A stretch of 64,000 nucleotides of DNA. Source: an uncultured Acidobacteriota bacterium (lineage in GTDB: Bacteria > Acidobacteriota > Terriglobia > UBA7540). The notes under the pieces were generated by a model that was not told the DNA's origin, did not search any database, and saw only the letters and a list, made by a program, of their open reading frames with translations. The position numbers and the translations under genes are program-made. The DNA lies in NCBI GenBank assembly GCA_963804995.1, contig CAWDSK010000005.1, positions 832,001-896,000 of the forward strand, read 5' to 3'. Positions 1 to 64,000 of this stretch are shown piece after piece (positions within the stretch are counted from its first letter, which is position 1; every line of letters begins with the position of its first letter).

Positions 1-1871
1 CCAGCATGGGCCCGGTATTGATGCCCACCCCGATATCCAGGCGCGGCAAACCTCTCGACTCCCATCCCTTTTGCAGGCGCTCCAGACCTTCGAGCATCTC
101 CAGACCCGTCCGGCAGGCCCGCAAGGCGTGGTCGGCCTGCGGATAAGGGGCGCCCCAGAAGGCCATGATGGCATCGCCGATGTATTTATCCAGGGTTCCC
201 CAATTCTTGAAGATCAACTCGGTCATTTCGGAAAGATACTCGTTGAGCAGGTCGACAAGCTTGGCAGGCGTGAGCCCTTCGGAGAGGGTGGTAAATCCGC
301 GAATGTCCGCAAATAAAGCCGTCAGCTCCTTTTCTTCCCCTCCCAAGCGGAGGGACTTCCGGGCTGCTGAGCATCTGAGCAATCAGCCCGGGGTGCATAT
401 ACTGGGAAAAGGCGGAGCGGACCTTCTTCTTTTCACCCTCTTCAAAGAAGAAGCGGTAACTGACGATACCCGCATAGGTGATCCCCAGCGTCGACATGGG
501 AAGAAAATCCGCGATCCATATCCTGTACTGGGCGAAGAGATGATAGGTCAGCAAAAAATACAGAACCAGGGAACTGGCCAGGACCAGGGTGGCGCGCAGG
601 GGGCTGAGGATGCTGATCAGCATCCCCGCTCCCAGGCTGAACAGGATGATAAAGGCGATGTCGGTCAGATGCTCGCGCGGACCGCGCCGGATAAAATGTT
701 GATAGAGAATATCATCAATCATATTGGCGTGCACTTCAATGCCGGGGAATCCCACCTGTTGGAAGGGTGTGAGCGCGGTGTCACCGATGCCCGTCGCGGT
801 GGGGCCGATCAAGACCAGCCGGTCACGAAAGAGCGCTGGCGATAACTTGTGACGAACAACGTCTGAAAACGAATAGGTGGGGAAGGTGCCGACGCGGCCA
901 TCGTAATCAAGCTGGACAAAGCCCTGCAGGTCCGTGGGGATGATGAGCGGGCCCATGTCGATCCTCTCCAGCCCGTTGGGGTTGAAGATCAGCTTTACCC
1001 GTTCCAGCGAGTAGTTGGTGTAGGCCAGGGTCGCGGCCACATCCAGGGAAGGATAGAAGTTGCCCTGGAAGGACACCACGGCGGGCTCGCGGCGGACGAT
1101 GCCATCGGGGTCCGGGATGATATTGAAGAATCCAAAATTCTTGGCGTTGGCCGCAAACTGCGGGAGATTGGGGGAGATGCCTAGCGCTTCCGGAACATCG
1201 GAATTCTTGGCGTATTGCGGGTTGATAATTTGCGGATAGGTTTGGAAGGACAGATAATTCAGGAAATCCTTCAGGCGCTCCTGGTTTTGAGTTTTGGTCT
1301 CCTCGGGTGGAATAACGAAATACCCCAGGATCGCATTGTCGAAGTGGGAAAGGGCATCGGCAAACTGCGTGTCGTTGTCGGCGGTCGCCTGCCGGGACTT
1401 CAGACTGGATTCGAAAGCGGGCGCGCGCGCGGCCCGTGTTACGAGGTGATCGTAATCCTCTTGAACTGACCGTAACGCCTGGAGAGCTGAATTGGCGTCC
1501 ACTTGGGGGAAATTGATATCAAAAGTGATGACGCGGGCATGGGCGCCGCGCAGAAAGTCAACCGCTTGCCCGAAGTAGCTGCGCGGAAAGGGCCAGCGTC
1601 CCAACACGTCCTGGCTCTTCTGATCAATGGCCAAGATCACCACGGCCGGCCCCGGGATGCGCGCCCCACGCAGTTCGAATCGAACGTCGAGCGTCTTCAG
1701 CTCAATGTTGTTGAGGAATCGAAGCAGTGAATTGGGGTGAGGCAGTATGTAGACGGCCGCATAGAGGGCTAGGCTGACGATACAGATCGAGATGCTGATC
1801 AGAAAGGAGTCGCGGTTTCGTGCGCTGAACTCGCGGGCGCGGGAACCGAAATGTGCGAGTTTTCCAAACAT
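1..1871 (-). CDS. CHASE2-domain adenylate/guanylate cyclase; frameshifted near 356 and truncated by the window edge
   Basis: ORF 186..1904 has CHASE2 motifs (ELKTLDVRF, IDQKSQDVLGRWPFPR, PDPDGIVRR, PGIEVHAN) and TM helices. The class III cyclase domain continues in another frame: LRLGGEEKELTALFADIRGFTTLSE...DKYIGDAIMAFWGAP...GVGINTG. Start taken at ATG 1871. Confidence 0.88.
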
Positions 1872-2124
1872 CGATAGTTTGAGTTTGCTGCCGCTACCAA
1901 GCAAAACAGTGAAATGCCCAACTCGCTAAAGCAAAAGTTTAGCATATCACAAGGACAAGCGCGGTCGCACCCCATGGAATTCTGTGATGTCAAAATGATA
2001 GATTGGCGGTTGGGTCGGTGCCCGCAGGAACAAGCCAAAATGAAATGCGTCCCGAGGTGGATTCGGGACGCATCGCATGAACAGGGCTACGGAAACCCGA
2101 GACAGGTCTGAATCTTCCGGGGCC

Positions 2125-3351
2125 TCAAGGAACTGGAACTGTGGGGGACGTCACGCCTGGTGCGGTGATGACCACCTCGCCAACTATCAATCCTCCGGCA
2201 GCTCCCGCAGCGCCCCCGATGAGCAAAAGTAAGCCTGTGCCAACCGCGGTGCCGGCAGCCACACCCCCTGCGATTGTGGTTGCGCCGATCATTTCGGCCA
2301 CCGCGGCCGGGTCAAGAAATGGGTCCCCGGGAGCTTCCCCAAATAATATGATCGCGCAATAGTTCTTTTTCAGGGTAACGGTCTTCGTAATATTGGGGTC
2401 GCTGCTCTTGACAATTGTTGTGCCACTCACACCGCAGACCTTGGTTTTATTGCCATCGGTTTCAGCTACGTAGGAGGTGTCAATCGTCCCAATGACCGCA
2501 CTCTTGGTGTGCAATTCGAATTTCCCACCGGGAGTTGTAATCTTCTGCACATCCGCCTGCATTTTCCCCAAGGTTAATTCCAATTCAGTCTGTTGCGTTT
2601 GGGGATCATGCTTAATGACTTTGAGCGTGGAACGGGCGCCCACATTCAAGGTCGACCCGTCGATCAGCATAATCTGTGCCCGCCCCGCTTCCAGGGTGCG
2701 GACCTGATCGTTCCATTTCACCGGATCTCCCAGCTTCAGGGGGATCTCCTGAGTTTGGCCTTGATGCTGGATCACTCCCCGGGGAATCTCCTTGTATATT
2801 TTTCCCGCCACAGGTTGGCCGCCGGCTTGCGGGCCCGCTTCCAAGCGAGCCGCTTGTCCAGCGCGCACGATCAGGGGAGCGCCCATCCCATGGATTTCCG
2901 CAATCCCGCGCTTCACCGAAACGGTGGAAACATTTCCCACCGTCGCCATCTCGCACTCCGCACCGGAATCCGCATCACCTCTTACGAGCACGTGTCCCCC
3001 GGGAAGCACGACTTGCACCGGGTCGGCAATTTTCTGGTCAACGACCATGGTTCCGTGGCGTAGTGCAAGGCTCGGCACAGAGTCGCTGGCGAGCAAAGCG
3101 ACTTGGGTATCAGCCAGCAGGATTGTCGAAGCAGGGGACCGAAAGCGTATCCACGCCGAGGCGCCCTCAGAAGTGGTAACCACGTCCCCGGGCAGAACCG
3201 TGGCCCCGCTGGAAACTCTGGCATCTCCGATTGACACAGCACCTTTGGTCCACAAGACCCCCACCCACTGGGCATTTGGACCCGCCCCAATCAGGGCACT
3301 CGTGACCACCAGGAGGGAAGTCACGACAAGCAGCGATAGCCGCCTTATCAT
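2125..3351 (-). CDS. Secreted protein with tandem FecR domains
   Basis: Signal peptide MIRRLSLLVV; two FecR-like segments (GDVVTTSEGASA..., DQVRTLEAGRAQIMLIDGSTLNVGARSTL...FELHTKSAVIG); Gly/Ala-rich hydrophobic C-terminus; next to the CHASE2 cyclase, a common pairing. Confidence 0.8.
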   Translation of the reverse strand: MIRRLSLLVVTSLLVVTSALIGAGPNAQWVGVLWTKGAVSIGDARVSSGATVLPGDVVTTSEGASAWIRFRSPASTILLADTQVALLASDSVPSLALRHGTMVVDQKIADPVQVVLPGGHVLVRGDADSGAECEMATVGNVSTVSVKRGIAEIHGMGAPLIVRAGQAARLEAGPQAGGQPVAGKIYKEIPRGVIQHQGQTQEIPLKLGDPVKWNDQVRTLEAGRAQIMLIDGSTLNVGARSTLKVIKHDPQTQQTELELTLGKMQADVQKITTPGGKFELHTKSAVIGTIDTSYVAETDGNKTKVCGVSGTTIVKSSDPNITKTVTLKKNYCAIILFGEAPGDPFLDPAAVAEMIGATTIAGGVAAGTAVGTGLLLLIGGAAGAAGGLIVGEVVITAPGVTSPTVPVP

Positions 3352-3702
3352 TGTATAACTCCTTCTTCGCACCACCACCCCGACACCGGCAACCCAAATA
3401 CATACCATTGGGTGGCATTTTAAGCCTTGCGGTATTAGGCCTTTCCTCTCCAATGCATTACCGAATTCTAGTAACAATGGGGTACCATATTGCCGCGAGC
3501 GAAGTCAAGGGTCATCTATCCGAAAACCACATTAAAAACGCCTCCATTCTTGGCTGATTCTCATCGTCCCCTGCATGCAGTTTCAATCTCCTGCCCCTGG
3601 CCCTTCTTGAGCTTTCTTTCGTTGGGCTTAGGGACAGTGCTTACTTGAATTATACCTCGTCAGCACAGGCTGCAAAGAAGTTGGAAACCTGTGCTTTTCA
3701 GA

Positions 3703-5208
3703 TTAGGAATCCAGCGGGTAGATCGGACGTCTGACATTTCGAAACGGGAAGGTTTTGAGATTACTGGAGCAAGGGCCCGGCGTATCCACGGAGTAGCGCC
3801 GTCGCGCGATTGGGCCATAGGCCCGCCAATGCGCCACAGCCGCCTTAACGCCGATCATGTACAGCGTCTCAGGGTTTAAGCCCTGACTTCGCAATTGGCC
3901 CAGATCGAACGGGGGGACCGCCCGGCTGGTCAGAAGGATCCAGATTCCCTCGTGCCGGACGAGTGCAGACGGACCCATGTCGATGTGCATTCCGAAGAGC
4001 GACGCCAAGTGGCTTTGGGGATCTTCAAGGTCAAACTTTCCTTCACTCTTGGAGACCAACTCCACCTCCAACTCAACGGGGGGAGGGTACAGGCTCGATG
4101 CCTGGTTGCCGACTGTAATCTTCGCAGTGGCACCCAAAAGGACATCGCTCAGCGCGCCAACCGCCAGGGGATCGTTGATGACCACCGCAGCGTTTTCGAT
4201 AGAATGTTCCAGGAAGGCCCTTAGCAACCCCGTTCCGGAACCCGGCGCCCCTGCTCCAATATTGTCGGAAGGCTCGGCGATAACGATGGGGCCTTCGCCG
4301 CGCGGGGGTAGCTCTCGCAAGATGTCATCGACGGGCGGATCAAGCACATTCCCAATTTCCTTCCGGCGCAAGCAATCGTCGCGCAATCGGCGCATTTCTA
4401 TGCGTGCGATTTCAGTGTCACCTACGGTGACGGCGCTGAAGCTTACGCCCGTCTCGGGGAGGTCCGCAAAGGCGAATCCCGCAAGCACATTTACCGCCAG
4501 TATCTGGGGATTCCGATTTTCAATTTCTCGTGCCAAGGCTTTGAGAGATTTTATGGGCTCGGTGGCCGTGGCGGTTCCCGTGGGCGGCCACATGACCGGC
4601 GGGTGCTCCCACACGGTCACGGTTTTTTCCCGGGTCCGCATCAGGCGGTCCAACAAGCGCGCCGCATTTTTTGCCGCCTCCTTGGCATCCGTGTGGGGGT
4701 TCTCCCGATAGGCAACCAGCCCGTCACTGTTCGCAGCCATCTGGGCCGTGAAATTCGCGTGCAGGTCAAGGACTCCCACAACCGGGCAGCTCTTGCTGCA
4801 CAGGCCACGGATCCGGGCCAGCACCTCACCCTCCACATCGGGAAAGGACTCCGTCATCATCGCCCCGTGGAGAACCAGCAGGTTTCCGTCTATTTGCTGG
4901 CCGGCAGGGGAGGCAGCCACCAACTTGAATTCATTCCAGAAGACCTCCAAGACTTCGTCCTCTACAATCGGCCCGGGAACCGCGCGCATGTCAATGGCCG
5001 GCAGAATTTCCCAGTGGTTTTCCTCCGCCACCTCAAGAACTCCGGCCAGTGGTGACACATCACCCGCGACACGCAGGAGTTCTTCCCCGCGCAGGATCTC
5101 GAAGTCAGTGAGCTTGGTATGCCCCACGAGAAAACCATTCGTCTCATGAAACAGCCCTGCCACTAGAACCCGCAGCTTCTTAATCTTTGCCTTGGATGGA
5201 TTGATCAT
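3703..5208 (-). CDS. M81 family metallopeptidase (MlrC-like)
   Basis: Motifs HETNGF, LHGAM, LDLHAN, YRENPHTD, SDNIGAGAPG. Confidence 0.9.
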   Translation of the reverse strand: MINPSKAKIKKLRVLVAGLFHETNGFLVGHTKLTDFEILRGEELLRVAGDVSPLAGVLEVAEENHWEILPAIDMRAVPGPIVEDEVLEVFWNEFKLVAASPAGQQIDGNLLVLHGAMMTESFPDVEGEVLARIRGLCSKSCPVVGVLDLHANFTAQMAANSDGLVAYRENPHTDAKEAAKNAARLLDRLMRTREKTVTVWEHPPVMWPPTGTATATEPIKSLKALAREIENRNPQILAVNVLAGFAFADLPETGVSFSAVTVGDTEIARIEMRRLRDDCLRRKEIGNVLDPPVDDILRELPPRGEGPIVIAEPSDNIGAGAPGSGTGLLRAFLEHSIENAAVVINDPLAVGALSDVLLGATAKITVGNQASSLYPPPVELEVELVSKSEGKFDLEDPQSHLASLFGMHIDMGPSALVRHEGIWILLTSRAVPPFDLGQLRSQGLNPETLYMIGVKAAVAHWRAYGPIARRRYSVDTPGPCSSNLKTFPFRNVRRPIYPLDS

Positions 5209-6331
5209 TGCGGTTCAGGTCCGCTCCCTTCATCCCACGACCACGACTCGCTGGCATACCCGGAGGTCTCAAAATGTTTAAGCCGCTCGCGGTCAATCTC
5301 AGACCCAATCCCGGCGTGGTGGGAACCGCCAAGTGTCCTTCCGAGTTCAAGGTGAAGCGCGAGCCGCCGAGGTCTTCGACCAGGGGGTTCCCCACGTTGA
5401 ATTCCACAAACGACTTCGAAGGCAGCGTGGCTACCAGATGAACGTCAGCCGCCACCCCGACGGCCGTATTCCAGCCATGCGGCACAAGTTCGATACCCCG
5501 CTGCTCCGCCATCCAGGCGATGCGCCGGATTTCCGAGAGGCCGCCCACTTTGGCAACGTCCGGCTGGACAATATCCATGGCGCGGCGATCAAAGTAGGGT
5601 ATGAAAGATTCGCGGCGCGTCAGCACTTCGCCGTGCGCAATCTTCACCGGTGAGAGGTCGGTCAAGCGCGCGTAACCCTCCAGGTCATCCGGCGCCAGGG
5701 CCTCTTCATACCAGTAAACACCATAACCTGCGAGCATCCGGGTTCTCTCCAGGGCATCCTTGAGCCGATGTTTCCAGTACGGAGTGCTGCCCCCGGCGTC
5801 GATGAGCAGGGTCATATCATCGCCCCCCTCCCGACGGGCCGTCTTGATCAGCTTCTCATCCTCCGCCAGGCTCCCCTGGCCGAAGGGTTCCCACCCCAGT
5901 TTGATGGCGTGGAAGTTCCTTGCCTTCATGGCCTCAATGCGGTCCGGTAAGCTCTCCACGGGACCAAAGAGAACGGAGCCGTAAGCGGGGACAGTGGAGT
6001 GATAGGCGCCCCCCAGCAGAACGGAGACGGGCTGCTCGTAGAATCTTCCCCGCCAAGTCCCAAAGCGCGATGTTGATTCCGCTGATCGCATGGGTCATGG
6101 CCCCGCCACGGCCGAGCCAGAAGGTAATGCCGCGCAGTTTCTCAGTCAGTCGCTCGATCTAAAGCGGATTTTCTCCCACCACGAAACGCTTCAGCCACTC
6201 GACGCCCCGACCACTTGCCCTTTGTGGGAGTAACACGCGCCCCAACCGGTTAAACCCACGTCGGATTGTAGTTCCACGAAGACGTGAAAATTCCTGTCAG
6301 GCGTGTAGACCGTCCAGTCCGTTATTTTCAT
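5205..6331 (-). pseudogene. Mandelate racemase/muconate-lactonizing (enolase superfamily) enzyme, disrupted
   Basis: Reconstructed from ATG 6331 (MKITDWTVY...) through AISGINIALWDLAGK, KLGW, LLIDAG, WYEE, HGE, DIVQPD, HGWN. Frameshifts at about 6202, 6041 and 5301 and an in-frame TAG at 6159-6161. The restored stop overlaps the M81 start (ATGA). Confidence 0.8.
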
Positions 6332-6449
6332 GGCTTGGCGTTTCTCCGTTGTCCGTGCCCATCCTCAAACACTTGATTTTGAATGCAGGCTACGGGATTG
6401 GCAATACCTCTGTGCACCGATTTCGCGTCCGCGCTAAAGCCGGGCCCTC

Positions 6450-8455
6450 TCACTTCAGGTGGCCGTCGAACCACTCGGACGCTCGCCGCATGATGTCGTG
6501 GCGGTGCTCGGGGCGAACGACGTTATGGCCCTCGCCGGGATATATCACCAGTTGTGTCTCGACGTTCAGCACCTTAAGGGCGTGCCAGAATTCGAAGGAT
6601 TGCGGTGGTGGGCACCCGCCGTTGCGCTCGCCGACCATCATCAGAGTGGGTGTCTTTACGTTCTTGATGAAGTTAATGGGAGAGCTCCGAGCGTAATCTC
6701 CGGGTTGTCGTATACCGAAGCGCCAAAGAAGGGCATCACCCACTCGGGGATCTCGTTCTGGCCGTTATAGCTCTGCCAGTTGGCGATGCCGGCTCCTGAC
6801 AGGGCGGCACGGAAGCGGTTGGTTTGGGTCACGGCCCACATGGTCATGAAGCCGCCATAGCTCCAGCCGGCCAGCCCCACGCGGTCGTTGTCCACCGGGA
6901 AATTCTTCACAACATGGTCAACACCAGCGAGGATGTCTCGAAGGTCGCCGTAGCCAAAGTCCTTGACGTTAGCGCGCGTGAAGGCCTCGCCCTGACCGAA
7001 GCTCCCGCGTATGTTCGGCCGCAACACAAAATATCCCTGATGAGAAAGAAGTGTGAAATCGAAGAAGGTGAGCGGCCAACGGGGACGCGCCACGGAGCCC
7101 GGGCCCCCGTGAATCTGCACAACCAAAGGGTAGCGGCGCGCGGGATCGTAGTTGACGGGATAGGTCAGCCAACCTTGGATCTCAAAACCATCACTCAACC
7201 AATGCAGGCTTTCGTCTCTCCCCCAACTGGGGCGAATTCCCTGGTTGCCGTGGGTGATTTGCTTCCATCCCCCGATGGGGCCGGCCCACACTTCCTGGGG
7301 CTGGGAACCGGATTCACGGATTACGGCGGTGGTTTGGCCATCCCTTGACAGCGAAACGGCGGGAACGCGCGTGCCGGCTGCAGGCAGATCGGAGAGAGTT
7401 TCCGGCCCGCTCCAGAGCAGGGTAACCTGGCCCCTCGAAATCCCTAGCTTGGCAATCCCGCACCCACCGTCCAACGTTTCAAGGAAGAGGATCTCGTCAC
7501 CCCCTCGCCAGGCGAGTGAGCTTGCAGAGCCTTTCAGGTCGGGCGTGAGGTTCCGAGCTTCGCCACCCGCGGCGGAAACCTGATAGATGTCGCCTCCCAC
7601 CGCGCCCTCGTCACTCATCAGGCCGCCGATGAAGGCTATACTCTTGCCATCCCGGGACCAGTGCGGCGCGGCGATTTGCATTGGCGGCTTGTAAATGGGT
7701 TTGGTCTCGCCGGAGACGGCGTCCACGATGTAGACTTTTGCCCGATACCAGTTGTTGTCGGGTTCGCCTGGCGCGGCGATGGCGACAAGCCTTTTTCCAT
7801 CCGGTGACCAATCGTATTCATAAACGTTCAGGTCCGCAGGCGAGAGCTGGCGTATGCGCCCCGTGGCCACATCCACTGTGGTCAGGCGCGGCGAGTAGAT
7901 TTTCCCTCCTATCGCCCCCGTAGCTGGCTGCATGGGCTCCATGGGGCCTGGCTTGCGGGGAGCGTTCTCGATGAAGAGCAGCGCCAGGATCTTGCCGTCT
8001 GTCGACCAACGTAACGTGGTGAGTGAGCCCTTAAGGTTAGTCAGCTTCCGGGCAGGGCCGCCCGCAGCGCTCGCAATGTAGACCTGGGATTGTCCAGGAG
8101 TCTGCCCGTCCGAGAGAAATGCCAGCTCATGGCCGTCGGGCGACCAGGCGATATCGGAACAGGCGGCCCCGGCAACTCCTGCTGCGATTCGCTGCGGCGG
8201 CGTGGCCGGTGACGACAAGCTCGAGACGTAGATGCCGGAGTCCGCAGTGGGCGCGCCCTGGGCTTTGTGCATGACTTCGACCCACGCCACGCGCTGGCCA
8301 TCGGGTGAGATTGCAACCTCCCGAAATTCCGCCATGGCAAAGAGAGAATCGAGGACTGCGTCCAGGGAAGATTTCTGTGTTGCGGCGCCGATGACCGCCG
8401 TCGAGGCCAGAAATGCCAGAAGAAAGGCGAGGTGTCGCCCCGTTCTGTTGAGCAT
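6450..8455 (-). pseudogene. S9 family (prolyl oligopeptidase-like) peptidase, frameshifted near 6695
   Basis: Signal peptide, beta-propeller repeats (WSPDG), IHGGP, GWSYGG. The C-terminus (SSPINFIKNVKTPTL...YPGEGH) lies in ORF 6450..6743 in another frame. Confidence 0.82.
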
Positions 8456-8784
8456 GAGTAGGCTCCTCAGATTCAAACAATCGCTAACCTGCCAAGCCGG
8501 CCATCGCTCCGGACGCATCGCCTGACCGGGCTCACCGCCACTGCAAGATTCGCATCTCGATATCAGCATGGGTTCCGCGCAGCATCGTACCTCCGGCGGC
8601 TCCACGGTTCAAGCTCCGGCAGCCTGGCGCGGGTGAATTGCGGTGCGTCCGGAATGATCCGCAAGATGGCATCGTAGCCCCGCCACCCGGCGGTCCGCGC
8701 CGCGAAATCCCCGCTCACTGTCATTCGCACCTCCGCAGCAGATGCACTACAATAGACTTCTGAGCTTCGCAAAGGAGACCAACC

Positions 8785-9861
8785 ATGCCTCAACGCGAGC
8801 GTGTTCAGTGGGCGCAACTTCGGGTCGGTATTATGGTAATTGTCAGCCTCCTCCTTTTTGCCGTTGCGGTCTTTTTCATCAGTGGCCGGATAGGGTTCTT
8901 CACCAGCCGTTACACTCTCAAAGCTTACCTTTCCGGTGCGGGAGGCCTGCGCGACGGCGCGGAAGTGCGCCTGGCGGGGATTGCCGTCGGCAACGTATCG
9001 AAGATTCAAATCTCTCCCTACAACGACCCGAAACGTGCCGTGGAGCTTGATTTGAAAATTGTGCGCGATTACCAGAAGCAGATACGCGAAGATTCGGTGG
9101 CGACGGTTGAGACGCTCGGCCTGTTGGGCGACAGCTATGTGAACATTACGCGCGGCACGCCCGCCCAGGCCGTCATCCCGCCGGACGGTGCGGTGAGGAC
9201 CTCCGAGAAAGCCGACATCGCCGCGGTGGTGCAGAATACCAACGATGTCATCCTGAACTTGCGTACTCTCTCCACCCAGCTTGAAGACATTACCACGCAG
9301 ATTCAGGCCGGCAAGGGTTCCATGGGCAAGCTGATTTACGACCAGACGCTTTACAACAAGTTGGATGCCTCCGCCAACAGCGTGCAGAAGCTGGTGGACC
9401 AGGTGCAGAGCGGCCAAGGCACCTTGGGTAAACTCATGTCCGACGAGACGTTGTATAACCGCACCGTGGCCACCCTCAACCGCCTGAACGAAGTCATCGA
9501 TGATGTCCAGCACGGAAAAGGAAGTTTGGCCAAGTTCATCTCCGATCCCTCGGTTTACAACAATCTTAATAGGCTTATGGCGAATACCAATCTCTTGATA
9601 GATAACGTCAATCAGGGCCACGGATCGCTGGGTAAGCTGGCCAAGGACGAGCAACTTTACAACCACATGAACGACACCTTCGCTCACCTGGATACGGTCG
9701 CGACACGCATGGATCAAGGCCAGGGGACGCTCGGGAAACTATCGACCGACCCCACCCTCTTCAATAACTTGAGCGCGAGCTCGCAGTCGCTGAAGGAATT
9801 TCTGGAGGACTTCCGCAAGGATCCCAAAAAGTATTTGAGCATCAAACTTCATATTTTCTGA
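8785..9861 (+). CDS. MlaD/MCE family protein
   Basis: N-terminal TM helix, GGLRDGAEVRLAGIAVGNV, TLGLLGDSYVNI, repeated GxGTLGKL helical units. Confidence 0.92.
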   Translation: MPQRERVQWAQLRVGIMVIVSLLLFAVAVFFISGRIGFFTSRYTLKAYLSGAGGLRDGAEVRLAGIAVGNVSKIQISPYNDPKRAVELDLKIVRDYQKQIREDSVATVETLGLLGDSYVNITRGTPAQAVIPPDGAVRTSEKADIAAVVQNTNDVILNLRTLSTQLEDITTQIQAGKGSMGKLIYDQTLYNKLDASANSVQKLVDQVQSGQGTLGKLMSDETLYNRTVATLNRLNEVIDDVQHGKGSLAKFISDPSVYNNLNRLMANTNLLIDNVNQGHGSLGKLAKDEQLYNHMNDTFAHLDTVATRMDQGQGTLGKLSTDPTLFNNLSASSQSLKEFLEDFRKDPKKYLSIKLHIF

Positions 9862-10037
9862 TGGCTCCAGCCTTCACAGGCGCTCGCACTGCTTTTACCG
9901 GGTGGCCACAGTCTCGCCGCGGCGACCTGCCTGATTGCGGTTCCCCAAATCCCGGAAAAAAGCGCACTCCCCCCTGCACACAACCGTGGTAGCATCCCGG
10001 ACGCGGGTCGAGCGAACTTTCTTAATAGGGGGGAATA

Positions 10038-11390
10038 ATGGCCAATATGGATCGCAGAGACTTTCTTAAAGCCGGAAGCATTGCCGGTACCTATCTTGCC
10101 GGGTCGACGAAGATGCATTTGATGGCGGCGCCAGAGGCCGAGCCGGCAAAACCCATCGCCGCGAACGACCACATTCAAATCGCCCTGATTGGAGCGGGTG
10201 GGCAAGGCCAGAGTGATACGAAGACGGCAGCGCAAGTTCCGGGCGTCAAGGTGGTGGCGGCGGCCGATTGTTACACCGGGTGTTTGGAACACGCCAAGGA
10301 GTTGTGGGGCAGCGATATTTTCACCACGCGCGACTACAACGAGATCCTGGCGCGGAAGGACATTGACGCGGTCATCATCGGTACGCCTGATCATTGGCAC
10401 ATGCAGGCGGCGGTAGATGCCATGAACGCGGGCAAAGACGTTTACTGCGAAAAGCCCATGATCCATCTCTACTCCGATGGGCCGAAAATCATTGAGACTT
10501 GGCGCAAGACGAACCGGATCATGCAGGTGGGCAGCCAGCGCGTGAGCTCCATCATTTACAAGAAGGCAAAAGAACTGCTTGCCGCGGGGGCCATCGGCAC
10601 GCTCAATATGGTGACGGTCTGGTATGACCGCAATTCCGCGCAAGGCGCGTGGCAATACACGGTTCCCTATGATGCTTCACCCACCACCTGCGACTGGCCA
10701 CGCTGGCTCGGCACGGCGCCCAAGATTCCTTTCAACGCCGAACACTTTTTCCAGTGGCGCAAGTGGCAAGCCTACGGTAGCGGAGTGGCGGGCGATTTGT
10801 TTGTCCACTTGTTCAGCGGTGTGCACTTCATCACGGATACCCATGGCCCGACTCGCGCCCTGGCCACGGGCGGTCTGCGTTTTTGGAAAGACGGCCGGGA
10901 TGTGCCGGATGTGATGATGGCGCTTTATGATTACGAGAAAGGCTTCAACCTCAGCGTGCGCACGAATTTCGTGGATGGCGGCTCGGAAAGCGAAGGGTTC
11001 GTCTTTACGGGTTCAGAAGGCACCATGATCATCGGGGGCGACGGAGTCAGCGTCTCGCGCGTGCCGCGTGAGAAGGAGCCTGGGATTCGCGTCGGCCCGT
11101 TTGCACTGGATATTCAGAAGCGCATGCTGGAAATCTATCACGAGAAGTATCCCGTCACCCATCCCACGGGGGAGCCCCTCATGGGTGAAGAGAAATACGT
11201 CGCTCCCAAGGGTTACAATGACCAGTACGACCATGTGAATAACTGGATTGAGGCCATTCGCACCCGCCAACCCGTGGTGGAAGATCCCGTCTTCGGCTTC
11301 CGCGCCGCCGGCACCGCGCTGCTTAGTAACGTCAGCTACGACAGAGGCAAGGTGGCCCGTTGGGATCCGGATGGAATGAAGTTGCTGTAA
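10038..11390 (+). CDS. Tat-exported Gfo/Idh/MocA oxidoreductase
   Basis: DRRDFLK Tat motif, ALIGAGGQG, TPDHWH, DVYCEKP, QVGSQR. Confidence 0.93.
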   Translation: MANMDRRDFLKAGSIAGTYLAGSTKMHLMAAPEAEPAKPIAANDHIQIALIGAGGQGQSDTKTAAQVPGVKVVAAADCYTGCLEHAKELWGSDIFTTRDYNEILARKDIDAVIIGTPDHWHMQAAVDAMNAGKDVYCEKPMIHLYSDGPKIIETWRKTNRIMQVGSQRVSSIIYKKAKELLAAGAIGTLNMVTVWYDRNSAQGAWQYTVPYDASPTTCDWPRWLGTAPKIPFNAEHFFQWRKWQAYGSGVAGDLFVHLFSGVHFITDTHGPTRALATGGLRFWKDGRDVPDVMMALYDYEKGFNLSVRTNFVDGGSESEGFVFTGSEGTMIIGGDGVSVSRVPREKEPGIRVGPFALDIQKRMLEIYHEKYPVTHPTGEPLMGEEKYVAPKGYNDQYDHVNNWIEAIRTRQPVVEDPVFGFRAAGTALLSNVSYDRGKVARWDPDGMKLL

Positions 11391-11431
11391 TCTTGAATTC
11401 GGAATCTTGAATTAATGATTTCCCGAGGGAC

Positions 11432-11703
11432 GGTACCCAGGGTCAATTCGGTCGCCGCGGCGACAATTGACCGTGGGTTTGTGAATAAAGGGAAAAAGCC
11501 CACGGTCAGAAAATCGCTGACCGTGGCTACCCGTTCTGCGTAAGCCGATGGGGGCACCACTCCTTGAGTAACTGCCCTCTCCGAGGGGAGAGGGTGGACC
11601 GCCGCCGGCGTATTCATCGGCCGGGGCGGGACGGGTGAGGGGTGGGTCCGTGAAATCTGGTGAAAGAGCCCACGGTCAGAAAATCGCTGACCGTGGCTAC
11701 CCG
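11432..11703. repeat. Cluster of REP-like palindromes
   Basis: CCCACGGTCAGAAAATCGCTGACCGTGGCTACCCG at about 11498 and 11668 flanks a CCCTCTCCGAGGGGAGAGGG...GGGTGAGGGG element at 11575..11642. Confidence 0.85.
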
Positions 11704-11738
11704 CTACCCGTTTTTCTTCTCCCAGGAGGTGCTTCGCC

Positions 11739-12674
11739 ATGAACTTCATCTCGAAACCGAATCGGCGCGAATTCCTGGGAACTCTCGGGGCCTTGGCGCT
11801 CGCTCCCTCCGGCGCTGCCGCAGCGAAGGCCGAACCTATCCTCAACCTGCACCAGCACACCAACTACTTTGGCACGACGCGGCGGCGCACCGACCAGGAG
11901 CTGATTGCCCACCAGGCCTACCACGGCGTGACCACTACAGTCCTGCAGGCGGGGGAAGGTTGGATGCTGGAGGAGCTGGGGAACAATGCGAGTTGTGAGG
12001 CTCTCGAAGCGGAATACCCGGACAGATTTCTGCGCTTTGCCTGTGCCGATCCGGCGCAATCGATCGCGATTGATGTTTTGCGGGGAAACGTCCAGCGCGG
12101 CGCCATCGGGTTTGGCGAGCTGAAGTTTCCTGTGGCTGTCGACTCACCGGAGATGCACCGCATCTACAAGCTGGCCGAAGAGTTGGGCGTTCCCATGCTA
12201 ATGCATTTCCAGTACGAAACGTACAACAGCGGGCTCGAACGTTTCGAGACGATTCTCAAGGCCTATCCTAAGGTGAATTTCTTCGGGCACGCACAAACTT
12301 GGTGGGGGAATATCAGCGCGGACCTCCGGCAGGTGGATCTTTACCCCAAAGGTCCCGTCAAGCCGGGTGGCCTCACGGACCGCCTGCTGTCTGACTACCC
12401 CAACATGTACGGGGATCTATCCGCCGAATCCGGCCTGAACGCCCTTACCCGGGACCCCGAATTTGCGCGGGGCTTCGTCGAGCGCCACAGCCGAAAACTG
12501 GTTTGGGGAAGCGACTGCGACTGCATGGACGGGAAGGGAAACGACCATGACAGCGGGTACTGTATCGCGGGCCACTCTCTGGCCGCACTGCGCAAGCTCG
12601 TCCCAAACGATGCTGCCTTTCGCAGGATCGTGTACGACAACGGCGCGGCCCTGCTGCGCCTCGGCAACAAATAG
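11739..12674 (+). CDS. Tat-exported amidohydrolase family protein
   Basis: NRREFL Tat motif, HQH metal motif, GFGELKF, LMHF, FFGHA, YGDLSA, WGSD. Confidence 0.88.
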   Translation: MNFISKPNRREFLGTLGALALAPSGAAAAKAEPILNLHQHTNYFGTTRRRTDQELIAHQAYHGVTTTVLQAGEGWMLEELGNNASCEALEAEYPDRFLRFACADPAQSIAIDVLRGNVQRGAIGFGELKFPVAVDSPEMHRIYKLAEELGVPMLMHFQYETYNSGLERFETILKAYPKVNFFGHAQTWWGNISADLRQVDLYPKGPVKPGGLTDRLLSDYPNMYGDLSAESGLNALTRDPEFARGFVERHSRKLVWGSDCDCMDGKGNDHDSGYCIAGHSLAALRKLVPNDAAFRRIVYDNGAALLRLGNK

Positions 12675-12739
12675 CACCCTCCAGAATGTCCTGATCATTT
12701 ACCCGGGAGCATACTGCGCCGCGAGGCTGGCGCGATAAA

Positions 12740-12921
12740 CCGCGGACCTTCAGGAAAGGTCCGCGCTACGTTTCCTTTTGGACGTTTGCGGGTGATCGTG
12801 TGGCCCGAAGCAGTGGCGTGATGCCCCGAGTGGTACCCACGGTCAATTCACATTTGGAATTGACCGTGGGTTCGTAAATTCAGGGAAAAGGCGCAGGGTC
12901 AGATAAACTCTGACCGTGGCC
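12740..12921. repeat. REP-like palindromes between convergent genes
   Basis: CCGCGGACCT-TCAGGAA-AGGTCCGCGCTAC at 12740 (related copy at about 60152) and a GTACCCACGGTCAATT...AATTGACCGTGGG...CTGACCGTGGC unit at 12832..12921 matching 11432..11530. Confidence 0.75.
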
Positions 12922-12923
12922 GC

Positions 12924-14847
12924 TCAGTTGATTGTGATTGTCACTGCATCCTGCTTCATCGGATCGGCGGTACTGGTGGCTGTAAGGGTTACAGTGTTCG
13001 GATTAGGCTTAGCGGCAGGAGGGGTGTACGTAACACCAGTTGGGGTGATTCCCGTTAGCGTGCCGCAAGTTAATCCCGCGCAACCTGAGCCGGAAAGTGA
13101 CCAAGTCACACCGACGCCCGTCGGGTCATTCTGCACCGTGGCGGTAAAGGCAGTCGCGGCGCCAGCATGCGTCGACACTGGCGCGGGATTCGGTGTGATT
13201 GCAACTGAAATGGGAAGTCTGGTGATCGTGATTGTGGCAGTACCGGATTTCGTGTTGTCGGCCTTAGAAGTGGCAGTGAGTGTGACTGTGTTGTTGGGAA
13301 GGGGCTGCGCATTCGGCGCAGTGTAAGTCACGGTCGTGGTTGTCTGATTGGTCAAAGTGCCGCAGGTAGCAGCCTGGCAATTGGCACCCGAAAGCGCCCA
13401 AGTAACTCCGGCACTGTTCTGGTCATTTGTGACAGCAGCCGTGAACTGCTGGGTAGTTGGCGCGGCAGCCGTACTGAGGGCCAGTGACACGTTTGAGGGG
13501 GTGACGGACACGGCACCTGCGGATGGGCCGGAAGCGTTGCTCTGAACTTGAACTCGTTGCAGGTATTCGATCGTCTGGCCGACGATGACCACGCTTCCGA
13601 GAGCCAACTTCACGAGCATGGGGTCTTGCTTACCCTTCAGAAGTCGCGGGCGTTTCGAGTTATTAACCGATACCTCCGTTTCATTGGCCAACTCTTTCAG
13701 CACGGCGGCTTTCGTCTGACCTTCCGTCCCGGCTATTTGTGTCGGGTCGGCCGCTGCGTTGGACAGTTGAATCTTCAGGTTTAGCAGAGACGTGGTCAGC
13801 GCCTGTTTCTCGACAAAGACGATGGTTTGGATTTGAGCATTGTTCGGGATCACGATGTTGTCGCGAAAGCTTTGATCGTCCAGATTATTCAGTTGGGACA
13901 GGATAGGATCCGGAGAGATAATATTGAAGGCTTGTAGCAATGGACCGCTCACGATGGATGCGAATGTGGCGAAATGGGTTTTTGCATTGGGCCGTACAAA
14001 GAATGGGATCGCTCCAGCCATAATGAGGCCTGCCCCCTCGAGCGAATGATATAGAACATTGCGAGGGTTCCACATCTCCTGATGAAGCAGGATAGCCCGA
14101 GTGGAACCGTAACTGCTGTTCGCTAACGTTACATACGGCCCGCCGAGGGCAACGAGATCTTTCAGTCGATTCGTAAAACCGATACCCGCAAGTTGAAGGG
14201 GATGGCCAGCATTGTTTCCTATCTTTAATTGGATACAATACAAACTCGAAGCCACTCGGGTTCCAAAGATGTTCCGCGCAATTATTATCGCTCATTACTT
14301 CCCACATGACGTCCACCTCAGGCGGAAGTCCGGGCGGGATGGCTCCTGCGGACGTGTCCATCACGGTGAGCTCAGTGGCGGCGACTGGTGCGCCGCTGCC
14401 GTTGAGAAGGATAACGGGATGGGGTCCGGGAGGCGTGTTGGGGTCAATCGTGATGTTAGCTGTAATGATGCACTTGTCTGGTTTCTGTTGCGTGATGGAG
14501 AGCCCACTGCCAGTCACCATGAGCGTATAGCTCGGACTGAGGGAAACCCCTTTTGAACTATCACAGTCCCCTTCAAAGACTGCCAGATTCGTTGAAGTGG
14601 GTAGCTTACCACCCATCGGCTGAATTACTCTCTGGCTCGCCGTGATCGAAATTGTCGGGTTGGCTGGCACTTCAGCAGGAGGAACTACCGCCGGACTAGC
14701 AGCGAGTGCAGCTCCGGGAACCGCGGCGGCAGCGGCCGCAGGGGGCTGAGTCTGGGCTTGTGCAGTTTGGGCTGGTAGGGTGAACGGAAGAAAGGTAAGC
14801 AGAATGAATCCACAAATATGGCGGAACAAGCTGAGCTTTAGTTGCAT
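12924..14847 (-). CDS. Secreted protein with two C-terminal Ig-like repeats; frameshifted near 14274
   Basis: Signal peptide MQLKLSLF...; ORFs 13885..14940 and 12924..14255 join if one G is removed (CA-NIFGTRVASSLY). Two repeats of FTAxVxND...GVTW.LSG..C....CGTL...YTxP...TVTLTATS.AD. Confidence 0.75.
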
Positions 14848-15240
14848 GGGGGTGCACTCTCCTCTCTTTGTTACCTTACTGTCATCTACTTGAGGCAAAA
14901 TTTGTACAACCCAGCGAGATCTTCTCTTGACAGCCGCCACGGCCAGCGACTGCCTGACCGTGGCTTTATGGTTAAGGGGATAGGGCCATGATCAACGGAT
15001 TTTGATTGACCGTGGCTAAACCAATCTCTTTCGCTACCTACGCTGGTTGGCGCAGACCCTTGCGGGTGTGCGATTCCCTTTAAGAGCAATGCTCCCGCGC
15101 AGGCCAAACGGTCTGGGCTGGAACATTGGTTTGCCGTGTAATTAACCCGGGGGTCTTGCCCTAGTGAAATAGGCGCAGGGCGTCTCTATTCGGTACAGCA
15201 ATTAGTTGTGGTGGCGACTAAAACGTGGCCGAACGCGGCT

Positions 15241-15269
15241 ATTAAACATACAGCCAATGCGCTTGTCAA
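15241..15269 (-). promoter_or_regulatory. Sigma70-type promoter upstream of the Ig-like gene
   Basis: Minus strand TTGACA-N17-TTTAAT. Confidence 0.5.
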
Positions 15270-15366
15270 CACCTTTTTTCAGTTGGTATCTTGATGATTC
15301 CTTTACGTTATAATTCGATATACATATCGACATAAAGCAAGTAAAAACTAGGCATCAGGCAACGGA

Positions 15367-15478
15367 GAACAGAAGGCAGTAGGCAGAAGGCGGTAAGCAG
15401 TAGGCAGAAAGCAGAAGGCAGAAGGCAGAAAGCGGAAGGCAGAAAGCGGAAGGCGGGAGGCAGAAAGTCAAAGGCGGA
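15367..15478. repeat. Degenerate 7-bp tandem repeat (AGGCAGA)n
   Basis: About 16 consecutive heptamers: aggcagt aggcaga aggcggt aagcagt aggcaga aagcaga... Confidence 0.9.
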
Positions 15479-15960
15479 AAATCAATAACATCTACTCGTT
15501 TTGGCGCCTTAGGCCGGAGGGGACGATTGAGTGGTTCGCCCTTTTGGGACTCATGGTAGCGCAGGGCCTGCACTCCGGCCCCTTCGTTTCCCTCAGGGCA
15601 GGCTCTGCGGCTCTTCCATCGCGCCGTGCTTTGGGCGGCGCGGCGACAGAGGGGGCCGGGGTGAGGGAGGGCCAAGGTCGAGCGGAGGAGCACCGTGAGC
15701 AAGGACTTCTTACTTTTGCCTTTTGCACTTTGCCTTGCCCTTGCGGCCCCGCTGTCCTGCGCTACTTACCCCCCCGCGCGGCTCTTCGCCCCAGACAAGT
15801 TCTCGGACAATGGGCCGCTGGCCTTGCATTTTGGGGCTACCGGTAGCCCGAAAGTGATTTTTGCCTATTGACATCGGCCTATAATAAATGTCACAATAAA
15901 GCTTACTTAGCGGGCGGTGCTGCAGTACGGAATTCTTTTTGCCCGCAGTGGATCTTTCTC

Positions 15961-16332
15961 ATGTCTCTAATAGAGCGGCACAAGTTGAGTCCGGCTGAAC
16001 TGGCGCCGTTACCTGCGTATCATACCCGCGGCCTGCTTAGCGCGAGCGACCGGGGGTTCAACCAAGATCAAGTTGGAACGGCGCTGGCTAGGAGTTGGGC
16101 AACCGCAGGGCCGCCCTCCAAGGCCCAGGCGAAATGCCTGACTTTTGCCCAGTTACAGATTGTCAATTTGTCCGCGAAAATGGGGCCGGGATGCACAATT
16201 CAGAAAAACATCAAAATGACGATTGCTCCCAATAACATAATGAAAACAAAGGGTCGTAAAACGACACAATGTTGTCTACCCAATAACTTATGCAAAACAA
16301 AAGGTTTATCGAATATGCCAATAACTTACTGA
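15961..16332 (+). CDS. Hypothetical or degenerate protein whose C-terminus is encoded by AT-rich repeats
   Basis: ATG 15961 (MSLIERHKLSPAELA...) downstream of TTGACA-N18-CACAAT at 15868; C-terminal PNNIMKTKG and PNNLCKTKG repeats. Confidence 0.35.
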   Translation: MSLIERHKLSPAELAPLPAYHTRGLLSASDRGFNQDQVGTALARSWATAGPPSKAQAKCLTFAQLQIVNLSAKMGPGCTIQKNIKMTIAPNNIMKTKGRKTTQCCLPNNLCKTKGLSNMPITY

Positions 16333-16468
16333 AAATGCTTTAGATAGCCTAATTAAATGGTCCCCAGATCACCCAAAAGCCGCACAAACCCCCACTAGGC
16401 CAATAACTTAAAGAAAATAAACAACTTGAGATCTGCATCTCCAGGCGATGCCAATAACTTTCTGAAAA
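16229..16468. repeat. Five direct copies of CCAATAAC(T/A)T-N3-(G/C)AAAA
   Basis: Copies start at 16229, 16280, 16318, 16400 and 16451. Confidence 0.8.
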
Positions 16469-16587
16469 GGCGGGAGATATTAGCAGGAATAAAATGTCCA
16501 TCCCTCGGGCCCGAGAAACCTTAGCCCAAGGCGCAACGATCGGTACGTTACAGGGAGTTCGCCGCATAGTCACCTCCACCGATTTAA

Positions 16588-17097
16588 CCCGCCCGTGACG
16601 CACTTCCCCACATCGGTTATCGGTAGGTTGGCATCCGAACATGAGCCCCCAAAGCGACTTGGAGTTGGGCAATCGCCAGATCGCGAGACCACTCAATGAC
16701 TCAATGGTCCGATGATGCAATCACCCGATGGCCGGCGCCGGCCGCGATACATTCCCCCATATCGGTTATCGGCGGGTTGCCGTCCGATCATGAGCCCACG
16801 AACCTCGGTCCCGTCGGGAGCGAGTGGTACCCGACAGGCAGGCGGGGGCCAAGCGGCGCATGACAGGCGGGCGCGACCAAGCGCCGGTGACAAGCAGGCG
16901 GAGTCACACGCCGCCCAGCTAACCAACCCCGGCCGCGACACTCCCCCGCGCTGACAGCTCACAGACGACAGCTAACAGTTACTTCCCGACCCCGAGCCCC
17001 TAACTCCCAATCCCTAACGCCTAACCCCGATCCTCCCGCCCCGGCCGCGACACACTCCCCCACATCGGTTATCGACGGAACGGGTCCTCGCCTTGAG
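16588..17097. repeat. Three dispersed ~60-bp direct repeats plus one partial copy, separated by heptamer tracts
   Basis: CCGGCCGCGACAC..TCCCCCACATCGGTTATCG...TGAG at about 16588, 16738 and 17041; partial copy at 16929. Confidence 0.8.
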
Positions 17098-17265
17098 ATT
17101 AGATTGCAGAGAGGGTCACTTCAGCGGAAAGCGCCGACCCGAGTCTTTGGTTTTGTGGACTTGACGAACGATGGGTGATGACGGGTTCCTTACAAGGACT
17201 ACGGTCCACGGCAGGCAGAAGGCGGAAGCTGAACTTTGAAAGCCAACAGCCAGCCGCCGTTTTTC

Positions 17266-17979
17266 TCAATTCATCTTGACGTGCTTGGCGCCTTCGGCAG
17301 CATTCAATTCGAACTTAGAGCCAGGCAAGTCGCGATTCACTCTCACACCGGTATAGCGTGCGAGGATGTAGTCGCCATCGCTTTCGTAGAATTTCTGCTG
17401 CGTGGGCAGCCAGGATTCTTCGCTGATCCAGATCTCGATTTTGACGAGTTGGGTCGCGACGTTTTCCTTGCGAGGTGAGAGCTCCAGCAGCACGGTCGTG
17501 TCGCCATCCAGATCTTCTTCCTTGACATACTTGATGTTGTAGTTTTTCTTCAATTCGCCGGTATCCGACCCGAAGCCCAGGAGCAGGAACTGCTGCACCA
17601 GGTCTGTCTTCTGTCCCAGGTCGTATTCCTGAACCTGGTTAATTTTTGGAAGGTAAATCTCCGCCTTGTTCTTCTTAAAGAGAATGATCTTGCGGTCGGG
17701 CTTTTCGAATTCAAGCCGAATCTCCGTACTCTTACCTTTGCGGAAGAGGAGTTGGCCAGTCTCTGTGGACTTGTCATTCACCAGCACGGTGACTTTTGTG
17801 TAATCGAGATTGGCGGTAAGAGTATGCAGGTCCTTGGACGCCTTATTCATCTGGGTGAGGATCTCTGAGAGGTCGGCCGGCACTTTGCCCTTACGAGCCA
17901 TGCCCGGCTGCCCCACCATGAGAGTGAATACGACTGCGGCAAGCAGAGCCCGCAGGCACGAATTGAGGAAATTTCGCAT
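17266..17979 (-). CDS. Outer-membrane lipoprotein carrier LolA-like protein
   Basis: Signal peptide; LolA-fold pattern (TLTANL...IRLEFEKPDRK...YLPKINQV...LLELSP...IWISEESWLP...VNRDLPGSKF). Confidence 0.8.
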   Translation of the reverse strand: MRNFLNSCLRALLAAVVFTLMVGQPGMARKGKVPADLSEILTQMNKASKDLHTLTANLDYTKVTVLVNDKSTETGQLLFRKGKSTEIRLEFEKPDRKIILFKKNKAEIYLPKINQVQEYDLGQKTDLVQQFLLLGFGSDTGELKKNYNIKYVKEEDLDGDTTVLLELSPRKENVATQLVKIEIWISEESWLPTQQKFYESDGDYILARYTGVRVNRDLPGSKFELNAAEGAKHVKMN

Positions 17980-18040
17980 AAGGTCACAAACCTTGTTCAG
18001 GGCTGACGGGCAGGGCACAAGGCCCCGGCGAACGCCTGAG

Positions 18041-18499
18041 TTACTGCTCCACCACCACAGTGTAACCGAGAATGACCTGGTTGCGATCCCGGACGGCATC
18101 TATGGATTTCAGGGTGAAGGGGTTTTGCAGGTGCTGCCTTAGGATGATGGGTATGGCGTCCTCGGGTTTCTGATCGAGGGACTCCACCAACCGGGCGTCC
18201 AACAGATAACGTACGGTTTTATTGACGCGGCCCATTTCAACGATGCCCTGCTGATGGCGCAGATCGGTCAACTGCAAAGTTGGTCGGTCATTGAACCAGG
18301 CTCGAGGGGACAGGAAGATGAATGCCAGGATGGCAGCGACAATCAGATCGTACTGCCAACTGCCGCGCTCATAAGCCCAGAAGATGCTCCGAGTTACCAC
18401 GAGCCTGATACCGGATCCGATCTTTCCCATGGTCGTAGCACCCGAGGAGGGCGGAGCGTGGGGAAGAGCGCGGTCGTGGAAATCCGTGGTTTGCGTCAT
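18041..18499 (-). CDS. Hypothetical membrane protein
   Basis: FWAYERGSWQYDLIVAAILAFIFLSPR TM motif; lies inside the co-oriented operon. Start may be 18499 or 18431. Confidence 0.7.
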   Translation of the reverse strand: MTQTTDFHDRALPHAPPSSGATTMGKIGSGIRLVVTRSIFWAYERGSWQYDLIVAAILAFIFLSPRAWFNDRPTLQLTDLRHQQGIVEMGRVNKTVRYLLDARLVESLDQKPEDAIPIILRQHLQNPFTLKSIDAVRDRNQVILGYTVVVEQ

Positions 18500-18540
18500 A
18501 GCAGGTGACCTGAAGAAAATAGCTAGAAACGCGGCAAGAA

Positions 18541-19212
18541 TCAATCCGAAATAATTCGGCCATCCCGCATGCGGATGATACGGTCGGCGACGGCGGCGGC
18601 TTCAGGGTTATGCGTGATCATCAGGACGGTCTGCCGGAAGGTCCGGTTGAGCTCGCGCAGCATGTCCAGCACCTTTTGGGAATTCTCCGTGTCCAGATTT
18701 CCCGTGGGCTCATCGGCGAGCAGGATTTTAGGATCGCAAACCACGGCGCGCGCAATGGCCACGCGCTGCTGCTCGCCACCGGAAAGCGCAAAGGGGCGGT
18801 GCTCAAGCTTGTCCTGAATGCCCAGAAGGCTGGTGACGATTTGGAAGCGGTGCGGGTTGAACCCGTTCCCTTGAATGTGCTGGGCGATGGCGATATTGTC
18901 CCGCGCCGAAAGCGTGGGGAGCAGGTTGAAGCGCTGGAAGACAAACCCGATTTTGTGGCGGCGGAAGCGCGTGCGGTCAGCGTCTGACATATCGGAGAAG
19001 TCATTGCCGTCCACCAGGACATGGCCTGAGGTGGGCCCCGTCAGGCCACCCAGCACGTGCAACAGGGTGGACTTCCCGCATCCCGAGGGTCCGACTACGG
19101 CCACAAATTCGCCGGCCTGCACGATCAAGTCGACACCCCGCAACGCCGGGACGTCTACCTTGCCGACGCGGTATATCTTCTTCAGGTCAAGAGTGGAGAT
19201 GATCGGTTCCAA
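18541..19212 (-). CDS. ABC transporter ATP-binding protein (LolD/MacB-like)
   Basis: Walker [39 protein letters not shown]. Confidence 0.95.
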
Positions 19213-19313
19213 ATCAGTTCTTCGTTCTCCCGCGGTGAGCTGTGGCGTTCGGCAAGATCCGCGGGCGCAGGCGTTTCTCTATAGTATGCCAGACGTAGGC
19301 CAGGACGGACAGG

Positions 19314-20414
19314 TTACTCGTAAGCGAGGGCATCGACCGGGTCAAGCTGCGCAGCCCGCAGGGCGGGGTAGAACGCCCCCAGCATACTGCCCACGAGCGC
19401 CAGGCAAGCTGCGTACAACCTCCAATCCCAGGTCATCTGAACCGTCAGCGTGGGAAAGGCCGTCAGGATTGCTTTGCGTGTAATCATCGAACCTATGAAC
19501 CCAGCCAGGATGCCGACTGTCGCTAGCAGCGTGGCCTCTCTCAGGATCAGGGCAATGATATACCCTTTTGAGGCGCCAAGCGACTTTAAGATGCCAATCT
19601 CCCGGGTCCGCTCGGTAATCGTCGTATACATCGAAAGGAAAATGACCAGGAAGCCGATTCCCACCGCAATGGCAATCATGGCGGAAATAAAGTAATTCAA
19701 GCCGGGGAGATTATTCGAGGTCATCAGGGCCATGTACTCTCGAATGGGCAAGACCGAATACTTGGGCAGCAGCTTGCGGATGGCCTCAGCCGTGTTGTCG
19801 CCGTAGGCCGGGTCGGTGCACTTGACGTAGAAGATCGATGCCTTGTCCTGCACACCGTACAGATCCTCGGCGGTGGCCAGGGGAATAAAGAGGCGCGCTC
19901 CTTTGCCGTGCTCGATGATGCCAGCCACGTGGAAATCATGGCTGAGCAGCGTCAGCGTTTCCCCCACCTTGGTGTGATTGGCCTTGGCGTACACGTCGTC
20001 CACCAGGATGTCGTAGGGCGCCTTGAAAGGTCCCCCCTGATGGTAGACAAATCCCCCCGAAACGCGATCGAAGCTCGCCGGATCAATGCCGTAGATGATG
20101 TTGAGCCCCGCGGTGGCGTTCACCACGAACAGCACTGGCGTCACCGCCAGCACGCGTGGCAGCGCCGCCAGCCGTTCCCCGATCTTAATGGGCATGGGGG
20201 CTTGCGAGAGCCCCAACAGGAACGATGCGTTGGGCGGTTGGACCATGATATCCGCGCCCACACCCTCCACGCGCTTGGCGCTTTCGTTCACCAGTCCATG
20301 GCAAAGACCCACGACCAGGATGACCATGCCCACTTCAATGGCCACGGCCAAAACACTCACCGCGGTCCGAATCGGCCGGTGTAGGATGTTCGAAACTATC
20401 ATCCTATTGACCAC
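19314..20414 (-). CDS. ABC transporter permease (LolC/E, MacB, FtsX type)
   Basis: NILHRPIRT, ERTREIGILKSLGAS, YPALRAAQLDPVDALAYE. Confidence 0.93.
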   Translation of the reverse strand: MVNRMIVSNILHRPIRTAVSVLAVAIEVGMVILVVGLCHGLVNESAKRVEGVGADIMVQPPNASFLLGLSQAPMPIKIGERLAALPRVLAVTPVLFVVNATAGLNIIYGIDPASFDRVSGGFVYHQGGPFKAPYDILVDDVYAKANHTKVGETLTLLSHDFHVAGIIEHGKGARLFIPLATAEDLYGVQDKASIFYVKCTDPAYGDNTAEAIRKLLPKYSVLPIREYMALMTSNNLPGLNYFISAMIAIAVGIGFLVIFLSMYTTITERTREIGILKSLGASKGYIIALILREATLLATVGILAGFIGSMITRKAILTAFPTLTVQMTWDWRLYAACLALVGSMLGAFYPALRAAQLDPVDALAYE

Positions 20415-21318
20415 GCGGTTTCTCCTCGGGGTTCGCCGTGCTGAGGTCTACCAAGGCTGCTCCCTCAGGTTTCTTGAGGTCGAATTTCTCTGGTGCGATA
20501 GGCTCGTTAAACGTGGCCTTCTCAATGGTAATTGTTACCTCATAATCCTCGGCAGGCCGCGCCAGTTCAATGTGTGTGGGAAAATGGATGCCCTGGAAAT
20601 CCTGGTACGCGGAGTATTGGACGTCTTCGGTGCAGGTTCCCTCCGCGTCATAGAATTGCTCCCGATCCATATTCAGGTCCGCACGGTCGAACCAAACTTT
20701 CCGGTGAAGAACCAGTTGTTGGCCCGTTTGCCCCGCCACGATGTTGACGACGTAGAAGCGCCGCCGTTGCGAGCGCCGCTCGGCTTGCTCCAGATAGGGC
20801 GTTTCGTGCTCTGCGTCGATGGCAGGAACGATCAGCGCCTGCAAAATGTGCTGCGGCCGCAGATTTTCGAGCGCGTTATCCGTGGGGCGGTGGAACGAAT
20901 TCTTGCCCACAATGTACTTCGCTTTGGCAGGGATATAGAGGCGGAATTCATCCCCAGTCGAAACCATGTCAAAGATGTTGGTTCGTACCACCGGGGCCTG
21001 GCCGAGCATTCGAATCGTCGAGGGTTTTTCCAGCAGGATGAATCCCTTTACGTCGTGGTATTCCTTGATGACTCCGGAATAAACCGACCCCGCAGTCGGT
21101 TCAAGGTCAACTGTGGCTGTGAGGGTGTGGATGGCCGCACTCTGCGTGTTGATCTTGTCAACCAGTTCGGCTAGTGTGGCATGGCGCCCTGGGCCAGACT
21201 GTTCCGGGGGATGGATATGGGTCACCCTGCGCACCAGACATCCCGGCGAGGCCAAGAGCAGGGCAGCAAGGACCAGCCCGAACGAAACCCTTCTTGTGTT
21301 AATGAGTGCGATTCGCAA
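20404..21318 (-). CDS. Lipoprotein with probable LolA/LolB-like fold
   Basis: Lipobox LLASPGC; beta-rich body ending FPTHIELARP...IEKATFNEPIAPEKFDL; overlaps the permease start. Confidence 0.7.
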   Translation of the reverse strand: MRIALINTRRVSFGLVLAALLLASPGCLVRRVTHIHPPEQSGPGRHATLAELVDKINTQSAAIHTLTATVDLEPTAGSVYSGVIKEYHDVKGFILLEKPSTIRMLGQAPVVRTNIFDMVSTGDEFRLYIPAKAKYIVGKNSFHRPTDNALENLRPQHILQALIVPAIDAEHETPYLEQAERRSQRRRFYVVNIVAGQTGQQLVLHRKVWFDRADLNMDREQFYDAEGTCTEDVQYSAYQDFQGIHFPTHIELARPAEDYEVTITIEKATFNEPIAPEKFDLKKPEGAALVDLSTANPEEKPRGQ

Positions 21319-21404
21319 GATCCTAACCCTCTAATTTAACAGAGGCCTTGCGGTGTGTCAATTCCACCCCTGGCTTGGGGTGCACGACGAAGGAGTGAGC
21401 GGGC

Positions 21405-22817
21405 TCACGCCCCCACCCTGTGCGCCCGGCGTTCCCAGAAGTCTTCGAAGCGACCGCTGAGTTTGTAACACCGCAGAGCGATGATGGCATTGGAGCCGCG
21501 CACGGTCCAATGCATGCCCGAACGTTTTAGGCGCGACCCCACGACGACCCTGCAACCCGCCTCCAGAACCCCTGAGGAAGTACACAGGTGCTGGGCATGA
21601 AATTCCGCGTAGCGCATGCGGTGCCGGTTGCGCTGCAAGTACTGAAGGCAGTTGCGGGCTTCCGGTGAGCGGGCCGCATGGCGGGCCAGCGCCGTTGTCA
21701 GACTCCGCCAACGCCCGCCATCCAATTCTTGGTGCCGACGTTGCGCCCAGCGATGGGATGCCTCCGCTTGCCCATAGAGGGCCTTGGCCACTTGGCTCAA
21801 ATGCTCCTTCACGTGGTAACGATCCACGATTTGCAGGGCTTGCGGGAACACCTCCGCGGCGATGTTCCAGATCCAGGGAGCCCCGTCGCCGATCACCACT
21901 TGGCGAGAGGCTTGCCCGAAGTCTCGACGCTTCGCCTCACGCTCGACGCGCTGGGTAAATGCTGCGATCTGGGAGTCGGTGTCGCGGCAGGCCGCCGTCT
22001 CGATGGCCGCCGAGTAGCTGACCGAGCCAGCATCACGCCGGGGCCGGCCTTCGGCATCGCGCGCTTCCGCGCTCCAGATGGCGCAGACCTTGACCTCGCG
22101 GGTTTGGGCGGAGCCATCCGGCTGCTTGCCCGCTCGCCCCGTGAGTTCCTCCTTGCGCATGGGAATGCCGGTACCATCCAGGCCGAGATAGAGGGTGGGC
22201 GGCAAGGGTCCTTCCCTCACCGCCTCCACCGGTTGGCGTTCATCCTCGGCGACTTCCGCTCCCAGCGCCTCCGCCGTACGCTCCACCTGCTTGGCACTTA
22301 CTTCCACGCCCGCCAATTCCCCGAGGAGTTCACGCCCTTCTTGAAAGCTCACCAAGGCTCCCACCGTGCCCACCATGCGTGTCACCGCCGGGGACAGAGA
22401 AGTGTCCTCCATTCCCCACTGCTGGTCACGAGGACAGAACCCGCGCTGGCAGGCAGCACAATAATAGTAGGCGCGCTCCAGCCGTAATTCGCCCAGCACG
22501 GTCTGGAAAGGCTTGGCCCGCCGGTCTACATAGCGCGCGGGCTGACCGCAGGAACACGGCCGACGGGCTCCGGTAAAGTCGGAGTGGTCGGCATTCAGCC
22601 GCTGCTCCACCACCCGCGCGGCGAAGCGCAAAGCCTGACGGCGTACGGCCGTTTCCACCGCCTCGAAGTCCAGAGCCGCCGTGGCTTCCCGACCCACCAG
22701 GCGCTCAATCTCAGCGGTGAGGTCGTGCGCCAGAGCCTCGCCGAGTGCGGTTTTTTTTAACCTCGGCTTGCCCTTCTTCCTCCCGGGCTTCCAGCTGGGC
22801 ATCCGCCCATTGCTCAC
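21405..22817 (-). CDS. ISKra4-family DDE transposase (true start uncertain)
   Basis: CSCG...YYYCAAC zinc finger, LDGTGIP, GDGAPWIW, VDRYHVKEHL, SSGVLEAGC, RLKRSGMHW. Confidence 0.92.
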   Translation of the reverse strand: MSNGRMPSWKPGRKKGKPRLKKTALGEALAHDLTAEIERLVGREATAALDFEAVETAVRRQALRFAARVVEQRLNADHSDFTGARRPCSCGQPARYVDRRAKPFQTVLGELRLERAYYYCAACQRGFCPRDQQWGMEDTSLSPAVTRMVGTVGALVSFQEGRELLGELAGVEVSAKQVERTAEALGAEVAEDERQPVEAVREGPLPPTLYLGLDGTGIPMRKEELTGRAGKQPDGSAQTREVKVCAIWSAEARDAEGRPRRDAGSVSYSAAIETAACRDTDSQIAAFTQRVEREAKRRDFGQASRQVVIGDGAPWIWNIAAEVFPQALQIVDRYHVKEHLSQVAKALYGQAEASHRWAQRRHQELDGGRWRSLTTALARHAARSPEARNCLQYLQRNRHRMRYAEFHAQHLCTSSGVLEAGCRVVVGSRLKRSGMHWTVRGSNAIIALRCYKLSGRFEDFWERRAHRVGA

Positions 22818-23112
22818 AGGCAGCCCAGTAAGCCTCCACCTGACGCCGAAACTGCTGGCCCGTCTCGATCTGCTCTCGCGCCCGCTGCGCTTCCTCGGGG
22901 TTCAAGAAGCGGGAGCGGGTCTGCCCTCCCACCGCCTGCGTCAGACTGTAATAAGGGCCGTGCCGCGCCTTGGCATCCTCCGCGCAACCACAACCCGGCT
23001 TGCCGCATTTCACATAACGCTCCGATAGGGAGCCGCGCCGCATGGGCTGGGACTGACCCAACCGAGCGGCAAGCTCACGGACCGGACCAGGAACTTCAAA
23101 AGACTGAGCCAT
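22711..23112 (-). CDS. IS-associated small zinc-binding protein (DUF6788-like)
   Basis: MRRGSLSERYVKCGKPGCGC...HGPYY motif upstream of the ISKra4 transposase. Confidence 0.8.
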   Translation of the reverse strand: MAQSFEVPGPVRELAARLGQSQPMRRGSLSERYVKCGKPGCGCAEDAKARHGPYYSLTQAVGGQTRSRFLNPEEAQRAREQIETGQQFRRQVEAYWAACEQWADAQLEAREEEGQAEVKKNRTRRGSGARPHR

Positions 23113-23206
23113 GGTTCCTCCTTACGGCTATTATAGCCGTAAGAGAGAACTTATTTCAACCCCACTTTCCCAGAATTTCATTTCCCAGGCGTGCACCCCC
23201 TGGCTT

Positions 23207-23316
23207 GGTAGTGGGTCATTTTGAGGTAGAGGCGGCGGCATTCATCCCGATCTGATCGGGACGCCGCCCTTTGGCGAGGTAAACTCGCCGCTACACCATC
23301 AAATTGATCCACTGGC
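23207..23316. mobile_element. MITE-like element with IS1-type ends enclosing REP hairpins
   Basis: Ends GGTAGTGGGTCATTTTGA and TCAAATTGATCCACTGGC resemble the IR of the element at 38516..40703; internal palindromes TCCCGATCTGATCGGGA and GGCGAGGTAAACTCGCCGCTAC. Confidence 0.6.
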
Positions 23317-23856
23317 TGAAACTAACTCCACAACTGGCGCCTCCCGGCGACACTTGGCAAATCCCAACCTCCTATTTCTTTGATTCTCCACGCCCCCTTG
23401 ATTCTCCCAGCATTTTCAACCCACCATCTAAAGGCTATACAGCAGGAACCTTTCCAAACCTCACCTTATCAGCCGCGCTCTATGCTTCCTTCCAGCACCC
23501 GGCTGCCCCTCGGCTTACAGCAACGTGAAACTTCCTGCCATTAGGTCAGATGCGCAAACCCTGGCAAAGGCCGCAGCTTTGGCCACGCAGGCTCACGGGA
23601 TGTACGAACGTGAGGGTCACGCAGACCGTCCACACAGGTGGGGAGGCAAAATCCTTGCCGAAGCTTGGGGAATAATGGCGCGACGTACTTCCGCAAAGTA
23701 CTAAGGTTTTCTGAAGTAGCTCTAGCCTTCAAACTCCCCTGGATTGCACCCTCCGGACCGCGGGAAGGGTTGTGTCGCGCTTCGATGCCTCCAGGGCCTT
23801 TGCGGGATCGAAACACGACGTTCCTTCCCGCGTGCTTTCAACTTTACAAACTCAGC

Positions 23857-25416
23857 CTACGGGGTCGGCATATTGCCGAGTGTATTCGGCAGAGGCTTCC
23901 AGACCGCCGTCGTAATGGAAGCCGCCGGCAAAGTGAGTGGCACCGATCGTCGGATCGTGTTCAATTCGAAGTCCACTTGCACCTGGACATCACTCGGGCG
24001 ATCGTTCAGCAACTCGACAACCCAATGCCACCCACCCTCGGGCTCAGGTGAAAGGAACGCCAGGCCCCGAATCCCCGGGTATTTACCGTCCATCAGCACC
24101 CGCACCGCCCCCGGCCGCACGAACTTGCTGAAATGCGCCAGATAGTAATAGAGCCCCGTGTAAGTCACCTTCTTGGTTTCCCGATTGATGTGCACGATCG
24201 CGTGCTGCACATTGGGATCGGGATCAAGATGCACCGGGGACACGCACCAGGGGCCGCCCCGCTGATCCAAAATCATATTCCAGTAGACCCACGCCGAGGC
24301 TCCCGCTTCGACATCCGAGAAAATCATGTTCCCCCAGAAGGAGCCGTCTTCCCATGAGTAGTTCGGTACGGTCGTGAAGTGAGGCTTTCCCTCTTCATAG
24401 AAGTGGCACACTTCCGTCATCCACAAGCGGAGGTCAGGGTATTTCTGATGCAGGGCGGCAAGCTTGTCGAAATTCGCCGGACCTTTCAAGTGATCGTACC
24501 CGTGATAGGGGAGCTCGGTTAGGTATTGCCGGGCCTGCGGATCGTTGAGAACGATGGGATAGTATTGGGCAGCCTCCAGCCGCACCGGAGCCTCACCCAG
24601 CATGAGCTGGTTTTTCACCCCGGCCTTCTTGAAAAGAGGGCCGACGTGGTTCTTGAGCAGGTCAAGAATCTCCGGATACTTGATACTGGTGTAGCCGCCA
24701 TCGTCGTTGCGAGGCTCGTTGAACAAGCTGACATAATCGATAAACACGCCTTGCTTCTGGTACTCCTGGACATAGCGCAGATAATAGTGCGCGAGGGCAT
24801 CGTAATATTTGGGATTGACGTCCTGGTTCTTGTTGACGTCCATGAGCATCCAATCCGGCGGGTAATCCATGGGCGCTTCGAGCACGAACTTCCCGTACTG
24901 GCGGGCGCGCTTGATGTAGGTAATGACGCCGTTCGGTTCCAGGTCGCGTTGAATGGAGAAATGCTTCATCTCCACATCGCCGGGCGTATCGTCGTAGGTG
25001 TAATACGGTCCCGCCGACATGAAATCGGTGCCAGCGATGGGAGTCTTCATCGCTGAAAAGCCCGCGCCACGGTTGGGATCGAACAGGGCGCGCAGTAAAG
25101 CCTCCTGCTCCGCTTTGGGCAGATCATTGATGCAGATCAATCCCGCTTCGAGGAACGATGCCCCGAACCCCACCATCTTCTGGAGCATGTTTCCGGTCAA
25201 GATGTGAAATTCGGGGACCGTGGTCGGTTTCTTTTCTTCAAACTTCACCACAGGCCTGGCGGTGAGACGGTCTCCCGCTTTCGATGAAACGTAAACCTTC
25301 ACTTCCTGCCCGTACGCTGACCCCATGCATAAACCCACGAGTAGAACCCACAGCAGGCAAAGAGATGCCTTCCTCGGTGTCCGTCGGGACTCATTCATAC
25401 AAGTGCGTGTATTCAA
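23857..25416 (-). CDS. Glycoside hydrolase family 30
   Basis: VGFGASF, IAGTDF, FNEP (acid/base), WMTE (nucleophile), WNMILDQRGGP, HFSKFVRPGA; AGGAGG RBS before the TTG start. Confidence 0.92.
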   Translation of the reverse strand: MNTRTCMNESRRTPRKASLCLLWVLLVGLCMGSAYGQEVKVYVSSKAGDRLTARPVVKFEEKKPTTVPEFHILTGNMLQKMVGFGASFLEAGLICINDLPKAEQEALLRALFDPNRGAGFSAMKTPIAGTDFMSAGPYYTYDDTPGDVEMKHFSIQRDLEPNGVITYIKRARQYGKFVLEAPMDYPPDWMLMDVNKNQDVNPKYYDALAHYYLRYVQEYQKQGVFIDYVSLFNEPRNDDGGYTSIKYPEILDLLKNHVGPLFKKAGVKNQLMLGEAPVRLEAAQYYPIVLNDPQARQYLTELPYHGYDHLKGPANFDKLAALHQKYPDLRLWMTEVCHFYEEGKPHFTTVPNYSWEDGSFWGNMIFSDVEAGASAWVYWNMILDQRGGPWCVSPVHLDPDPNVQHAIVHINRETKKVTYTGLYYYLAHFSKFVRPGAVRVLMDGKYPGIRGLAFLSPEPEGGWHWVVELLNDRPSDVQVQVDFELNTIRRSVPLTLPAASITTAVWKPLPNTLGNMPTP

Positions 25417-25447
25417 GGTTTAATCCTCCTTACTTAAGCAACACTGC

Positions 25448-26818
25448 TTAGGGCTTGTGCTCGTAGGCGCCTATGTCGTAGCCAGACCCTGGCGGGCGGG
25501 CGGTGCCTGCAAAATCCACCGTCACATCCTGCAAGACAATCCCTGCCCCCACCAGCGGCGATTTCGGCAGAAGGCGAAAGTCCTTGGCGGCCGCATTTAC
25601 AAACCCTGGATTGATTCCCCAGAGATCATGGGGGTAGGGGACGTGGCTGCCGCCCGTACCCGGCGCGCGGCCGTCACTCATGCCTTGCGCGTTGTACCCG
25701 GCCACCACTCCCTTTGATTCCGGGCGCATGGTCAGATAGCTGTCCTGGTGGTTTCCCACGTCATAGAAGACATTGTTCTCAACCACTCCTGCCCCAGGCC
25801 CCTCGAACAAGACAGCCTGTTGAGTGATCTTATAAAAGGTGTTGTTGACTATTACGATCGAGGTGATATCGGGATTCGCTAATCTCTCGACGTGGATGCC
25901 CACGCGGAGGTTCATGAAAATATTGTTTCGGAAGGTGATGTGGTTGACTACTCCGGAGCCATTTTCGATCTGCGCGGCTTGCACGGGGAGAAACCCGGTG
26001 TCTTCGATATCGCAGATATTCTGCTCAAAGAGTATGTTGGTTGCCGGCCCCCAGGTTTCAATGCAATCGATGTGGGGGTCAAGGTTGCCCAGATCGTCCG
26101 ACCGGATATCATGCACGCGGTTGTGGCGGAAGATGTGGCCGGTGCCAAAGGGGCGCAACCCGTCCGCATCCGCACCATCGAACGCGGGCCCGCCCGGATG
26201 GTATTGGATGGTATGACTGATGTCGTTGTCCTCGATCAGGTTTTCCTTTCCATCCACGGTGATGCCGGAGTTGCTGGCGCGATAAATCCGATTCCCCTTC
26301 ACGAGGTTATACGCTGTGGGCGGTGAGTTGGCCCCCCCTTTGTCCACGAACATGATCCCGTCGTTGTATATATCGTGGATGTAATTATTCAGGATTTCAT
26401 TATGCTGGCCGCTGAGAGTGACTCCAAAATTGTCCTCAAAGATTCTGTTGCGGCTCGTGATCTCAAACCCTATCACCCGCACATAATTAGCGGTAACCGT
26501 GAACCCTCCGGTCACGGCCCTGCCGCTTGCCTGATAGGTAATGAGGTGGCCGGAAGCGCCGGACCGGGTCACATGGATCCGCTCCGGGTAGCTGCCGGCC
26601 GCGACCAGCACCGTATCGCCGGGCGATAGGGAATCGGCTGCTTTCTGGATGGTTTGCCAAGGGGCATCCTTGGTTCCGGCATTCGTGTCCTTACCAGTTC
26701 GAGCATCCACATATAAAGTGCTTGCCGATGCAGTGGAGATGAACAGGGCGATTATTGCCGTCAACGTGACTTGCACGCAGGCTTTCCGTTTGAGGTTCGT
26801 TCCAACAGGGATCATCAT
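25448..26818 (-). CDS. Secreted right-handed parallel beta-helix protein (pectin lyase-like fold)
   Basis: YVDARTGKDTNAGTKDAPWQTIQKAA, PGDTVLVAAGSY, Asn-rich PbH1 repeats, C-terminal DFRLLPKSP...YDIGAYE. Confidence 0.85.
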   Translation of the reverse strand: MMIPVGTNLKRKACVQVTLTAIIALFISTASASTLYVDARTGKDTNAGTKDAPWQTIQKAADSLSPGDTVLVAAGSYPERIHVTRSGASGHLITYQASGRAVTGGFTVTANYVRVIGFEITSRNRIFEDNFGVTLSGQHNEILNNYIHDIYNDGIMFVDKGGANSPPTAYNLVKGNRIYRASNSGITVDGKENLIEDNDISHTIQYHPGGPAFDGADADGLRPFGTGHIFRHNRVHDIRSDDLGNLDPHIDCIETWGPATNILFEQNICDIEDTGFLPVQAAQIENGSGVVNHITFRNNIFMNLRVGIHVERLANPDITSIVIVNNTFYKITQQAVLFEGPGAGVVENNVFYDVGNHQDSYLTMRPESKGVVAGYNAQGMSDGRAPGTGGSHVPYPHDLWGINPGFVNAAAKDFRLLPKSPLVGAGIVLQDVTVDFAGTARPPGSGYDIGAYEHKP

Positions 26819-27172
26819 TCTGACCTCCGGGCTGCCGGGCAGTATACACCGGCTGGCTTCCTTTGCTGCGACCTCACTTCGAACAATTTTAGTCTCTTGA
26901 GGAAGCAGTTCCGGCGTATACTCCTCGCCGGAAAGACCGCGGCGGTAAGTATTTCGCTGGTCGGGGTATTACCAGCAGGAGTCGCGGCTAACGAGCGAAT
27001 TGTAATGACGATTAGAGCGACGGCCAGCCGATGGGGACTATCCTCTCCGCCTCCCGTGGACTCCATGAAGAGGCAGAAGTGCTTCATTCCATCCCCCGAC
27101 CAAGGCAGCAGGTGATTCGCTAAACCAACACCGAAATTGGTTTCCGAGGCGCCTCAAGGAGCCGTATTTCGT

Positions 27173-28219
27173 ATGAAACAACACGCGCCCTTATGGTTCT
27201 TTGTACTCTTCCCGATTGTGGCTTGTGCTCAAACCGCGCCCCTGCCGATGGTGACGCCCTGGCCCGGGGACCGTACGGCGGCCATTTCCCTCACTTTTGA
27301 TGATGCGACGCCCAGCCATCTCGACATCGTGGGCCCGACTCTGAAGAAGCATCACTTGCACGGAACATTCTATGTGGTCACGGGCAACGGAACGTGGGTT
27401 ACGCGTTTCGACGATTGGCGGCGCCTGGCGGCGGAGGGAAATGAAATCGGCAGTCACAGCGTGCATCACCCCTGCTTGCTCGATCGGATCAAGCCCAACG
27501 CGCTGGATTACACTCCCCAAATGATGCGGGCGGAAGCAGGTGACAGCGCCCGGGAGATTGCCACACGCTTGGGAATCGATCGTGGCCTGACGTTTGCCTA
27601 CCCCTGCTCTACCGAGACTTTCGGCCCTCCGGCGGACCAGGCGCACAACGAGGTACTCTATCTGGGTTACGCGGCGGAGTTCTACTTTGCGGCGCGCGGG
27701 GATAATGGGGGATTACCGGTAACCCCGGAAGAGATGAATCCGCTTACCGTGCATGGTCTCGGACGTGTCGTGGGGCTTGACTATCCTCATCTGCTGGCCT
27801 TGATAGACCCCCCCCAGCGGAGTCACGAGTGGGGTGTGTTGATCTTCCATGGGGTGGGCGGGGACGGGATGGCAGTGAGCGCGGAAGCCTTTGAGATGCT
27901 CGCCGCTTACCTTGAGCAGCACCACGACATCTGGTGCGCCGCTTTCGGTGACGCGGTTCGGTACATTCAAGAGCGCAAGGCGCTCAAGATCCGGCTTACA
28001 AAATCCGACAGCCGGCAGGTGGAGTTTGCCCTTAGCTGGCCCATGGATGCAAAAACCTTCGACTTGCCTCTTACCCTGAAATGGCAGACGCCGAGCGATT
28101 GGACAGCTTACCAATGCGAGGCTGACGGCCACCCGCTGGCTACTACCAAAGCGAATTCCCAGGCAGTGCTGGTGGACGTTCCGCCGCAAACCAAAGTGTT
28201 GCGGTTCGAGGCCAAATGA
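27173..28219 (+). CDS. Polysaccharide deacetylase (CE4/NodB-like)
   Basis: SLTFDD, EIGSHSVHHP, FAYPC, LIFHGVG. Confidence 0.9.
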   Translation: MKQHAPLWFFVLFPIVACAQTAPLPMVTPWPGDRTAAISLTFDDATPSHLDIVGPTLKKHHLHGTFYVVTGNGTWVTRFDDWRRLAAEGNEIGSHSVHHPCLLDRIKPNALDYTPQMMRAEAGDSAREIATRLGIDRGLTFAYPCSTETFGPPADQAHNEVLYLGYAAEFYFAARGDNGGLPVTPEEMNPLTVHGLGRVVGLDYPHLLALIDPPQRSHEWGVLIFHGVGGDGMAVSAEAFEMLAAYLEQHHDIWCAAFGDAVRYIQERKALKIRLTKSDSRQVEFALSWPMDAKTFDLPLTLKWQTPSDWTAYQCEADGHPLATTKANSQAVLVDVPPQTKVLRFEAK

Positions 28220-28266
28220 GACTCCGGCGGTGCTGGTGCCACGCCGGCGCTTAAGGCACTGCTGTA

Positions 28267-28377
28267 ACCACCCCGGCGCTCTGAGCGCCACCCCTCCTGA
28301 ATCAGGAGGGGAGTTGTTTAAAAAAGGAACTCCCCTCCTCAGATGAGGAGGGGTGGCGCGCTGAGCGACGGGGTGGT
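28267..28377. repeat. Inverted pair of ACCACCCCG...CCCCTCCT-N5-AGGAGGGGAG palindromic elements
   Basis: Two head-to-head copies here; a single copy at 57579..57627. Confidence 0.8.
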
Positions 28378-28478
28378 GCTGATAAGGAAATCGAGGGCGG
28401 TGCGGAACAGGGGATTAAGGTGGTGCTGATTAAGACATGCCCCAATTCCTGCAAAGTCGGAACGGAATGGAGAACCCG

Positions 28479-29994
28479 ATGAGATACCTGAGATTGCTAA
28501 TAGTGGTGGGAATCCTTGCCTTCCCGCTGCCATCCCGCGCCCAGAATGTGGCGGCGATTGCGGTCGATGTGCAGTCCCTCGGAAAAATGATTCCCGTAGA
28601 TTTCGACGGCTTCGGTACGCAGTTCAGCCCCTCGCCGGAGAACAACTTTCGAGGCGCTCAGAGTTCCCCCATTTACCTTGTGGGTGGTGCGAATCAACCC
28701 AATCGAGTCTTCTACCAGCTCCTGAAAAATCTGGGCGGAGGCACGCTCCGCTCCGTGGACGGTTACACCTCCGAGACTTGCTGGAATCCCAGTGAGGCGC
28801 CCTACCCGGAGGCTTGCCCATATCTCATGACCGACGACTTTATAAACGGTTATGTGAAAGCCTCCGCGGAGACAGGGTGGGGAGTTCTGGTGGCGATCAA
28901 CCTGGCGCAGAACTCCGCCCCGTGGGCCATCCAATTTGGCGTGCGGTTTGCCGACGCCGCGCGGGCCACTCCGGGCAGCAAGCTGGTGGGATTCGAATTC
29001 GGAAACGAGCCGGACATCTACACGAAGAACCTTTTGTTTGGGCGGACCATGGTGCGCCCCCCGGGCTATTCGTGGCAAGACCTGGTAAAGGATTGGAAAC
29101 CTTACGTGGCAGCATTTAAGGCGAATCCTGCCACGGCGGGGATCCCCCTCGTGGGCCCCGTGTACGACCAGGCCGGCTGGACAGAATCCACGCTGGGGCC
29201 CTTTATTGATGCCATAGGCGCGAAAAACTTGGGCTTCGTAACCGTCCATCACTACGCCACCAGCCGCTGCGACGGTCGAGATGTGACCATCCCGGAGCTG
29301 CTCTCCGAGAAACCTATCGATGCGTTTGTGTCCAAGGCCAAAGGTTGGGTCGAGACTGTTAACAGTCGGGGGCTTGATCTGGTGCATGGCGAGACGAACT
29401 CCGTCTCCTGTGAGGGACAGAAGGGGGTGAGCGACGCCTTTGCCCTCGAGCGTGTGGGGGCTCGATTGGCTTTTTACGAATTTCAACGTGGGAATGCGAA
29501 GAATCAACTTTCTCTCGAACAACAGCTATTACAGCCCGGTGTTTGTGACAACTGCTGTGAACCCGGACACTGACGAGCTGATTTATCTCAACTTCGTGGC
29601 GCCCCTCTACTATGCCATGTACACCTTCAGCACCCAGGCGCAAAACCGGCATATTCTATCTGCCAGTATTAAGACCGATGCGAATATCAAAGCCTACGCG
29701 GTGCGCGAAACGGCCTCCGGCCCCGTCACGGTCTTCGTCATCAACAAGGACTTGAAAGCTTCTGGGAAAGTTGTTGTCACCCCATCCACGCGCCTGGGAA
29801 AAGGTTCGCTCCTCAGCGTCCAGGCGCCCTCGCTTGATTCGAAGCTCGTAACTTATGGTGGGGTTTCGTTTGACAATAACACCGGCTTGCTGGCAGGCTC
29901 GCCGCGCAGCACTCCGGTTGCAGCAGATGCTTCCGGTAATTACACGATTGAACTTCCCAATGCCAGTATTGCCGTGCTGACCATCAATCCGTGA
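28479..29994 (+). CDS. Glycoside hydrolase family 79-like; frameshifted near 29444
   Basis: FEFGNEPD and HGETNS catalytic motifs; GVSDAFA continues as SSVWGLDWLF in ORF 29440..29994 if one C is removed from GCCC. Confidence 0.85.
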
Positions 29995-30162
29995 AGGGCG
30001 GGCGAAAGCTTAGAGTAGTAGCCCTCTCCGAGGGGAGAGGGTGGCCGACGTAGGAGGACGGGTGAGGGGTCACTTCGCGACGTTTGAAGATTTAAAACAC
30101 ATTACCCCGCAAGCCCAAACCCATAGTGAGAAATCCCGGCAAGCACTTGGAGGTAGGAAACC

Positions 30163-31404
30163 ATGAATTCACGCGAGCGGCTATTGGCTGCCATCCGGCA
30201 TGAGCGGCCCGATCATGTGCCCCTTTACTGCCAGTGCTTCGGTTTTACAGCCCCTCCGCACCTACGCTGGCAGAAAGGCGGCCGCGAAGTCCCGCATTGG
30301 TACTCCATGCGCCACGAACACATCCACACCTGGCCCGAACCGTGGTCGGTCGAGCACGACTTTGAGCGCGTGCGCCGCTGGGCAAGCCTCGGGTTGGATG
30401 ATGTGTTGGAGATTTCCCCGCCCTGGGGATTGCACCCCGACGTGCGAATCCGCGACTGGCAGGAACCACCTACCGCATCTGAACGCTATGCACTGCTTTG
30501 CCGTGAATATGAAACTCCGGCGGGACCGTTGCGGCACGTGATCCGTCGCACGGATGAAGAGATGGATCCGGGCTGGGTCATTCAGGCTGACCACGTCGCC
30601 TTATTCGAGGATCTCAACATCCCCCGCGGCGTAAGGCATGCCGTGGAGGGTCCCGAGGATCTTCCCAAGCTCCGGTATCTTTTGCAGGACCCCAGCCCCG
30701 ATCAGCTCGCGGCGTATCGTGAAAGAGTCGCCAAGGTCCGGCGCTTCGCTCAGGAACAGGGTGTCCTGGTATTTGGATGGAGCGCGTTCGGCATGGACGC
30801 GGTCACCTGGCTGTGCGGAGTCGAACGCACCGTGATGGCCGCCATGACCGAGCCGGATTTCTTTCAGGAACTCATTGATTTGGTCTCTGACTTTGACCGG
30901 CGGCGGACCGAGATGATGCTCGAGGTCGGGGGAGCCGATGTGGTCGTACAGCGCGGATGGTATAGCTCCACAAGCTTCTGGTCGCCCTCCCTCTTTCAGC
31001 GGTTCCTGACTCCCGGCATCCGGCGCCTCGCGGACTTGACGCATCAAGCCGGCGCCAAATTTGCTTATGCCATGACCACCGGAGCACTGGCCATGGCCGA
31101 CGAACTCCTTGCCGCCGATATTGACCTGCTTCTCTATGTCGACCCCACCCAGGAGGCCAGCGGTCTGGCGGCGGTGAAGGATAAGTTCAAAGGCCGCATC
31201 GCCGTGGCGGGCGGCATCAGCAGCGCGGTGACATTGCACGGAGGTTCTCGTGAGGAAATACGGCAGGCGGTCGAGGTGGCGGTCCGGCAATTGGGTCCGC
31301 GCGGGTTTATCCTGGCGCCGGTGTCTTCCCTTGGGCCCGACGTACCCTGGTCCAATGTGGAGGCGATGATCGAGGCTTGGCGGGAATTCCGGAATTGCAC
31401 TTAG
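30163..31404 (+). CDS. Uroporphyrinogen decarboxylase-family protein (URO-D/MT2-like)
   Basis: [52 protein letters not shown]. Confidence 0.85.
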
Positions 31405-32450
31405 GTGGTTTGCGGCGGAGAAGTTCTTAACGACCCCACAAGATCCGAGAGCTGCAATTGCTTGCGCCGGCAATACTCGCGAATGCCTTCCACAATCCGC
31501 GGCGAGGTTCCGGGGTCGTAGAAGTTTGCCGTTCCCACTTGCACGGCACGCGCCCCGGCGATGATGAATTCCAGCGCATCCTCAGCGCTCGCGATGCCGC
31601 CGATGCCAATGATGGGAATCTTCACAGCGCGCGCCGCCTGGTAGACCATGCGCAACGCCACGGGCTTGATCCCCGGGCCGGAAAGCCCTGCCGTGACGTT
31701 GGAGATTCGGGGCGCCCGCGTTTCGATGTCGATAGCCATTCCCACGAACGTGTTGACCAGCGAGAGAGCGTCGGCGCCGGCGCTTTCCGCGACGCGCGCG
31801 AACATCGCAATGTCGGTGACGTTCGGCGAAAGCTTGACAAAGAGCGGATAGCGCGCCGCCTTCTTCGACGCCGCCACCACTTCCTCCGTCAAGCGAGGAT
31901 CGCTGCCGTACACAATGCCCCCACAGCGCGTGTTGGGGCAGGAGATATTCAGCTCATACGCCGCGATGCCTTCACCCTCATTCAGGATTTCGATGCAGCG
32001 CACGTAGTCTTCCGTCGAATAGGCAAAAACATTCACCACGGTCCGGGCGCGGAGGGTGCGAAGGAAGGGCAGTTTCTCTGTCAAGAATCGCTTCGCGCCC
32101 ACGTTCTGTAATCCGATGGCGTTTAGCATTCCTGAATCGGTTTCGTAAATGCGGGGCGGGGGATTGCCCTCCATGGGCTCCGGCGATATGCCCTTGATGC
32201 AAATCGCGCCGAGTTGATTGAGATCGATGAGCTGGGCGAATTCCTTGCCGTATCCGAACGTTCCACTCGCCGTCCACACCGGATTCTGAAACCGTACCCC
32301 GGCAATTTCGATTTCAATCTGCGGCGTGAATGCCTCCGCGGGTGCAGGCGCGGCGGCAACGGCACCACCCGTGCCCGGCTCAACCCGGCTTGCCGCGCTC
32401 TCGGGGCTGTCATTTCGTGTTGGCCTTTTATCCTGGGTTCTTCTGGTCAT
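31401..32450 (-). CDS. pyrD: Dihydroorotate dehydrogenase B, catalytic subunit
   Basis: [55 protein letters not shown]. Confidence 0.95.
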
Positions 32451-32570
32451 CGCGTTGATTTGAACTTACAACCCTCGGTCGCCGCGGCGACAGAGGGTGG
32501 ACCGCAACCGGCGTTTTCACCAGCCGGGGCGGGACGGGTGAGGGGGTCACTTCGTGCTGGGTGGAACGGC

Positions 32571-32686
32571 AAAAAGCAAGTCAAAAGGCAAAACGCAAAA
32601 GGCAAAAGTAAATAGCTCCGACGAGCGGTGCCTCTCCGCTGGAACCTACAACCCCCCAACCCCTACCCCCTACTCCCTAATCCCCA
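32571..32686. repeat. Two heptamer tracts between pyrK and pyrD
   Basis: (AAGGCAA)n-like tract at 32571-32611 and (AACCCCT)n-like tract at 32650-32686, the latter overlapping the pyrK stop. Confidence 0.7.
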
Positions 32687-33551
32687 ATTTCTTCTCCGTT
32701 TCCCAAACAATCCTGTCCGCCCAAAACACCGGTCCTTCCGTGCAGACCCGCTGATAGGCTTCGTGGCCTTTGCCGTCGACGCGGATGCAACAACCCAGGC
32801 AAACGCCCAGCCCGCACCCCATGCGATTCTCCATCGAAACCAGGCAGAGATGGCGGAAGCGCTTGGCAAGCTCCACCGTAGCACGCAGCATGGGCCAGGG
32901 GCCGCAGACCATCAGCAGAAACTTCTTGTTGGTATGCTCGGTGAGGTAGTCTTCCAGCGGCCGGGTCACATAGCCGCGATATCCCGCCGAGCCATTCTCC
33001 GTTGCCAGCAGCATGGCACGCACCAAGGGCTTAAATTCTTTCGTGCCCACCAGGTCGTCTTTCGTCCGCCCCCCGAAAAAGAGCCGCTGCTTGAATCCCG
33101 CCTCAGCCAGGTGCTTTGCCGGCAGAAGCAGCGCTGCGATTCCGATTCCTCCTGCAACGTGCAAAATCTCGTCGGCCGCGTGCGCGCGCGGCAGGTAATC
33201 CTCTTCGAAAAAACCATGGCCGAGCGGCGCGAGCAATCCGACCTTGTCGCCGCACTTCAGTTCCGCCATTAAGGCCGTGCCCCGCCCAACCACCTTGTAC
33301 AGAAGTTGCAGGATGCGTGGAGGCTTGCCCGCTCCCGATCCGTGGTTGTGCCCATCCTTCGCGGTCACGTCGAAGATACTCATGGGCCGGCGCAGCAGCA
33401 CGTCAGACCGACCCAGGATCCGCACCATGGCGAACTGGCCCGGGCGCACGGCCGGGGCCTGCCGCGGAGCATCAAGACTCAAGAGGAAATGGCCGCCCGT
33501 AAGGGGACGATTCTCGGTAACGGCCACAATTTCGTCGGACATCTTCCCCAT
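32670..33551 (-). CDS. pyrK: Dihydroorotate dehydrogenase electron transfer subunit
   Basis: PGQFAM, LRRPMSI, GGIGIA, CGPWPM, MGCGLGVCLGC, VCTEGPVF; directly upstream of pyrD. Confidence 0.93.
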   Translation of the reverse strand: MGKMSDEIVAVTENRPLTGGHFLLSLDAPRQAPAVRPGQFAMVRILGRSDVLLRRPMSIFDVTAKDGHNHGSGAGKPPRILQLLYKVVGRGTALMAELKCGDKVGLLAPLGHGFFEEDYLPRAHAADEILHVAGGIGIAALLLPAKHLAEAGFKQRLFFGGRTKDDLVGTKEFKPLVRAMLLATENGSAGYRGYVTRPLEDYLTEHTNKKFLLMVCGPWPMLRATVELAKRFRHLCLVSMENRMGCGLGVCLGCCIRVDGKGHEAYQRVCTEGPVFWADRIVWETEKKLGIRE

Positions 33552-33676
33552 GCTAACAGAACTGTGGGCGTTCGTGTAGGGCCTCCGAATGGCTGGTCTG
33601 CCTGCCCCGGTCGAATTCTTGTGGCGGGCGAGCGAGCGAGTGTGGTGTCCCGTGTTAGAGTTGACAATGGGTAGAA

Positions 33677-33833
33677 CCCCCTCACCCCCACGACAAGCAG
33701 AACGTGGGGCCCCCTTCTGGCCTCGGCTGATGAGAACGCCTCGGCCAGCCACCCTCTCCCCCAAAGGGGCGAGGGCAAGAGAATTAACTCTCCCCTCGCC
33801 CCTTTGGGGGAGAGGGGCTGGGGGGTGAGGGGG
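33677..33833. repeat. Inverted pair of CCCTCACCC...CCCTCTCCC-N-GGG(C/A)GAGGG elements
   Basis: Same family as 11575, 30022, 32472, 48215, 58342 and the copy split by IS1182. Confidence 0.8.
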
Positions 33834-33887
33834 TCGGACAGCCTTGTCAAATATTAACCGGGACACCACACGAGCGAGGCCTCGCCT

Positions 33888-36800
33888 TCACTGCATCCCC
33901 ACCCGGATTGTCATCACCCGATGCGGATCGATGTGGAAGCGCACACTGTGTGCATCAGACTCCAGACGCTTACCGTTGACTTCGACCGCGTTAGCTTCAT
34001 TCGCAGAAGTCACGTCCACCCAGGGCAGGGTCAGCGTGCCTTCCGTCGCCTGGCCTGCGGATTCATAGACACGCACGATCAGTCCCTGGCCGTCCTCCGC
34101 TCCCTTGACGGCGTTGATCACCAGGTTCTCCGGTGCGATCGAAGCCAGGCTCGCCTCGCCAGCGGGCAGCCTACCTTTCGCGCCCGCAAGCTTATCGCTG
34201 GGCAGCAACTCCTCGACCTCCAGCGGAGTTCGTGCTTCCCGCCCGAAGCGTGCCGCCTGGACGGGATCGAAGCGACCGCCGCTGGTCAGGGCATAGCGGA
34301 AAACGAAGTCTCCGGACTGACCTCCGGGCGTATTCGTGAACCAATAATTGTTCAGCGCGTAGGAGAAGACGGTCACCGACTTCTTCATGAAGCGGTCCGG
34401 CCAACGGCCGCGATTGATGTCGGCCAGCGAGACCAACGGCGCGTCCACCACTGCCAACGTGACGGAGTTCGTGCCGTCTTCGACGCTGACCGCATTTTGG
34501 ACGGCTGACCACTCGACCGAGGCGCCGGCGAGCAAATCCCTCTCCGGATCGACCCAGCCGTTGGGGATCTCATAACGGAAAGTGGGCTTCGAGGCGGCCC
34601 AAGGAAATGCGAAATATGCCGCCTCCTTGGCATAAGTCAACTGTTTGTGAATGCGATTGTGAATCTCGATGCGCTTCTCATTATCAAAGAGGAGTATCTC
34701 CGTTTCGATCTTCGGCGTGTTAACCGCCTGCGCGATCATCTTCACCACATAACCCCAGGGAGTCTTCTCGACGCCCGTAAGCTTTCCATTACTCGGATGA
34801 TGAACAGTCAACTCGGCGTAGGGCAGGTTGCTCGCGAGGTGAGTGAGTTGCGTCGCCTCGGCGCCGTTGCCGTGGCCTTTCTCCGTCCCGCCCCCCGTTA
34901 CGTAGAGGTATTCGTCGGCAAGATAGGGGCTCGAGGGGTCAAGTAGTTCGCGGCCCTGTTCTTTGTCGTACAGGCTCTTTATGGCGGCCCTCGTCGGGTC
35001 GAACGTCACCCGGTAGAATTTATTCTGAATGATGTTGTTTCCTGGTGCCGATTCCTCCTTATGAACAACCGGCCCGTGCCCCAAGCGGAAAACTTTGTAC
35101 CCCAACGATGGAACTTCCTGCGCCCAGAAGCGGATGGTCGCGTAGCCATCGCGCGCCTCGCTGACCTCGTAAGGCTGAGGCTGACCCGTTGCCACATCCG
35201 TCAGGGTCGCACCCTCGTTCACCTGGAAACGCACCAATCCGCTGCGTTTCCAACTGAGGGGGTTGAACACGATCAGGTCCTCGCCCTCCGTCTGAATCTG
35301 GTCGGCAAGCTGGCTCAGGCCGCGCCGCATCACTTCGTCGATTCCTGCCGCGGCGCGCGTGGCCCGACCTTCCTTCACCTCGAGTTGTCGCAACACCTCA
35401 TCGTGCTCAGGCTGGCCGACGCCGCGATAGGAAACAAAGGTGTGCTCGCCGTAAAGCATCACGTTGGTCCAGATATCCCGGCTGAGTTCGAGGGGGAAGG
35501 CCAGTGCGCGGCTAATGCCCGCATCGAGCGCGGCCAGCGCATCCGCCGCGACCGCACGCGTTTGGTCCTGGCGATAAATGGCCGTCGAGATGGCGTCTGT
35601 CCCCGCACCGTCTTCCCAATAGCCCCCGCCGTCGCCGCGCACCACGGGAAGCTTGCTGCCGTAGTGTTCTTCGACATAGCGGAAATATTCGGCGAAGCGG
35701 CACGGAATTATCTGCGGATATTCGTAGCGCGCCTTCCACTGCGCGGCCAGGTTCGCGTCCAGAAAATCCAGAGGGAGATTTTCCTCTTGTGTCCCGAAGA
35801 GCAGCACGGCGTCGGGCGCGTAGCCGGGGTGCTCGTAAGGCTGGAGGAAAATCGGTAGGCTGCTCTCACCCGCCTCGAGCGAGGGCGGCATGCCGAACGT
35901 CGTCTTCAGTTGATGGTAGTGATACGAGTACCATGCGAGCACGCGCTGGCCGTCAGGTCCCTCCCACCAGAAGGGCGAGCGCGCGTTCCAGTGACCGATA
36001 ACATTCAGAGGCCCGCGCGTTTGATTGCCCCCGCCGGCGAAGTAGTGAATCCCTGCCGCGGCCAGCGTCGACGGCACCGCCCACCCGTAAGACGGCACAT
36101 CCGTGATCCAGGCTGCGTCAAAGGGGACGCCGTAGCGGTCTTCCAGGTGCTTGCTGAAGTAGAGGCTGCGAGAAAGTTCCTCCGCGGAGGGCAGCTCGGT
36201 CATCAAGTTCGCGTAAAATCCGTTGACGCTGATTTGGCCCGCTCGGGCATTCATCTCGAAGCGGCTGGTCTGCTGCGCCGCGCGCGTTTTGAGCCACTGT
36301 TCGACGAGCCAACTTCCATCGAAATTGAAGCGGTAGTCGGGGTGAGCGGCTAGGACCTCCGGCAGTTGGTCGAGGACGCGCGCGTGAACTTCCGCCACCT
36401 TCACCTGGTAATCCGTGTAACCCACGTCCAAGTGCTCATTCGGTGCATAGAATACCTTCCATTTTCTTTTCGGATTGAATCCCACGGTGAGCGATTGGGT
36501 TCCCGGACCCTTGGTTTCCGGCGCCCAGGAATTTGTGAACTCGATATTCGCCTTGCCTGCCCCGACGGAGTCAGGAATATAGACGGGCACGCGCGCCTCA
36601 CCGAATTCACCGCGTTTGGTGACCTCGGCCGAAGTCGAGAATCCACCGAGCGCGATGTGGACCTTGGCGTTGTGCCAGCCCTGCGGGTATTGCACGGTCA
36701 ATCGGCATTCCTCTTCCAGCCCTTGGGCGGCCTTGCGGAAAAAGATGGTGGGCTCAAACCGGATCTCGGGATAGTCCTCGGGCTTAGCCACTGCGTTCTG

Positions 36801-37433
36801 GGAGAGGGTGAGGGCATCGTAATAAAACCCGGAGCCGCCCCAGCCGGTTGCACCGGACTGCGGCGTTCCGGTCACGGGCTCATCGAGGGCGGTCAGGGTC
36901 AACCGGTTCTCGCCCGCGCGCATGAAGCGGGCGGGAATGGTGATGCGCTTTTGTTGTTGCGAGTGGATGGGAATGAACGCGTCGTCCTCGTCTCCGAGCG
37001 TCGAGCCCAATTGGGGGGAGAAGTAGAAATCGCCTTGATGCCCATTGATTTCTACTCGCAGGATTGGAATCCGCGGGTGGCGGAAAAGCGCATTGACCTC
37101 CAGGAGGAATACCCCCTGCGGCGCGCTGGGAAGATCGAACACGATCGTGTAGGGATAAGGATGAACTCCCATTTCCCCATTGCCCGAACCAGGATGGAAC
37201 TGCGGCCAGTGCTTCTCGGCGCCGGCTTGTCCGATATGGATGACCACTGGCAATTGCATTTCAGGGCTGGGCACCGTCGGGAACTCATGATTCGAAAAAT
37301 CGACCTGGCCCAGCCGCCAGATTAGGTTCTCTGCCGCGAGGGAGTTCGCGCTGAACGCAGACGCCGTCAGTATGATTGCCACCGCCATACCGAAATAGTT
37401 CGCGATGGCTTTGATGAATTCAGGTTTGCGCAC
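33888..37433 (-). CDS. Glycoside hydrolase family 38 (alpha-mannosidase-like) with extra N-terminal beta-domains
   Basis: EHLDVGYTD, WITDVPSY, YWEDG, LYGEHT, FNPLSWKRSG, VKGAEDGQGLIVRVYE; GTG start with GAGG RBS at 37433. Confidence 0.88.
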   Translation of the reverse strand: MRKPEFIKAIANYFGMAVAIILTASAFSANSLAAENLIWRLGQVDFSNHEFPTVPSPEMQLPVVIHIGQAGAEKHWPQFHPGSGNGEMGVHPYPYTIVFDLPSAPQGVFLLEVNALFRHPRIPILRVEINGHQGDFYFSPQLGSTLGDEDDAFIPIHSQQQKRITIPARFMRAGENRLTLTALDEPVTGTPQSGATGWGGSGFYYDALTLSQNAVAKPEDYPEIRFEPTIFFRKAAQGLEEECRLTVQYPQGWHNAKVHIALGGFSTSAEVTKRGEFGEARVPVYIPDSVGAGKANIEFTNSWAPETKGPGTQSLTVGFNPKRKWKVFYAPNEHLDVGYTDYQVKVAEVHARVLDQLPEVLAAHPDYRFNFDGSWLVEQWLKTRAAQQTSRFEMNARAGQISVNGFYANLMTELPSAEELSRSLYFSKHLEDRYGVPFDAAWITDVPSYGWAVPSTLAAAGIHYFAGGGNQTRGPLNVIGHWNARSPFWWEGPDGQRVLAWYSYHYHQLKTTFGMPPSLEAGESSLPIFLQPYEHPGYAPDAVLLFGTQEENLPLDFLDANLAAQWKARYEYPQIIPCRFAEYFRYVEEHYGSKLPVVRGDGGGYWEDGAGTDAISTAIYRQDQTRAVAADALAALDAGISRALAFPLELSRDIWTNVMLYGEHTFVSYRGVGQPEHDEVLRQLEVKEGRATRAAAGIDEVMRRGLSQLADQIQTEGEDLIVFNPLSWKRSGLVRFQVNEGATLTDVATGQPQPYEVSEARDGYATIRFWAQEVPSLGYKVFRLGHGPVVHKEESAPGNNIIQNKFYRVTFDPTRAAIKSLYDKEQGRELLDPSSPYLADEYLYVTGGGTEKGHGNGAEATQLTHLASNLPYAELTVHHPSNGKLTGVEKTPWGYVVKMIAQAVNTPKIETEILLFDNEKRIEIHNRIHKQLTYAKEAAYFAFPWAASKPTFRYEIPNGWVDPERDLLAGASVEWSAVQNAVSVEDGTNSVTLAVVDAPLVSLADINRGRWPDRFMKKSVTVFSYALNNYWFTNTPGGQSGDFVFRYALTSGGRFDPVQAARFGREARTPLEVEELLPSDKLAGAKGRLPAGEASLASIAPENLVINAVKGAEDGQGLIVRVYESAGQATEGTLTLPWVDVTSANEANAVEVNGKRLESDAHSVRFHIDPHRVMTIRVGMQ

Positions 37434-37569
37434 AAGGACCTCACTTGGAGCCGTATGCCGGAGCGGGCATGCTTTGCCGGAGGGAAGCCTTGCGTCACCG
37501 CGCCCGCATTTTTGTCGCGCGCAGTTTACCATGCTCAGCGGGGCTTGGCAGATTAGAGCGTCTTTAATG

Positions 37570-37713
37570 CTATGAAAATGCATGTGCCAAAGGCACCTTG
37601 GAGTGCGGCGGCTCGACGCCGCCTTGAATTTACGCCGAGGACGATGACGAAGGCGGCGTCGAGCCGCCGCACTCCAAGGTGCTTCGCACATTTTCATGTA
37701 CAGTGGCGAGCCG
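37570..37713. repeat. 144-bp palindromic element, copy A
   Basis: Arms CACCTTGGAGTGCGGCGGCTCGACGCCGCCTT / AAGGCGGCGTCGAGCCGCCGCACTCCAAGGTG; near-identical copy at 41994..42137. Confidence 0.92.
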
Positions 37714-37771
37714 AATGCTCATGGGAATCTGCGGTGAAAATTGCATTTTTTCACACCCACGGGACACCACC

Positions 37772-38449
37772 CTAGAGTCGTTTCTCAATCCATCGCCGGA
37801 TGTGGGGAATGGAGTTGCGGGGAAATCTATGTGGAGAGTTGTAGAAGCGGAAATCGAGTGTGGCGGCGCGCTGGGCCAACTGGCGGCGGATTTCCAGATT
37901 CTTCTCGCGTGAGTACCATTCATCCTGGGTTGCTGCAATGTGCAGCACGTGCGTAGGCGCGGGCTGGTAGTGGGGATTCTCCGCCCAATCGAAGGGGACG
38001 CCGCCGCAGACCGCAATGACGCCGCGAATCGCCCGCGGGTGTGTGAACACGTAGCGATAGTTGAAGGCGCAAGGTTGCGAGAAGCCGAGCAGAAACACTC
38101 GCTCGGGGTCGGCGCGGTACTCCCGCACGGCGAGCTGGATGACGGTCTCCAGGTCACGATGGTGAAGTTCGACGGACTCCTCCAATTTGTAGGTTGTGCT
38201 CCAGCCGAAACCCACACGAAAGTTCTTGGGGTTTCTGCCGAAACGCCGGAAGAACTGGTTAGGACCCTGAAGGGAAATCACCACCATATTGCCGCCCGCA
38301 ATGCGCCGCGCCAATCGCATCATGGAATCTTTGTTCCCCTCGTAACCGTGCATGGCGATCAATAGCGGCCAGCGTTTCCGCCGCGGGCTGTCGAGCGGCA
38401 ACTCAATCTCATAATGGCGGCGAATGGAGCTGGAAAAGAATTCTTCCAT
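37772..38449 (-). CDS. Alpha/beta hydrolase (phospholipase/carboxylesterase-like)
   Basis: LIAMHGY, LLGFSQP nucleophile elbow, TQDEW, PHRF. Confidence 0.82.
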   Translation of the reverse strand: MEEFFSSSIRRHYEIELPLDSPRRKRWPLLIAMHGYEGNKDSMMRLARRIAGGNMVVISLQGPNQFFRRFGRNPKNFRVGFGWSTTYKLEESVELHHRDLETVIQLAVREYRADPERVFLLGFSQPCAFNYRYVFTHPRAIRGVIAVCGGVPFDWAENPHYQPAPTHVLHIAATQDEWYSREKNLEIRRQLAQRAATLDFRFYNSPHRFPRNSIPHIRRWIEKRL

Positions 38450-38524
38450 GGGTAGAGAAGTCGAAAAGTGATTCTAACACGCCCGCCCAAAGCTCCGGCA
38501 GGAAGGTGTTTGGAGGGTAGTGAC

Positions 38525-39394
38525 TCATTTTGAATTCCGCTTTTTGTACGGCCCGCGTGGGCCGAATGTCGGCTCTGGCAATAGCGCCGCGATTTCCTCA
38601 ACACTCCAAACGTGATTTGAAGCCCCAGCTTCCATTGCCGGTGTGACTCGCAGCGTCTTGTGAATCCGGCAGAAATTATAGTGCATGTAGTACAGCGCCA
38701 CCATATATGCGTGGTTCTCAACCTTCTTTGAGAAGGCATTCGTCAGGCGCGTGAACCGGCGCATACCCATTCGCATATTTAGGTTCTGGCGCTCAACAAA
38801 AGAAGTGCTGATGTGCGTCGGGTCCGGGTGGCCCATGACCGGCTTGCGCTCGCATGAAGTGCATACCGCCGGACTGTAGCGCGTTTCCTCTTGCGCGGAT
38901 TCATAGGTTTTGACCAGCATGGCATAGTCGATCTCCGACCCAAATGCACCCTCTACTGCGTCCAGGTATACCCGAAGGCCATCCGTTGTTAGCTGAATTC
39001 TACTCGCAAGCCGTTCCTTAAGGTCGTCAATGAAAATACGGGCGGTCTGCAAATCACGATTGCCTACCATGAATGACGGCACCAGCTTGGTATCCGCGTC
39101 GATGGCAACCCAAGTCCAAACGTCGCCATACCCGAATTGACCCTTCTTGTCGGCAGGGACGTTCTTCTCTTTGGCGTAGCAGAACGTCCAGCACTCATCG
39201 CACTGGATACGCTTGCACTTCAGGCCGCGAAGCGCCTTGTCCTGATACTCAGCGCACGCCATGCCGATTTGTGGCAGCAGATTTAAGACGCTGTTAAACG
39301 CCACATCGCACATGCGAGTGGTAGCGCGAAGGGAATTCCCTTCTACCAGCGCGTGGATGATTTGGGATTGCTTTTTGCGGCTCATCTTATTCAT
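38525..39394 (-). CDS. IS1-family DDE transposase (single ORF)
   Basis: HTH (LVEGNSLRATTR), QCDECWTF, LTTDG, STSFVERQNL, RRFTRLTNAFSKK, YNFCRIH, TPAMEAG; stop codon lies inside the IR. Confidence 0.92.
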   Translation of the reverse strand: MNKMSRKKQSQIIHALVEGNSLRATTRMCDVAFNSVLNLLPQIGMACAEYQDKALRGLKCKRIQCDECWTFCYAKEKNVPADKKGQFGYGDVWTWVAIDADTKLVPSFMVGNRDLQTARIFIDDLKERLASRIQLTTDGLRVYLDAVEGAFGSEIDYAMLVKTYESAQEETRYSPAVCTSCERKPVMGHPDPTHISTSFVERQNLNMRMGMRRFTRLTNAFSKKVENHAYMVALYYMHYNFCRIHKTLRVTPAMEAGASNHVWSVEEIAALLPEPTFGPRGPYKKRNSK

Positions 39395-39400
39395 AATGAA

Positions 39401-39429
39401 ATTATGCATGAGCAGCACATGCATGTCAA
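39401..39429 (-). promoter_or_regulatory. Sigma70 promoter for the transposase, probably leaderless mRNA
   Basis: TTGACA-N17-CATAAT ending 6 nt before ATG 39394. Confidence 0.6.
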
Positions 39430-39646
39430 GAATTATTTTTATCATTGAAAATCAGCGCTTGCTAAGCACATACTGCTGTGGTAGCGTTTGCCTCAGAATC
39501 CCGTACTTGTTAAGAGAATATTCATGTCGGGGTGTTGATTTGCTGACCACGGCAACAGGCGGGTTGGAGAATAAATTGCTCACCGTTAAGCCTGATGTCT
39601 ATGCATCGCTGCGAGCGCTTGCGACATCAAAAAAGGGGTGAGGATT

Positions 39647-39946
39647 ATGCCGATGACAGAAGATATCAAGGGCGTTTCGTCCATGCAAAGAATTGCTGAT
39701 CTGGGCGAAAAGATATACGCCGATAAATACAAGGAAACCTTGGAAAAAGAGCACGACGGACAGTTTGCCGCTATAGACGTGCTTAGTGGAAACGTGTATG
39801 TGGGGGAATTTCCTGAGCTGGCTATAGAAAAAGCACAGACGGAGTCTCCGACTGGAGTATTCCATTTAATTCGTATCGGGTCTCCTGGAGCTTTCAAGAG
39901 CAGTCGGATCGGCGGGGAACGTAATGTGGGTGCTTGGCCATTTTGA
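39647..39946 (+). CDS. Small hypothetical protein (DUF5678-like), partner of the aspartyl protease
   Basis: GEKIY...GQFAAIDVLSG...IRIG pattern; overlaps the downstream protease gene. Confidence 0.7.
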   Translation: MPMTEDIKGVSSMQRIADLGEKIYADKYKETLEKEHDGQFAAIDVLSGNVYVGEFPELAIEKAQTESPTGVFHLIRIGSPGAFKSSRIGGERNVGAWPF

Positions 39947-40415
39947 CCAGCAGGGGAATGCCTGCGTAAAATTTCATCTTTGCGGTGTCCACCATGAAGC
40001 CCCTGGAGTGGAGTTTGAAGGACTGATTGACACTGGCTTCACCGGATTTCTGCAACTTCCCATTCAGCACGCCTTTCAACTCAAACTTCCATTAAACGGT
40101 ACGGCAAGCATCACCCTTGCCGATGCCCACCATACGGTATGCCTTACTGCATTAGCTAGGACCACGTTCAATGGACAAACCGTAGTTGGCGTGGTCTCGC
40201 TGGAAATGCAGTCTCAAGAAATTCTAATTGGAATGGATTTCCTTAGACAATTCAAGAAGGGTTTGGTCGTTGCAAAAGGTGTGGTCATTATCACAGAGGA
40301 AGATTGGCTTGATCAACTAACAAGCCCTCCCCGAGACGGACAAGAGGCAGCCGCCGCAACCGAAGAAAGCACTACTTCGGGTGGTCCTGCGGCTTCTTCG
40401 CCCACCGAGAAATAG
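39924..40415 (+). CDS. Clan AA (retropepsin-like) aspartyl protease
   Basis: LIDTGFTG catalytic motif, ITLAD flap, ILIGMDFL. Confidence 0.88.
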   Translation: MWVLGHFDQQGNACVKFHLCGVHHEAPGVEFEGLIDTGFTGFLQLPIQHAFQLKLPLNGTASITLADAHHTVCLTALARTTFNGQTVVGVVSLEMQSQEILIGMDFLRQFKKGLVVAKGVVIITEEDWLDQLTSPPRDGQEAAAATEESTTSGGPAASSPTEK

Positions 40416-40632
40416 CTGCCTGTTTGGCAATCTGTGTTCGCCTTCTTGCCGATAAATTCTCAGAACGAGCTTTCCCACCCTTCAGGCCACCCTTCCGTCC
40501 GATCTCTGCGAGATATGTGGATACTGGGCTACGCTCTGACTCCGGTTCTTGTGTCAACTCTCCGGCCAAAAGCTTTGCGACGTGCTGTGCTCTCTGGTTA
40601 GTATCGGTAGGAAGCTTCCTCGGCTTTATCAT
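40372..40632 (-). CDS. Small basic IS-associated protein
   Basis: GRKGGLKGGKARSENLSARRRTQIAKQAAISRW; inside the right end of the IS. Confidence 0.75.
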   Translation of the reverse strand: MIKPRKLPTDTNQRAQHVAKLLAGELTQEPESERSPVSTYLAEIGRKGGLKGGKARSENLSARRRTQIAKQAAISRWAKKPQDHPK

Positions 40633-40993
40633 GCCCCCCATTATGCCACTGGCCTTGTCGGTGTCCAGCGGAAACCTGGGAAATTTCAAAATGAGTCACT
40701 ACCGTTTGGAGGGCTGGTCCACCCCTGCCCCACACGCGGGTCGTAATCATCTGCGCGATAAGGGCCAAGTCCCCGCACCCCTTCAAAAGTGTATGGGGGA
40801 CAACTTGTCTTCCGGTCAGAAATGGGGTGGACTTTGTATTATATCGGTGCTATGAAGAGGGCAGGCAGAGGTTGCAACGGCGTGGGCCGTTGATTTCGCG
40901 TCTCCAATCACAGGGCTAAAGACAGGATAAGGGGCAAAAGTGCCCCTGAAGTTTGTGGGTTTCGTGCCGATGTAGTGTTCGGAGGGCATACCG

Positions 40994-41914
40994 ATGGAGG
41001 TATCGCATCCCACTAATCGGCAGGTGACACTGCTGTTGAGCGTGTTTGTGTGTCTGGCCATGACGGCACACGCACGATCGCGAGAAACGGCATTACCCAA
41101 CGGTGTTTGCGGTGATCCTAACCACGTGGCGGAAGCTCGCCTGTTGGGTCGCACCATGGTGCAGCAGGCTCTTTCTGCCGGAATGCCCTGGGCCGACAAT
41201 GCCTTGAACGAATACGTTAACCGCTTAGGACAGAATCTGGCGCGGAGCAGCGGCAGCCAGGAGGTTTTCACCTTCTACGTTCTCTACAATCCGAAAGTCA
41301 ACGCCCAGGCGTATCCGGGAGGGTTCGTGGTGGTCAATTCCGGGGTAATCAGTATCGCCGGAAGCGAGGGTGAACTGGCTTCCGTCCTTTCCCATGAAAT
41401 CGGGCATATCAACGCCTGCCATTGGCAATCCACAGCTCGGAGGATCAATCTCTTGGAGTTGCTCCCACTGATTCCCGCCGTTGCTTTGTGGGGGCCGGTG
41501 GGGGTTATCCTCCTCTCAGGAAGCGGCCTGGCGATGCCGGTGACACAGGCTCGGTTCAACCGCTCGGCGGAAAGTCAAGCCGACCGCCTGGCGGTTTCGT
41601 ACCTCCAACGGGCAGGATATAACCCGAAGGCTGCAGTGAAGATGTTAGAGCGCCTGGAAGAGGAGGAATCGAGCCAGGGGGTGAAGTCCGGCGGGCTACT
41701 GGCTGGGCACCCCGCGGCAAGTGATCGGCGCAAGAAACTGGAAAAGATTCTCCCCGGCCTCCCTCCACCGGATTTCGTGCCCCACGACGAAGCGGAATTC
41801 CTTCAGATGCGGAAGCAGGTGCAAGACTACGACCTGGTTTATTCCCGCGCCGTAGGCGTGCGAGTGCCGGGACACGAGGCGCCCCCTCCCGAACTGTCCC
41901 GTCGACCGCAATAA
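40994..41914 (+). CDS. M48 family metallopeptidase
   Basis: VNAQAYPGG, ELASVLSHEIGH, ESQAD, HP. Confidence 0.9.
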   Translation: MEVSHPTNRQVTLLLSVFVCLAMTAHARSRETALPNGVCGDPNHVAEARLLGRTMVQQALSAGMPWADNALNEYVNRLGQNLARSSGSQEVFTFYVLYNPKVNAQAYPGGFVVVNSGVISIAGSEGELASVLSHEIGHINACHWQSTARRINLLELLPLIPAVALWGPVGVILLSGSGLAMPVTQARFNRSAESQADRLAVSYLQRAGYNPKAAVKMLERLEEEESSQGVKSGGLLAGHPAASDRRKKLEKILPGLPPPDFVPHDEAEFLQMRKQVQDYDLVYSRAVGVRVPGHEAPPPELSRRPQ

Positions 41915-41993
41915 AATAGCTCAACCTGGGTCCCGGATTCATAAACTCAAACATTAACCCGCAGCGTGAACGTGCACGCCCGCGCGCGGCCCC

Positions 41994-42137
41994 CGGCTCG
42001 CCACTGTACATGAAAATGTGCGAAGCACCTTGGAGTGCGGCGGCTCGACGCCGCCTTGAATTTACGCCGAGGACGATGACGAAGGCGGCGTCGAGCCGCC
42101 GCACTCCAAGGTGCCTTTGGCACATTCATTTTCATAG
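41994..42137. repeat. 144-bp palindromic element, copy B
   Basis: Outer flanks are the reverse complement of copy A (one mismatch); central spacer has the same orientation as in copy A. Confidence 0.92.
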
Positions 42138-42389
42138 CCGAGACGCTGAGACGCAGAGAAATGCCTCTTCGTTTTCAGACCTCTGCACCTTCGCGCCTCT
42201 GCGGTGAAAGTTATGCGGGGATTTTTTCACACCTTCTCCGGCTTTGCCGGAGGATAATTACTGCGCGTCTGAGCATTCTCTCCAAGAGACTTCCGTCGCG
42301 GTATCGCACCGCGACGTGATCCGGATGTTGCTGCACCCGCTTGGAGTTTCAGCACGCCTCGCCTACAATGTTCCCCTTCCAGGTGAACC

Positions 42390-43769
42390 ATGCTCGCTTT
42401 ACTTAAAGCCTCTCTCATTATTTGCTTGGTGGCGCTGAACGCCTTTTTTGTGGCGACCGAATACTCCCTGCTCAGTGTGCGCCGGACGCGCTTGGAAGAA
42501 CTCGCCAACGAGGGCAATCTCCGGGCGAAGCAGGTGCTCAATCTGCTTTCCGATATGGTCGCGCTCTTCTCCGGGACGCAACTGGGCGTCACGGTGGTCA
42601 GTCTGTTGATGGGCTGGATTGGCGAAGCCATCATGGCCGACGCCATCGAGAGTTCGCTGGAGGGATACCTTGGCCGTGTGGCGCGGGCCACGGTGGCGCA
42701 TTCCATTTCCGTAGGCATGGCTTTCCTGCTGATCACGGTCTTGTTGATGGTGCTGGGCGAGCTGGTTCCCAAGACGCTTGCTTACGATGGAGCGGAAAGG
42801 TTTTCGCTCCTGGTGGCGCGTCCCCTGCTGGTTTTCCTGCGACTGAGCCGCTATCCCGTCCGATTGCTGGACGGCCTGGCCAACGGCGTGCTTCGCTCCC
42901 TGCGCCACTCTCCCTCGCGAAGTCACGGTTCACTCCACACGGCGGAAGAAGTCAAACTGATTGTCTCCGGCATTCGCAAACGCGGGCTGCTGAATGAAGA
43001 GCAAGAGGAGATGATTCACAGCGTTTTCGACCTGGACCGGGTCCGGGTGCGTGAAATCATGGTGCCGTGGAATCGCATCACTTATCTGCCCGTGACGCCG
43101 GACCTCCAGGCGCTCCTTGACCGCGTAGTTAAGGACCAGCACTCCCGGATTCCCATTTACGAGGGCTTGCCCGATCAGATCATCGGCGTCCTTTACACCA
43201 AAGACCTTCTGACAGTGCTTTTGGAAAGGGAGCGGGTGGGGACGCCGGGAACGGTGCCCTTCGACCTGCGCGCCATCCTGCACCAGCCCATGATTGTTCC
43301 AGAAGCGATGTCATTGACGCAAATGCTGAAGGAAGCCCGCCGCCGGCACTCGCAGATGGCGCTGGTCGTAGATGAGTTCGGTACCTTCGTGGGTTTGGTG
43401 ACAATCGAGGACGTCCTGGAGCAAATTGTGGGTGAGATCCAGGATGAATACGACCGCGAAGAAGTGGCCATCCGCAAAGTTGGAGAAAACGTGCTGGTGG
43501 TTGATGCCTCCATGAGCTTGCGGGACCTGGCGGGTGAGCGCGAGATCGTGTTGCCGCGTGGGGCGGGGTACGAAACACTGGCGGGATTTGTATTGGCGCG
43601 TCTGGGAACAATCCCCAAGGGCGGAGAAAGCTTCGTGTTTGAATCCCGCCGCTACTCAGTAGTGGAGATGGAGGGTCACCGGGTGTCCAAGGTCCGTATT
43701 GAGACGTTGCCCCAGACCGTAACCCCCGCCGTCCAAACCCCGGAGCCCTCAGGTCGGGCGAAACCTTAG
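42390..43769 (+). CDS. HlyC/CorC (CNNM-CBS-CorC) family membrane protein
   Basis: NAFFVATEYS, TQLGVT, GELVPK, HSRIPIY, VVDEFG, TIEDVLEQIVGEIQDEYD. Confidence 0.93.
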   Translation: MLALLKASLIICLVALNAFFVATEYSLLSVRRTRLEELANEGNLRAKQVLNLLSDMVALFSGTQLGVTVVSLLMGWIGEAIMADAIESSLEGYLGRVARATVAHSISVGMAFLLITVLLMVLGELVPKTLAYDGAERFSLLVARPLLVFLRLSRYPVRLLDGLANGVLRSLRHSPSRSHGSLHTAEEVKLIVSGIRKRGLLNEEQEEMIHSVFDLDRVRVREIMVPWNRITYLPVTPDLQALLDRVVKDQHSRIPIYEGLPDQIIGVLYTKDLLTVLLERERVGTPGTVPFDLRAILHQPMIVPEAMSLTQMLKEARRRHSQMALVVDEFGTFVGLVTIEDVLEQIVGEIQDEYDREEVAIRKVGENVLVVDASMSLRDLAGEREIVLPRGAGYETLAGFVLARLGTIPKGGESFVFESRRYSVVEMEGHRVSKVRIETLPQTVTPAVQTPEPSGRAKP

Positions 43770-44881
43770 CGAAACGCCTCCTTGTTGACCACGTACGGCA
43801 TTTGCGCGGGATTAGCCCCGTAGTCGCCATCCAGCACATCGATAAGGCCTTGAATGCAGCGGCCGGCCATGCCCTTGTTGGGGTCGGTGGATAGCCGCGT
43901 CACGCGGCCGGCGCTCGCGAAATGGGAAAGCAAGCGCAGGCGGTTTTCGAGCGCGGGGTCGCGCAGCGGCGAATCGGCAGGCAGAGGCTCTTTCTCGAAG
44001 ACGTCAAGCGCGGCGCCACCGATGACACCGGCCTTGAGTGCCGCGGCCAAAGCCTGTTCATCCACCACGGGCCCGCGCGAAGTATTGACAAGGTATGCTG
44101 TGGGCTTCATAAGCCTGAATGTCGCCTCATTGAACAGATGGTAAGTTGGGACCGGACCTTCCCCTTCCCGGATCAGCGGCACGTGAACGCTCACATAGTC
44201 GCTGCCGGCGAGGACTTCCTCAAAACTTACAAAGCGGATGGTACGGCGCTCCGAGGTGAACCCGTGGCGCACGCGCGTGTCCATCACCTCCTGGACTTTG
44301 GCGACGAAGCCGGCGGGCTCAACACTGTCGTAGCAAAGGAAATCCACATCGAAGCCCACAGCCTTCTTGATAAACGCCTGGCCGATGCGCCCCGCGCCCA
44401 CTACACCGATGGTGCGTCCGGTAACCTCGTCGCCGAGGAAGGGCAGGTAGGGATGCCACGAGCCCCACTGCTTGTCGCGCACCAAGCGCTCGCTGGGCCA
44501 GAGGCGGCGCGCCGCGCAGCCCAGAATGAAAAGCGCAAACTCCGCCGTGGCTTCCGTAAGCACGTCCGCGGTATTGGTAAAGGGAATCTTGAAGCGATTG
44601 GCGTCGGCGCGATTGATGTTATCGAACCCCACGGCATATTGCGCCACGACCTTCAACGTGTTCGCACCCGCTCCAAATACCTCCGCGTCAATGCGGTCGC
44701 GAAGCGTGGTAATGAGGCCGTCAATACCGGAGCGGACTTTCTCGATGATCAAACTCTTCGGCGGTGGCTCGGGGTCGGGATAAACCTCCACGTTGTAGCC
44801 GTGCGCGTGCAGGATTTTGAATGCGCCCTCGCCGATGTCGCAGGTGGCGTAGACGCGGATGGGACGCTTGGTTTCGGTCAT
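43766..44881 (-). CDS. D-isomer 2-hydroxyacid dehydrogenase (glyoxylate reductase-like)
   Basis: AVGFDNI, GAGRIG, NTSRGPVVDE, LDVFEKEP, HFASA. Confidence 0.92.
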   Translation of the reverse strand: MTETKRPIRVYATCDIGEGAFKILHAHGYNVEVYPDPEPPPKSLIIEKVRSGIDGLITTLRDRIDAEVFGAGANTLKVVAQYAVGFDNINRADANRFKIPFTNTADVLTEATAEFALFILGCAARRLWPSERLVRDKQWGSWHPYLPFLGDEVTGRTIGVVGAGRIGQAFIKKAVGFDVDFLCYDSVEPAGFVAKVQEVMDTRVRHGFTSERRTIRFVSFEEVLAGSDYVSVHVPLIREGEGPVPTYHLFNEATFRLMKPTAYLVNTSRGPVVDEQALAAALKAGVIGGAALDVFEKEPLPADSPLRDPALENRLRLLSHFASAGRVTRLSTDPNKGMAGRCIQGLIDVLDGDYGANPAQMPYVVNKEAFR

Positions 44882-45024
44882 AGTTGTTTTCCTGGTTGAC
44901 CCGTGTGTGTGATGACTAAGAGGATTCAGGATTTAGCGACCCTTACCTACCTCCGAGTGGCGTGATGCTCTCCGTCTTTACTCTTATCTCAAAATAGGAA
45001 ATCCTAAATCCTAACCCCTAATAC

Positions 45025-46215
45025 CTAACTCCTGTTCTTCCCCACCCACGCCCGAATCCGCTCCAGCGCCTTCTGCAAATTCTCCACGGAATTTGCAAAC
45101 GAGAAGCGCAAGTAGCCTTCACCCCACTCGCCGAAGCCTGGCCCCGCGAGGCAAGCGACTCCTGCCTCATTGAGCAGCGCATCGGCCAGAGCGCGTGAGG
45201 TGCGCCCGGTGCCGCGGATATTTGGGAAGGCGTAAAACGCTCCGTGCGGCTGGCGGCAACTGAAGCCAGGGATGCTGTTGAGCCCCTCAACGATCACCGC
45301 CCGGCGGCGCCTGAACTCCTCACGCATGCGGTCTACCGAATCCTGCGGACCGCGTAGCGCCTCAACCGCAGCGATCTGGCTGAAGCTTGAGGTGCAGGAA
45401 TTTGAATTCGTCATCAGCAGCGCAATTTGCCGCGCGAGGTCAGCTCGCATCACCCCATATCCCAGCCGCCAGCCGGTCATGGCGTAGGTTTTCGAAAAGC
45501 CATTCAGGATAATCGTCCAATCCTTCAGGCCGGGGAACTGGGCGATACTTGTGTGTTCGCCTTCGTAGATGAGCCGATTGTAAATTTCGTCAGAGAGGAC
45601 AAAGATCTCGCGCCCGGCCAGGGCCCGCGCCAAGCGACCCATCTCCGCCGCGCTCATCACGCCACCCGTGGGGTTTTGCGGGCTGTTTACAATCAGCAAG
45701 CGCGTGCGGCTGGTTATCTTTTCCAGGATCTCGTCCACGTTCACGTCGAAGTCGCGGTCCTCACGCAGGCCGTAGGGCACAGCCTTACCACCCACAAACC
45801 GGATCATGGATTCGTAAATCGGGAAGCCGGGGTTGGGGTAAAGCACTTCGTCGCCAGGTTCGACCAGCGCCAGGATCGCAAAAAACATGATGGGCTTACC
45901 ACCCGGTGTGATCACCACTTCCGCCGGATCGACCTCGATGCCCAGCCGATGGGCAGTTTCGTCGGCCACGGCTTCGCGAAGCTGCGGAAGCCCAGCGGGT
46001 GGGCCGTAGTGTGTCCAACCGTCCTGCATGGCGCGCACGCCGGCCTCCACGATGTTGGGGGGCGTGGAAAAATCCGGCTCACCGATTTCGAGGTGAATAA
46101 TCTCTTTGCCTTTGGCTTCCAGTTCCCGCGCCCGGACGAGGACCTCGAAGGCACTCTCCGTTCCCAGGAGCGACATGCGCTCGGCCAGCCGCAGCTTGCT
46201 TAAACCCGTGGTCAT
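45025..46215 (-). CDS. PLP-dependent aminotransferase class I/II
   Basis: IGEPDF, NSPQNPTG, SDEIY, GFSKTYAMTGWRLG, GAFYAFP. Confidence 0.95.
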   Translation of the reverse strand: MTTGLSKLRLAERMSLLGTESAFEVLVRARELEAKGKEIIHLEIGEPDFSTPPNIVEAGVRAMQDGWTHYGPPAGLPQLREAVADETAHRLGIEVDPAEVVITPGGKPIMFFAILALVEPGDEVLYPNPGFPIYESMIRFVGGKAVPYGLREDRDFDVNVDEILEKITSRTRLLIVNSPQNPTGGVMSAAEMGRLARALAGREIFVLSDEIYNRLIYEGEHTSIAQFPGLKDWTIILNGFSKTYAMTGWRLGYGVMRADLARQIALLMTNSNSCTSSFSQIAAVEALRGPQDSVDRMREEFRRRRAVIVEGLNSIPGFSCRQPHGAFYAFPNIRGTGRTSRALADALLNEAGVACLAGPGFGEWGEGYLRFSFANSVENLQKALERIRAWVGKNRS

Positions 46216-46460
46216 TTATTGCCTCATGTGCCTTATTAATCAAAGCCCCATGAATTCTATGAGTCAGCCAGAATATCGCGTGGGTTGATTAATGTCTAGC
46301 CGGGTGAGCTTATCTGGGTGTTCTCTCCGCGCCAAACACCAGGGGGGGCGGAAGGGCGGGGCTAATGGTTTTTGAATCCCTAAACTGTAAATTCTTCTGA
46401 CACCCTGGGCATGCAAGTAACCCCTCATCCGACCTCCTCCGTCGGCCACCTTCTCCCCTG

Positions 46461-48165
46461 GAGCTTGTGACTTTTTTGGTCACCAGTAAGGGGGGATGGG
46501 TGGGGGGAGGAGGCAGAAAATCGGGAGCGGAGGTACGGAGAGAGAAAAAAGCTGGCGGTTGGGTCGGTACTTGTATTAATATAAATGTTATGGACAACGT
46601 TTTACATTCAGATGATTTTAAATTAGGAATGGAACCGGCGGTAGGTCAGGAAGCGGAAGGAAAGGAAGAGAAGGGCGCGAAGGGGGCAGCAGAGCGGCGC
46701 GGGGCGGTGCGTTTGCGCCGGCCGGAGCGCCAGCAGATGGCCTGGGTGGCGCAATGTCCGGACGATCTGGTGGGGCCGGGGCACGGGGTGCGGCGGGTGG
46801 CGGCGGTGGTGGAGCGCTTGGACTTAGCGGCGTTCCGCCTGCCGATCAAGGCGCGGGAAGGAGGGGCTGGACGGGACGCGACCGATCCCCAGCTTTTAGT
46901 GTCGCTGTGGTTATACGCCTGTGTGCGGGGCATCGGTGCGGCGCGCGAACTGGCGCGGCAGTGCCAGGAGCATGCGGCCTTTCGCTGGCTGTGCGGAGGG
47001 GTGACGGTGAACCACCGTTTGCTGTCGGACTTTCGCACCGATCACGCCGAGGCCTTGGACACCCTGTTCACGCAAGTGATCGCTGCTCTGGTGGATAAAG
47101 GAGTGGTGAAGGTCAGCCGCATCAGCCAGGACGGAATGCGGGTGCGGGTGGGGGCGGGGAAGAAGAGTTTTCGGCGGGAAAGGCGGCTGGAGGAACTGCT
47201 GGGGGAAGCGGAACGGCACGTGGCGGAGTTGAGACGGCAACTGGAGTCGCCGGAAGGAGCGGGGCTGAGCGCGCGGCAAGCGGCGGCGCGGAAGCGGGCG
47301 GCGCAGGAGCGGCAGAAACGCCTGCAGGAGGCGATTGCGCAACTGCCGGAGCTGCAACGCCGGCACACCGCAAGGGTAAAGCGGACGGGGGGAAAACGGG
47401 GCCAGGAGATTGCGGCGCAGCCTCCGCGGGTGAGCACGACGGATGCGGAAGCGCGCATCATGAAGATGCCCAACGGGGGCTACGACCCGGCGGTGAATGT
47501 GCAGTTGGCGGCGGACCCGGAGAGCCGCGCCATTGTGGGGGTGGAGGTGAGCGCGGAAGGTTCGGACTCGGGAGGACTGAGCGCGCCGCTGCGGGAACAG
47601 GTGGAACAGCGCACGGGCGGGAAGGTGGAAGAGCACTTGTTGGACGGCGGGTACCTGCGCAAGGAAGACTTGGAAGCGGCACACGCGCAGGGCGTGGCGC
47701 TGTTCATCCCGCCGCACACGGCGCAAAATCGTCAGAAGCGGGGGAAGGAACTGGAGCCCCAGAAGGGCGACAGCGAGGCCGTACGAGAGTGGAAGCAACG
47801 CATGAAAAGTGAGGAGGGAAAGAAAATCTATCAGCAGAGAGCGGCGACGAGTGAAACCGTCAACGCCGACTTGCGCACCTATCGCGGTTTGGGCCGCATC
47901 CTGGTGCGCGGGCTGGCCAAGGCACGCTGCGTGGCACTGTGGTGCGCCCTGGCTTACAACGTGATGCACTTCGCGCCCCTGTTGCTGGGCTAACCAAGCC
48001 CTGCCCAGCCGTACCGGGCACGGGTGTAGGGCGGATTCCCCCGGTACTCCTTGCCGCGCGGCACCGCTCCACCGGCCAAGGGGAGCCCTCTCGCGCACTT
48101 CCCAAGCTGCCCACTACCTGACCCGCCCCACCGCGTAACGGTGGCTTCGAAAAAGTCACAAGCTC
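46461..48165 (+). mobile_element. IS1182-family insertion sequence
   Basis: Perfect 16-bp IR GAGCTTGTGACTTTTT; CTG duplicated at 46458-46460 and 48166-48168. Confidence 0.92.
46590..47993 (+). CDS. IS1182-family transposase
   Basis: DPQLLVSLWLYA...RELARQC...FRWLCGG...HRLLSDFR, QDGMRVR, STTDAEARIMK, LDGGY, YQQRAATSETV. Confidence 0.92.
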   Translation: MDNVLHSDDFKLGMEPAVGQEAEGKEEKGAKGAAERRGAVRLRRPERQQMAWVAQCPDDLVGPGHGVRRVAAVVERLDLAAFRLPIKAREGGAGRDATDPQLLVSLWLYACVRGIGAARELARQCQEHAAFRWLCGGVTVNHRLLSDFRTDHAEALDTLFTQVIAALVDKGVVKVSRISQDGMRVRVGAGKKSFRRERRLEELLGEAERHVAELRRQLESPEGAGLSARQAAARKRAAQERQKRLQEAIAQLPELQRRHTARVKRTGGKRGQEIAAQPPRVSTTDAEARIMKMPNGGYDPAVNVQLAADPESRAIVGVEVSAEGSDSGGLSAPLREQVEQRTGGKVEEHLLDGGYLRKEDLEAAHAQGVALFIPPHTAQNRQKRGKELEPQKGDSEAVREWKQRMKSEEGKKIYQQRAATSETVNADLRTYRGLGRILVRGLAKARCVALWCALAYNVMHFAPLLLG

Positions 48166-48361
48166 CTGGGGAGAAGGCTATTATCTAAAGTGGTTACGTC
48201 ACCTTGAGCGATCGCCCTCTCCGAGGGGAGAGGGTGGACCGCATCCGGCGTCTTCATCAGCCGGGGCGGGACGGGTGAGGGGTCACACGCGGGTTGGGGG
48301 CGTTTGAGAATTCCAGGAATTGAGAATCCTTTAGCCCCGCCCTTCCAAACTCGGGGCAAGT

Positions 48362-49555
48362 CTAGGGCTTTCCATTCTCCTGCAACCGACCATACTTCTT
48401 GAGCGCCTCACGCAGGCCGTCGTGGGGCAGCGCGACCACCGTGTGGTTATCCGCGCCGGTCATGGTCTCCGCTGCCACCAGCGCATTGACGATGGCTTCT
48501 TCCGTGGCCTCGACCGTAGCCGAGAAGATGGGGTTCATCTCGTCGTTTGCAAGCATCTCCACTTGAGCGAGGCCTTTCAGCTTGGCCGCTTCCGGATTGG
48601 CCGTCGAGAAGGCCATGAAGATGTCGCCTGAGCCGTTGCCGGAGGTGCTGCCGGTCCGCGCCAGGCCGAGCGAGGCGCGCCGTGCCAGGCGCTTCAGTTG
48701 ATGGGGAAGCAGCGGCGCATCCGTGGCTACCACAATAATGATGGAGCCGCGCTCTTCCTCCGCCACTGAGCCGGCCTTACCCCATACCCTCGGGGCTGTG
48801 ATTTCCGGTCCCACCGGCACACCTGCAATCCGCAGTTGATCGTGTCTGCCGCAGTTGCATTGGACCAGGACTCCCACCGTGTAGCCCGCGCCCGCCGCCG
48901 TGATCTGGCGCGAAGCTGTTCCAATGCCGCCTTTGAACTCGTAGCAAATCATCCCTGTGCCGCCGCCCACATTGCCTTCCGCCACTGGGCCCGCGCGCGC
49001 GCTATCGAGTGCGTGGAAAGCGTCCTGCGGCGTGACATGGAATCCATTTGTGTCGTTCAGATATCCGTCGTAGGTTTCGGCTACCATGGGGAGCGTCCAC
49101 CAATAATTGGTATTTTCCGGAGGTGCCAGATTCACGCGCCATTTGATCACCGCATCGCGCACCACTCCCACACTGTGCGTGTTGGTAATCATTACCGGCC
49201 CCTGGAGCGTGCCGGATTCATCCACCCAGGTCGTCCCCGTCATCTCGCCGTAACCGTTCAAGGAAAACCACCCGGCGAAAACCTGGCTGGCTGGAGATTT
49301 GCCGCGCGGCAGGATGGCCGTGACACCTGTACGCACTGGCCCTTGCCCAACCACCAGCTTGCCCGAACCTGAGATCAGGGTCATGTGGCCGACTTCCACT
49401 CCCTTCACGTCGGTGATGGCATCCAGCGGGCCCGGGACGCCATCGAAGGGCACTCCGAGGTCACGCGCGCGGGGCTTGGCCTGCGTCCAGCCGACGAGAT
49501 GAAAAATGGCCACGAAAACTGCTGCAAAAACTCCGTGGAACCAATGGGCCCTCAT
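48362..49555 (-). CDS. P1 family peptidase (DmpA-like aminopeptidase)
   Basis: RARDLG, ITDVKGVEVGH, TNTHSVG, GNVGGGTGM, GSIIIVVATDAP autocleavage motif, GSGD. Confidence 0.92.
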   Translation of the reverse strand: MRAHWFHGVFAAVFVAIFHLVGWTQAKPRARDLGVPFDGVPGPLDAITDVKGVEVGHMTLISGSGKLVVGQGPVRTGVTAILPRGKSPASQVFAGWFSLNGYGEMTGTTWVDESGTLQGPVMITNTHSVGVVRDAVIKWRVNLAPPENTNYWWTLPMVAETYDGYLNDTNGFHVTPQDAFHALDSARAGPVAEGNVGGGTGMICYEFKGGIGTASRQITAAGAGYTVGVLVQCNCGRHDQLRIAGVPVGPEITAPRVWGKAGSVAEEERGSIIIVVATDAPLLPHQLKRLARRASLGLARTGSTSGNGSGDIFMAFSTANPEAAKLKGLAQVEMLANDEMNPIFSATVEATEEAIVNALVAAETMTGADNHTVVALPHDGLREALKKYGRLQENGKP

Positions 49556-49753
49556 GTTGCCTCCTTTGTGAAGGGTTGAGATGCGGCAGAAGATAGTCTA
49601 TGCCGGCCATGGTATGGGCATGGTCAGCTTCAAGCCGGGAGAAGAACCGTGTGGAGCAAATGGTCGCTACGCGTAGTCCCCTTGGCCTCGTTGGATGTAA
49701 CCGCAAACCGGGTATTCCCGGTTTGCGGTTTTTCCCGGCATGGGGGTTACCTT

Positions 49754-50095
49754 CTAACGCTTTTTAGATGTTCCCTTGGGCGGGGCATATCCTGTGCTGG
49801 TAGCTTTCTTCAAGGCTGCCATAGCCTCTTCGGTGGAAAGCAGCGGAGTTGTTTTGACAGATTTGCACGCGCCCCCGGCAGCAACTGCCATGGAAAATGC
49901 CGCCGCGCTGACGTTATCCGGCAATTGCATTATCGCCACCGTATCGTAATCCCCGAATGACAACCAGCCCCCCTCAACACTCCCGCCTAGAGTTTGGACG
50001 ACTTTGGAAACGACGCTGATCCGATCCTGGGGGTTTTTGATCATGGCCCCCCAGGCTTCGGACGTGTATGCGACCTGCAACAGATAGTGAGCCAT
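49754..50095 (-). CDS. GYD domain-containing protein
   Basis: YLLQVAYTSEAWGAMIKNPQDR, FGDYD, TTPLLS.EE; GGAGG RBS. Confidence 0.88.
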   Translation of the reverse strand: MAHYLLQVAYTSEAWGAMIKNPQDRISVVSKVVQTLGGSVEGGWLSFGDYDTVAIMQLPDNVSAAAFSMAVAAGGACKSVKTTPLLSTEEAMAALKKATSTGYAPPKGTSKKR

Positions 50096-50268
50096 CGCAG
50101 TCTCCTCCATTTGAGTTGTCGATTTGAACTTCCCAGTAGAACTGCACTATACACTCGGGCATTTTCATATGCAATGCCTGGGCAGTGCAGCGTGACCGCA
50201 ACCAAAACGTGCCACGGCCAACCTGCCCCGATGCATCGGGGTCCTGGCCGTGTCGGTCACGGGCGGGA

Positions 50269-50396
50269 GAAGGTGTGAAAAAATCGTCTAAACCTCCTTA
50301 CCGCAGAGACGCTGAGGCGCAGAGGAATGAAAATAAAGGTCCTTTTCTCTGCGTCTCAGCGCGTCCGCGGTAAAAATACTATTTCTTCACACCTTC
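50269..50396. mobile_element. 128-bp MITE inserted in a REP hairpin loop
   Basis: Ends GAAGGTGTGAA / TTCACACCTTC; GGA duplicated on both sides inside CACGGGCG-GGA-CGCCCGTG; internal palindrome ACCGCAGAGACGCTGAGGCGCAGAG...CTCTGCGTCTCAGCGCGTCCGCGGT. Confidence 0.8.
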
Positions 50397-50564
50397 GGAC
50401 GCCCGTGCCACAACGCAGGGGCCAGCGGCGCTGGCCCGGGACACCCCCCAGGTGAGAATCAAAGTGGAAATAACGCGATGAGTGAAATTCTTCGCACCTG
50501 GCATTCACGTCCGCACCCCTCATTTCAGATTTATGCTAACGCCGACCTAATAATCCCTGGTAGG

Positions 50565-50580
50565 TGTGACCCTTGTCATG
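50565..50580. promoter_or_regulatory. Possible CRP/FNR-family binding site
   Basis: TGTGA-N6-TCATG about 250 bp upstream of the radical SAM gene. Confidence 0.35.
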
Positions 50581-50822
50581 TTTTTGGCAAACCGGCATCA
50601 AGGTAATAAAAATGTAATCGGCATAGGATTTCGACATGGAGTGTTTTGGGTCCGTTAGACATTTGAGGCTTTAGGGGATGCGGTCTGACTGTGTCCTGAG
50701 GGATTGTAAATTTAAGCCAAGCTTCCGATTAGCGTTGCAGTTTGCTTAATTTCTGATGCAAGCAGCGATTTGCAACAATGACACGCCAACCGCCCCCCGC
50801 AAGCTTCGAGGGAGGGTTTGAA

Positions 50823-52487
50823 ATGTACCTTGGCACCTCTAGCCGCCGGGTCATGACCCACACCCGCCCGCGGGTGGGTCGGATTACGGCCTCGCTGCCC
50901 GATTCCCATCACATTCTGGAGGACATCCTTTCTGAACCCCTGGTGCGGAAAGCCTTCTCGTGGATGACGCGTCGCGATCCGGACGGCAAGTGCTTCTTCA
51001 TGCGGCTGTGCGAGAATTACGACAACCCCCAATCAGACTTCTGGAAGCGGCTGAAGTGGAGTGTGCCGAACCGGGTCATCGATCTGGGTCTTTGGAAGGC
51101 CAAGCTCGACAAGGAAACGATGAAGCAGCGGCTCTTCCACCATCCCCCCACGGTGAAGGCCCTGACGTTGACGGCCAAGAGCATCGCGACCTACGGTTTG
51201 ACGGTACCGCAGCGCTACACGGCGCCCATGTTTCCGGTCTGGAACATCACGCAGGCGTGTAACCTGTCCTGTAAGCATTGTTACCAGAACGCCCACCGCA
51301 TGCCGGATAAAGACGAGCTGACCACGGAGGAAAAGCTCAGGCTCATTGACCAGATGGGTGAGGAGTTCGTGCCTTTCCTCGCCTTCGCGGGCGGTGAGCC
51401 GCTGGTTGCCCCCGATCTTTGGAAGGTGCTGGAGCGTTGCGAGCAGCAGGGCATTCACGTGACCCTGGCCACCAACGGCACGCTGCTGACGCCGGAAATG
51501 TGCGCTCTTCTGAAGGACGCCAATGTGAAATACGTTGAGGTCAGCCTGGACAGCATCGATCCCGCCACGCACGACGCCTTTCGCGGCCAGCCCAAATCCT
51601 GGGAAAGAACTGTGCAAGGAATTCGCAACTGTGTGGCCGCGGGCATCAAGACCGGCTTGGCGTCCTGCTTCACGCGCCAGACCGCACACACGGTAGACGA
51701 CACCATTAAATTGGCCATCGATCTGGGCTGCAAGACGTTCTCGCATTTCAATTTCATTCCGGTCGGACGAGGCCAGGAAATCATGCAGCAGGACCTGACG
51801 CCGGGCCAGCGCGAACTGCTGTTGCGCAGACTCAAGGAACACTTGGAGGAAGGCAAAATTACGGTAGTTTCTACCGCGCCGCAGTTTGGCCGCACCTGCA
51901 TCGTGTATGGGCCGGAGGAAGGGTTATTCGCCACAGGGCACGCAGGCCGCGGTCCGGGGAAGAAGACCATGGTGCTTTCGCGTTACATCGGCGGGTGCGG
52001 AACGGGCCGCTGCTATTGCGCCATCCAGCCGAACGGAATCATCACCCCTTGTGTGTACATCTCCGGTATCAAAGTGGGCGACATTCGCGAGCGCAGTTTT
52101 CACGAAATCTGGAACAACGCCCTCTTTGACAAGCTTTCCGACCGCGAAGATCGCGGCGACCACTGCGGCGTTTGTACCTACCGGCATTACTGCGGCGGTT
52201 GTCGCGCCCGAGCCTTGGCTTATACGGGTGATATCCTGGCAGGCGACCCGGGCTGCATTTACAATCAGCACGAGTGGCAGGAAATCACCGACGCGGAGGG
52301 CCGTGGCGCAGGCGTAGAGCTCACCCCTGACATGGCCAAGACGGCGGCACAACTTGTGCAAATCGCTACCACCGCGGTCGAGGCGGGGGCCGAGTCAGCC
52401 AACCTCTGGGGGGTTTCGGAGCGGGAAGGGCGGCTGATTAATGACCTGGCCGCGCGGTTGAAGTCCACGTTCACCAATCCCAATTGA
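50823..52487 (+). CDS. Radical SAM/SPASM protein with a long N-terminal extension
   Basis: CNLSCKHC, GGEP, TNG, SLD; SPASM CGTGRCYCAIQPNGIITPC...CGVCTYRHYCGGCRARA...DPGC. Confidence 0.93.
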   Translation: MYLGTSSRRVMTHTRPRVGRITASLPDSHHILEDILSEPLVRKAFSWMTRRDPDGKCFFMRLCENYDNPQSDFWKRLKWSVPNRVIDLGLWKAKLDKETMKQRLFHHPPTVKALTLTAKSIATYGLTVPQRYTAPMFPVWNITQACNLSCKHCYQNAHRMPDKDELTTEEKLRLIDQMGEEFVPFLAFAGGEPLVAPDLWKVLERCEQQGIHVTLATNGTLLTPEMCALLKDANVKYVEVSLDSIDPATHDAFRGQPKSWERTVQGIRNCVAAGIKTGLASCFTRQTAHTVDDTIKLAIDLGCKTFSHFNFIPVGRGQEIMQQDLTPGQRELLLRRLKEHLEEGKITVVSTAPQFGRTCIVYGPEEGLFATGHAGRGPGKKTMVLSRYIGGCGTGRCYCAIQPNGIITPCVYISGIKVGDIRERSFHEIWNNALFDKLSDREDRGDHCGVCTYRHYCGGCRARALAYTGDILAGDPGCIYNQHEWQEITDAEGRGAGVELTPDMAKTAAQLVQIATTAVEAGAESANLWGVSEREGRLINDLAARLKSTFTNPN

Positions 52488-52533
52488 GGGGACGTGGCCC
52501 CGGATGACAGCAGGTGCCAGAAGGGATGAATAC

Positions 52534-53079
52534 ATGACTGAATTCACCAACGTTCCCCAGGACGGGGATGGCACCGGAGCGTCCTCGAAGCATGAGACCG
52601 GGCAAGCGACGCTCGCGGCCATCAGCGAAGTCTCGATAGCGGCCACGGATGCTGTGGACCAGATTGCGGCCGCACCCCGAAAGACTAGCTGGCTGCCCAT
52701 CGCTGGTTTCCTGCTCTTTGCTTATGTTGCCAGCAGCTTCTCTGTAATCTACACACTGAAATCAGAACCATGGGTGCAAGCTTTCCTAACGCCGATAATC
52801 CCGGCGCTCATCGCCGCGTTGGTGTTCTGGCGGTGCCAGGTGTGGAAGTTCCGCTCGCGCGAGTGGAGAGGCAAGGAGAAAGCGCGGCATGACGCCCTGA
52901 ACTCACTCGCCCACGAAGCGGCAAACGGCGTCAACGCCATCCGCGCGAATTTGGCCGGTCTCAGTGAGGCGACTTCTGAGACTACCGCCGAGGACCACCG
53001 GAAACAGGTGGATCGAGCCCTCGCCCGTATCGACGCAGCCCTCGAAAGGGCAGTTCGAGAAACGCAGCCAACCAAATAG
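52534..53079 (+). CDS. Two-TM membrane protein with an H-box-like helix
   Basis: Two hydrophobic segments followed by SLAHEAANGVNAIRANL; co-oriented 46 bp after the radical SAM gene. Confidence 0.65.
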   Translation: MTEFTNVPQDGDGTGASSKHETGQATLAAISEVSIAATDAVDQIAAAPRKTSWLPIAGFLLFAYVASSFSVIYTLKSEPWVQAFLTPIIPALIAALVFWRCQVWKFRSREWRGKEKARHDALNSLAHEAANGVNAIRANLAGLSEATSETTAEDHRKQVDRALARIDAALERAVRETQPTK

Positions 53080-53245
53080 AGAGCGCCGAAGCCAGGCGTG
53101 GAACTACGCACTCCATACCTTATGTGGGTACTCGAAACCCGCGACTCTTGGTATCATAGGGGAGGAGCGGCCGTGGAGTTAAGGTATCGGTCCGCCCTTA
53201 GGTTCGGAAGGCCTGCGGTCCTGACCGCCCAATCCATCTCAAAAT

Positions 53246-53689
53246 ATGCCCAAGCGCAAAACCACTTCAGTCCCTGTCCTCAATCCTCAATACTGCTGCT
53301 ACCGCCTGCGAGTGGCACAGTCTAAGATTCATCGCTGGGGTGTTTACGCTGCGGAGGACATCCCTGCTAACCGCAAGGTAATCGAGTACACGGGTGAAAA
53401 AATCCCTCCCCGCAAGGCCGAGCGGCGGGCGAGTACGCCTTACCTTTTTGTACTCAACAAGTACTGGACGCTCGACGGCGGGGTGGGAGGCTCCGGCGCA
53501 GAGTTGATCAACCATTCCTGCGAGCCCAACCTGGTGTCTCGGATCATGAAGGGCCACATCCTTTACATGAGCCTGCGGCCGATCGAAAAAGGGGAGGAAT
53601 TGCTGGTTGATTACAACTACGACGACACCGACGAAACCATGCGTTGCCTCTGCGGACAACGGAATTGCCGCGGGGTCATTAATCGCTAG
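53246..53689 (+). CDS. SET domain protein-lysine methyltransferase
   Basis: SKIHRWGVYA, INHSCEPN, GEELLVDY, post-SET CLCG..NCRG. Confidence 0.93.
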   Translation: MPKRKTTSVPVLNPQYCCYRLRVAQSKIHRWGVYAAEDIPANRKVIEYTGEKIPPRKAERRASTPYLFVLNKYWTLDGGVGGSGAELINHSCEPNLVSRIMKGHILYMSLRPIEKGEELLVDYNYDDTDETMRCLCGQRNCRGVINR

Positions 53690-53700
53690 TGTTGCGTAGC

Positions 53701-53810
53701 GCCTTGGACTGCGGTAGCAGCAGCTACCGCCTTTCTTCCTCCACCCCTTGTGTCTTTGCCGTATGATCCGAAGGCGGAAGGCGGTAGCTGCTGCTACCGC
53801 AGTCCAAGGC
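53701..53810. repeat. Palindromic REP doublet between convergent genes
   Basis: GCCTTGGACTGCGGTAGCAGCAGCTACCGCCTT ... AAGGCGGTAGCTGCTGCTACCGCAGTCCAAGGC; architecture parallels the 37570/41994 elements. Confidence 0.88.
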
Positions 53811-53862
53811 GGGCTTCGCCCGCAATTAGACTCCCTAATCCGTGACCACAACTAAGTTGGGG

Positions 53863-56800
53863 TTATCGCGCATTCGCGCTGATGCGTTTGAAGGTGACGC
53901 GAACGCTCTCACCGTTCGTCCCGGTTGCTTCCCCACCGGCGAGCAAAGACTTGGCATCGATGGCGTTTCCGAGATCCTCATAAAGCTCATCAGAAAGGTA
54001 ATTTGCCGCGCCCATTCGTCCGGCTGCAATCCAGGCCTCGATTGCGGGGTTGAATGCCGCCCCCAGCAGCGCGGCGTGGCCCTCGGGCAGTCCGCTGCTC
54101 CTCGCCAAATCCGCCAGGGAGGTGTCGCTCAAGATACGCTGCATATCCTGGCCTGCTTTCGACGCCGGCGAATTTCCTTTGAGCAGAGCGTCAGCCAGAC
54201 TGGAAATCGTCAGTTGCTCCGCAATCTTCGATTTCACAATCTGCTCGAAGGTTTCGCCCCCCAGGAAACGCTGCAAGGAGTTGATGAGGTCGCGGAATTC
54301 CTTGCGGGCGGCTTCATTCTTCGCGGGGTCGGGATCGAACGTAATGTGCTCAACATCAATCTGGGAGAGAACGTTCTTAAGCGCGGCTGGATCGCCCGCC
54401 GTCCCCGCGGCATTCGCGGCGGCCATCTCCTGATCGCAAGCGCGTCCGGCCTTCCAGAGATCCTGAAGAATCGGGATGGGAGCAGGCTTGGCCAGCTTGC
54501 GCCCAAAAGCTTCCCGAGTGAATTCATGACAATAGTAGAGATTCTGAAAAGGCGGCTGGTCGGCGATCGTTGAAGACTCCATAAAAAGGAAATCATATCC
54601 AAGCTGGGCTTTCGCCCCGATTTCCACGGCTCGCGCCGCCGCCACCTTGCCGATGGGGTAAGGTTGCCAGGAGGGCGCGCTGCCCTCCCTGCGCTCGACC
54701 ATTCCCACAGGGCGATATACCTCTAGCGTCCCGACGTTCGCCCCTTCCAAAAAAGATTCGGGCTGGGTGGGCAGGGACTTCATCTGTTGATAGACAGCGG
54801 CGTCAGCAGGAGTGAGCGGCGTGTACTCGTAACCCCAACCAATCTCATTCACCATATAAAAGGGTTTGCCCTGGTAGCTCTCAGTCTTGATAAGCCCGGA
54901 GTGGTTTTGGGGACTTTGGGGTGAACCCAAGGCGCGCTGGACGTAGCCGATGGGGCCGCCCGTGCGCAGCACCACATCACCATCGGCAAGCTGATACGGC
55001 CGCTTTTGGGGATCATCGGGGTCAGGGAGTAGCGCGATTTCCTGAGGAATGCTCCCATTCGCCGCCGCGACTTCCTTGTAGGTTTTCGTCGTGGTCTTTG
55101 CCTCGCGGAACGTTGCGACACCGAGGGCGATGTCGTCCAGCGTCGTCTTGTAGAGCAGGGGACAAAGCCGCTGCTTGATTTCGTACTGAATGGGCACGCT
55201 CGCGAGGTACGCCTCACCATCTGTCACTCCCACGCGAATCAGCACAACACCTGGCTTGGCTCCGACATTGAATGCTAATTCCAAACCGGTTCCCAGCACC
55301 TGCCAAGGAGAATCGGGTGAGGGGCGTTGATACCACGTCACCTGCGAGGATGCCGGTGGCTTGTCAGCGGAGGTAAGCAGCTTCAGCCGGGCCGAGTCTG
55401 ACGTGTAAAACGTTCCGCCAGGAATCACCTCCTGCCAAACACCTTCCGGGGGCAGGTCGTGCTTGGGCGCACCCAGTGATTCGTTGATGCCTTCGAGGCT
55501 GAGGACCAGCAACTCGCGGCGCTCGGCGGAAAACCGCACGGTTGCTTCCTTCTTGCCGCCCGAAACCGAGGGGATGGAGAGGGCCGTCGCGCCTTCGAAA
55601 GCCCGAAGCGCCGCGGCCATTGGCACACAGGTTTTGGGCCCAGGACACACGGCGATTAGCTTGCCATCGGCCGTGAGCAGAGGACCGCCTGACTCACCGG
55701 GATCGAGCGCCCGCGCCAACCGTACAAGACCGGCGGTGCCAGCGCTGGGGCGGGATTCGAGAGTGACGTCAACCTGCTGAACTTTAGCTTGTTCTTGATC
55801 GGTGCCGAAGGGAAAGCCCAGCAAGGTGGCGGATGATGGCGTTGCCCCCTCGCCCGTGGGCAGGAGTGGCGTGACAGTGCTGGACTCACCAACGATCTTG
55901 AGCCACGCCAGATCATTTGCCCCTTCCGCATGTACATTGATTATTTCCGGGGGATTCGAGCTGCCCGCGGCTGGCTTGGGTTCCATAAGGTCCGCCGGCA
56001 GCTTCCACAATTCCAGAGTGTGCCGGCTGGTGCTTAACGCGTCGGTCAAGTCAAGCTCACCTTTCACCGTCATGACCCGTGTATCGATGGGCCAAGCGGC
56101 GAGCTGGTAGGTTTTGGGATCCAGTTCGTATCCGGAGCGGCTCATCAAGGACAACACCTGGGCGTCGAACTTCCAGGGTTGAACAACTCGTTTGGCGGTC
56201 AGCAGCGTGCCATCGGTGTCAATCAGGAAAGCAGTGCCGGACTGCGCGTAGCGCTGCACATCGTGGGTCCGCGGATTGCGCAAAGAGTAGGCACAGTAAA
56301 TCAGGAACATGCGTCCTGCCGCGGCGGCCGAGAGGGTGCGGGCCGTGCTCAACTTTTCCTGGCGCTGCTTCGCCAACACGCCCGCGGCGAGCGAGAAGGG
56401 TGTCGAAAGGGTGTCGATCAACTTGAGAACCGCGGCCTGGATCATGGGCTCGTCGGTGAAGGCGTGCATGGGGATGGTTTGATCCAGGTTGACGGGCAAC
56501 ACAACCTGCCGCGCCCTCATCACCGCCGCTTCCAGAGTGCTCAACTGGACCAGAATAAAGAGCTGCCCCGTGAGGTGCAAAGTATCCTGACTTACCAGCC
56601 GGCGGATAGGTTCAAGTGAGTCGAACTCCGCGAAAACGAAGGACAGGCGAAGCGGCGTGGGCAAATCCACCGCGGCGCTCTTCGACAACCGAAACTCCGT
56701 GTCGTAGGGTTCAACGTGGACGGGCAGGTCATTGGCGCGCACGTCCTGAAAGTAGATCTTCACGACGGTGGCCGGCCGGTCAACCGGATTCATGCTGACG

Positions 56801-57039
56801 AACAGGTTGAGTGCCAGGTGGTCGAGGTTGATATCCTGATAGGCCACACTGCGCACCACGGTGAGATCGCCTTTCATCTTTTCCGAGGTCTTCTCCGGCA
56901 GGTGATAAACCTTGACTCCCTTCAGGCCGGAAGGTAACTCAGCCTGCTCCTTGTTATCGGGAAGAGGAGCGCGGGAGAATCCCAAAGCACACGTTAGGAC
57001 GAAAGTGATAGCTGCGAACGCGATGGTTTTGCGCGCCAT
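53863..57039 (-). CDS. Large secreted protein: trypsin-like domain plus permuted papain-like (YiiX/NlpC) domain
   Basis: Signal peptide MARKTIAFAAI; SGTAFLI...LLTAKRV, DLAWLK, PGESGGPL; later DGDVVLR...HSGLI...YD...YCHEF. Confidence 0.7.
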   Translation of the reverse strand: MARKTIAFAAITFVLTCALGFSRAPLPDNKEQAELPSGLKGVKVYHLPEKTSEKMKGDLTVVRSVAYQDINLDHLALNLFVSMNPVDRPATVVKIYFQDVRANDLPVHVEPYDTEFRLSKSAAVDLPTPLRLSFVFAEFDSLEPIRRLVSQDTLHLTGQLFILVQLSTLEAAVMRARQVVLPVNLDQTIPMHAFTDEPMIQAAVLKLIDTLSTPFSLAAGVLAKQRQEKLSTARTLSAAAAGRMFLIYCAYSLRNPRTHDVQRYAQSGTAFLIDTDGTLLTAKRVVQPWKFDAQVLSLMSRSGYELDPKTYQLAAWPIDTRVMTVKGELDLTDALSTSRHTLELWKLPADLMEPKPAAGSSNPPEIINVHAEGANDLAWLKIVGESSTVTPLLPTGEGATPSSATLLGFPFGTDQEQAKVQQVDVTLESRPSAGTAGLVRLARALDPGESGGPLLTADGKLIAVCPGPKTCVPMAAALRAFEGATALSIPSVSGGKKEATVRFSAERRELLVLSLEGINESLGAPKHDLPPEGVWQEVIPGGTFYTSDSARLKLLTSADKPPASSQVTWYQRPSPDSPWQVLGTGLELAFNVGAKPGVVLIRVGVTDGEAYLASVPIQYEIKQRLCPLLYKTTLDDIALGVATFREAKTTTKTYKEVAAANGSIPQEIALLPDPDDPQKRPYQLADGDVVLRTGGPIGYVQRALGSPQSPQNHSGLIKTESYQGKPFYMVNEIGWGYEYTPLTPADAAVYQQMKSLPTQPESFLEGANVGTLEVYRPVGMVERREGSAPSWQPYPIGKVAAARAVEIGAKAQLGYDFLFMESSTIADQPPFQNLYYCHEFTREAFGRKLAKPAPIPILQDLWKAGRACDQEMAAANAAGTAGDPAALKNVLSQIDVEHITFDPDPAKNEAARKEFRDLINSLQRFLGGETFEQIVKSKIAEQLTISSLADALLKGNSPASKAGQDMQRILSDTSLADLARSSGLPEGHAALLGAAFNPAIEAWIAAGRMGAANYLSDELYEDLGNAIDAKSLLAGGEATGTNGESVRVTFKRISANAR

Positions 57040-57326
57040 AATCCAGGAGCTCCCTGCGGAACGAAATCCAGATATTCCGTTTCCGCCACAACCAGCAGAT
57101 TGCATATTAACCGGCATGGGTTCTGATTGCGGAGTATAGCAGCTTGCGAACCGGCAGGATAATGCCAACCGAGGCATTGCTGCCTTGCTTCCTAAAAAGG
57201 CTTAGCGCGGCTAAGCGGCATGCGAAAAGTCATAGGAAGAAAACGCATGAGGATGGGAAAAGTAGTGGGACCTCGCTCGCTATGCCGCGCGGAGAGCAAC
57301 AAGTGGGACGTCCCACTTCTTTACAA

Positions 57327-57530
57327 TTAAGATGTGCGTCCCACCATGGCGTACAGCCGAATGCCCCCCAGATTCAGGGTTAACTTCCAACGCTCATCGC
57401 CGGCGGAATGGATGGTGGCGGGGCGAAACAGTTTTTCGTACTTGGCGCCCATCACCGCGGTCGCTGCTGTTTTCATGAAATCTCAACGAGTGGATTGGTT
57501 TGCGAGTTATGGCTCTGAGGTCTGATTCAT
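57327..57530 (-). pseudogene. 5' remnant of a Tat-exported protein
   Basis: Reads MNQTSEP*LANQSTR*DFMKTAATAVMGA...; the second Arg of a TRRDFMK motif is TGA; frame ends after 68 codons. Confidence 0.5.
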
Positions 57531-57648
57531 AGGCGCCACTCCGATATGTTGTCAGCACCACCGATTTATCTTTTCAGTACCACCCCGGCGCTCGGCGCGC
57601 CACCCCTCCTCATCTGAGGAGGGGAGTTTTAGTGCCACTGCCCCGCGC

Positions 57649-58209
57649 TTAATTCCCCAGCTTGACCGGGACGGAGCCATTCTCCGTTGGCGCTTTGCTG
57701 AGGTCCAGGAGGAGCTTAGGTGTGACCTTCTTGTCGTTGCACAGCACCGGGAATTGCAGTGTGGACTGGCGACTACTCGCGCCGGCCACGAGCACAAAAG
57801 CAAGTTTCCGGGATTCCACTTGCATGCTCTTTATCGAAACACCGGAAATCTTGATGGCGTCGCGCTTGAGCCCCTCAAAGCTGAGCCGCGTGGGTCCCGG
57901 ATGGGCGGAAAGATTCAATTGAAGGTTCCAGCGCGTGCCCGACTTGACCCAACGGGTTTGCTGATCGAGGCACCCGCGCAAGAGGAGTTCGTCAGGGTTC
58001 TCGCAGCAACCGACGGGGGGAGGCAAAGGATCGCAGACTTGCGGTGGCCCCGGCGTTTGCGCCTTTGCCCCGCAGGCCAGGACGATTCCTGTCCCCACGG
58101 TTGTGGCCGTGCGCATCAGATTTTCCAGATGGGCCAGGGTGCGCTCCCTGACCGTCCCCGCGCCGGGTTCAGGCGGCGAAAGGCCTTTTCGCGTTCGGTT
58201 CTTTTTCAT
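57649..58209 (-). CDS. Hypothetical lipoprotein-like protein with a VCDPLPPP motif
   Basis: GGAG RBS; IVLAC lipobox-like motif, then PGPPQVCDPLPPPVGCC and a beta-rich domain; downstream of the B12 radical SAM gene. Confidence 0.7.
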   Translation of the reverse strand: MKKNRTRKGLSPPEPGAGTVRERTLAHLENLMRTATTVGTGIVLACGAKAQTPGPPQVCDPLPPPVGCCENPDELLLRGCLDQQTRWVKSGTRWNLQLNLSAHPGPTRLSFEGLKRDAIKISGVSIKSMQVESRKLAFVLVAGASSRQSTLQFPVLCNDKKVTPKLLLDLSKAPTENGSVPVKLGN

Positions 58210-58422
58210 GAAATCTCCATTTCTGTTCTGTTGGCTTAGCTTCACACTGCCGTGCAATACGGTAATGTCTTATTTTTGAGCGAGGACTTTGTGCCATCGT
58301 GCTGTGAAACGCTCCCTGGTCGTCAATTGGTGCCTGGGCGACCCCCTCACCCGTCCCGCCCCGGCTGATGAAAACGCCGGTTGCGGTCCACCCTCTCCCC
58401 CAAGGGGGCGAGGGTTATAGAT

Positions 58423-60045
58423 TCAAATCAACATCCCTTTCACAGGTGAGAAATCCGCGTCAGCCTCACACTGCCCAGCCTCACGAATCGTGTTTTCGAT
58501 TTCTGTTTCGAGTCTGCCGGCCGCCTCGTGGATCAGGCGCTCCGTGGCTCGGAGCCTGGTGGTAAGCTCCGCTGTGAATTCCATATCTTCCTGGCTTGGT
58601 CTGCGCGCTTTCACGAATCCGATGATCTCCCGCACTCCCCGCACGGAATCCAGCGTCAGCTCGCGAGTGAGTTCTTTAGCTTTCACCCGCCAAGCCTCGC
58701 GGAAAACTTGCGGATGAAATCGGGCCGCCACCTCCACAACAAATCGTGTGCCCATCAGAAGATTCGCGGCGGACTCACCGGAGAAGTTGCGCACATAGAA
58801 ACACTGCATGGCCAGCTCAAAGATTCTCTGCACTTCGTCGTCGTGGATTCGATAATTCCAATCGAGGTAGTCTCCCTGGCATCGCCCCTCCGCCTGCATC
58901 ATGGCGAGGAGCGGCGTACCGGCATAGAGCTCGACGCGGCCAAAGTTCTGCGGTACGGCGGCGAATTTCTCCATGAAGGCGAGATTAGTTTCGAGATCCT
59001 GGATTTCGGTCGACGGGTCAAAGATGAGCGTATTGAAGCAGGCGTAAATGCCAAACCGCTCCATGAGTTCGAGGGCAGCACCATTCTGCGCACTCCCCAC
59101 CCGGCGTCCCATGGTCAGCAGACCCTGCTCGGAATTACTTTCGATGCCCACATAAACCCGGATGAGCCCCAGCCGCTCCCGCATTGCAGATATAAGCTCC
59201 GGGTCGAGGTCGTTGGGGCGCGCCTTGACGACCGTGGCAATATTCCGAACCCCGCGCCGCTCCAGCGCGTCGGCCAGGGAGGCAACGCGCTTCAGGGTTT
59301 GGGCGCGATTGGGCAGGAAAAAATTATCGTCATGGAAGATAAAGATATCGATTTTTCTTTGGTGATACAGCGCTGCCATTTCCTCGGCAACGTCCTCCAC
59401 TGGTCGCAGCCGGAAGCGCTTGCCGGGTTGGGTTTGCTCATGCCAGGCGGAGATGCAACAAAAAGCGCAGTTCGCATAGCAACCACGACTGGCTACCAGG
59501 GGAGCCACGCGGTGACCGAGGCATTCGGACGGCGCCCCGCGGCGATCGGGCGGAGGGAGTTTGTGCAGATCGGGAGGAGCGGGCAAGGCCGTCAAGCGGA
59601 TTTCACCGGGCGCGTCGCGGTAAGCCAGGCCGGGGATTTGGGCTACGTCACTTTCCGAGCGGAGAGCCTGCGCGAGCCTCACCAGGGTTTCCTCCGCCTC
59701 GTGCCGGCAGATCGAATCGATCTCCGGAAAATCTCGCAGGATTTCCCGGCACGCAAAGGTTCCGAAATGGCCGCCCGCGGTGATATGCCCCGTATAGTCT
59801 CTTTGCCGAAGCGCGATGCTAAGGGCGAAAAAATCCTTCGCCCGGCGCTGGAAGGAAAGGGAAAGCCCGATGAGCGCCGGCGGTTCACCTGAATCGAGCA
59901 ACCTCGCAAGCACCCGGGGCAGGTCGTGAGGGCCGTCGAAGGGAACTATGGCGGACTCAAATCCGGCGGCTTCAAGGGACGAGGCAAGATATCGCAGACT
60001 GAGGTTTTCTTCGAGTTCAGGGCCAACCAGCGCAACTTGGAACAC
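58423..60045 (-). CDS. B12-binding radical SAM protein (class B methyltransferase-like)
   Basis: EENLSLRYLAS, ITAGGHFGT cobalamin domain, SRGCYANCAFC, FHDDNF, VGIES, YAGTPL. Confidence 0.92.
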   Translation of the reverse strand: MFQVALVGPELEENLSLRYLASSLEAAGFESAIVPFDGPHDLPRVLARLLDSGEPPALIGLSLSFQRRAKDFFALSIALRQRDYTGHITAGGHFGTFACREILRDFPEIDSICRHEAEETLVRLAQALRSESDVAQIPGLAYRDAPGEIRLTALPAPPDLHKLPPPDRRGAPSECLGHRVAPLVASRGCYANCAFCCISAWHEQTQPGKRFRLRPVEDVAEEMAALYHQRKIDIFIFHDDNFFLPNRAQTLKRVASLADALERRGVRNIATVVKARPNDLDPELISAMRERLGLIRVYVGIESNSEQGLLTMGRRVGSAQNGAALELMERFGIYACFNTLIFDPSTEIQDLETNLAFMEKFAAVPQNFGRVELYAGTPLLAMMQAEGRCQGDYLDWNYRIHDDEVQRIFELAMQCFYVRNFSGESAANLLMGTRFVVEVAARFHPQVFREAWRVKAKELTRELTLDSVRGVREIIGFVKARRPSQEDMEFTAELTTRLRATERLIHEAAGRLETEIENTIREAGQCEADADFSPVKGMLI

Positions 60046-60186
60046 TTGTGTTTCCTTCCGTGCACAAGCGAGTGGATTCTATCTTGAAATTCAAGAGAGC
60101 GCAGACCTGTTTTGGAGGTCTGCGGTTCGTCCCCCCATTGTCGATAAAAAGCCGCGGACCTACAGGACAGGTCCGCGCTACCTGCT

Positions 60187-60321
60187 TCAACGATCCTTCT
60201 TCTCCGATTTGTCCTCGCAGCAGAAAATACTCCTGAGAATCATCAAGCCCAGGCTGATGGGGATATAGTAAATCAGGAACATAAGAGCAAAGGCCAATAT
60301 TCCGTTGAGAATCTCAGACAT
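60187..60321 (-). CDS. 44-aa single-TM small protein
   Basis: AAGGAGGT RBS before MSEILNGILAFALMFLIYYIPISLGLMILRSIFCCEDKSEKKDR. Confidence 0.6.
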   Translation of the reverse strand: MSEILNGILAFALMFLIYYIPISLGLMILRSIFCCEDKSEKKDR

Positions 60322-60506
60322 CGTTACCTCCTTGTGCCGCTGCCGTTTGTCCCCTACACGCCAAGTGTGACGACTACTGGCAAATCGCTCGTTGTGTTGA
60401 CTGTGGCCCGAACACACCCAAGCGCTTCCCAGCCAAGGGTATCCCCTGGGTATGTCAGGAACGGTCCAACATTGTCGTAGGAGGAACGGCCAACGGGTTT
60501 CAGGCG

Positions 60507-60539
60507 ATGACCACCCCTGTCATACCCCTTTGCTATCCT
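60507..60539 (+). promoter_or_regulatory. Putative WYL-activator site and -10 element
   Basis: ATGAC-N7-GTCAT palindrome; the right half reads TGTCAT-N10-TA-N3-T. Confidence 0.55.
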
Positions 60540-60583
60540 TCCAACCTGCAACCCACGATCTTTGACAACTGGAGGTGAGAAGT

Positions 60584-61330
60584 ATGGAGAGGCGTGAAGT
60601 TTTGCGGAAGTGCCTCGGCGGTGCAAGCCTGGCACTGGTTGCGCCAAGATTGCTTCCTGCTGTAAACCAAAATCAAACTGTGGAGAGGCCCGCGGATTTC
60701 CAAACGGTAGTCGCTGATGCCCTGTCAAGCTACTACTGGGGTGAGTTCAAGCGCGCCTGTGATCTTTACACGCGGGCGCTGCTGCTTATTCCCCCCAACC
60801 TCGCAATCGCCGATTTGGCTGATATTCATGAACAACGCCTCACGGCATGGGAACTTGTGAAATCGGCGGAGGAGACTCTTCCTGCCCACCAAGCAGGCGT
60901 TCAAGCTGAGCCCCAGGATGCGGAGAAACATTTCTGGCTCGGGTACACTCTCACCCGCCTCGACCGCCATGAGGAAGCACTGCGAGAATACCAAGCGGCC
61001 TTGAAGGGGGGCTATCAAGGCAAATGCTGGAACGAAATCGGCTGGTGCTACTACCGGATGGGAATGCACCGGGAATCGATCAAATGGTTCGAGCGGGCCT
61101 GTGAAGGCGAGGATACTCTTCCCGTGCCTGGCTTATCGCAGCAATGCAACGCAATGGCGAACAAGATTGTGGCTTTTGCCGCGCTGCGGATGACTCGTGA
61201 AGCTCATGACACCGCCAGCAAGTATATTCGCCAATATGGCCGGCTTTCCTGGCCCGAACGCCGTGCGCTCGCCAATCTCAACATCGACGCCGACGCGATG
61301 TACGTCAATCACTGTACCCGCGAGGCCTAA
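60584..61330 (+). CDS. TPR-repeat protein with Tat-like signal
   Basis: MERREVLRK...; TPR patterns HFWLGYTLTRLDRHEEALREYQAAL and WNEIGWCYYRMG...WFERA. Confidence 0.8.
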   Translation: MERREVLRKCLGGASLALVAPRLLPAVNQNQTVERPADFQTVVADALSSYYWGEFKRACDLYTRALLLIPPNLAIADLADIHEQRLTAWELVKSAEETLPAHQAGVQAEPQDAEKHFWLGYTLTRLDRHEEALREYQAALKGGYQGKCWNEIGWCYYRMGMHRESIKWFERACEGEDTLPVPGLSQQCNAMANKIVAFAALRMTREAHDTASKYIRQYGRLSWPERRALANLNIDADAMYVNHCTREA

Positions 61331-61427
61331 CAGAACACCATTACGGTTCGGGGAAAACGAGCGGGTGGTATAATCGCGCCCGCTCGTTTCCCCAAGGTTT
61401 CAGCCCCTGCACGCGGAGGTTCCTACT

Positions 61428-62402
61428 GTGCCTCGCGGTGATCAACTGACACGCCAATGGAAACTCGTCCAACTCCTGGCCGGTCGGGTGGGGCGGACAC
61501 TTGCCCAACTCATGGGTGAGTTAGGCGTCAGCAAGCGCACCGTCCAGCGGGACATCGAAGTCCTAACCTCAGCAGGTTTCCCGGTCACTTCGGAGACGCG
61601 CAACGGCACGGTGTTCTGGCGCTTAATGGAAGGCTTCCATGCCGAGCGGCCTATTGCGCTGACGCTGACTGAACAGATGGCGCTCTATTTCAGCAAGGGC
61701 CTCTTCAAGCCCTTGCAGGGCACACCCATGTACGAATCGCTGGAAGCCGCTATTCAGAAGATCGGGTCACAGCTTCCCGCCCAGAGCTTCAAGTTTCTTC
61801 GTGGCTTGGACGAAGGCATCTCAGTATCCAGTTTTGGGCTAAAGGATTTCAGCCATTCGAAAGAGGTGATTCATACTTTGACCCATGCCGTATTCCAAAA
61901 GTTCACTATTCGAATTCGGCATCAGGCGGCGCACAGGGCGAAGGCTATTGAGCGCGAGGTTGATCCCTACAAGCTTTGGTACGTGAATAACGGATTGTAT
62001 CTGGTCGGTCACGACCACCGGGAGGAGGCCCTGCGGACCTTCGCCGTGGAACGGATTCAGTCTGCCCAAAAAACCAACCGGCGATTTGAAGTCCCGGAAG
62101 ACTTCAAGTTCGAGGATTTCAAACGGACCGCCTTCAGTATGGTCTGGGGCGAGCCGCAGGAAGTGAAGATCCGCTTCTCGCCGTCGCAAGCCCCATACAT
62201 TCGCGAGCGCACCTGGCACGCCAGCCAGACAATTGAGACTCATCGCGACGGGAGTATAATCCTGACGCTTTATGTCGCCGAGTTGGATGAAGTCAAGCGC
62301 TGGCTGATTGGCTTCGGCGCGGATGCTGACGTATTGGAACCTAAGGCGCTAAGGACGGAAATTGTTGCTCAATGCAGAGCCCTGGCTCGCCGGGAACGGT
62401 AA
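61428..62402 (+). CDS. HTH-WYL-WCX transcriptional regulator
   Basis: wHTH (ELGVSKRTVQRDIEVL), REVDPYKL...LYLVG...LRTFAVERI, WHASQ, WLIGFGADADVLEP..LR. Confidence 0.93.
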   Translation: MPRGDQLTRQWKLVQLLAGRVGRTLAQLMGELGVSKRTVQRDIEVLTSAGFPVTSETRNGTVFWRLMEGFHAERPIALTLTEQMALYFSKGLFKPLQGTPMYESLEAAIQKIGSQLPAQSFKFLRGLDEGISVSSFGLKDFSHSKEVIHTLTHAVFQKFTIRIRHQAAHRAKAIEREVDPYKLWYVNNGLYLVGHDHREEALRTFAVERIQSAQKTNRRFEVPEDFKFEDFKRTAFSMVWGEPQEVKIRFSPSQAPYIRERTWHASQTIETHRDGSIILTLYVAELDEVKRWLIGFGADADVLEPKALRTEIVAQCRALARRER

Positions 62403-62454
62403 AGGACCAGCTACAATTACTCTCAGAAAAGACAATCGCAGACACGGGAGACCA

Positions 62455-62889
62455 ATGGCCGCCAAGAAGGGAAGCAACGCCGAAAGCGTGGACCAACTTA
62501 TAGCAGAAATCTCAAAAATAGGCGGGGGTGCGGCCCTAAGAAGCGCGCTAAGAGAGATGCTCGGGCGAAGCGAATATAAGAGCGGGGCAGCGCGCGTTCT
62601 TCGGGATTTTCAGCGATTTCTGCAAACCCTTGCCCGCTCCGGTTTCAAGTTTTCCGAGACTTTCGGGGGTGAACTCCGATTTGCCCAACACGACTTCCCT
62701 GAACACATTGTCGCGCTGGCGCCTCAGCGTAATGGGAGTGTCGGATGGTCACATTTCTCTCCATGGGGGACGACTAACGGAACGGGGTTGCGCTCGCTTA
62801 AGAAGCTACTTGCGGAACGCTATGGGAGGGGAATCGCCTATCGCGGCAGGAGACGCATTATTCTTGCAGGCCCGTCGTCGGTGGAATGA
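62455..62889 (+). CDS. Hypothetical protein
   Basis: GGGAG RBS, 144-aa ORF co-oriented after the WYL gene; no recognised motif. Confidence 0.55.
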   Translation: MAAKKGSNAESVDQLIAEISKIGGGAALRSALREMLGRSEYKSGAARVLRDFQRFLQTLARSGFKFSETFGGELRFAQHDFPEHIVALAPQRNGSVGWSHFSPWGTTNGTGLRSLKKLLAERYGRGIAYRGRRRIILAGPSSVE

Positions 62890-63077
62890 GTGAGCGTCGA
62901 ACTGCTGCCCCCAAAGTCACTCCCCACGGGGAAGACAAGTGCTGGCTGATTCGCTTCGGCGCTGAGGCCTGTGTACCTACACCCAGCACTTTGCAGATGG
63001 AGATTGCCAGGGAGTGCCAATATTTGGCGGGCAGCGTGACCGACAAGTGAGGGCACCTCGGGAGGGAGGAATCCGGC

Positions 63078-63944
63078 GTGGGAAAAGAAGAGGGACCGAT
63101 TGGCACGATCCACCACTGGGCAGAACTGGCCAGAACACGCTCCGCTCTCAAACCGAAACGAAGGGTCACTTGGAAAAGCGTCAACCGCATGATTAGTTCC
63201 GCCCGAACGGTGTGGCTGGCGGAATCCGCTAAGTTACGTGACCTATTGCGAGAGTCAAACATGCGTTCTGAGCCTCTAAGCGATCCCTTGCTTTCGAATT
63301 TTGACCTTCATCGCTGGCTGGCGGGGGAACGCGAAGAAGTGTATTCGGACTGGCTGGAGTGGGTTGTAAAGCAGCTTCCGACGCTTGGAGATGTCTTTTA
63401 TGTACTCGGCATCGAGGAACCCTCGGAGATCGCTTCTGAAGCTCTCTCCACGTGCTCTACGGAACGGGAGAAGTGGGTGACGCTGCCCCATTGGGAATCC
63501 AATAAAAGACTTGACCTTGTGATTCGATGCGAGGGCCGTGTCCTTGTTCTGATCGAAGTTAAGATAACCTCTCCCGAAGAAGCTGACACGGCGAAGCAGG
63601 AGGAGTACTTTGAGTGGGGGGAAAAGCAACTGGAAAGTCAAAGGTACTATATCCTCCTTGCCAAAGCGGGCGAGCGCCCCGAGTACCACAAATTTAAGCT
63701 CCGCACGTTCGAGGGTCTCTGTCGGGCGCTGAGGAAACGAACCCCTGAAGTTATCAGGGAGAAGAAAATGACGGTCCTCACGGGGGCACTGGTTTTCGCT
63801 TACGTCGGGGCCATCGAACAGAACCGGCTGGGTCTGTCGTCGGGCGCGGCGCAGAGGGTATTTCGCGGAGAAGATATCGCAACGGCCCGAAGGCTTGCAC
63901 TTTATCTCGAAGACAACTTAGAGGGGAGCAACGACGATGGATGA
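63078..63944 (+). CDS. PD-(D/E)XK nuclease superfamily protein
   Basis: EEVYSDWLEW...RE...RLDLVI...LIEVK...Q..Y pattern; start uncertain. Confidence 0.75.
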   Translation: MGKEEGPIGTIHHWAELARTRSALKPKRRVTWKSVNRMISSARTVWLAESAKLRDLLRESNMRSEPLSDPLLSNFDLHRWLAGEREEVYSDWLEWVVKQLPTLGDVFYVLGIEEPSEIASEALSTCSTEREKWVTLPHWESNKRLDLVIRCEGRVLVLIEVKITSPEEADTAKQEEYFEWGEKQLESQRYYILLAKAGERPEYHKFKLRTFEGLCRALRKRTPEVIREKKMTVLTGALVFAYVGAIEQNRLGLSSGAAQRVFRGEDIATARRLALYLEDNLEGSNDDG

Positions 63945-64000
63945 AGATACGAACCTTAATTTGTTCCAAGAGGGCCTTCAGAGCTATTTCGACGCACTGG
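63937..64000 (+). CDS. Start of a translationally coupled ORF, cut by the window edge
   Basis: GAGGGGAG RBS; MDEDTNLNLFQEGLQSYFDAL overlaps the nuclease stop. Confidence 0.55.
   Translation, partial: MDEDTNLNLFQEGLQSYFDAL

Follow-up and report, generated by a model that had tools for sequence, protein, structure and literature searches.

The stretch of DNA that we analysed (64,000 nucleotides, hereafter the window) comes from an uncultured Acidobacteriota bacterium of the class Terriglobia and carries a radical SAM/SPASM gene for a protein of 554 aa, which we call gms after the clade in which we place it below. A small membrane protein gene follows it closely (Table 1). The ATG start is the same in seven relatives in an alignment of the upstream regions, and the GAGG columns of the ribosome-binding site do not vary in any of the eight regions aligned. 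The closest named relatives of the protein, 73-83% identical (8/11 loci), are Acidobacteriota, several of them Terriglobia. An earlier note on this DNA had described an archaeal-type radical SAM/SPASM enzyme with a set of characteristic motifs; the open frame and all of the quoted motifs are indeed found in the translation, CxxxCxxC being C146/C150/C153. The same note had remarked on the absence of heme and PQQ genes and of a precursor peptide nearby, and our survey agrees with this. Inspection by eye of the ORFs at 38-64 kb brought up neither heme nor PQQ genes, none of seven neighbouring ORFs scanned against family models matched a heme or PQQ family, and no precursor peptide was evident by eye among 11 ORFs of 23-59 aa with an SD-like site within ~1.4 kb of gms.

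Table 1. Features of the gms locus (positions in the window) and of the 554-aa protein (residue numbers)
Feature	Position	Strand	Remarks
Partly conserved element	50481..50497	+	Precedes the sigma54-like site by about 105-120 nt; aligns by eye with a block in 5/7 relatives
CRP-like box of the earlier note, TGTGA-N6-TCATG	50565..50580	+	Rejected, chance match
Candidate sigma54 (-24/-12) promoter, GG-N10-GT	50601..50615	+	Inferred, putative; GG-N10-GC in relatives
Ribosome-binding site GGAGG	50811..50815	+	Precedes the ATG at 50823
Gms-clade radical SAM/SPASM gene	50823..52487	+	Single open frame, 554 aa; motifs and 82% identity to MBZ5671987.1
Small membrane protein gene, 191 aa	52504..53079	+	16 nt downstream of gms; two hydrophobic helices, HisKA-like helical end
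Helical N-terminal domain	Residues about 28-135		554-aa protein
Radical SAM core	C146/C150/C153		554-aa protein
SPASM domain cysteines	C392, C410, C448, C451, C457, C460, C478		554-aa protein
C-terminal helices	Residues 495-554		Lineage-specific, low confidence in the AlphaFold model

Several other features of the surroundings were recorded. Two REP-like palindromes flank the locus (50258-50407 and about 53691-53825); BLAST locates related pieces at about 108 and 54 sites genome-wide, and the second gives a miRNA-type Rfam match below threshold, i.e. a hairpin. Further downstream lies a minus-strand gene for a 1,104-aa protein (53863-57177) with a trypsin-like domain and a long C-terminal region without assignment. 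Beyond it, on the same strand (57649-60045), a B12-binding radical SAM gene is followed by a 202-aa ORF without a family, which has a Cys/Pro-rich stretch; these two are possibly a small modification pair, one that is not conserved next to gms. The B12 radical SAM protein (58423-60045, 540 aa) has ApyD as its best match at 99 of 750 bits, and was rejected as a candidate Gmm, with no family above cut-off and presence in fewer than three of the 28 loci compared. An NCBIfam scan of 17 other radical SAM proteins (E<=1e-45) labelled none of them as Grs, Mss or Gmm, enzymes for which models may not exist. A TPR gene opens a plus-strand stretch (60575-63944) whose further ORFs resemble, by eye, a regulator of the WYL type and a nuclease; the region may mark the border of a defence island. 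Two transposase-like ORFs were also seen by eye, at 38525-39445 (-) and 46467-47993 (+).

Pfam assigns a Radical_SAM domain (residues 141-298) and a SPASM domain (392-451) to the 554-aa protein, and its AlphaFold model (mean pLDDT 91.7) shows seven helices and no sheet at residues 31-124, ahead of the barrel. The helical N-terminal extension described in the earlier note is thus borne out by the model. Twenty-six columns of this domain are conserved hydrophobic, and no solved structure matches the domain alone above Z 3.6. A profile of the N-domain, which we built with the named archaeal test proteins left out and which contains close relatives of the protein from Acidobacteriia SRVP_9, matches 6/6 Gms-type and 0/4 Ahb/NirJ-type test proteins; within the genome it matches the 554-aa ORF only. 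The cysteines of the assayed M. okinawensis enzyme are 123/127/130, 370, 372, 388, 429, 432, 438, 441 and 459 (PMC11186832), and the spacing in our protein equals this at 10/11 cluster ligands (radical SAM 3/3, auxiliary 7/8). The AuxI ligand C372 is replaced by T394, in a column where Cys is in none of the top four residue classes, and the CxC spacing of M. okinawensis is absent from all library proteins checked. C397, C399 or C359 could stand in for the missing AuxI ligand, or the site could be open.

Archaeal Gms, the GMGT synthase, joins the two chains of a membrane-spanning lipid into an H shape. It has been defined as AhbD-like but extended at the N-terminus by 100 residues (COG4001, about six helices), and 193 of its 1,149 homologues are bacterial, 31 of them in Acidobacteria (PMC11214058, Garcia et al. 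2024), in agreement with the mostly archaeal subfamily that the earlier note had suggested. Dataset S4 of that paper lists MBZ5671987.1 from Acidobacteriia SRVP_9 as a Gms with Tes present; this protein, which is that of our locus L003, is 82% identical to the 554-aa protein over its whole length. Further homologues listed there are found among our matches (MCS6953920.1, MCD6239180.1 and AFZ70470.1). Identity to MCD6239180.1 and AFZ70470.1 is 38-41% and extends into the N-terminal domain, whereas AhbC/AhbD/NirJ2-like proteins are 33-36% identical in the core only. Garcia et al. took as Gms those proteins of at least 400 aa that match the T. guaymasensis enzyme by BLASTP at E<=1e-80 (PMC11214058). 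Our protein exceeds this length, and in proxy comparisons with the database size set to 1e8 it matches AFZ70470.1 at E 2e-108 and MCD6239180.1 at 5e-121. Searches of a 50%-representative library gave a similar picture, in that most of the best full-length matches have 100-225 residues before CxxxCxxC and the AhbD/NirJ/AhbC-like proteins rank lower than the Gms-type matches.

We calculated trees on the core domain only, so that the N-terminal extension was unable to drive the grouping. In a 35-row tree (LG+F+G4), 14 Ahb/NirJ/TIGR04053 rows are split from all Gms-like rows with support of 99.6/100, and the two rows of Ahb/NirJ/TIGR04053 type from the host genome itself, including its AhbD-like protein, fall among the 14. 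A 77-row tree from a quick search (15 rows removed by a motif filter) recovers the split from the AhbD outgroup at 95 SH-aLRT, with weak deep nodes inside the Gms group (81 SH-aLRT). The Gms rows of both trees are homologues from the supplements of two papers, the four assayed enzymes being left out; when assayed Gms were sought, the P0157 search led to Bathyarchaeia and the P0130 search to mostly Thermoprotei, and ten other representatives had no matching accession. In neither tree does the protein group with AhbC/D, the placement that the earlier note had said would speak against its reading. The separation from AhbC, AhbD and NirJ, together with the Gms-like N-domain and cysteines, upholds the assignment to the Gms family, and the listed homologues, the domain content and the tree jointly support membership of the Gms clade. 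Compared with the archaeal Gms enzymes (T. guaymasensis, T. celer, P. furiosus PF0647 and M. okinawensis METOK_RS04425), the protein has the same helical N-domain, radical SAM and SPASM layout, an AhbD-like core, and the cysteine spacing of 18 and 3-6-3-18 seen in the M. okinawensis enzyme. It differs in its bacterial host, in the Thr equivalent to C372 and in about 60 additional C-terminal residues, and no Gmm or Grs gene was recognised as linked to it. With MBZ5671987.1 it shares the domain layout, the downstream small gene, a Tes in the genome and the proposed role as a brGMGT maker.

Other functions within the radical SAM/SPASM superfamily were weighed against this assignment. No NCBIfam family reaches its cut-off for the protein, and the top matches are to enzymes of the heme pathway, namely NirJ2 (TIGR04055, 254.7 of 500 bits) and AhbD (TIGR04545, 254.5 of 500); AhbC (TIGR04546) follows at 186.6 of 650, and one set of Atlas look-alikes is AhbC-like. 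These are the nearest named families, with 31-36% identity over the core, but AhbD and NirJ2 are matched at about half of the cut-off score, the three enzymes fall in a separate clade without the N-domain, and the genome holds an AhbD-like protein of its own (479 bits) on another contig, within the AhbD clade. We therefore regard a function as AhbD heme b synthase, AhbC or NirJ as very improbable. A SPASM peptide maturase of the PqqE, SkfB or SuiB type would be in keeping with PqqE being the nearest solved structure by sequence (E 4e-20) and with the fold matches to SkfB (Z 26.4, rmsd 3.5, 297 residues aligned) and SuiB (Z 26.2, rmsd 3.6, 334 aligned). However, the matches to solved structures are only 16-23% identical, reflecting the common SPASM fold, and an equal likeness to SuiB is reported for a true Gms (PMC11186832, Li et al. 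2024). The maturase families also score far under their cut-offs (PqqE 122.2 of 381.35, MftC 151.2 of 265, others lower). The N-domain, moreover, is all-helical, unlike the peptide-recognition element of such maturases, which has a different fold. Taken with these points, the maturase reading appears highly improbable, and we proceed with the protein as a member of the Gms clade.

A Gms acting on membrane-spanning lipids presupposes a synthase for them; the earlier note had suggested that the genome be searched for one, and had said that a lack of membrane-spanning lipid synthesis would speak against its reading. This genome (92% complete) encodes a Tes that scores 561.6 bits against the curated cut-off of 450 (NF045702; E 4e-129 to 7TOL), and in addition a longer Tes paralogue that falls under the cut-off at 323.7 bits (E 2e-59 to 7TOL). 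It also encodes a PlsA/Ger-like reductase of 1,040 aa with two activator domains; a second copy of this gene is split over two frames (G000:C7:41460-44424), as an assembly error or a pseudogene. The two-domain form of PlsA/Ger has been linked to alkyl ethers, with Ger and PlsA being inseparable by sequence (PMC13274423). This gene content supports the view that the genome has what the synthesis of membrane-spanning ether lipids requires. PcrB/GGGP synthase, on the other side, has no match in the 92% complete genome, and for a bacterial host lacking such a match a branched lipid derived from acyl chains is the likely substrate.

The association of Gms with Tes extends beyond this genome. In a sample of 401 genomes of the class, Gms is present in 23 and a close Tes in 50; all 22 of the other Gms carriers have a Tes-family match (21 at E<=1e-100), and 21 of the 22 have a PlsA-type domain, a count made among carriers only. 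In 10 of these 22, tes lies within 2 kb of gms on the same strand (seven with the close Tes, three with the long paralogue), although the carriers are kin, the ten linked cases spanning three families with six from one family. In a sample of the phylum Gms is present in 15 of 401 genomes, and 13 of the 14 other carriers have a Tes above cut-off. Bacterial gms genes have been reported clustered with tes or mss (PMC11214058), whereas in the host genome and its genus gms stands apart from tes; four of the eight genomes sampled from this genus contain gms. The long paralogue (about 700 aa) is found near gms in five loci (G385:C434, G253:C38, G136:C254, G106:C62 and G371:C32), and this proximity suggests that it also acts in the synthesis of membrane-spanning lipids.

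On these grounds we propose that the Gms homologue probably links one chain to the other in a branched tetraether made by Tes, giving a branched GMGT. The 13,16-dimethyl centre of the brGDGT chain mirrors the centre of biphytane, the presumed site of the archaeal bridge. The PlsA/Ger-like reductase, present as a gene, would first provide iso-C15 ether lipids. Tes, also present, would then couple their tails to brGDGT, a bacterial role that follows a published proposal for Tes as the brGDGT synthase (PMC10087280). Tes would thus be the upstream partner in the pathway, and both enzymes would carry out radical SAM C(sp3)-C(sp3) coupling of lipids, although the 554-aa protein bears only a distant likeness to 7TOL (E 2e-12 over the core). 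The helical N-domain and the barrel of Gms would hold both chains, in a pocket carried over from the archaeal models. In two rounds of SAM cleavage, hydrogen would be abstracted from a mid-chain methyl, one per chain, with an auxiliary 4Fe-4S cluster keeping the first radical until the C-C bond is made. Double abstraction with the auxiliary cluster holding the first radical is itself a proposal for archaeal Gms (PMC13459092, section 2.3), carried over here by homology. In our literature search, which covered journals outside subscription, no report of a bacterial Gms being assayed came to light.

Two further readings keep the protein in the Gms clade and alter its substrate or its reaction. 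Archaeal-type isoprenoid tetraethers, or another hydrophobic compound that is made or taken up, would accord with isoprenoid GDGT-0 being the sole proven Gms substrate, but the lack of a PcrB/GGGP-synthase match and the PlsA/Ger-like family in nearly all other carriers point to acyl-derived ethers, and such a substrate seems improbable. The enzyme might instead perform other chemistry on the Tes-made branched lipids, such as an intra-chain ring, a desaturation or a second tail-to-tail bond (brGTGT to brGDGT). All of the genomic links tie Gms to Tes and none to a product, identity to the archaeal homologues is only about 40%, and in the six genomes where gms begins 119-143 nt after tes, this placement would fit a helper role equally. 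Against this, four of four assayed members of the clade, from two archaeal orders, form the inter-chain bridge, and brGMGTs occur naturally without a known enzyme. Of the 50 genomes of the class sample that have a close Tes, moreover, 28 lack Gms, so that it is not required with Tes. We consider other chemistry unlikely, and retain the cross-linking of branched tetraether chains as our preferred function.

The region upstream of gms was examined for regulatory sites, since the earlier note had seen a CRP/FNR-like box there and taken it to fit low-oxygen control. Searched with the common CRP and FNR consensus patterns, the box has two mismatches, and the window holds 15 such matches compared to 18.25 expected. 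Any CRP-like match occurs in only 2/29 upstream regions of relatives, at other positions, and no FNR match within two mismatches lies in the 420 nt upstream of the gene in the window. The argument for low-oxygen control from this box is thus not supported. A perfect FNR consensus is present at 25127-25140, inside an ORF and far from gms. A Rex-like match at 50482 was discarded, being present at that place in the window only, and a search for structured RNA (Rfam, 11 loci) returned three matches, all under the gathering score.

In place of the box, the upstream alignment contains unvarying GG and TG columns at the spacing of a sigma54 promoter. The motif lies about 220 nt upstream of gms in near relatives: the pattern is found in 14/16 of their upstream regions (12/14 distinct) at -185 to -222, compared to 3-7% per region in shuffled sequences, a count that is optimistic because the pattern was fitted to the same sequences. 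The copy in the window has TGT at -12, which fails the strict GC rule, and the match to the textbook -24 element is weak; TGT variants are known among sigma54 sites (PMC3844500). The genome encodes rpoN/RpoN and 21 activator domains. The partly conserved element further upstream is a possible, weakly indicated activator site, the usual enhancer distance being 80-150 bp (PMC3844500). The sigma54-like pattern occurs in 0/12 more distant gms upstream regions, in 0/2 of those before the two tes genes of the genome, in 0/4 before tes-gms operons and in 1/14 before tes1. Its near-absence before tes and tes-gms operons leaves co-regulation with tes unsupported. We judge sigma54 control of gms to be an evenly balanced prospect, and there is no evidence here that links it to oxygen.

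The 191-aa protein encoded downstream of gms has no Pfam or NCBIfam match, although its Atlas look-alikes include a HisKA-bearing set. Its gene is probably co-transcribed with gms, and most near relatives have it in the same place, at 37-64% identity. Among the four genomes of the genus that lack gms, the downstream gene is absent in three and in two pieces in the fourth. In this fourth genome (G353:C14; L092, L093), a 27-residue remnant of gms lies beside the split downstream gene, a sign of recent gms loss.

That acidobacterial Gms homologues make brGMGTs was proposed in 2024 (PMC11214058) and repeated since (PMC11868695), and the idea of a bacterial Gms is therefore already published as a hypothesis. 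As the proposal and a sequence 82% identical to ours are both in print, the gene described here adds a candidate and not a concept. Its small additions seem to be the sigma54-like motif in place of a CRP/FNR box, a motif that we did not find mentioned in the text of PMC11214058, and the conserved downstream membrane gene. That some relatives have gms linked to the long Tes paralogue also seems to be new, though a figure in PMC11214058 may show likewise. In this lineage, gms would have moved away from tes, and sigma54 may drive its expression.

A broader reading, which we think rather unlikely as a whole, is that this Terriglobia lineage makes branched GMGTs with a gms uncoupled from tes and placed, together with the two-helix HisKA-like gene, under a sigma54 activator, such that H-bridging would be an inducible response of the membrane to one specific signal. 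Branched GMGTs are known from peats, lakes and low-oxygen waters; to our knowledge, neither a producer nor an enzyme has been demonstrated for them. A single genome, 92% complete, that combines a bacterial Gms with Tes and with a reductase of the PlsA/Ger-like kind provides a direct test case. If the reading is true, both a producer and a regulator would be named for an orphan paleoclimate biomarker.

Follow-up and report, generated by a model that had tools for sequence, protein, structure and literature searches.

The modification of exported proteins by radical enzymes has only just been shown, and the two systems concerned, HXS and the DAG-RiPPs, are the closest described relatives in logic of the locus analysed here; in the literature searched we found no case that depends on cobalamin. 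According to its main text, the HXS system (HxsABCD) matures a repeat-motif protein in the cytoplasm by radical SAM chemistry, after which the protein is processed and reaches the periplasm; it consists of four genes, two of them for radical SAM enzymes, and is marked by a His-x-Ser motif, a mass change of +8 Da and an anti-phage role, and the word cobalamin is absent from that text (PMC13128918). In the DAG-RiPPs (DybA/DybH, NedA/NedBC), a precursor with an export signal and a repeated target motif is modified before export and loses its leader to the host signal peptidase; the enzymes are MNIO enzymes acting on Cys, lipidation is proven, and the main text holds 0 matches for radical, rSAM, cobalamin or B12 (PMC13056109).

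Cobalamin-dependent (B12) radical SAM enzymes are described from other settings. ApyD, from the aminopyruvatide pathway, acts on a ribosomal precursor, in which it methylates Tyr C-beta, contains an RRE and has MNIO, P450 and methyltransferase partners (10.1101/2023.10.30.564719). MpcB and MpcC, from the clavusporin pathway, carry out leader-dependent methylation, including that of Pro C-beta, which MpcB dimethylates; they have a CX7CX2C motif, need a DUF5825 protein and come with their own protease and transporter (PMC10849626). QCMT/MgmA acts on a residue of a folded protein, methylating a Gln (PMC13469106), and the substrates of QCMT/MgmA and OxsB, cytoplasmic (MCR) or a nucleotide, are presented as having neither leader nor export signal (PMC13469106, PMC9204698).

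The window, by which we mean the whole 64,000-nucleotide stretch of Acidobacteriota DNA that was analysed, contains a minimal two-gene case in which a B12 radical SAM enzyme is encoded beside an exported-looking protein with a conserved acid-proline tag, so that the genome itself names the substrate. The pair is conserved across many bacteria and is apparently undescribed, and since the pairing recurs so widely, often as a fused gene, the enzyme likely modifies the tag of its partner before export. That the two stand in an enzyme-substrate relation we regard as highly probable.

The enzyme, its partner and their surroundings

The features of the locus are as follows.

58423..60045 (-): cobalamin-dependent (class B) radical SAM enzyme, 540 aa, with B12-binding domain, partial TIM barrel and helical C-terminal domain
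59674..60009 (-): B12-binding domain, residues 13-124, containing the motifs G60-x-S62 and G91-G92; the leader is predicted to bind on its outer face
59458..59481 (-): CxxxCxxC cluster motif (C189, C193, C196), read from the sequence
58340..58425 (no strand): interspersed palindromic repeat, about 380 overlapping blastn hits in the genome, hairpin z -2.4
57649..58209 (-): partner of 186 aa, of no Pfam or NCBIfam family; likely the substrate, and likely exported
58105..58155 (-): leader helix, residues 19-35, a predicted docking handle from conservation and models
58060..58104 (-): weakly hydrophobic export signal, residues 36-50, with probable cleavage between A-K-A and Q51 or at C46
58015..58032 (-): target motif D60-P-L-P63-P-P65, from conservation; residues 62-66 lie at the barrel in the complex model
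57652..58014 (-): small beta-sandwich of Ig-like type in which Cys69 and Cys80 are conserved; relatives have unrelated domains in its place

The cobalamin-binding and radical SAM character given to the larger gene, 58423-60045 (-), in the preliminary description is borne out by two Pfam matches above cut-off, PF02310 (45 bits against 32.1, E 1.2e-11) and PF04055 (43.9 bits against 29.5, E 3.7e-11). The cluster cysteines C189, C193 and C196 are kept in 113, 112 and 113 rows of a 113-row enzyme alignment, in which G60-S62, G91-G92 and the SAM-binding residues D239-N241, E302 and R314 are also conserved; by its domain order and by these CX3CX2C, G-x-S, GG and SAM-binding motifs, defined as in PMC9204698, the enzyme belongs to class B. 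The GE motif appears as H115-E116 (G-E in 67 of 131 wider rows). On the lower face of the cobalamin, where TokK has a Trp and TsrM an Arg (PMC9204698), sequence comparison places S64 (A in 76 and S in 36 of 113 rows) and Q66 (113/113), with neither the Trp nor the Arg at the matching positions, and basic residues of the barrel are kept in most of 130 representatives from 50% clustering (K274 126, R276 127, R296 124, R370 125). The protein falls below every NCBIfam cut-off, the top score being that of ApyD (99/750 bits) and the others BchE (86/481), HpnR (82/650), HpnJ (57/578) and MgmA (59/360); the profile of the CUAEP-tail enzyme family, a family merely named in the text of 10.1101/2022.07.06.499078, gives 30/500 bits. 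The structure model (pLDDT 94.6) finds OxsB as its best fold match (E 9e-24), which is also the top match by sequence at 18-20% identity, with TsrM, MgmA, CysS and TokK behind it and an identity of 13-20% across all five.

The 186-aa reading frame of the partner (57649-58209, minus strand), with its RERTLAHLENLMR leader, IVLAC and PQVCDPLPPPVGCC segment, is present as first described. A search for homologues at E<=0.001 gave 44 proteins including the partner itself, in all of which D60, P63 and P65 are invariant (P61 in 41), while residue 59 is Cys in 18, Val in 23 and Met in 3, so the conserved unit is D-P-x-P-x-P rather than the CDPLPPP proposed earlier. The leader residues R21, R23 and H27 are kept in all 42 homologues that span the region. 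The export signal, whose best 11-residue window has a mean hydropathy of 1.9, ends at a site with two readings: the Cys of the lipobox-like IVLAC (Cys46) recurs in 36 of 44 homologues, and A48 (38), A50 (36) and Q51 (37), which read as a signal peptidase I site, are kept equally well. Because Cys46 is not invariant and the signal peptidase I reading fits equally, lipidation of the partner is one of two possible outcomes. Of the leader and core fused to a folded lipoprotein that had been proposed, the leader and tag are conserved, whereas the lipoprotein is only a possible reading and the folded domain is interchangeable.

The model of the partner shows the leader helix, then disorder, then an Ig-like sandwich, in keeping with the beta-rich domain noted earlier; the best structural match of the sandwich (Z 6.5, rmsd 3.4, 93 residues aligned) is a generic, middling Ig-like one, and the protein has no match in Pfam, NCBIfam or the Atlas and none by Foldseek at E<=0.001. 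HxS repeats are absent from its sequence. The motif pattern matches only 3 of the 111,380 ORF segments that six-frame translation of the 7.55 Mb genome yields, the window locus being among the three, which indicates that its presence here is not due to chance, and neither tblastn nor the motif scan found a second partner in the host. The genome has 13 B12-binding matches and encodes Lgt; CobS was not found in the assembly, which is 92% complete.

A purine-rich stretch resembling a ribosome-binding site precedes both genes, and the promoter and terminator scan stayed at chance level. The repeat-containing gap of the preliminary description does exist (213 nt), but its repeat is a genome-wide palindrome: given the roughly 380 blastn copies, and the close spacing of enzyme and partner matches in metagenome relatives that have no such gap (for example 2 nt in L051 and 8 nt in L054), we rejected it as a part of the system and take it to be an unrelated interspersed element. 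Palindromic repeats also flank the pair at 57570-57630 (about 190 blastn hits) and 60100-60185 (about 50).

A divergent run at 60575-63944 (+) encodes a TPR protein, a WYL-domain regulator, an unknown 175-aa ORF and a PD-(D/E)XK nuclease with weak PDC-S26 matches, and is defence-like; the WYL and PD-(D/E)XK genes were considered as parts of the system and set aside as local genes that do not lie beside the enzyme in relatives. On the other side, 53863-57177 (-) encodes 1104 aa that include a trypsin-like domain, the C-terminal half being uncharacterised; this gene does not travel with the pair. At 50778-53689 (+) a radical SAM/SPASM gene resembling NirJ2/AhbD, with scores under the cut-offs, precedes a membrane-like ORF and a SET-domain gene.

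Recurrence of the pair and contexts of the tag

The GTDB scan for the enzyme returned 48 loci at 34-59% identity, and the pairing count rests on those 46 in which sequence continues for 300 nt or more past the enzyme core (L024 and L038 were left out). An acid-Pro tag lies within 900 nt downstream of the enzyme in 38 of the 46, against 6/46 upstream and 3/46 on the reverse strand, for a pattern that was composed after inspection of the loci and with related loci that are non-independent. At loci of the separate-gene type the tag is found downstream in 25 of 26. The eight misses include two variants visible by eye (L026, L043), four Spirochaete loci in which His replaces the acid, one short enzyme without a tail (L034) and one enzyme with no partner within about 1 kb (L014). 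In the reverse direction, enzyme sequence lies upstream of the partner in 16 of 19 metagenome loci, and the other three have less than 420 nt of upstream sequence. Hence the survey of enzyme neighbourhoods, which had been set beforehand as the refuting test of the first proposal, found motif-bearing neighbours in both directions. In L055 (4697-5567) and L056, both among the 16, an intact partner stands behind an enzyme remnant comprising the last 100 residues.

No third gene is conserved with the pair across loci, nor is a defence context, and PADLOC has no match for either gene. The family is patchy: at the thresholds used, any match occurs in 5 of 60 related genomes and 7 of 400 genomes sampled from the phylum, with one close window-type orthologue among these matches, and records of the enzyme branch come from Acidobacteriota, Myxococcota, Gemmatimonadota, Planctomycetota and Spirochaetota.

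Enzyme relationships were drawn from a quick tree and from FastTree. The 53 ingroup rows of the quick tree fall into the window clade (28 rows), where the partner is separate and of Asp type, a second clade (22 rows) in which a substrate-like segment, mostly of Glu type, is fused to the enzyme, and a small third clade (3 rows), again with a separate partner of Asp type. Partners share the leader, the signal and the tag, and the remainder differs: the tag is followed by an OmpA domain in L011, by TonB-C and carboxypeptidase-regulatory domains in L022, by TSP3 repeats in L025, by ankyrin in L027 and elsewhere by no known family, and in L006, L008, L010, L012, L013 and L045 the partner is a low-complexity peptide bearing the tag twice. 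For the fused forms we took the best 150 representatives at 50% clustering, of which 130 had a near-complete core and were aligned. A long C-terminal tail is present in 92 of the 130, 86 of these tails contain a signal-like stretch, and 75 of the 92 carry the loose tag [DE]xx[PA]xP, compared with 45 expected from shuffles; an unbiased word count over the 92 tails returned EMA in 33 (3.0 expected) and H-x-x-E-x-A in 27 (2.6 expected). The shared leader, signal and tag, the repetition of the tag and the fused tails together form the pattern of a substrate motif. On the enzyme tree the Asp tag type changes 4 times against a shuffled mean of 16.0, which reflects tracking of the tree and not co-evolution, because kin share labels. 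In distant relatives the acid is kept while the prolines vary (DPAM, DSAF, EMAPVS), and in four Spirochaete fusions a His stands in for the acid, with the basic barrel residues retained and the last Pro kept in their tails.

Several variants were met along the branch. The tails of the largest fused clade (P0179-P0294) carry T-H-x-x-E-M-A-P repeats rich in His, Met, Cys and Glu, and our guess is that they bind metal after modification. Upstream of sister-clade enzymes (about 33% identity where measured) lie small peptides that have no export signal (L073:3032-3232 on the minus strand, L072, L074, L078-L081) and carry DPxP-like motifs (WWDPIGPP, a repeated VVDPAPW, IADPVPE, VMDPAML) followed by a helical segment; the one peptide searched has no Pfam or NCBIfam match, and from their sequences they look like a cytoplasmic precursor family of the same enzyme branch. 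Downstream of the L069 enzyme, at 228-1124 (-), a signal-less protein of about 300 aa ends in three HHAEMAPYP repeats, and L071 has a comparable protein with two REM[AV]P (both enzymes 38-39% identical); judged by these repeats, the tag is shared by a cytoplasmic protein.

Predicted complex, target residue and rival readings

A complex of enzyme residues 1-525 and partner residues 14-72 was modelled with a score of 0.84, the best control reaching 0.28; of 157 solved complexes 116 attain the mark used, as do 2 of 215 mismatched pairs, figures that apply roughly to alignments made here. Agreement between runs extends to at least 33% of contacts, and the partner, whose own fold is uncertain in the model, has a pLDDT of at least 48. 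In the model, the leader (19-35) is placed on the B12 domain (39-43, 67-78, 101-106) and on residues 392-394, and partner residues 62-66 (LPPPV) contact N338, N367, G369, R370, E372, N420 and F421 at the barrel; the most confident contacts are all made by the leader. The complex modelling suggested by the preliminary description returned a predicted arrangement with the leader bound to the outside of the B12 domain and the tag extending to the barrel. Among 29 selected rows, from two or three lineages only, the enzyme surface that would take the leader is conserved in 20 that fall in the R-x-R...H leader group, the partnerless L014 included, and drifts in 9 whose partners carry other leaders. 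Residue 338 was tried as an Asp/Glu specificity switch and dropped: it was clean in 50 rows, was broken by L069-L071, L077 and the representatives, and is N338 in 110 of 130 of the latter, Glu types included.

We lean, if only slightly, towards a two-gene system in which the enzyme, gripping the leader, C-methylates the D-P-x-P-x-P tag in the cytoplasm before the predicted export; among the various reactions on record for such enzymes, methylation (+14 Da) is the likeliest. The enzyme would hold the leader helix (residues 19-35) through its B12 domain, so that no separate recognition protein would be needed. By analogy with class B chemistry, one SAM would yield a 5'-deoxyadenosyl radical that takes hydrogen from the tag, and methylcobalamin would deliver the methyl group to it. 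The long leader and weak hydrophobic stretch may allow late export, after which signal peptidase I (after A-K-A, before Q) or II (at C46) would remove the leader; trimming by a host peptidase would account for the lack of any dedicated protease or transporter gene. Once modified, the tag would come to lie near the N-terminus of the mature protein, and a stiffened, protease-resistant stalk at the surface or in the periplasm is our guess for the product.

Within the tag, the beta-carbon of Asp60 is favoured modestly over a Pro, because the barrel lining is conserved and basic and because, in relatives, the acid (Asp or Glu) is retained more steadily than the prolines. A Pro target is pointed to by the confident model contacts, which involve residues 62-66 and not D60, by the methylation of Pro by MpcB and by the last Pro retained in the His-type Spirochaete tails. 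Against the reading as a whole stand the best structural match, OxsB, which is not a methylase, the lower-axial S64/Q66, the failure to find CobS, the His-type Spirochaete fusions with their retained basic residues, the partnerless L014 and the enzyme remnants of L055 and L056.

Where the product resides is a separate matter, compatible with either chemistry. A DAG-RiPP-like, lipid-anchored protein cut at C46 is a real possibility that we place somewhat short of an even call. The frequency of C46 among homologues and the presence of Lgt speak for it, as does a small-small-Cys after the hydrophobic stretch in most separate partners of other phyla and in 52 of the 86 signal-bearing fused tails; on the other hand, 8 of the 44 close homologues are without C46, most of which have an A/G-Q site of small residues shortly after that position, C46 comes late, after a 35-residue leader, and tandem paralogues use another Cys (TQGC). 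Tandem partner copies occur in 8 of the 19 metagenome loci. In some second copies (L002:8109-8609, L003:8208-8723, L007:5228-5758) the signal finishes with the Cys of CDP itself, which would put the tag Asp at +2, described as the inner-membrane retention position in the main text of PMC13056109, and its modification could affect sorting.

That the pair is an enzyme and its substrate but the reaction is not a methylation, and consists of an acid-Pro cross-link (+3/+5), a decarboxylation or a backbone rearrangement at the tag, seems to us somewhat unlikely. Such chemistry would suit the rank of OxsB as top sequence and fold match, the fixed spacing of D60, P63 and P65 and the non-canonical lower-axial residues, and it has parallels in PbsB, a B12 radical SAM enzyme that cross-links a peptide (PMC12257519), and in the HXS enzymes, which put +8 Da on an exported protein (PMC13128918). 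Yet annotated members of the class mostly appear to be methylases, as summarised in PMC9204698, the identity to OxsB is merely 18-20%, and PbsB, as described, requires aromatics pre-hydroxylated by extra enzymes (PMC12257519), which are absent here. A wider version, in which a new cross-link or rearrangement is made at a portable acid-Pro tag and the cytoplasmic DPxP peptides of the branch are substrates too, we consider unlikely; if true, the tag and docking leader, grafted onto unrelated exported proteins, would be a portable address for radical chemistry, and in many lineages an internal export signal would join them to the enzyme in one fused protein.

It is quite improbable that the partner is a regulator, anchor or carrier and that the enzyme, like HpnR, HpnJ and BchE, has a lipid or small molecule as its target. 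The NCBIfam similarity to these three and the restriction of the most confident model contacts to the leader would agree with such a role, but the similarity is weak, with scores far below the cut-offs; moreover, the tag is repeated in otherwise featureless peptides, its type tracks the enzyme tree, and it is located past the export signal, so that an enzyme in the cytoplasm would have access to it only before export. That the genes are chance neighbours, as the 213-nt gap with its dispersed repeat might suggest at this one locus, has practically no standing in view of the neighbourhood counts (38/46 and 16/19) and the fused tails (92/130).

Relation to described systems

The first description knew of no characterised example. 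Modification before export does have precedents, in HXS and the DAG-RiPPs; none was found with a B12 enzyme, and no description of this enzyme-partner family turned up in the literature, covered mostly as open-access main texts, so that subscription papers or supplements may hold one. The window system shares with HXS the proposed order of events, and differs from it in its single B12 enzyme, its acid-Pro tag and the absence of any PADLOC match; for HxsB, HxsC and HxsD the pair has no match in NCBIfam or PADLOC. With the DAG-RiPPs it shares the precursor layout, and the MNIO (DUF692) enzyme that defines them is here a B12 radical SAM enzyme, with no conserved third gene and with lipidation optional or unproven. 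ApyD is the best NCBIfam match, and its RRE and partner enzymes are not present. In contrast to MpcB/MpcC, the cluster motif is CX3CX2C and none of their accessory genes occur. QCMT/MgmA and OxsB have the same fold (PDB 9ccb, 5ul2-4) at 16-20% identity to the window enzyme.

A leader and tag that function on unrelated domains might be put to use as a portable label for modification. The fused forms pose a further puzzle, namely by what route an enzyme could act on its own exported tail and afterwards let it go. Since the genome names the substrate, this orphan enzyme branch is testable by co-expression in E. coli. A putative RiPP logic, in which the leader would be bound, the core separate and the leader later removed, is supported by conservation and by the predicted complex. 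As read from sequence, the window system would work like a RiPP pathway whose product is an exported protein, and is a member of neither HXS nor the DAG-RiPPs.
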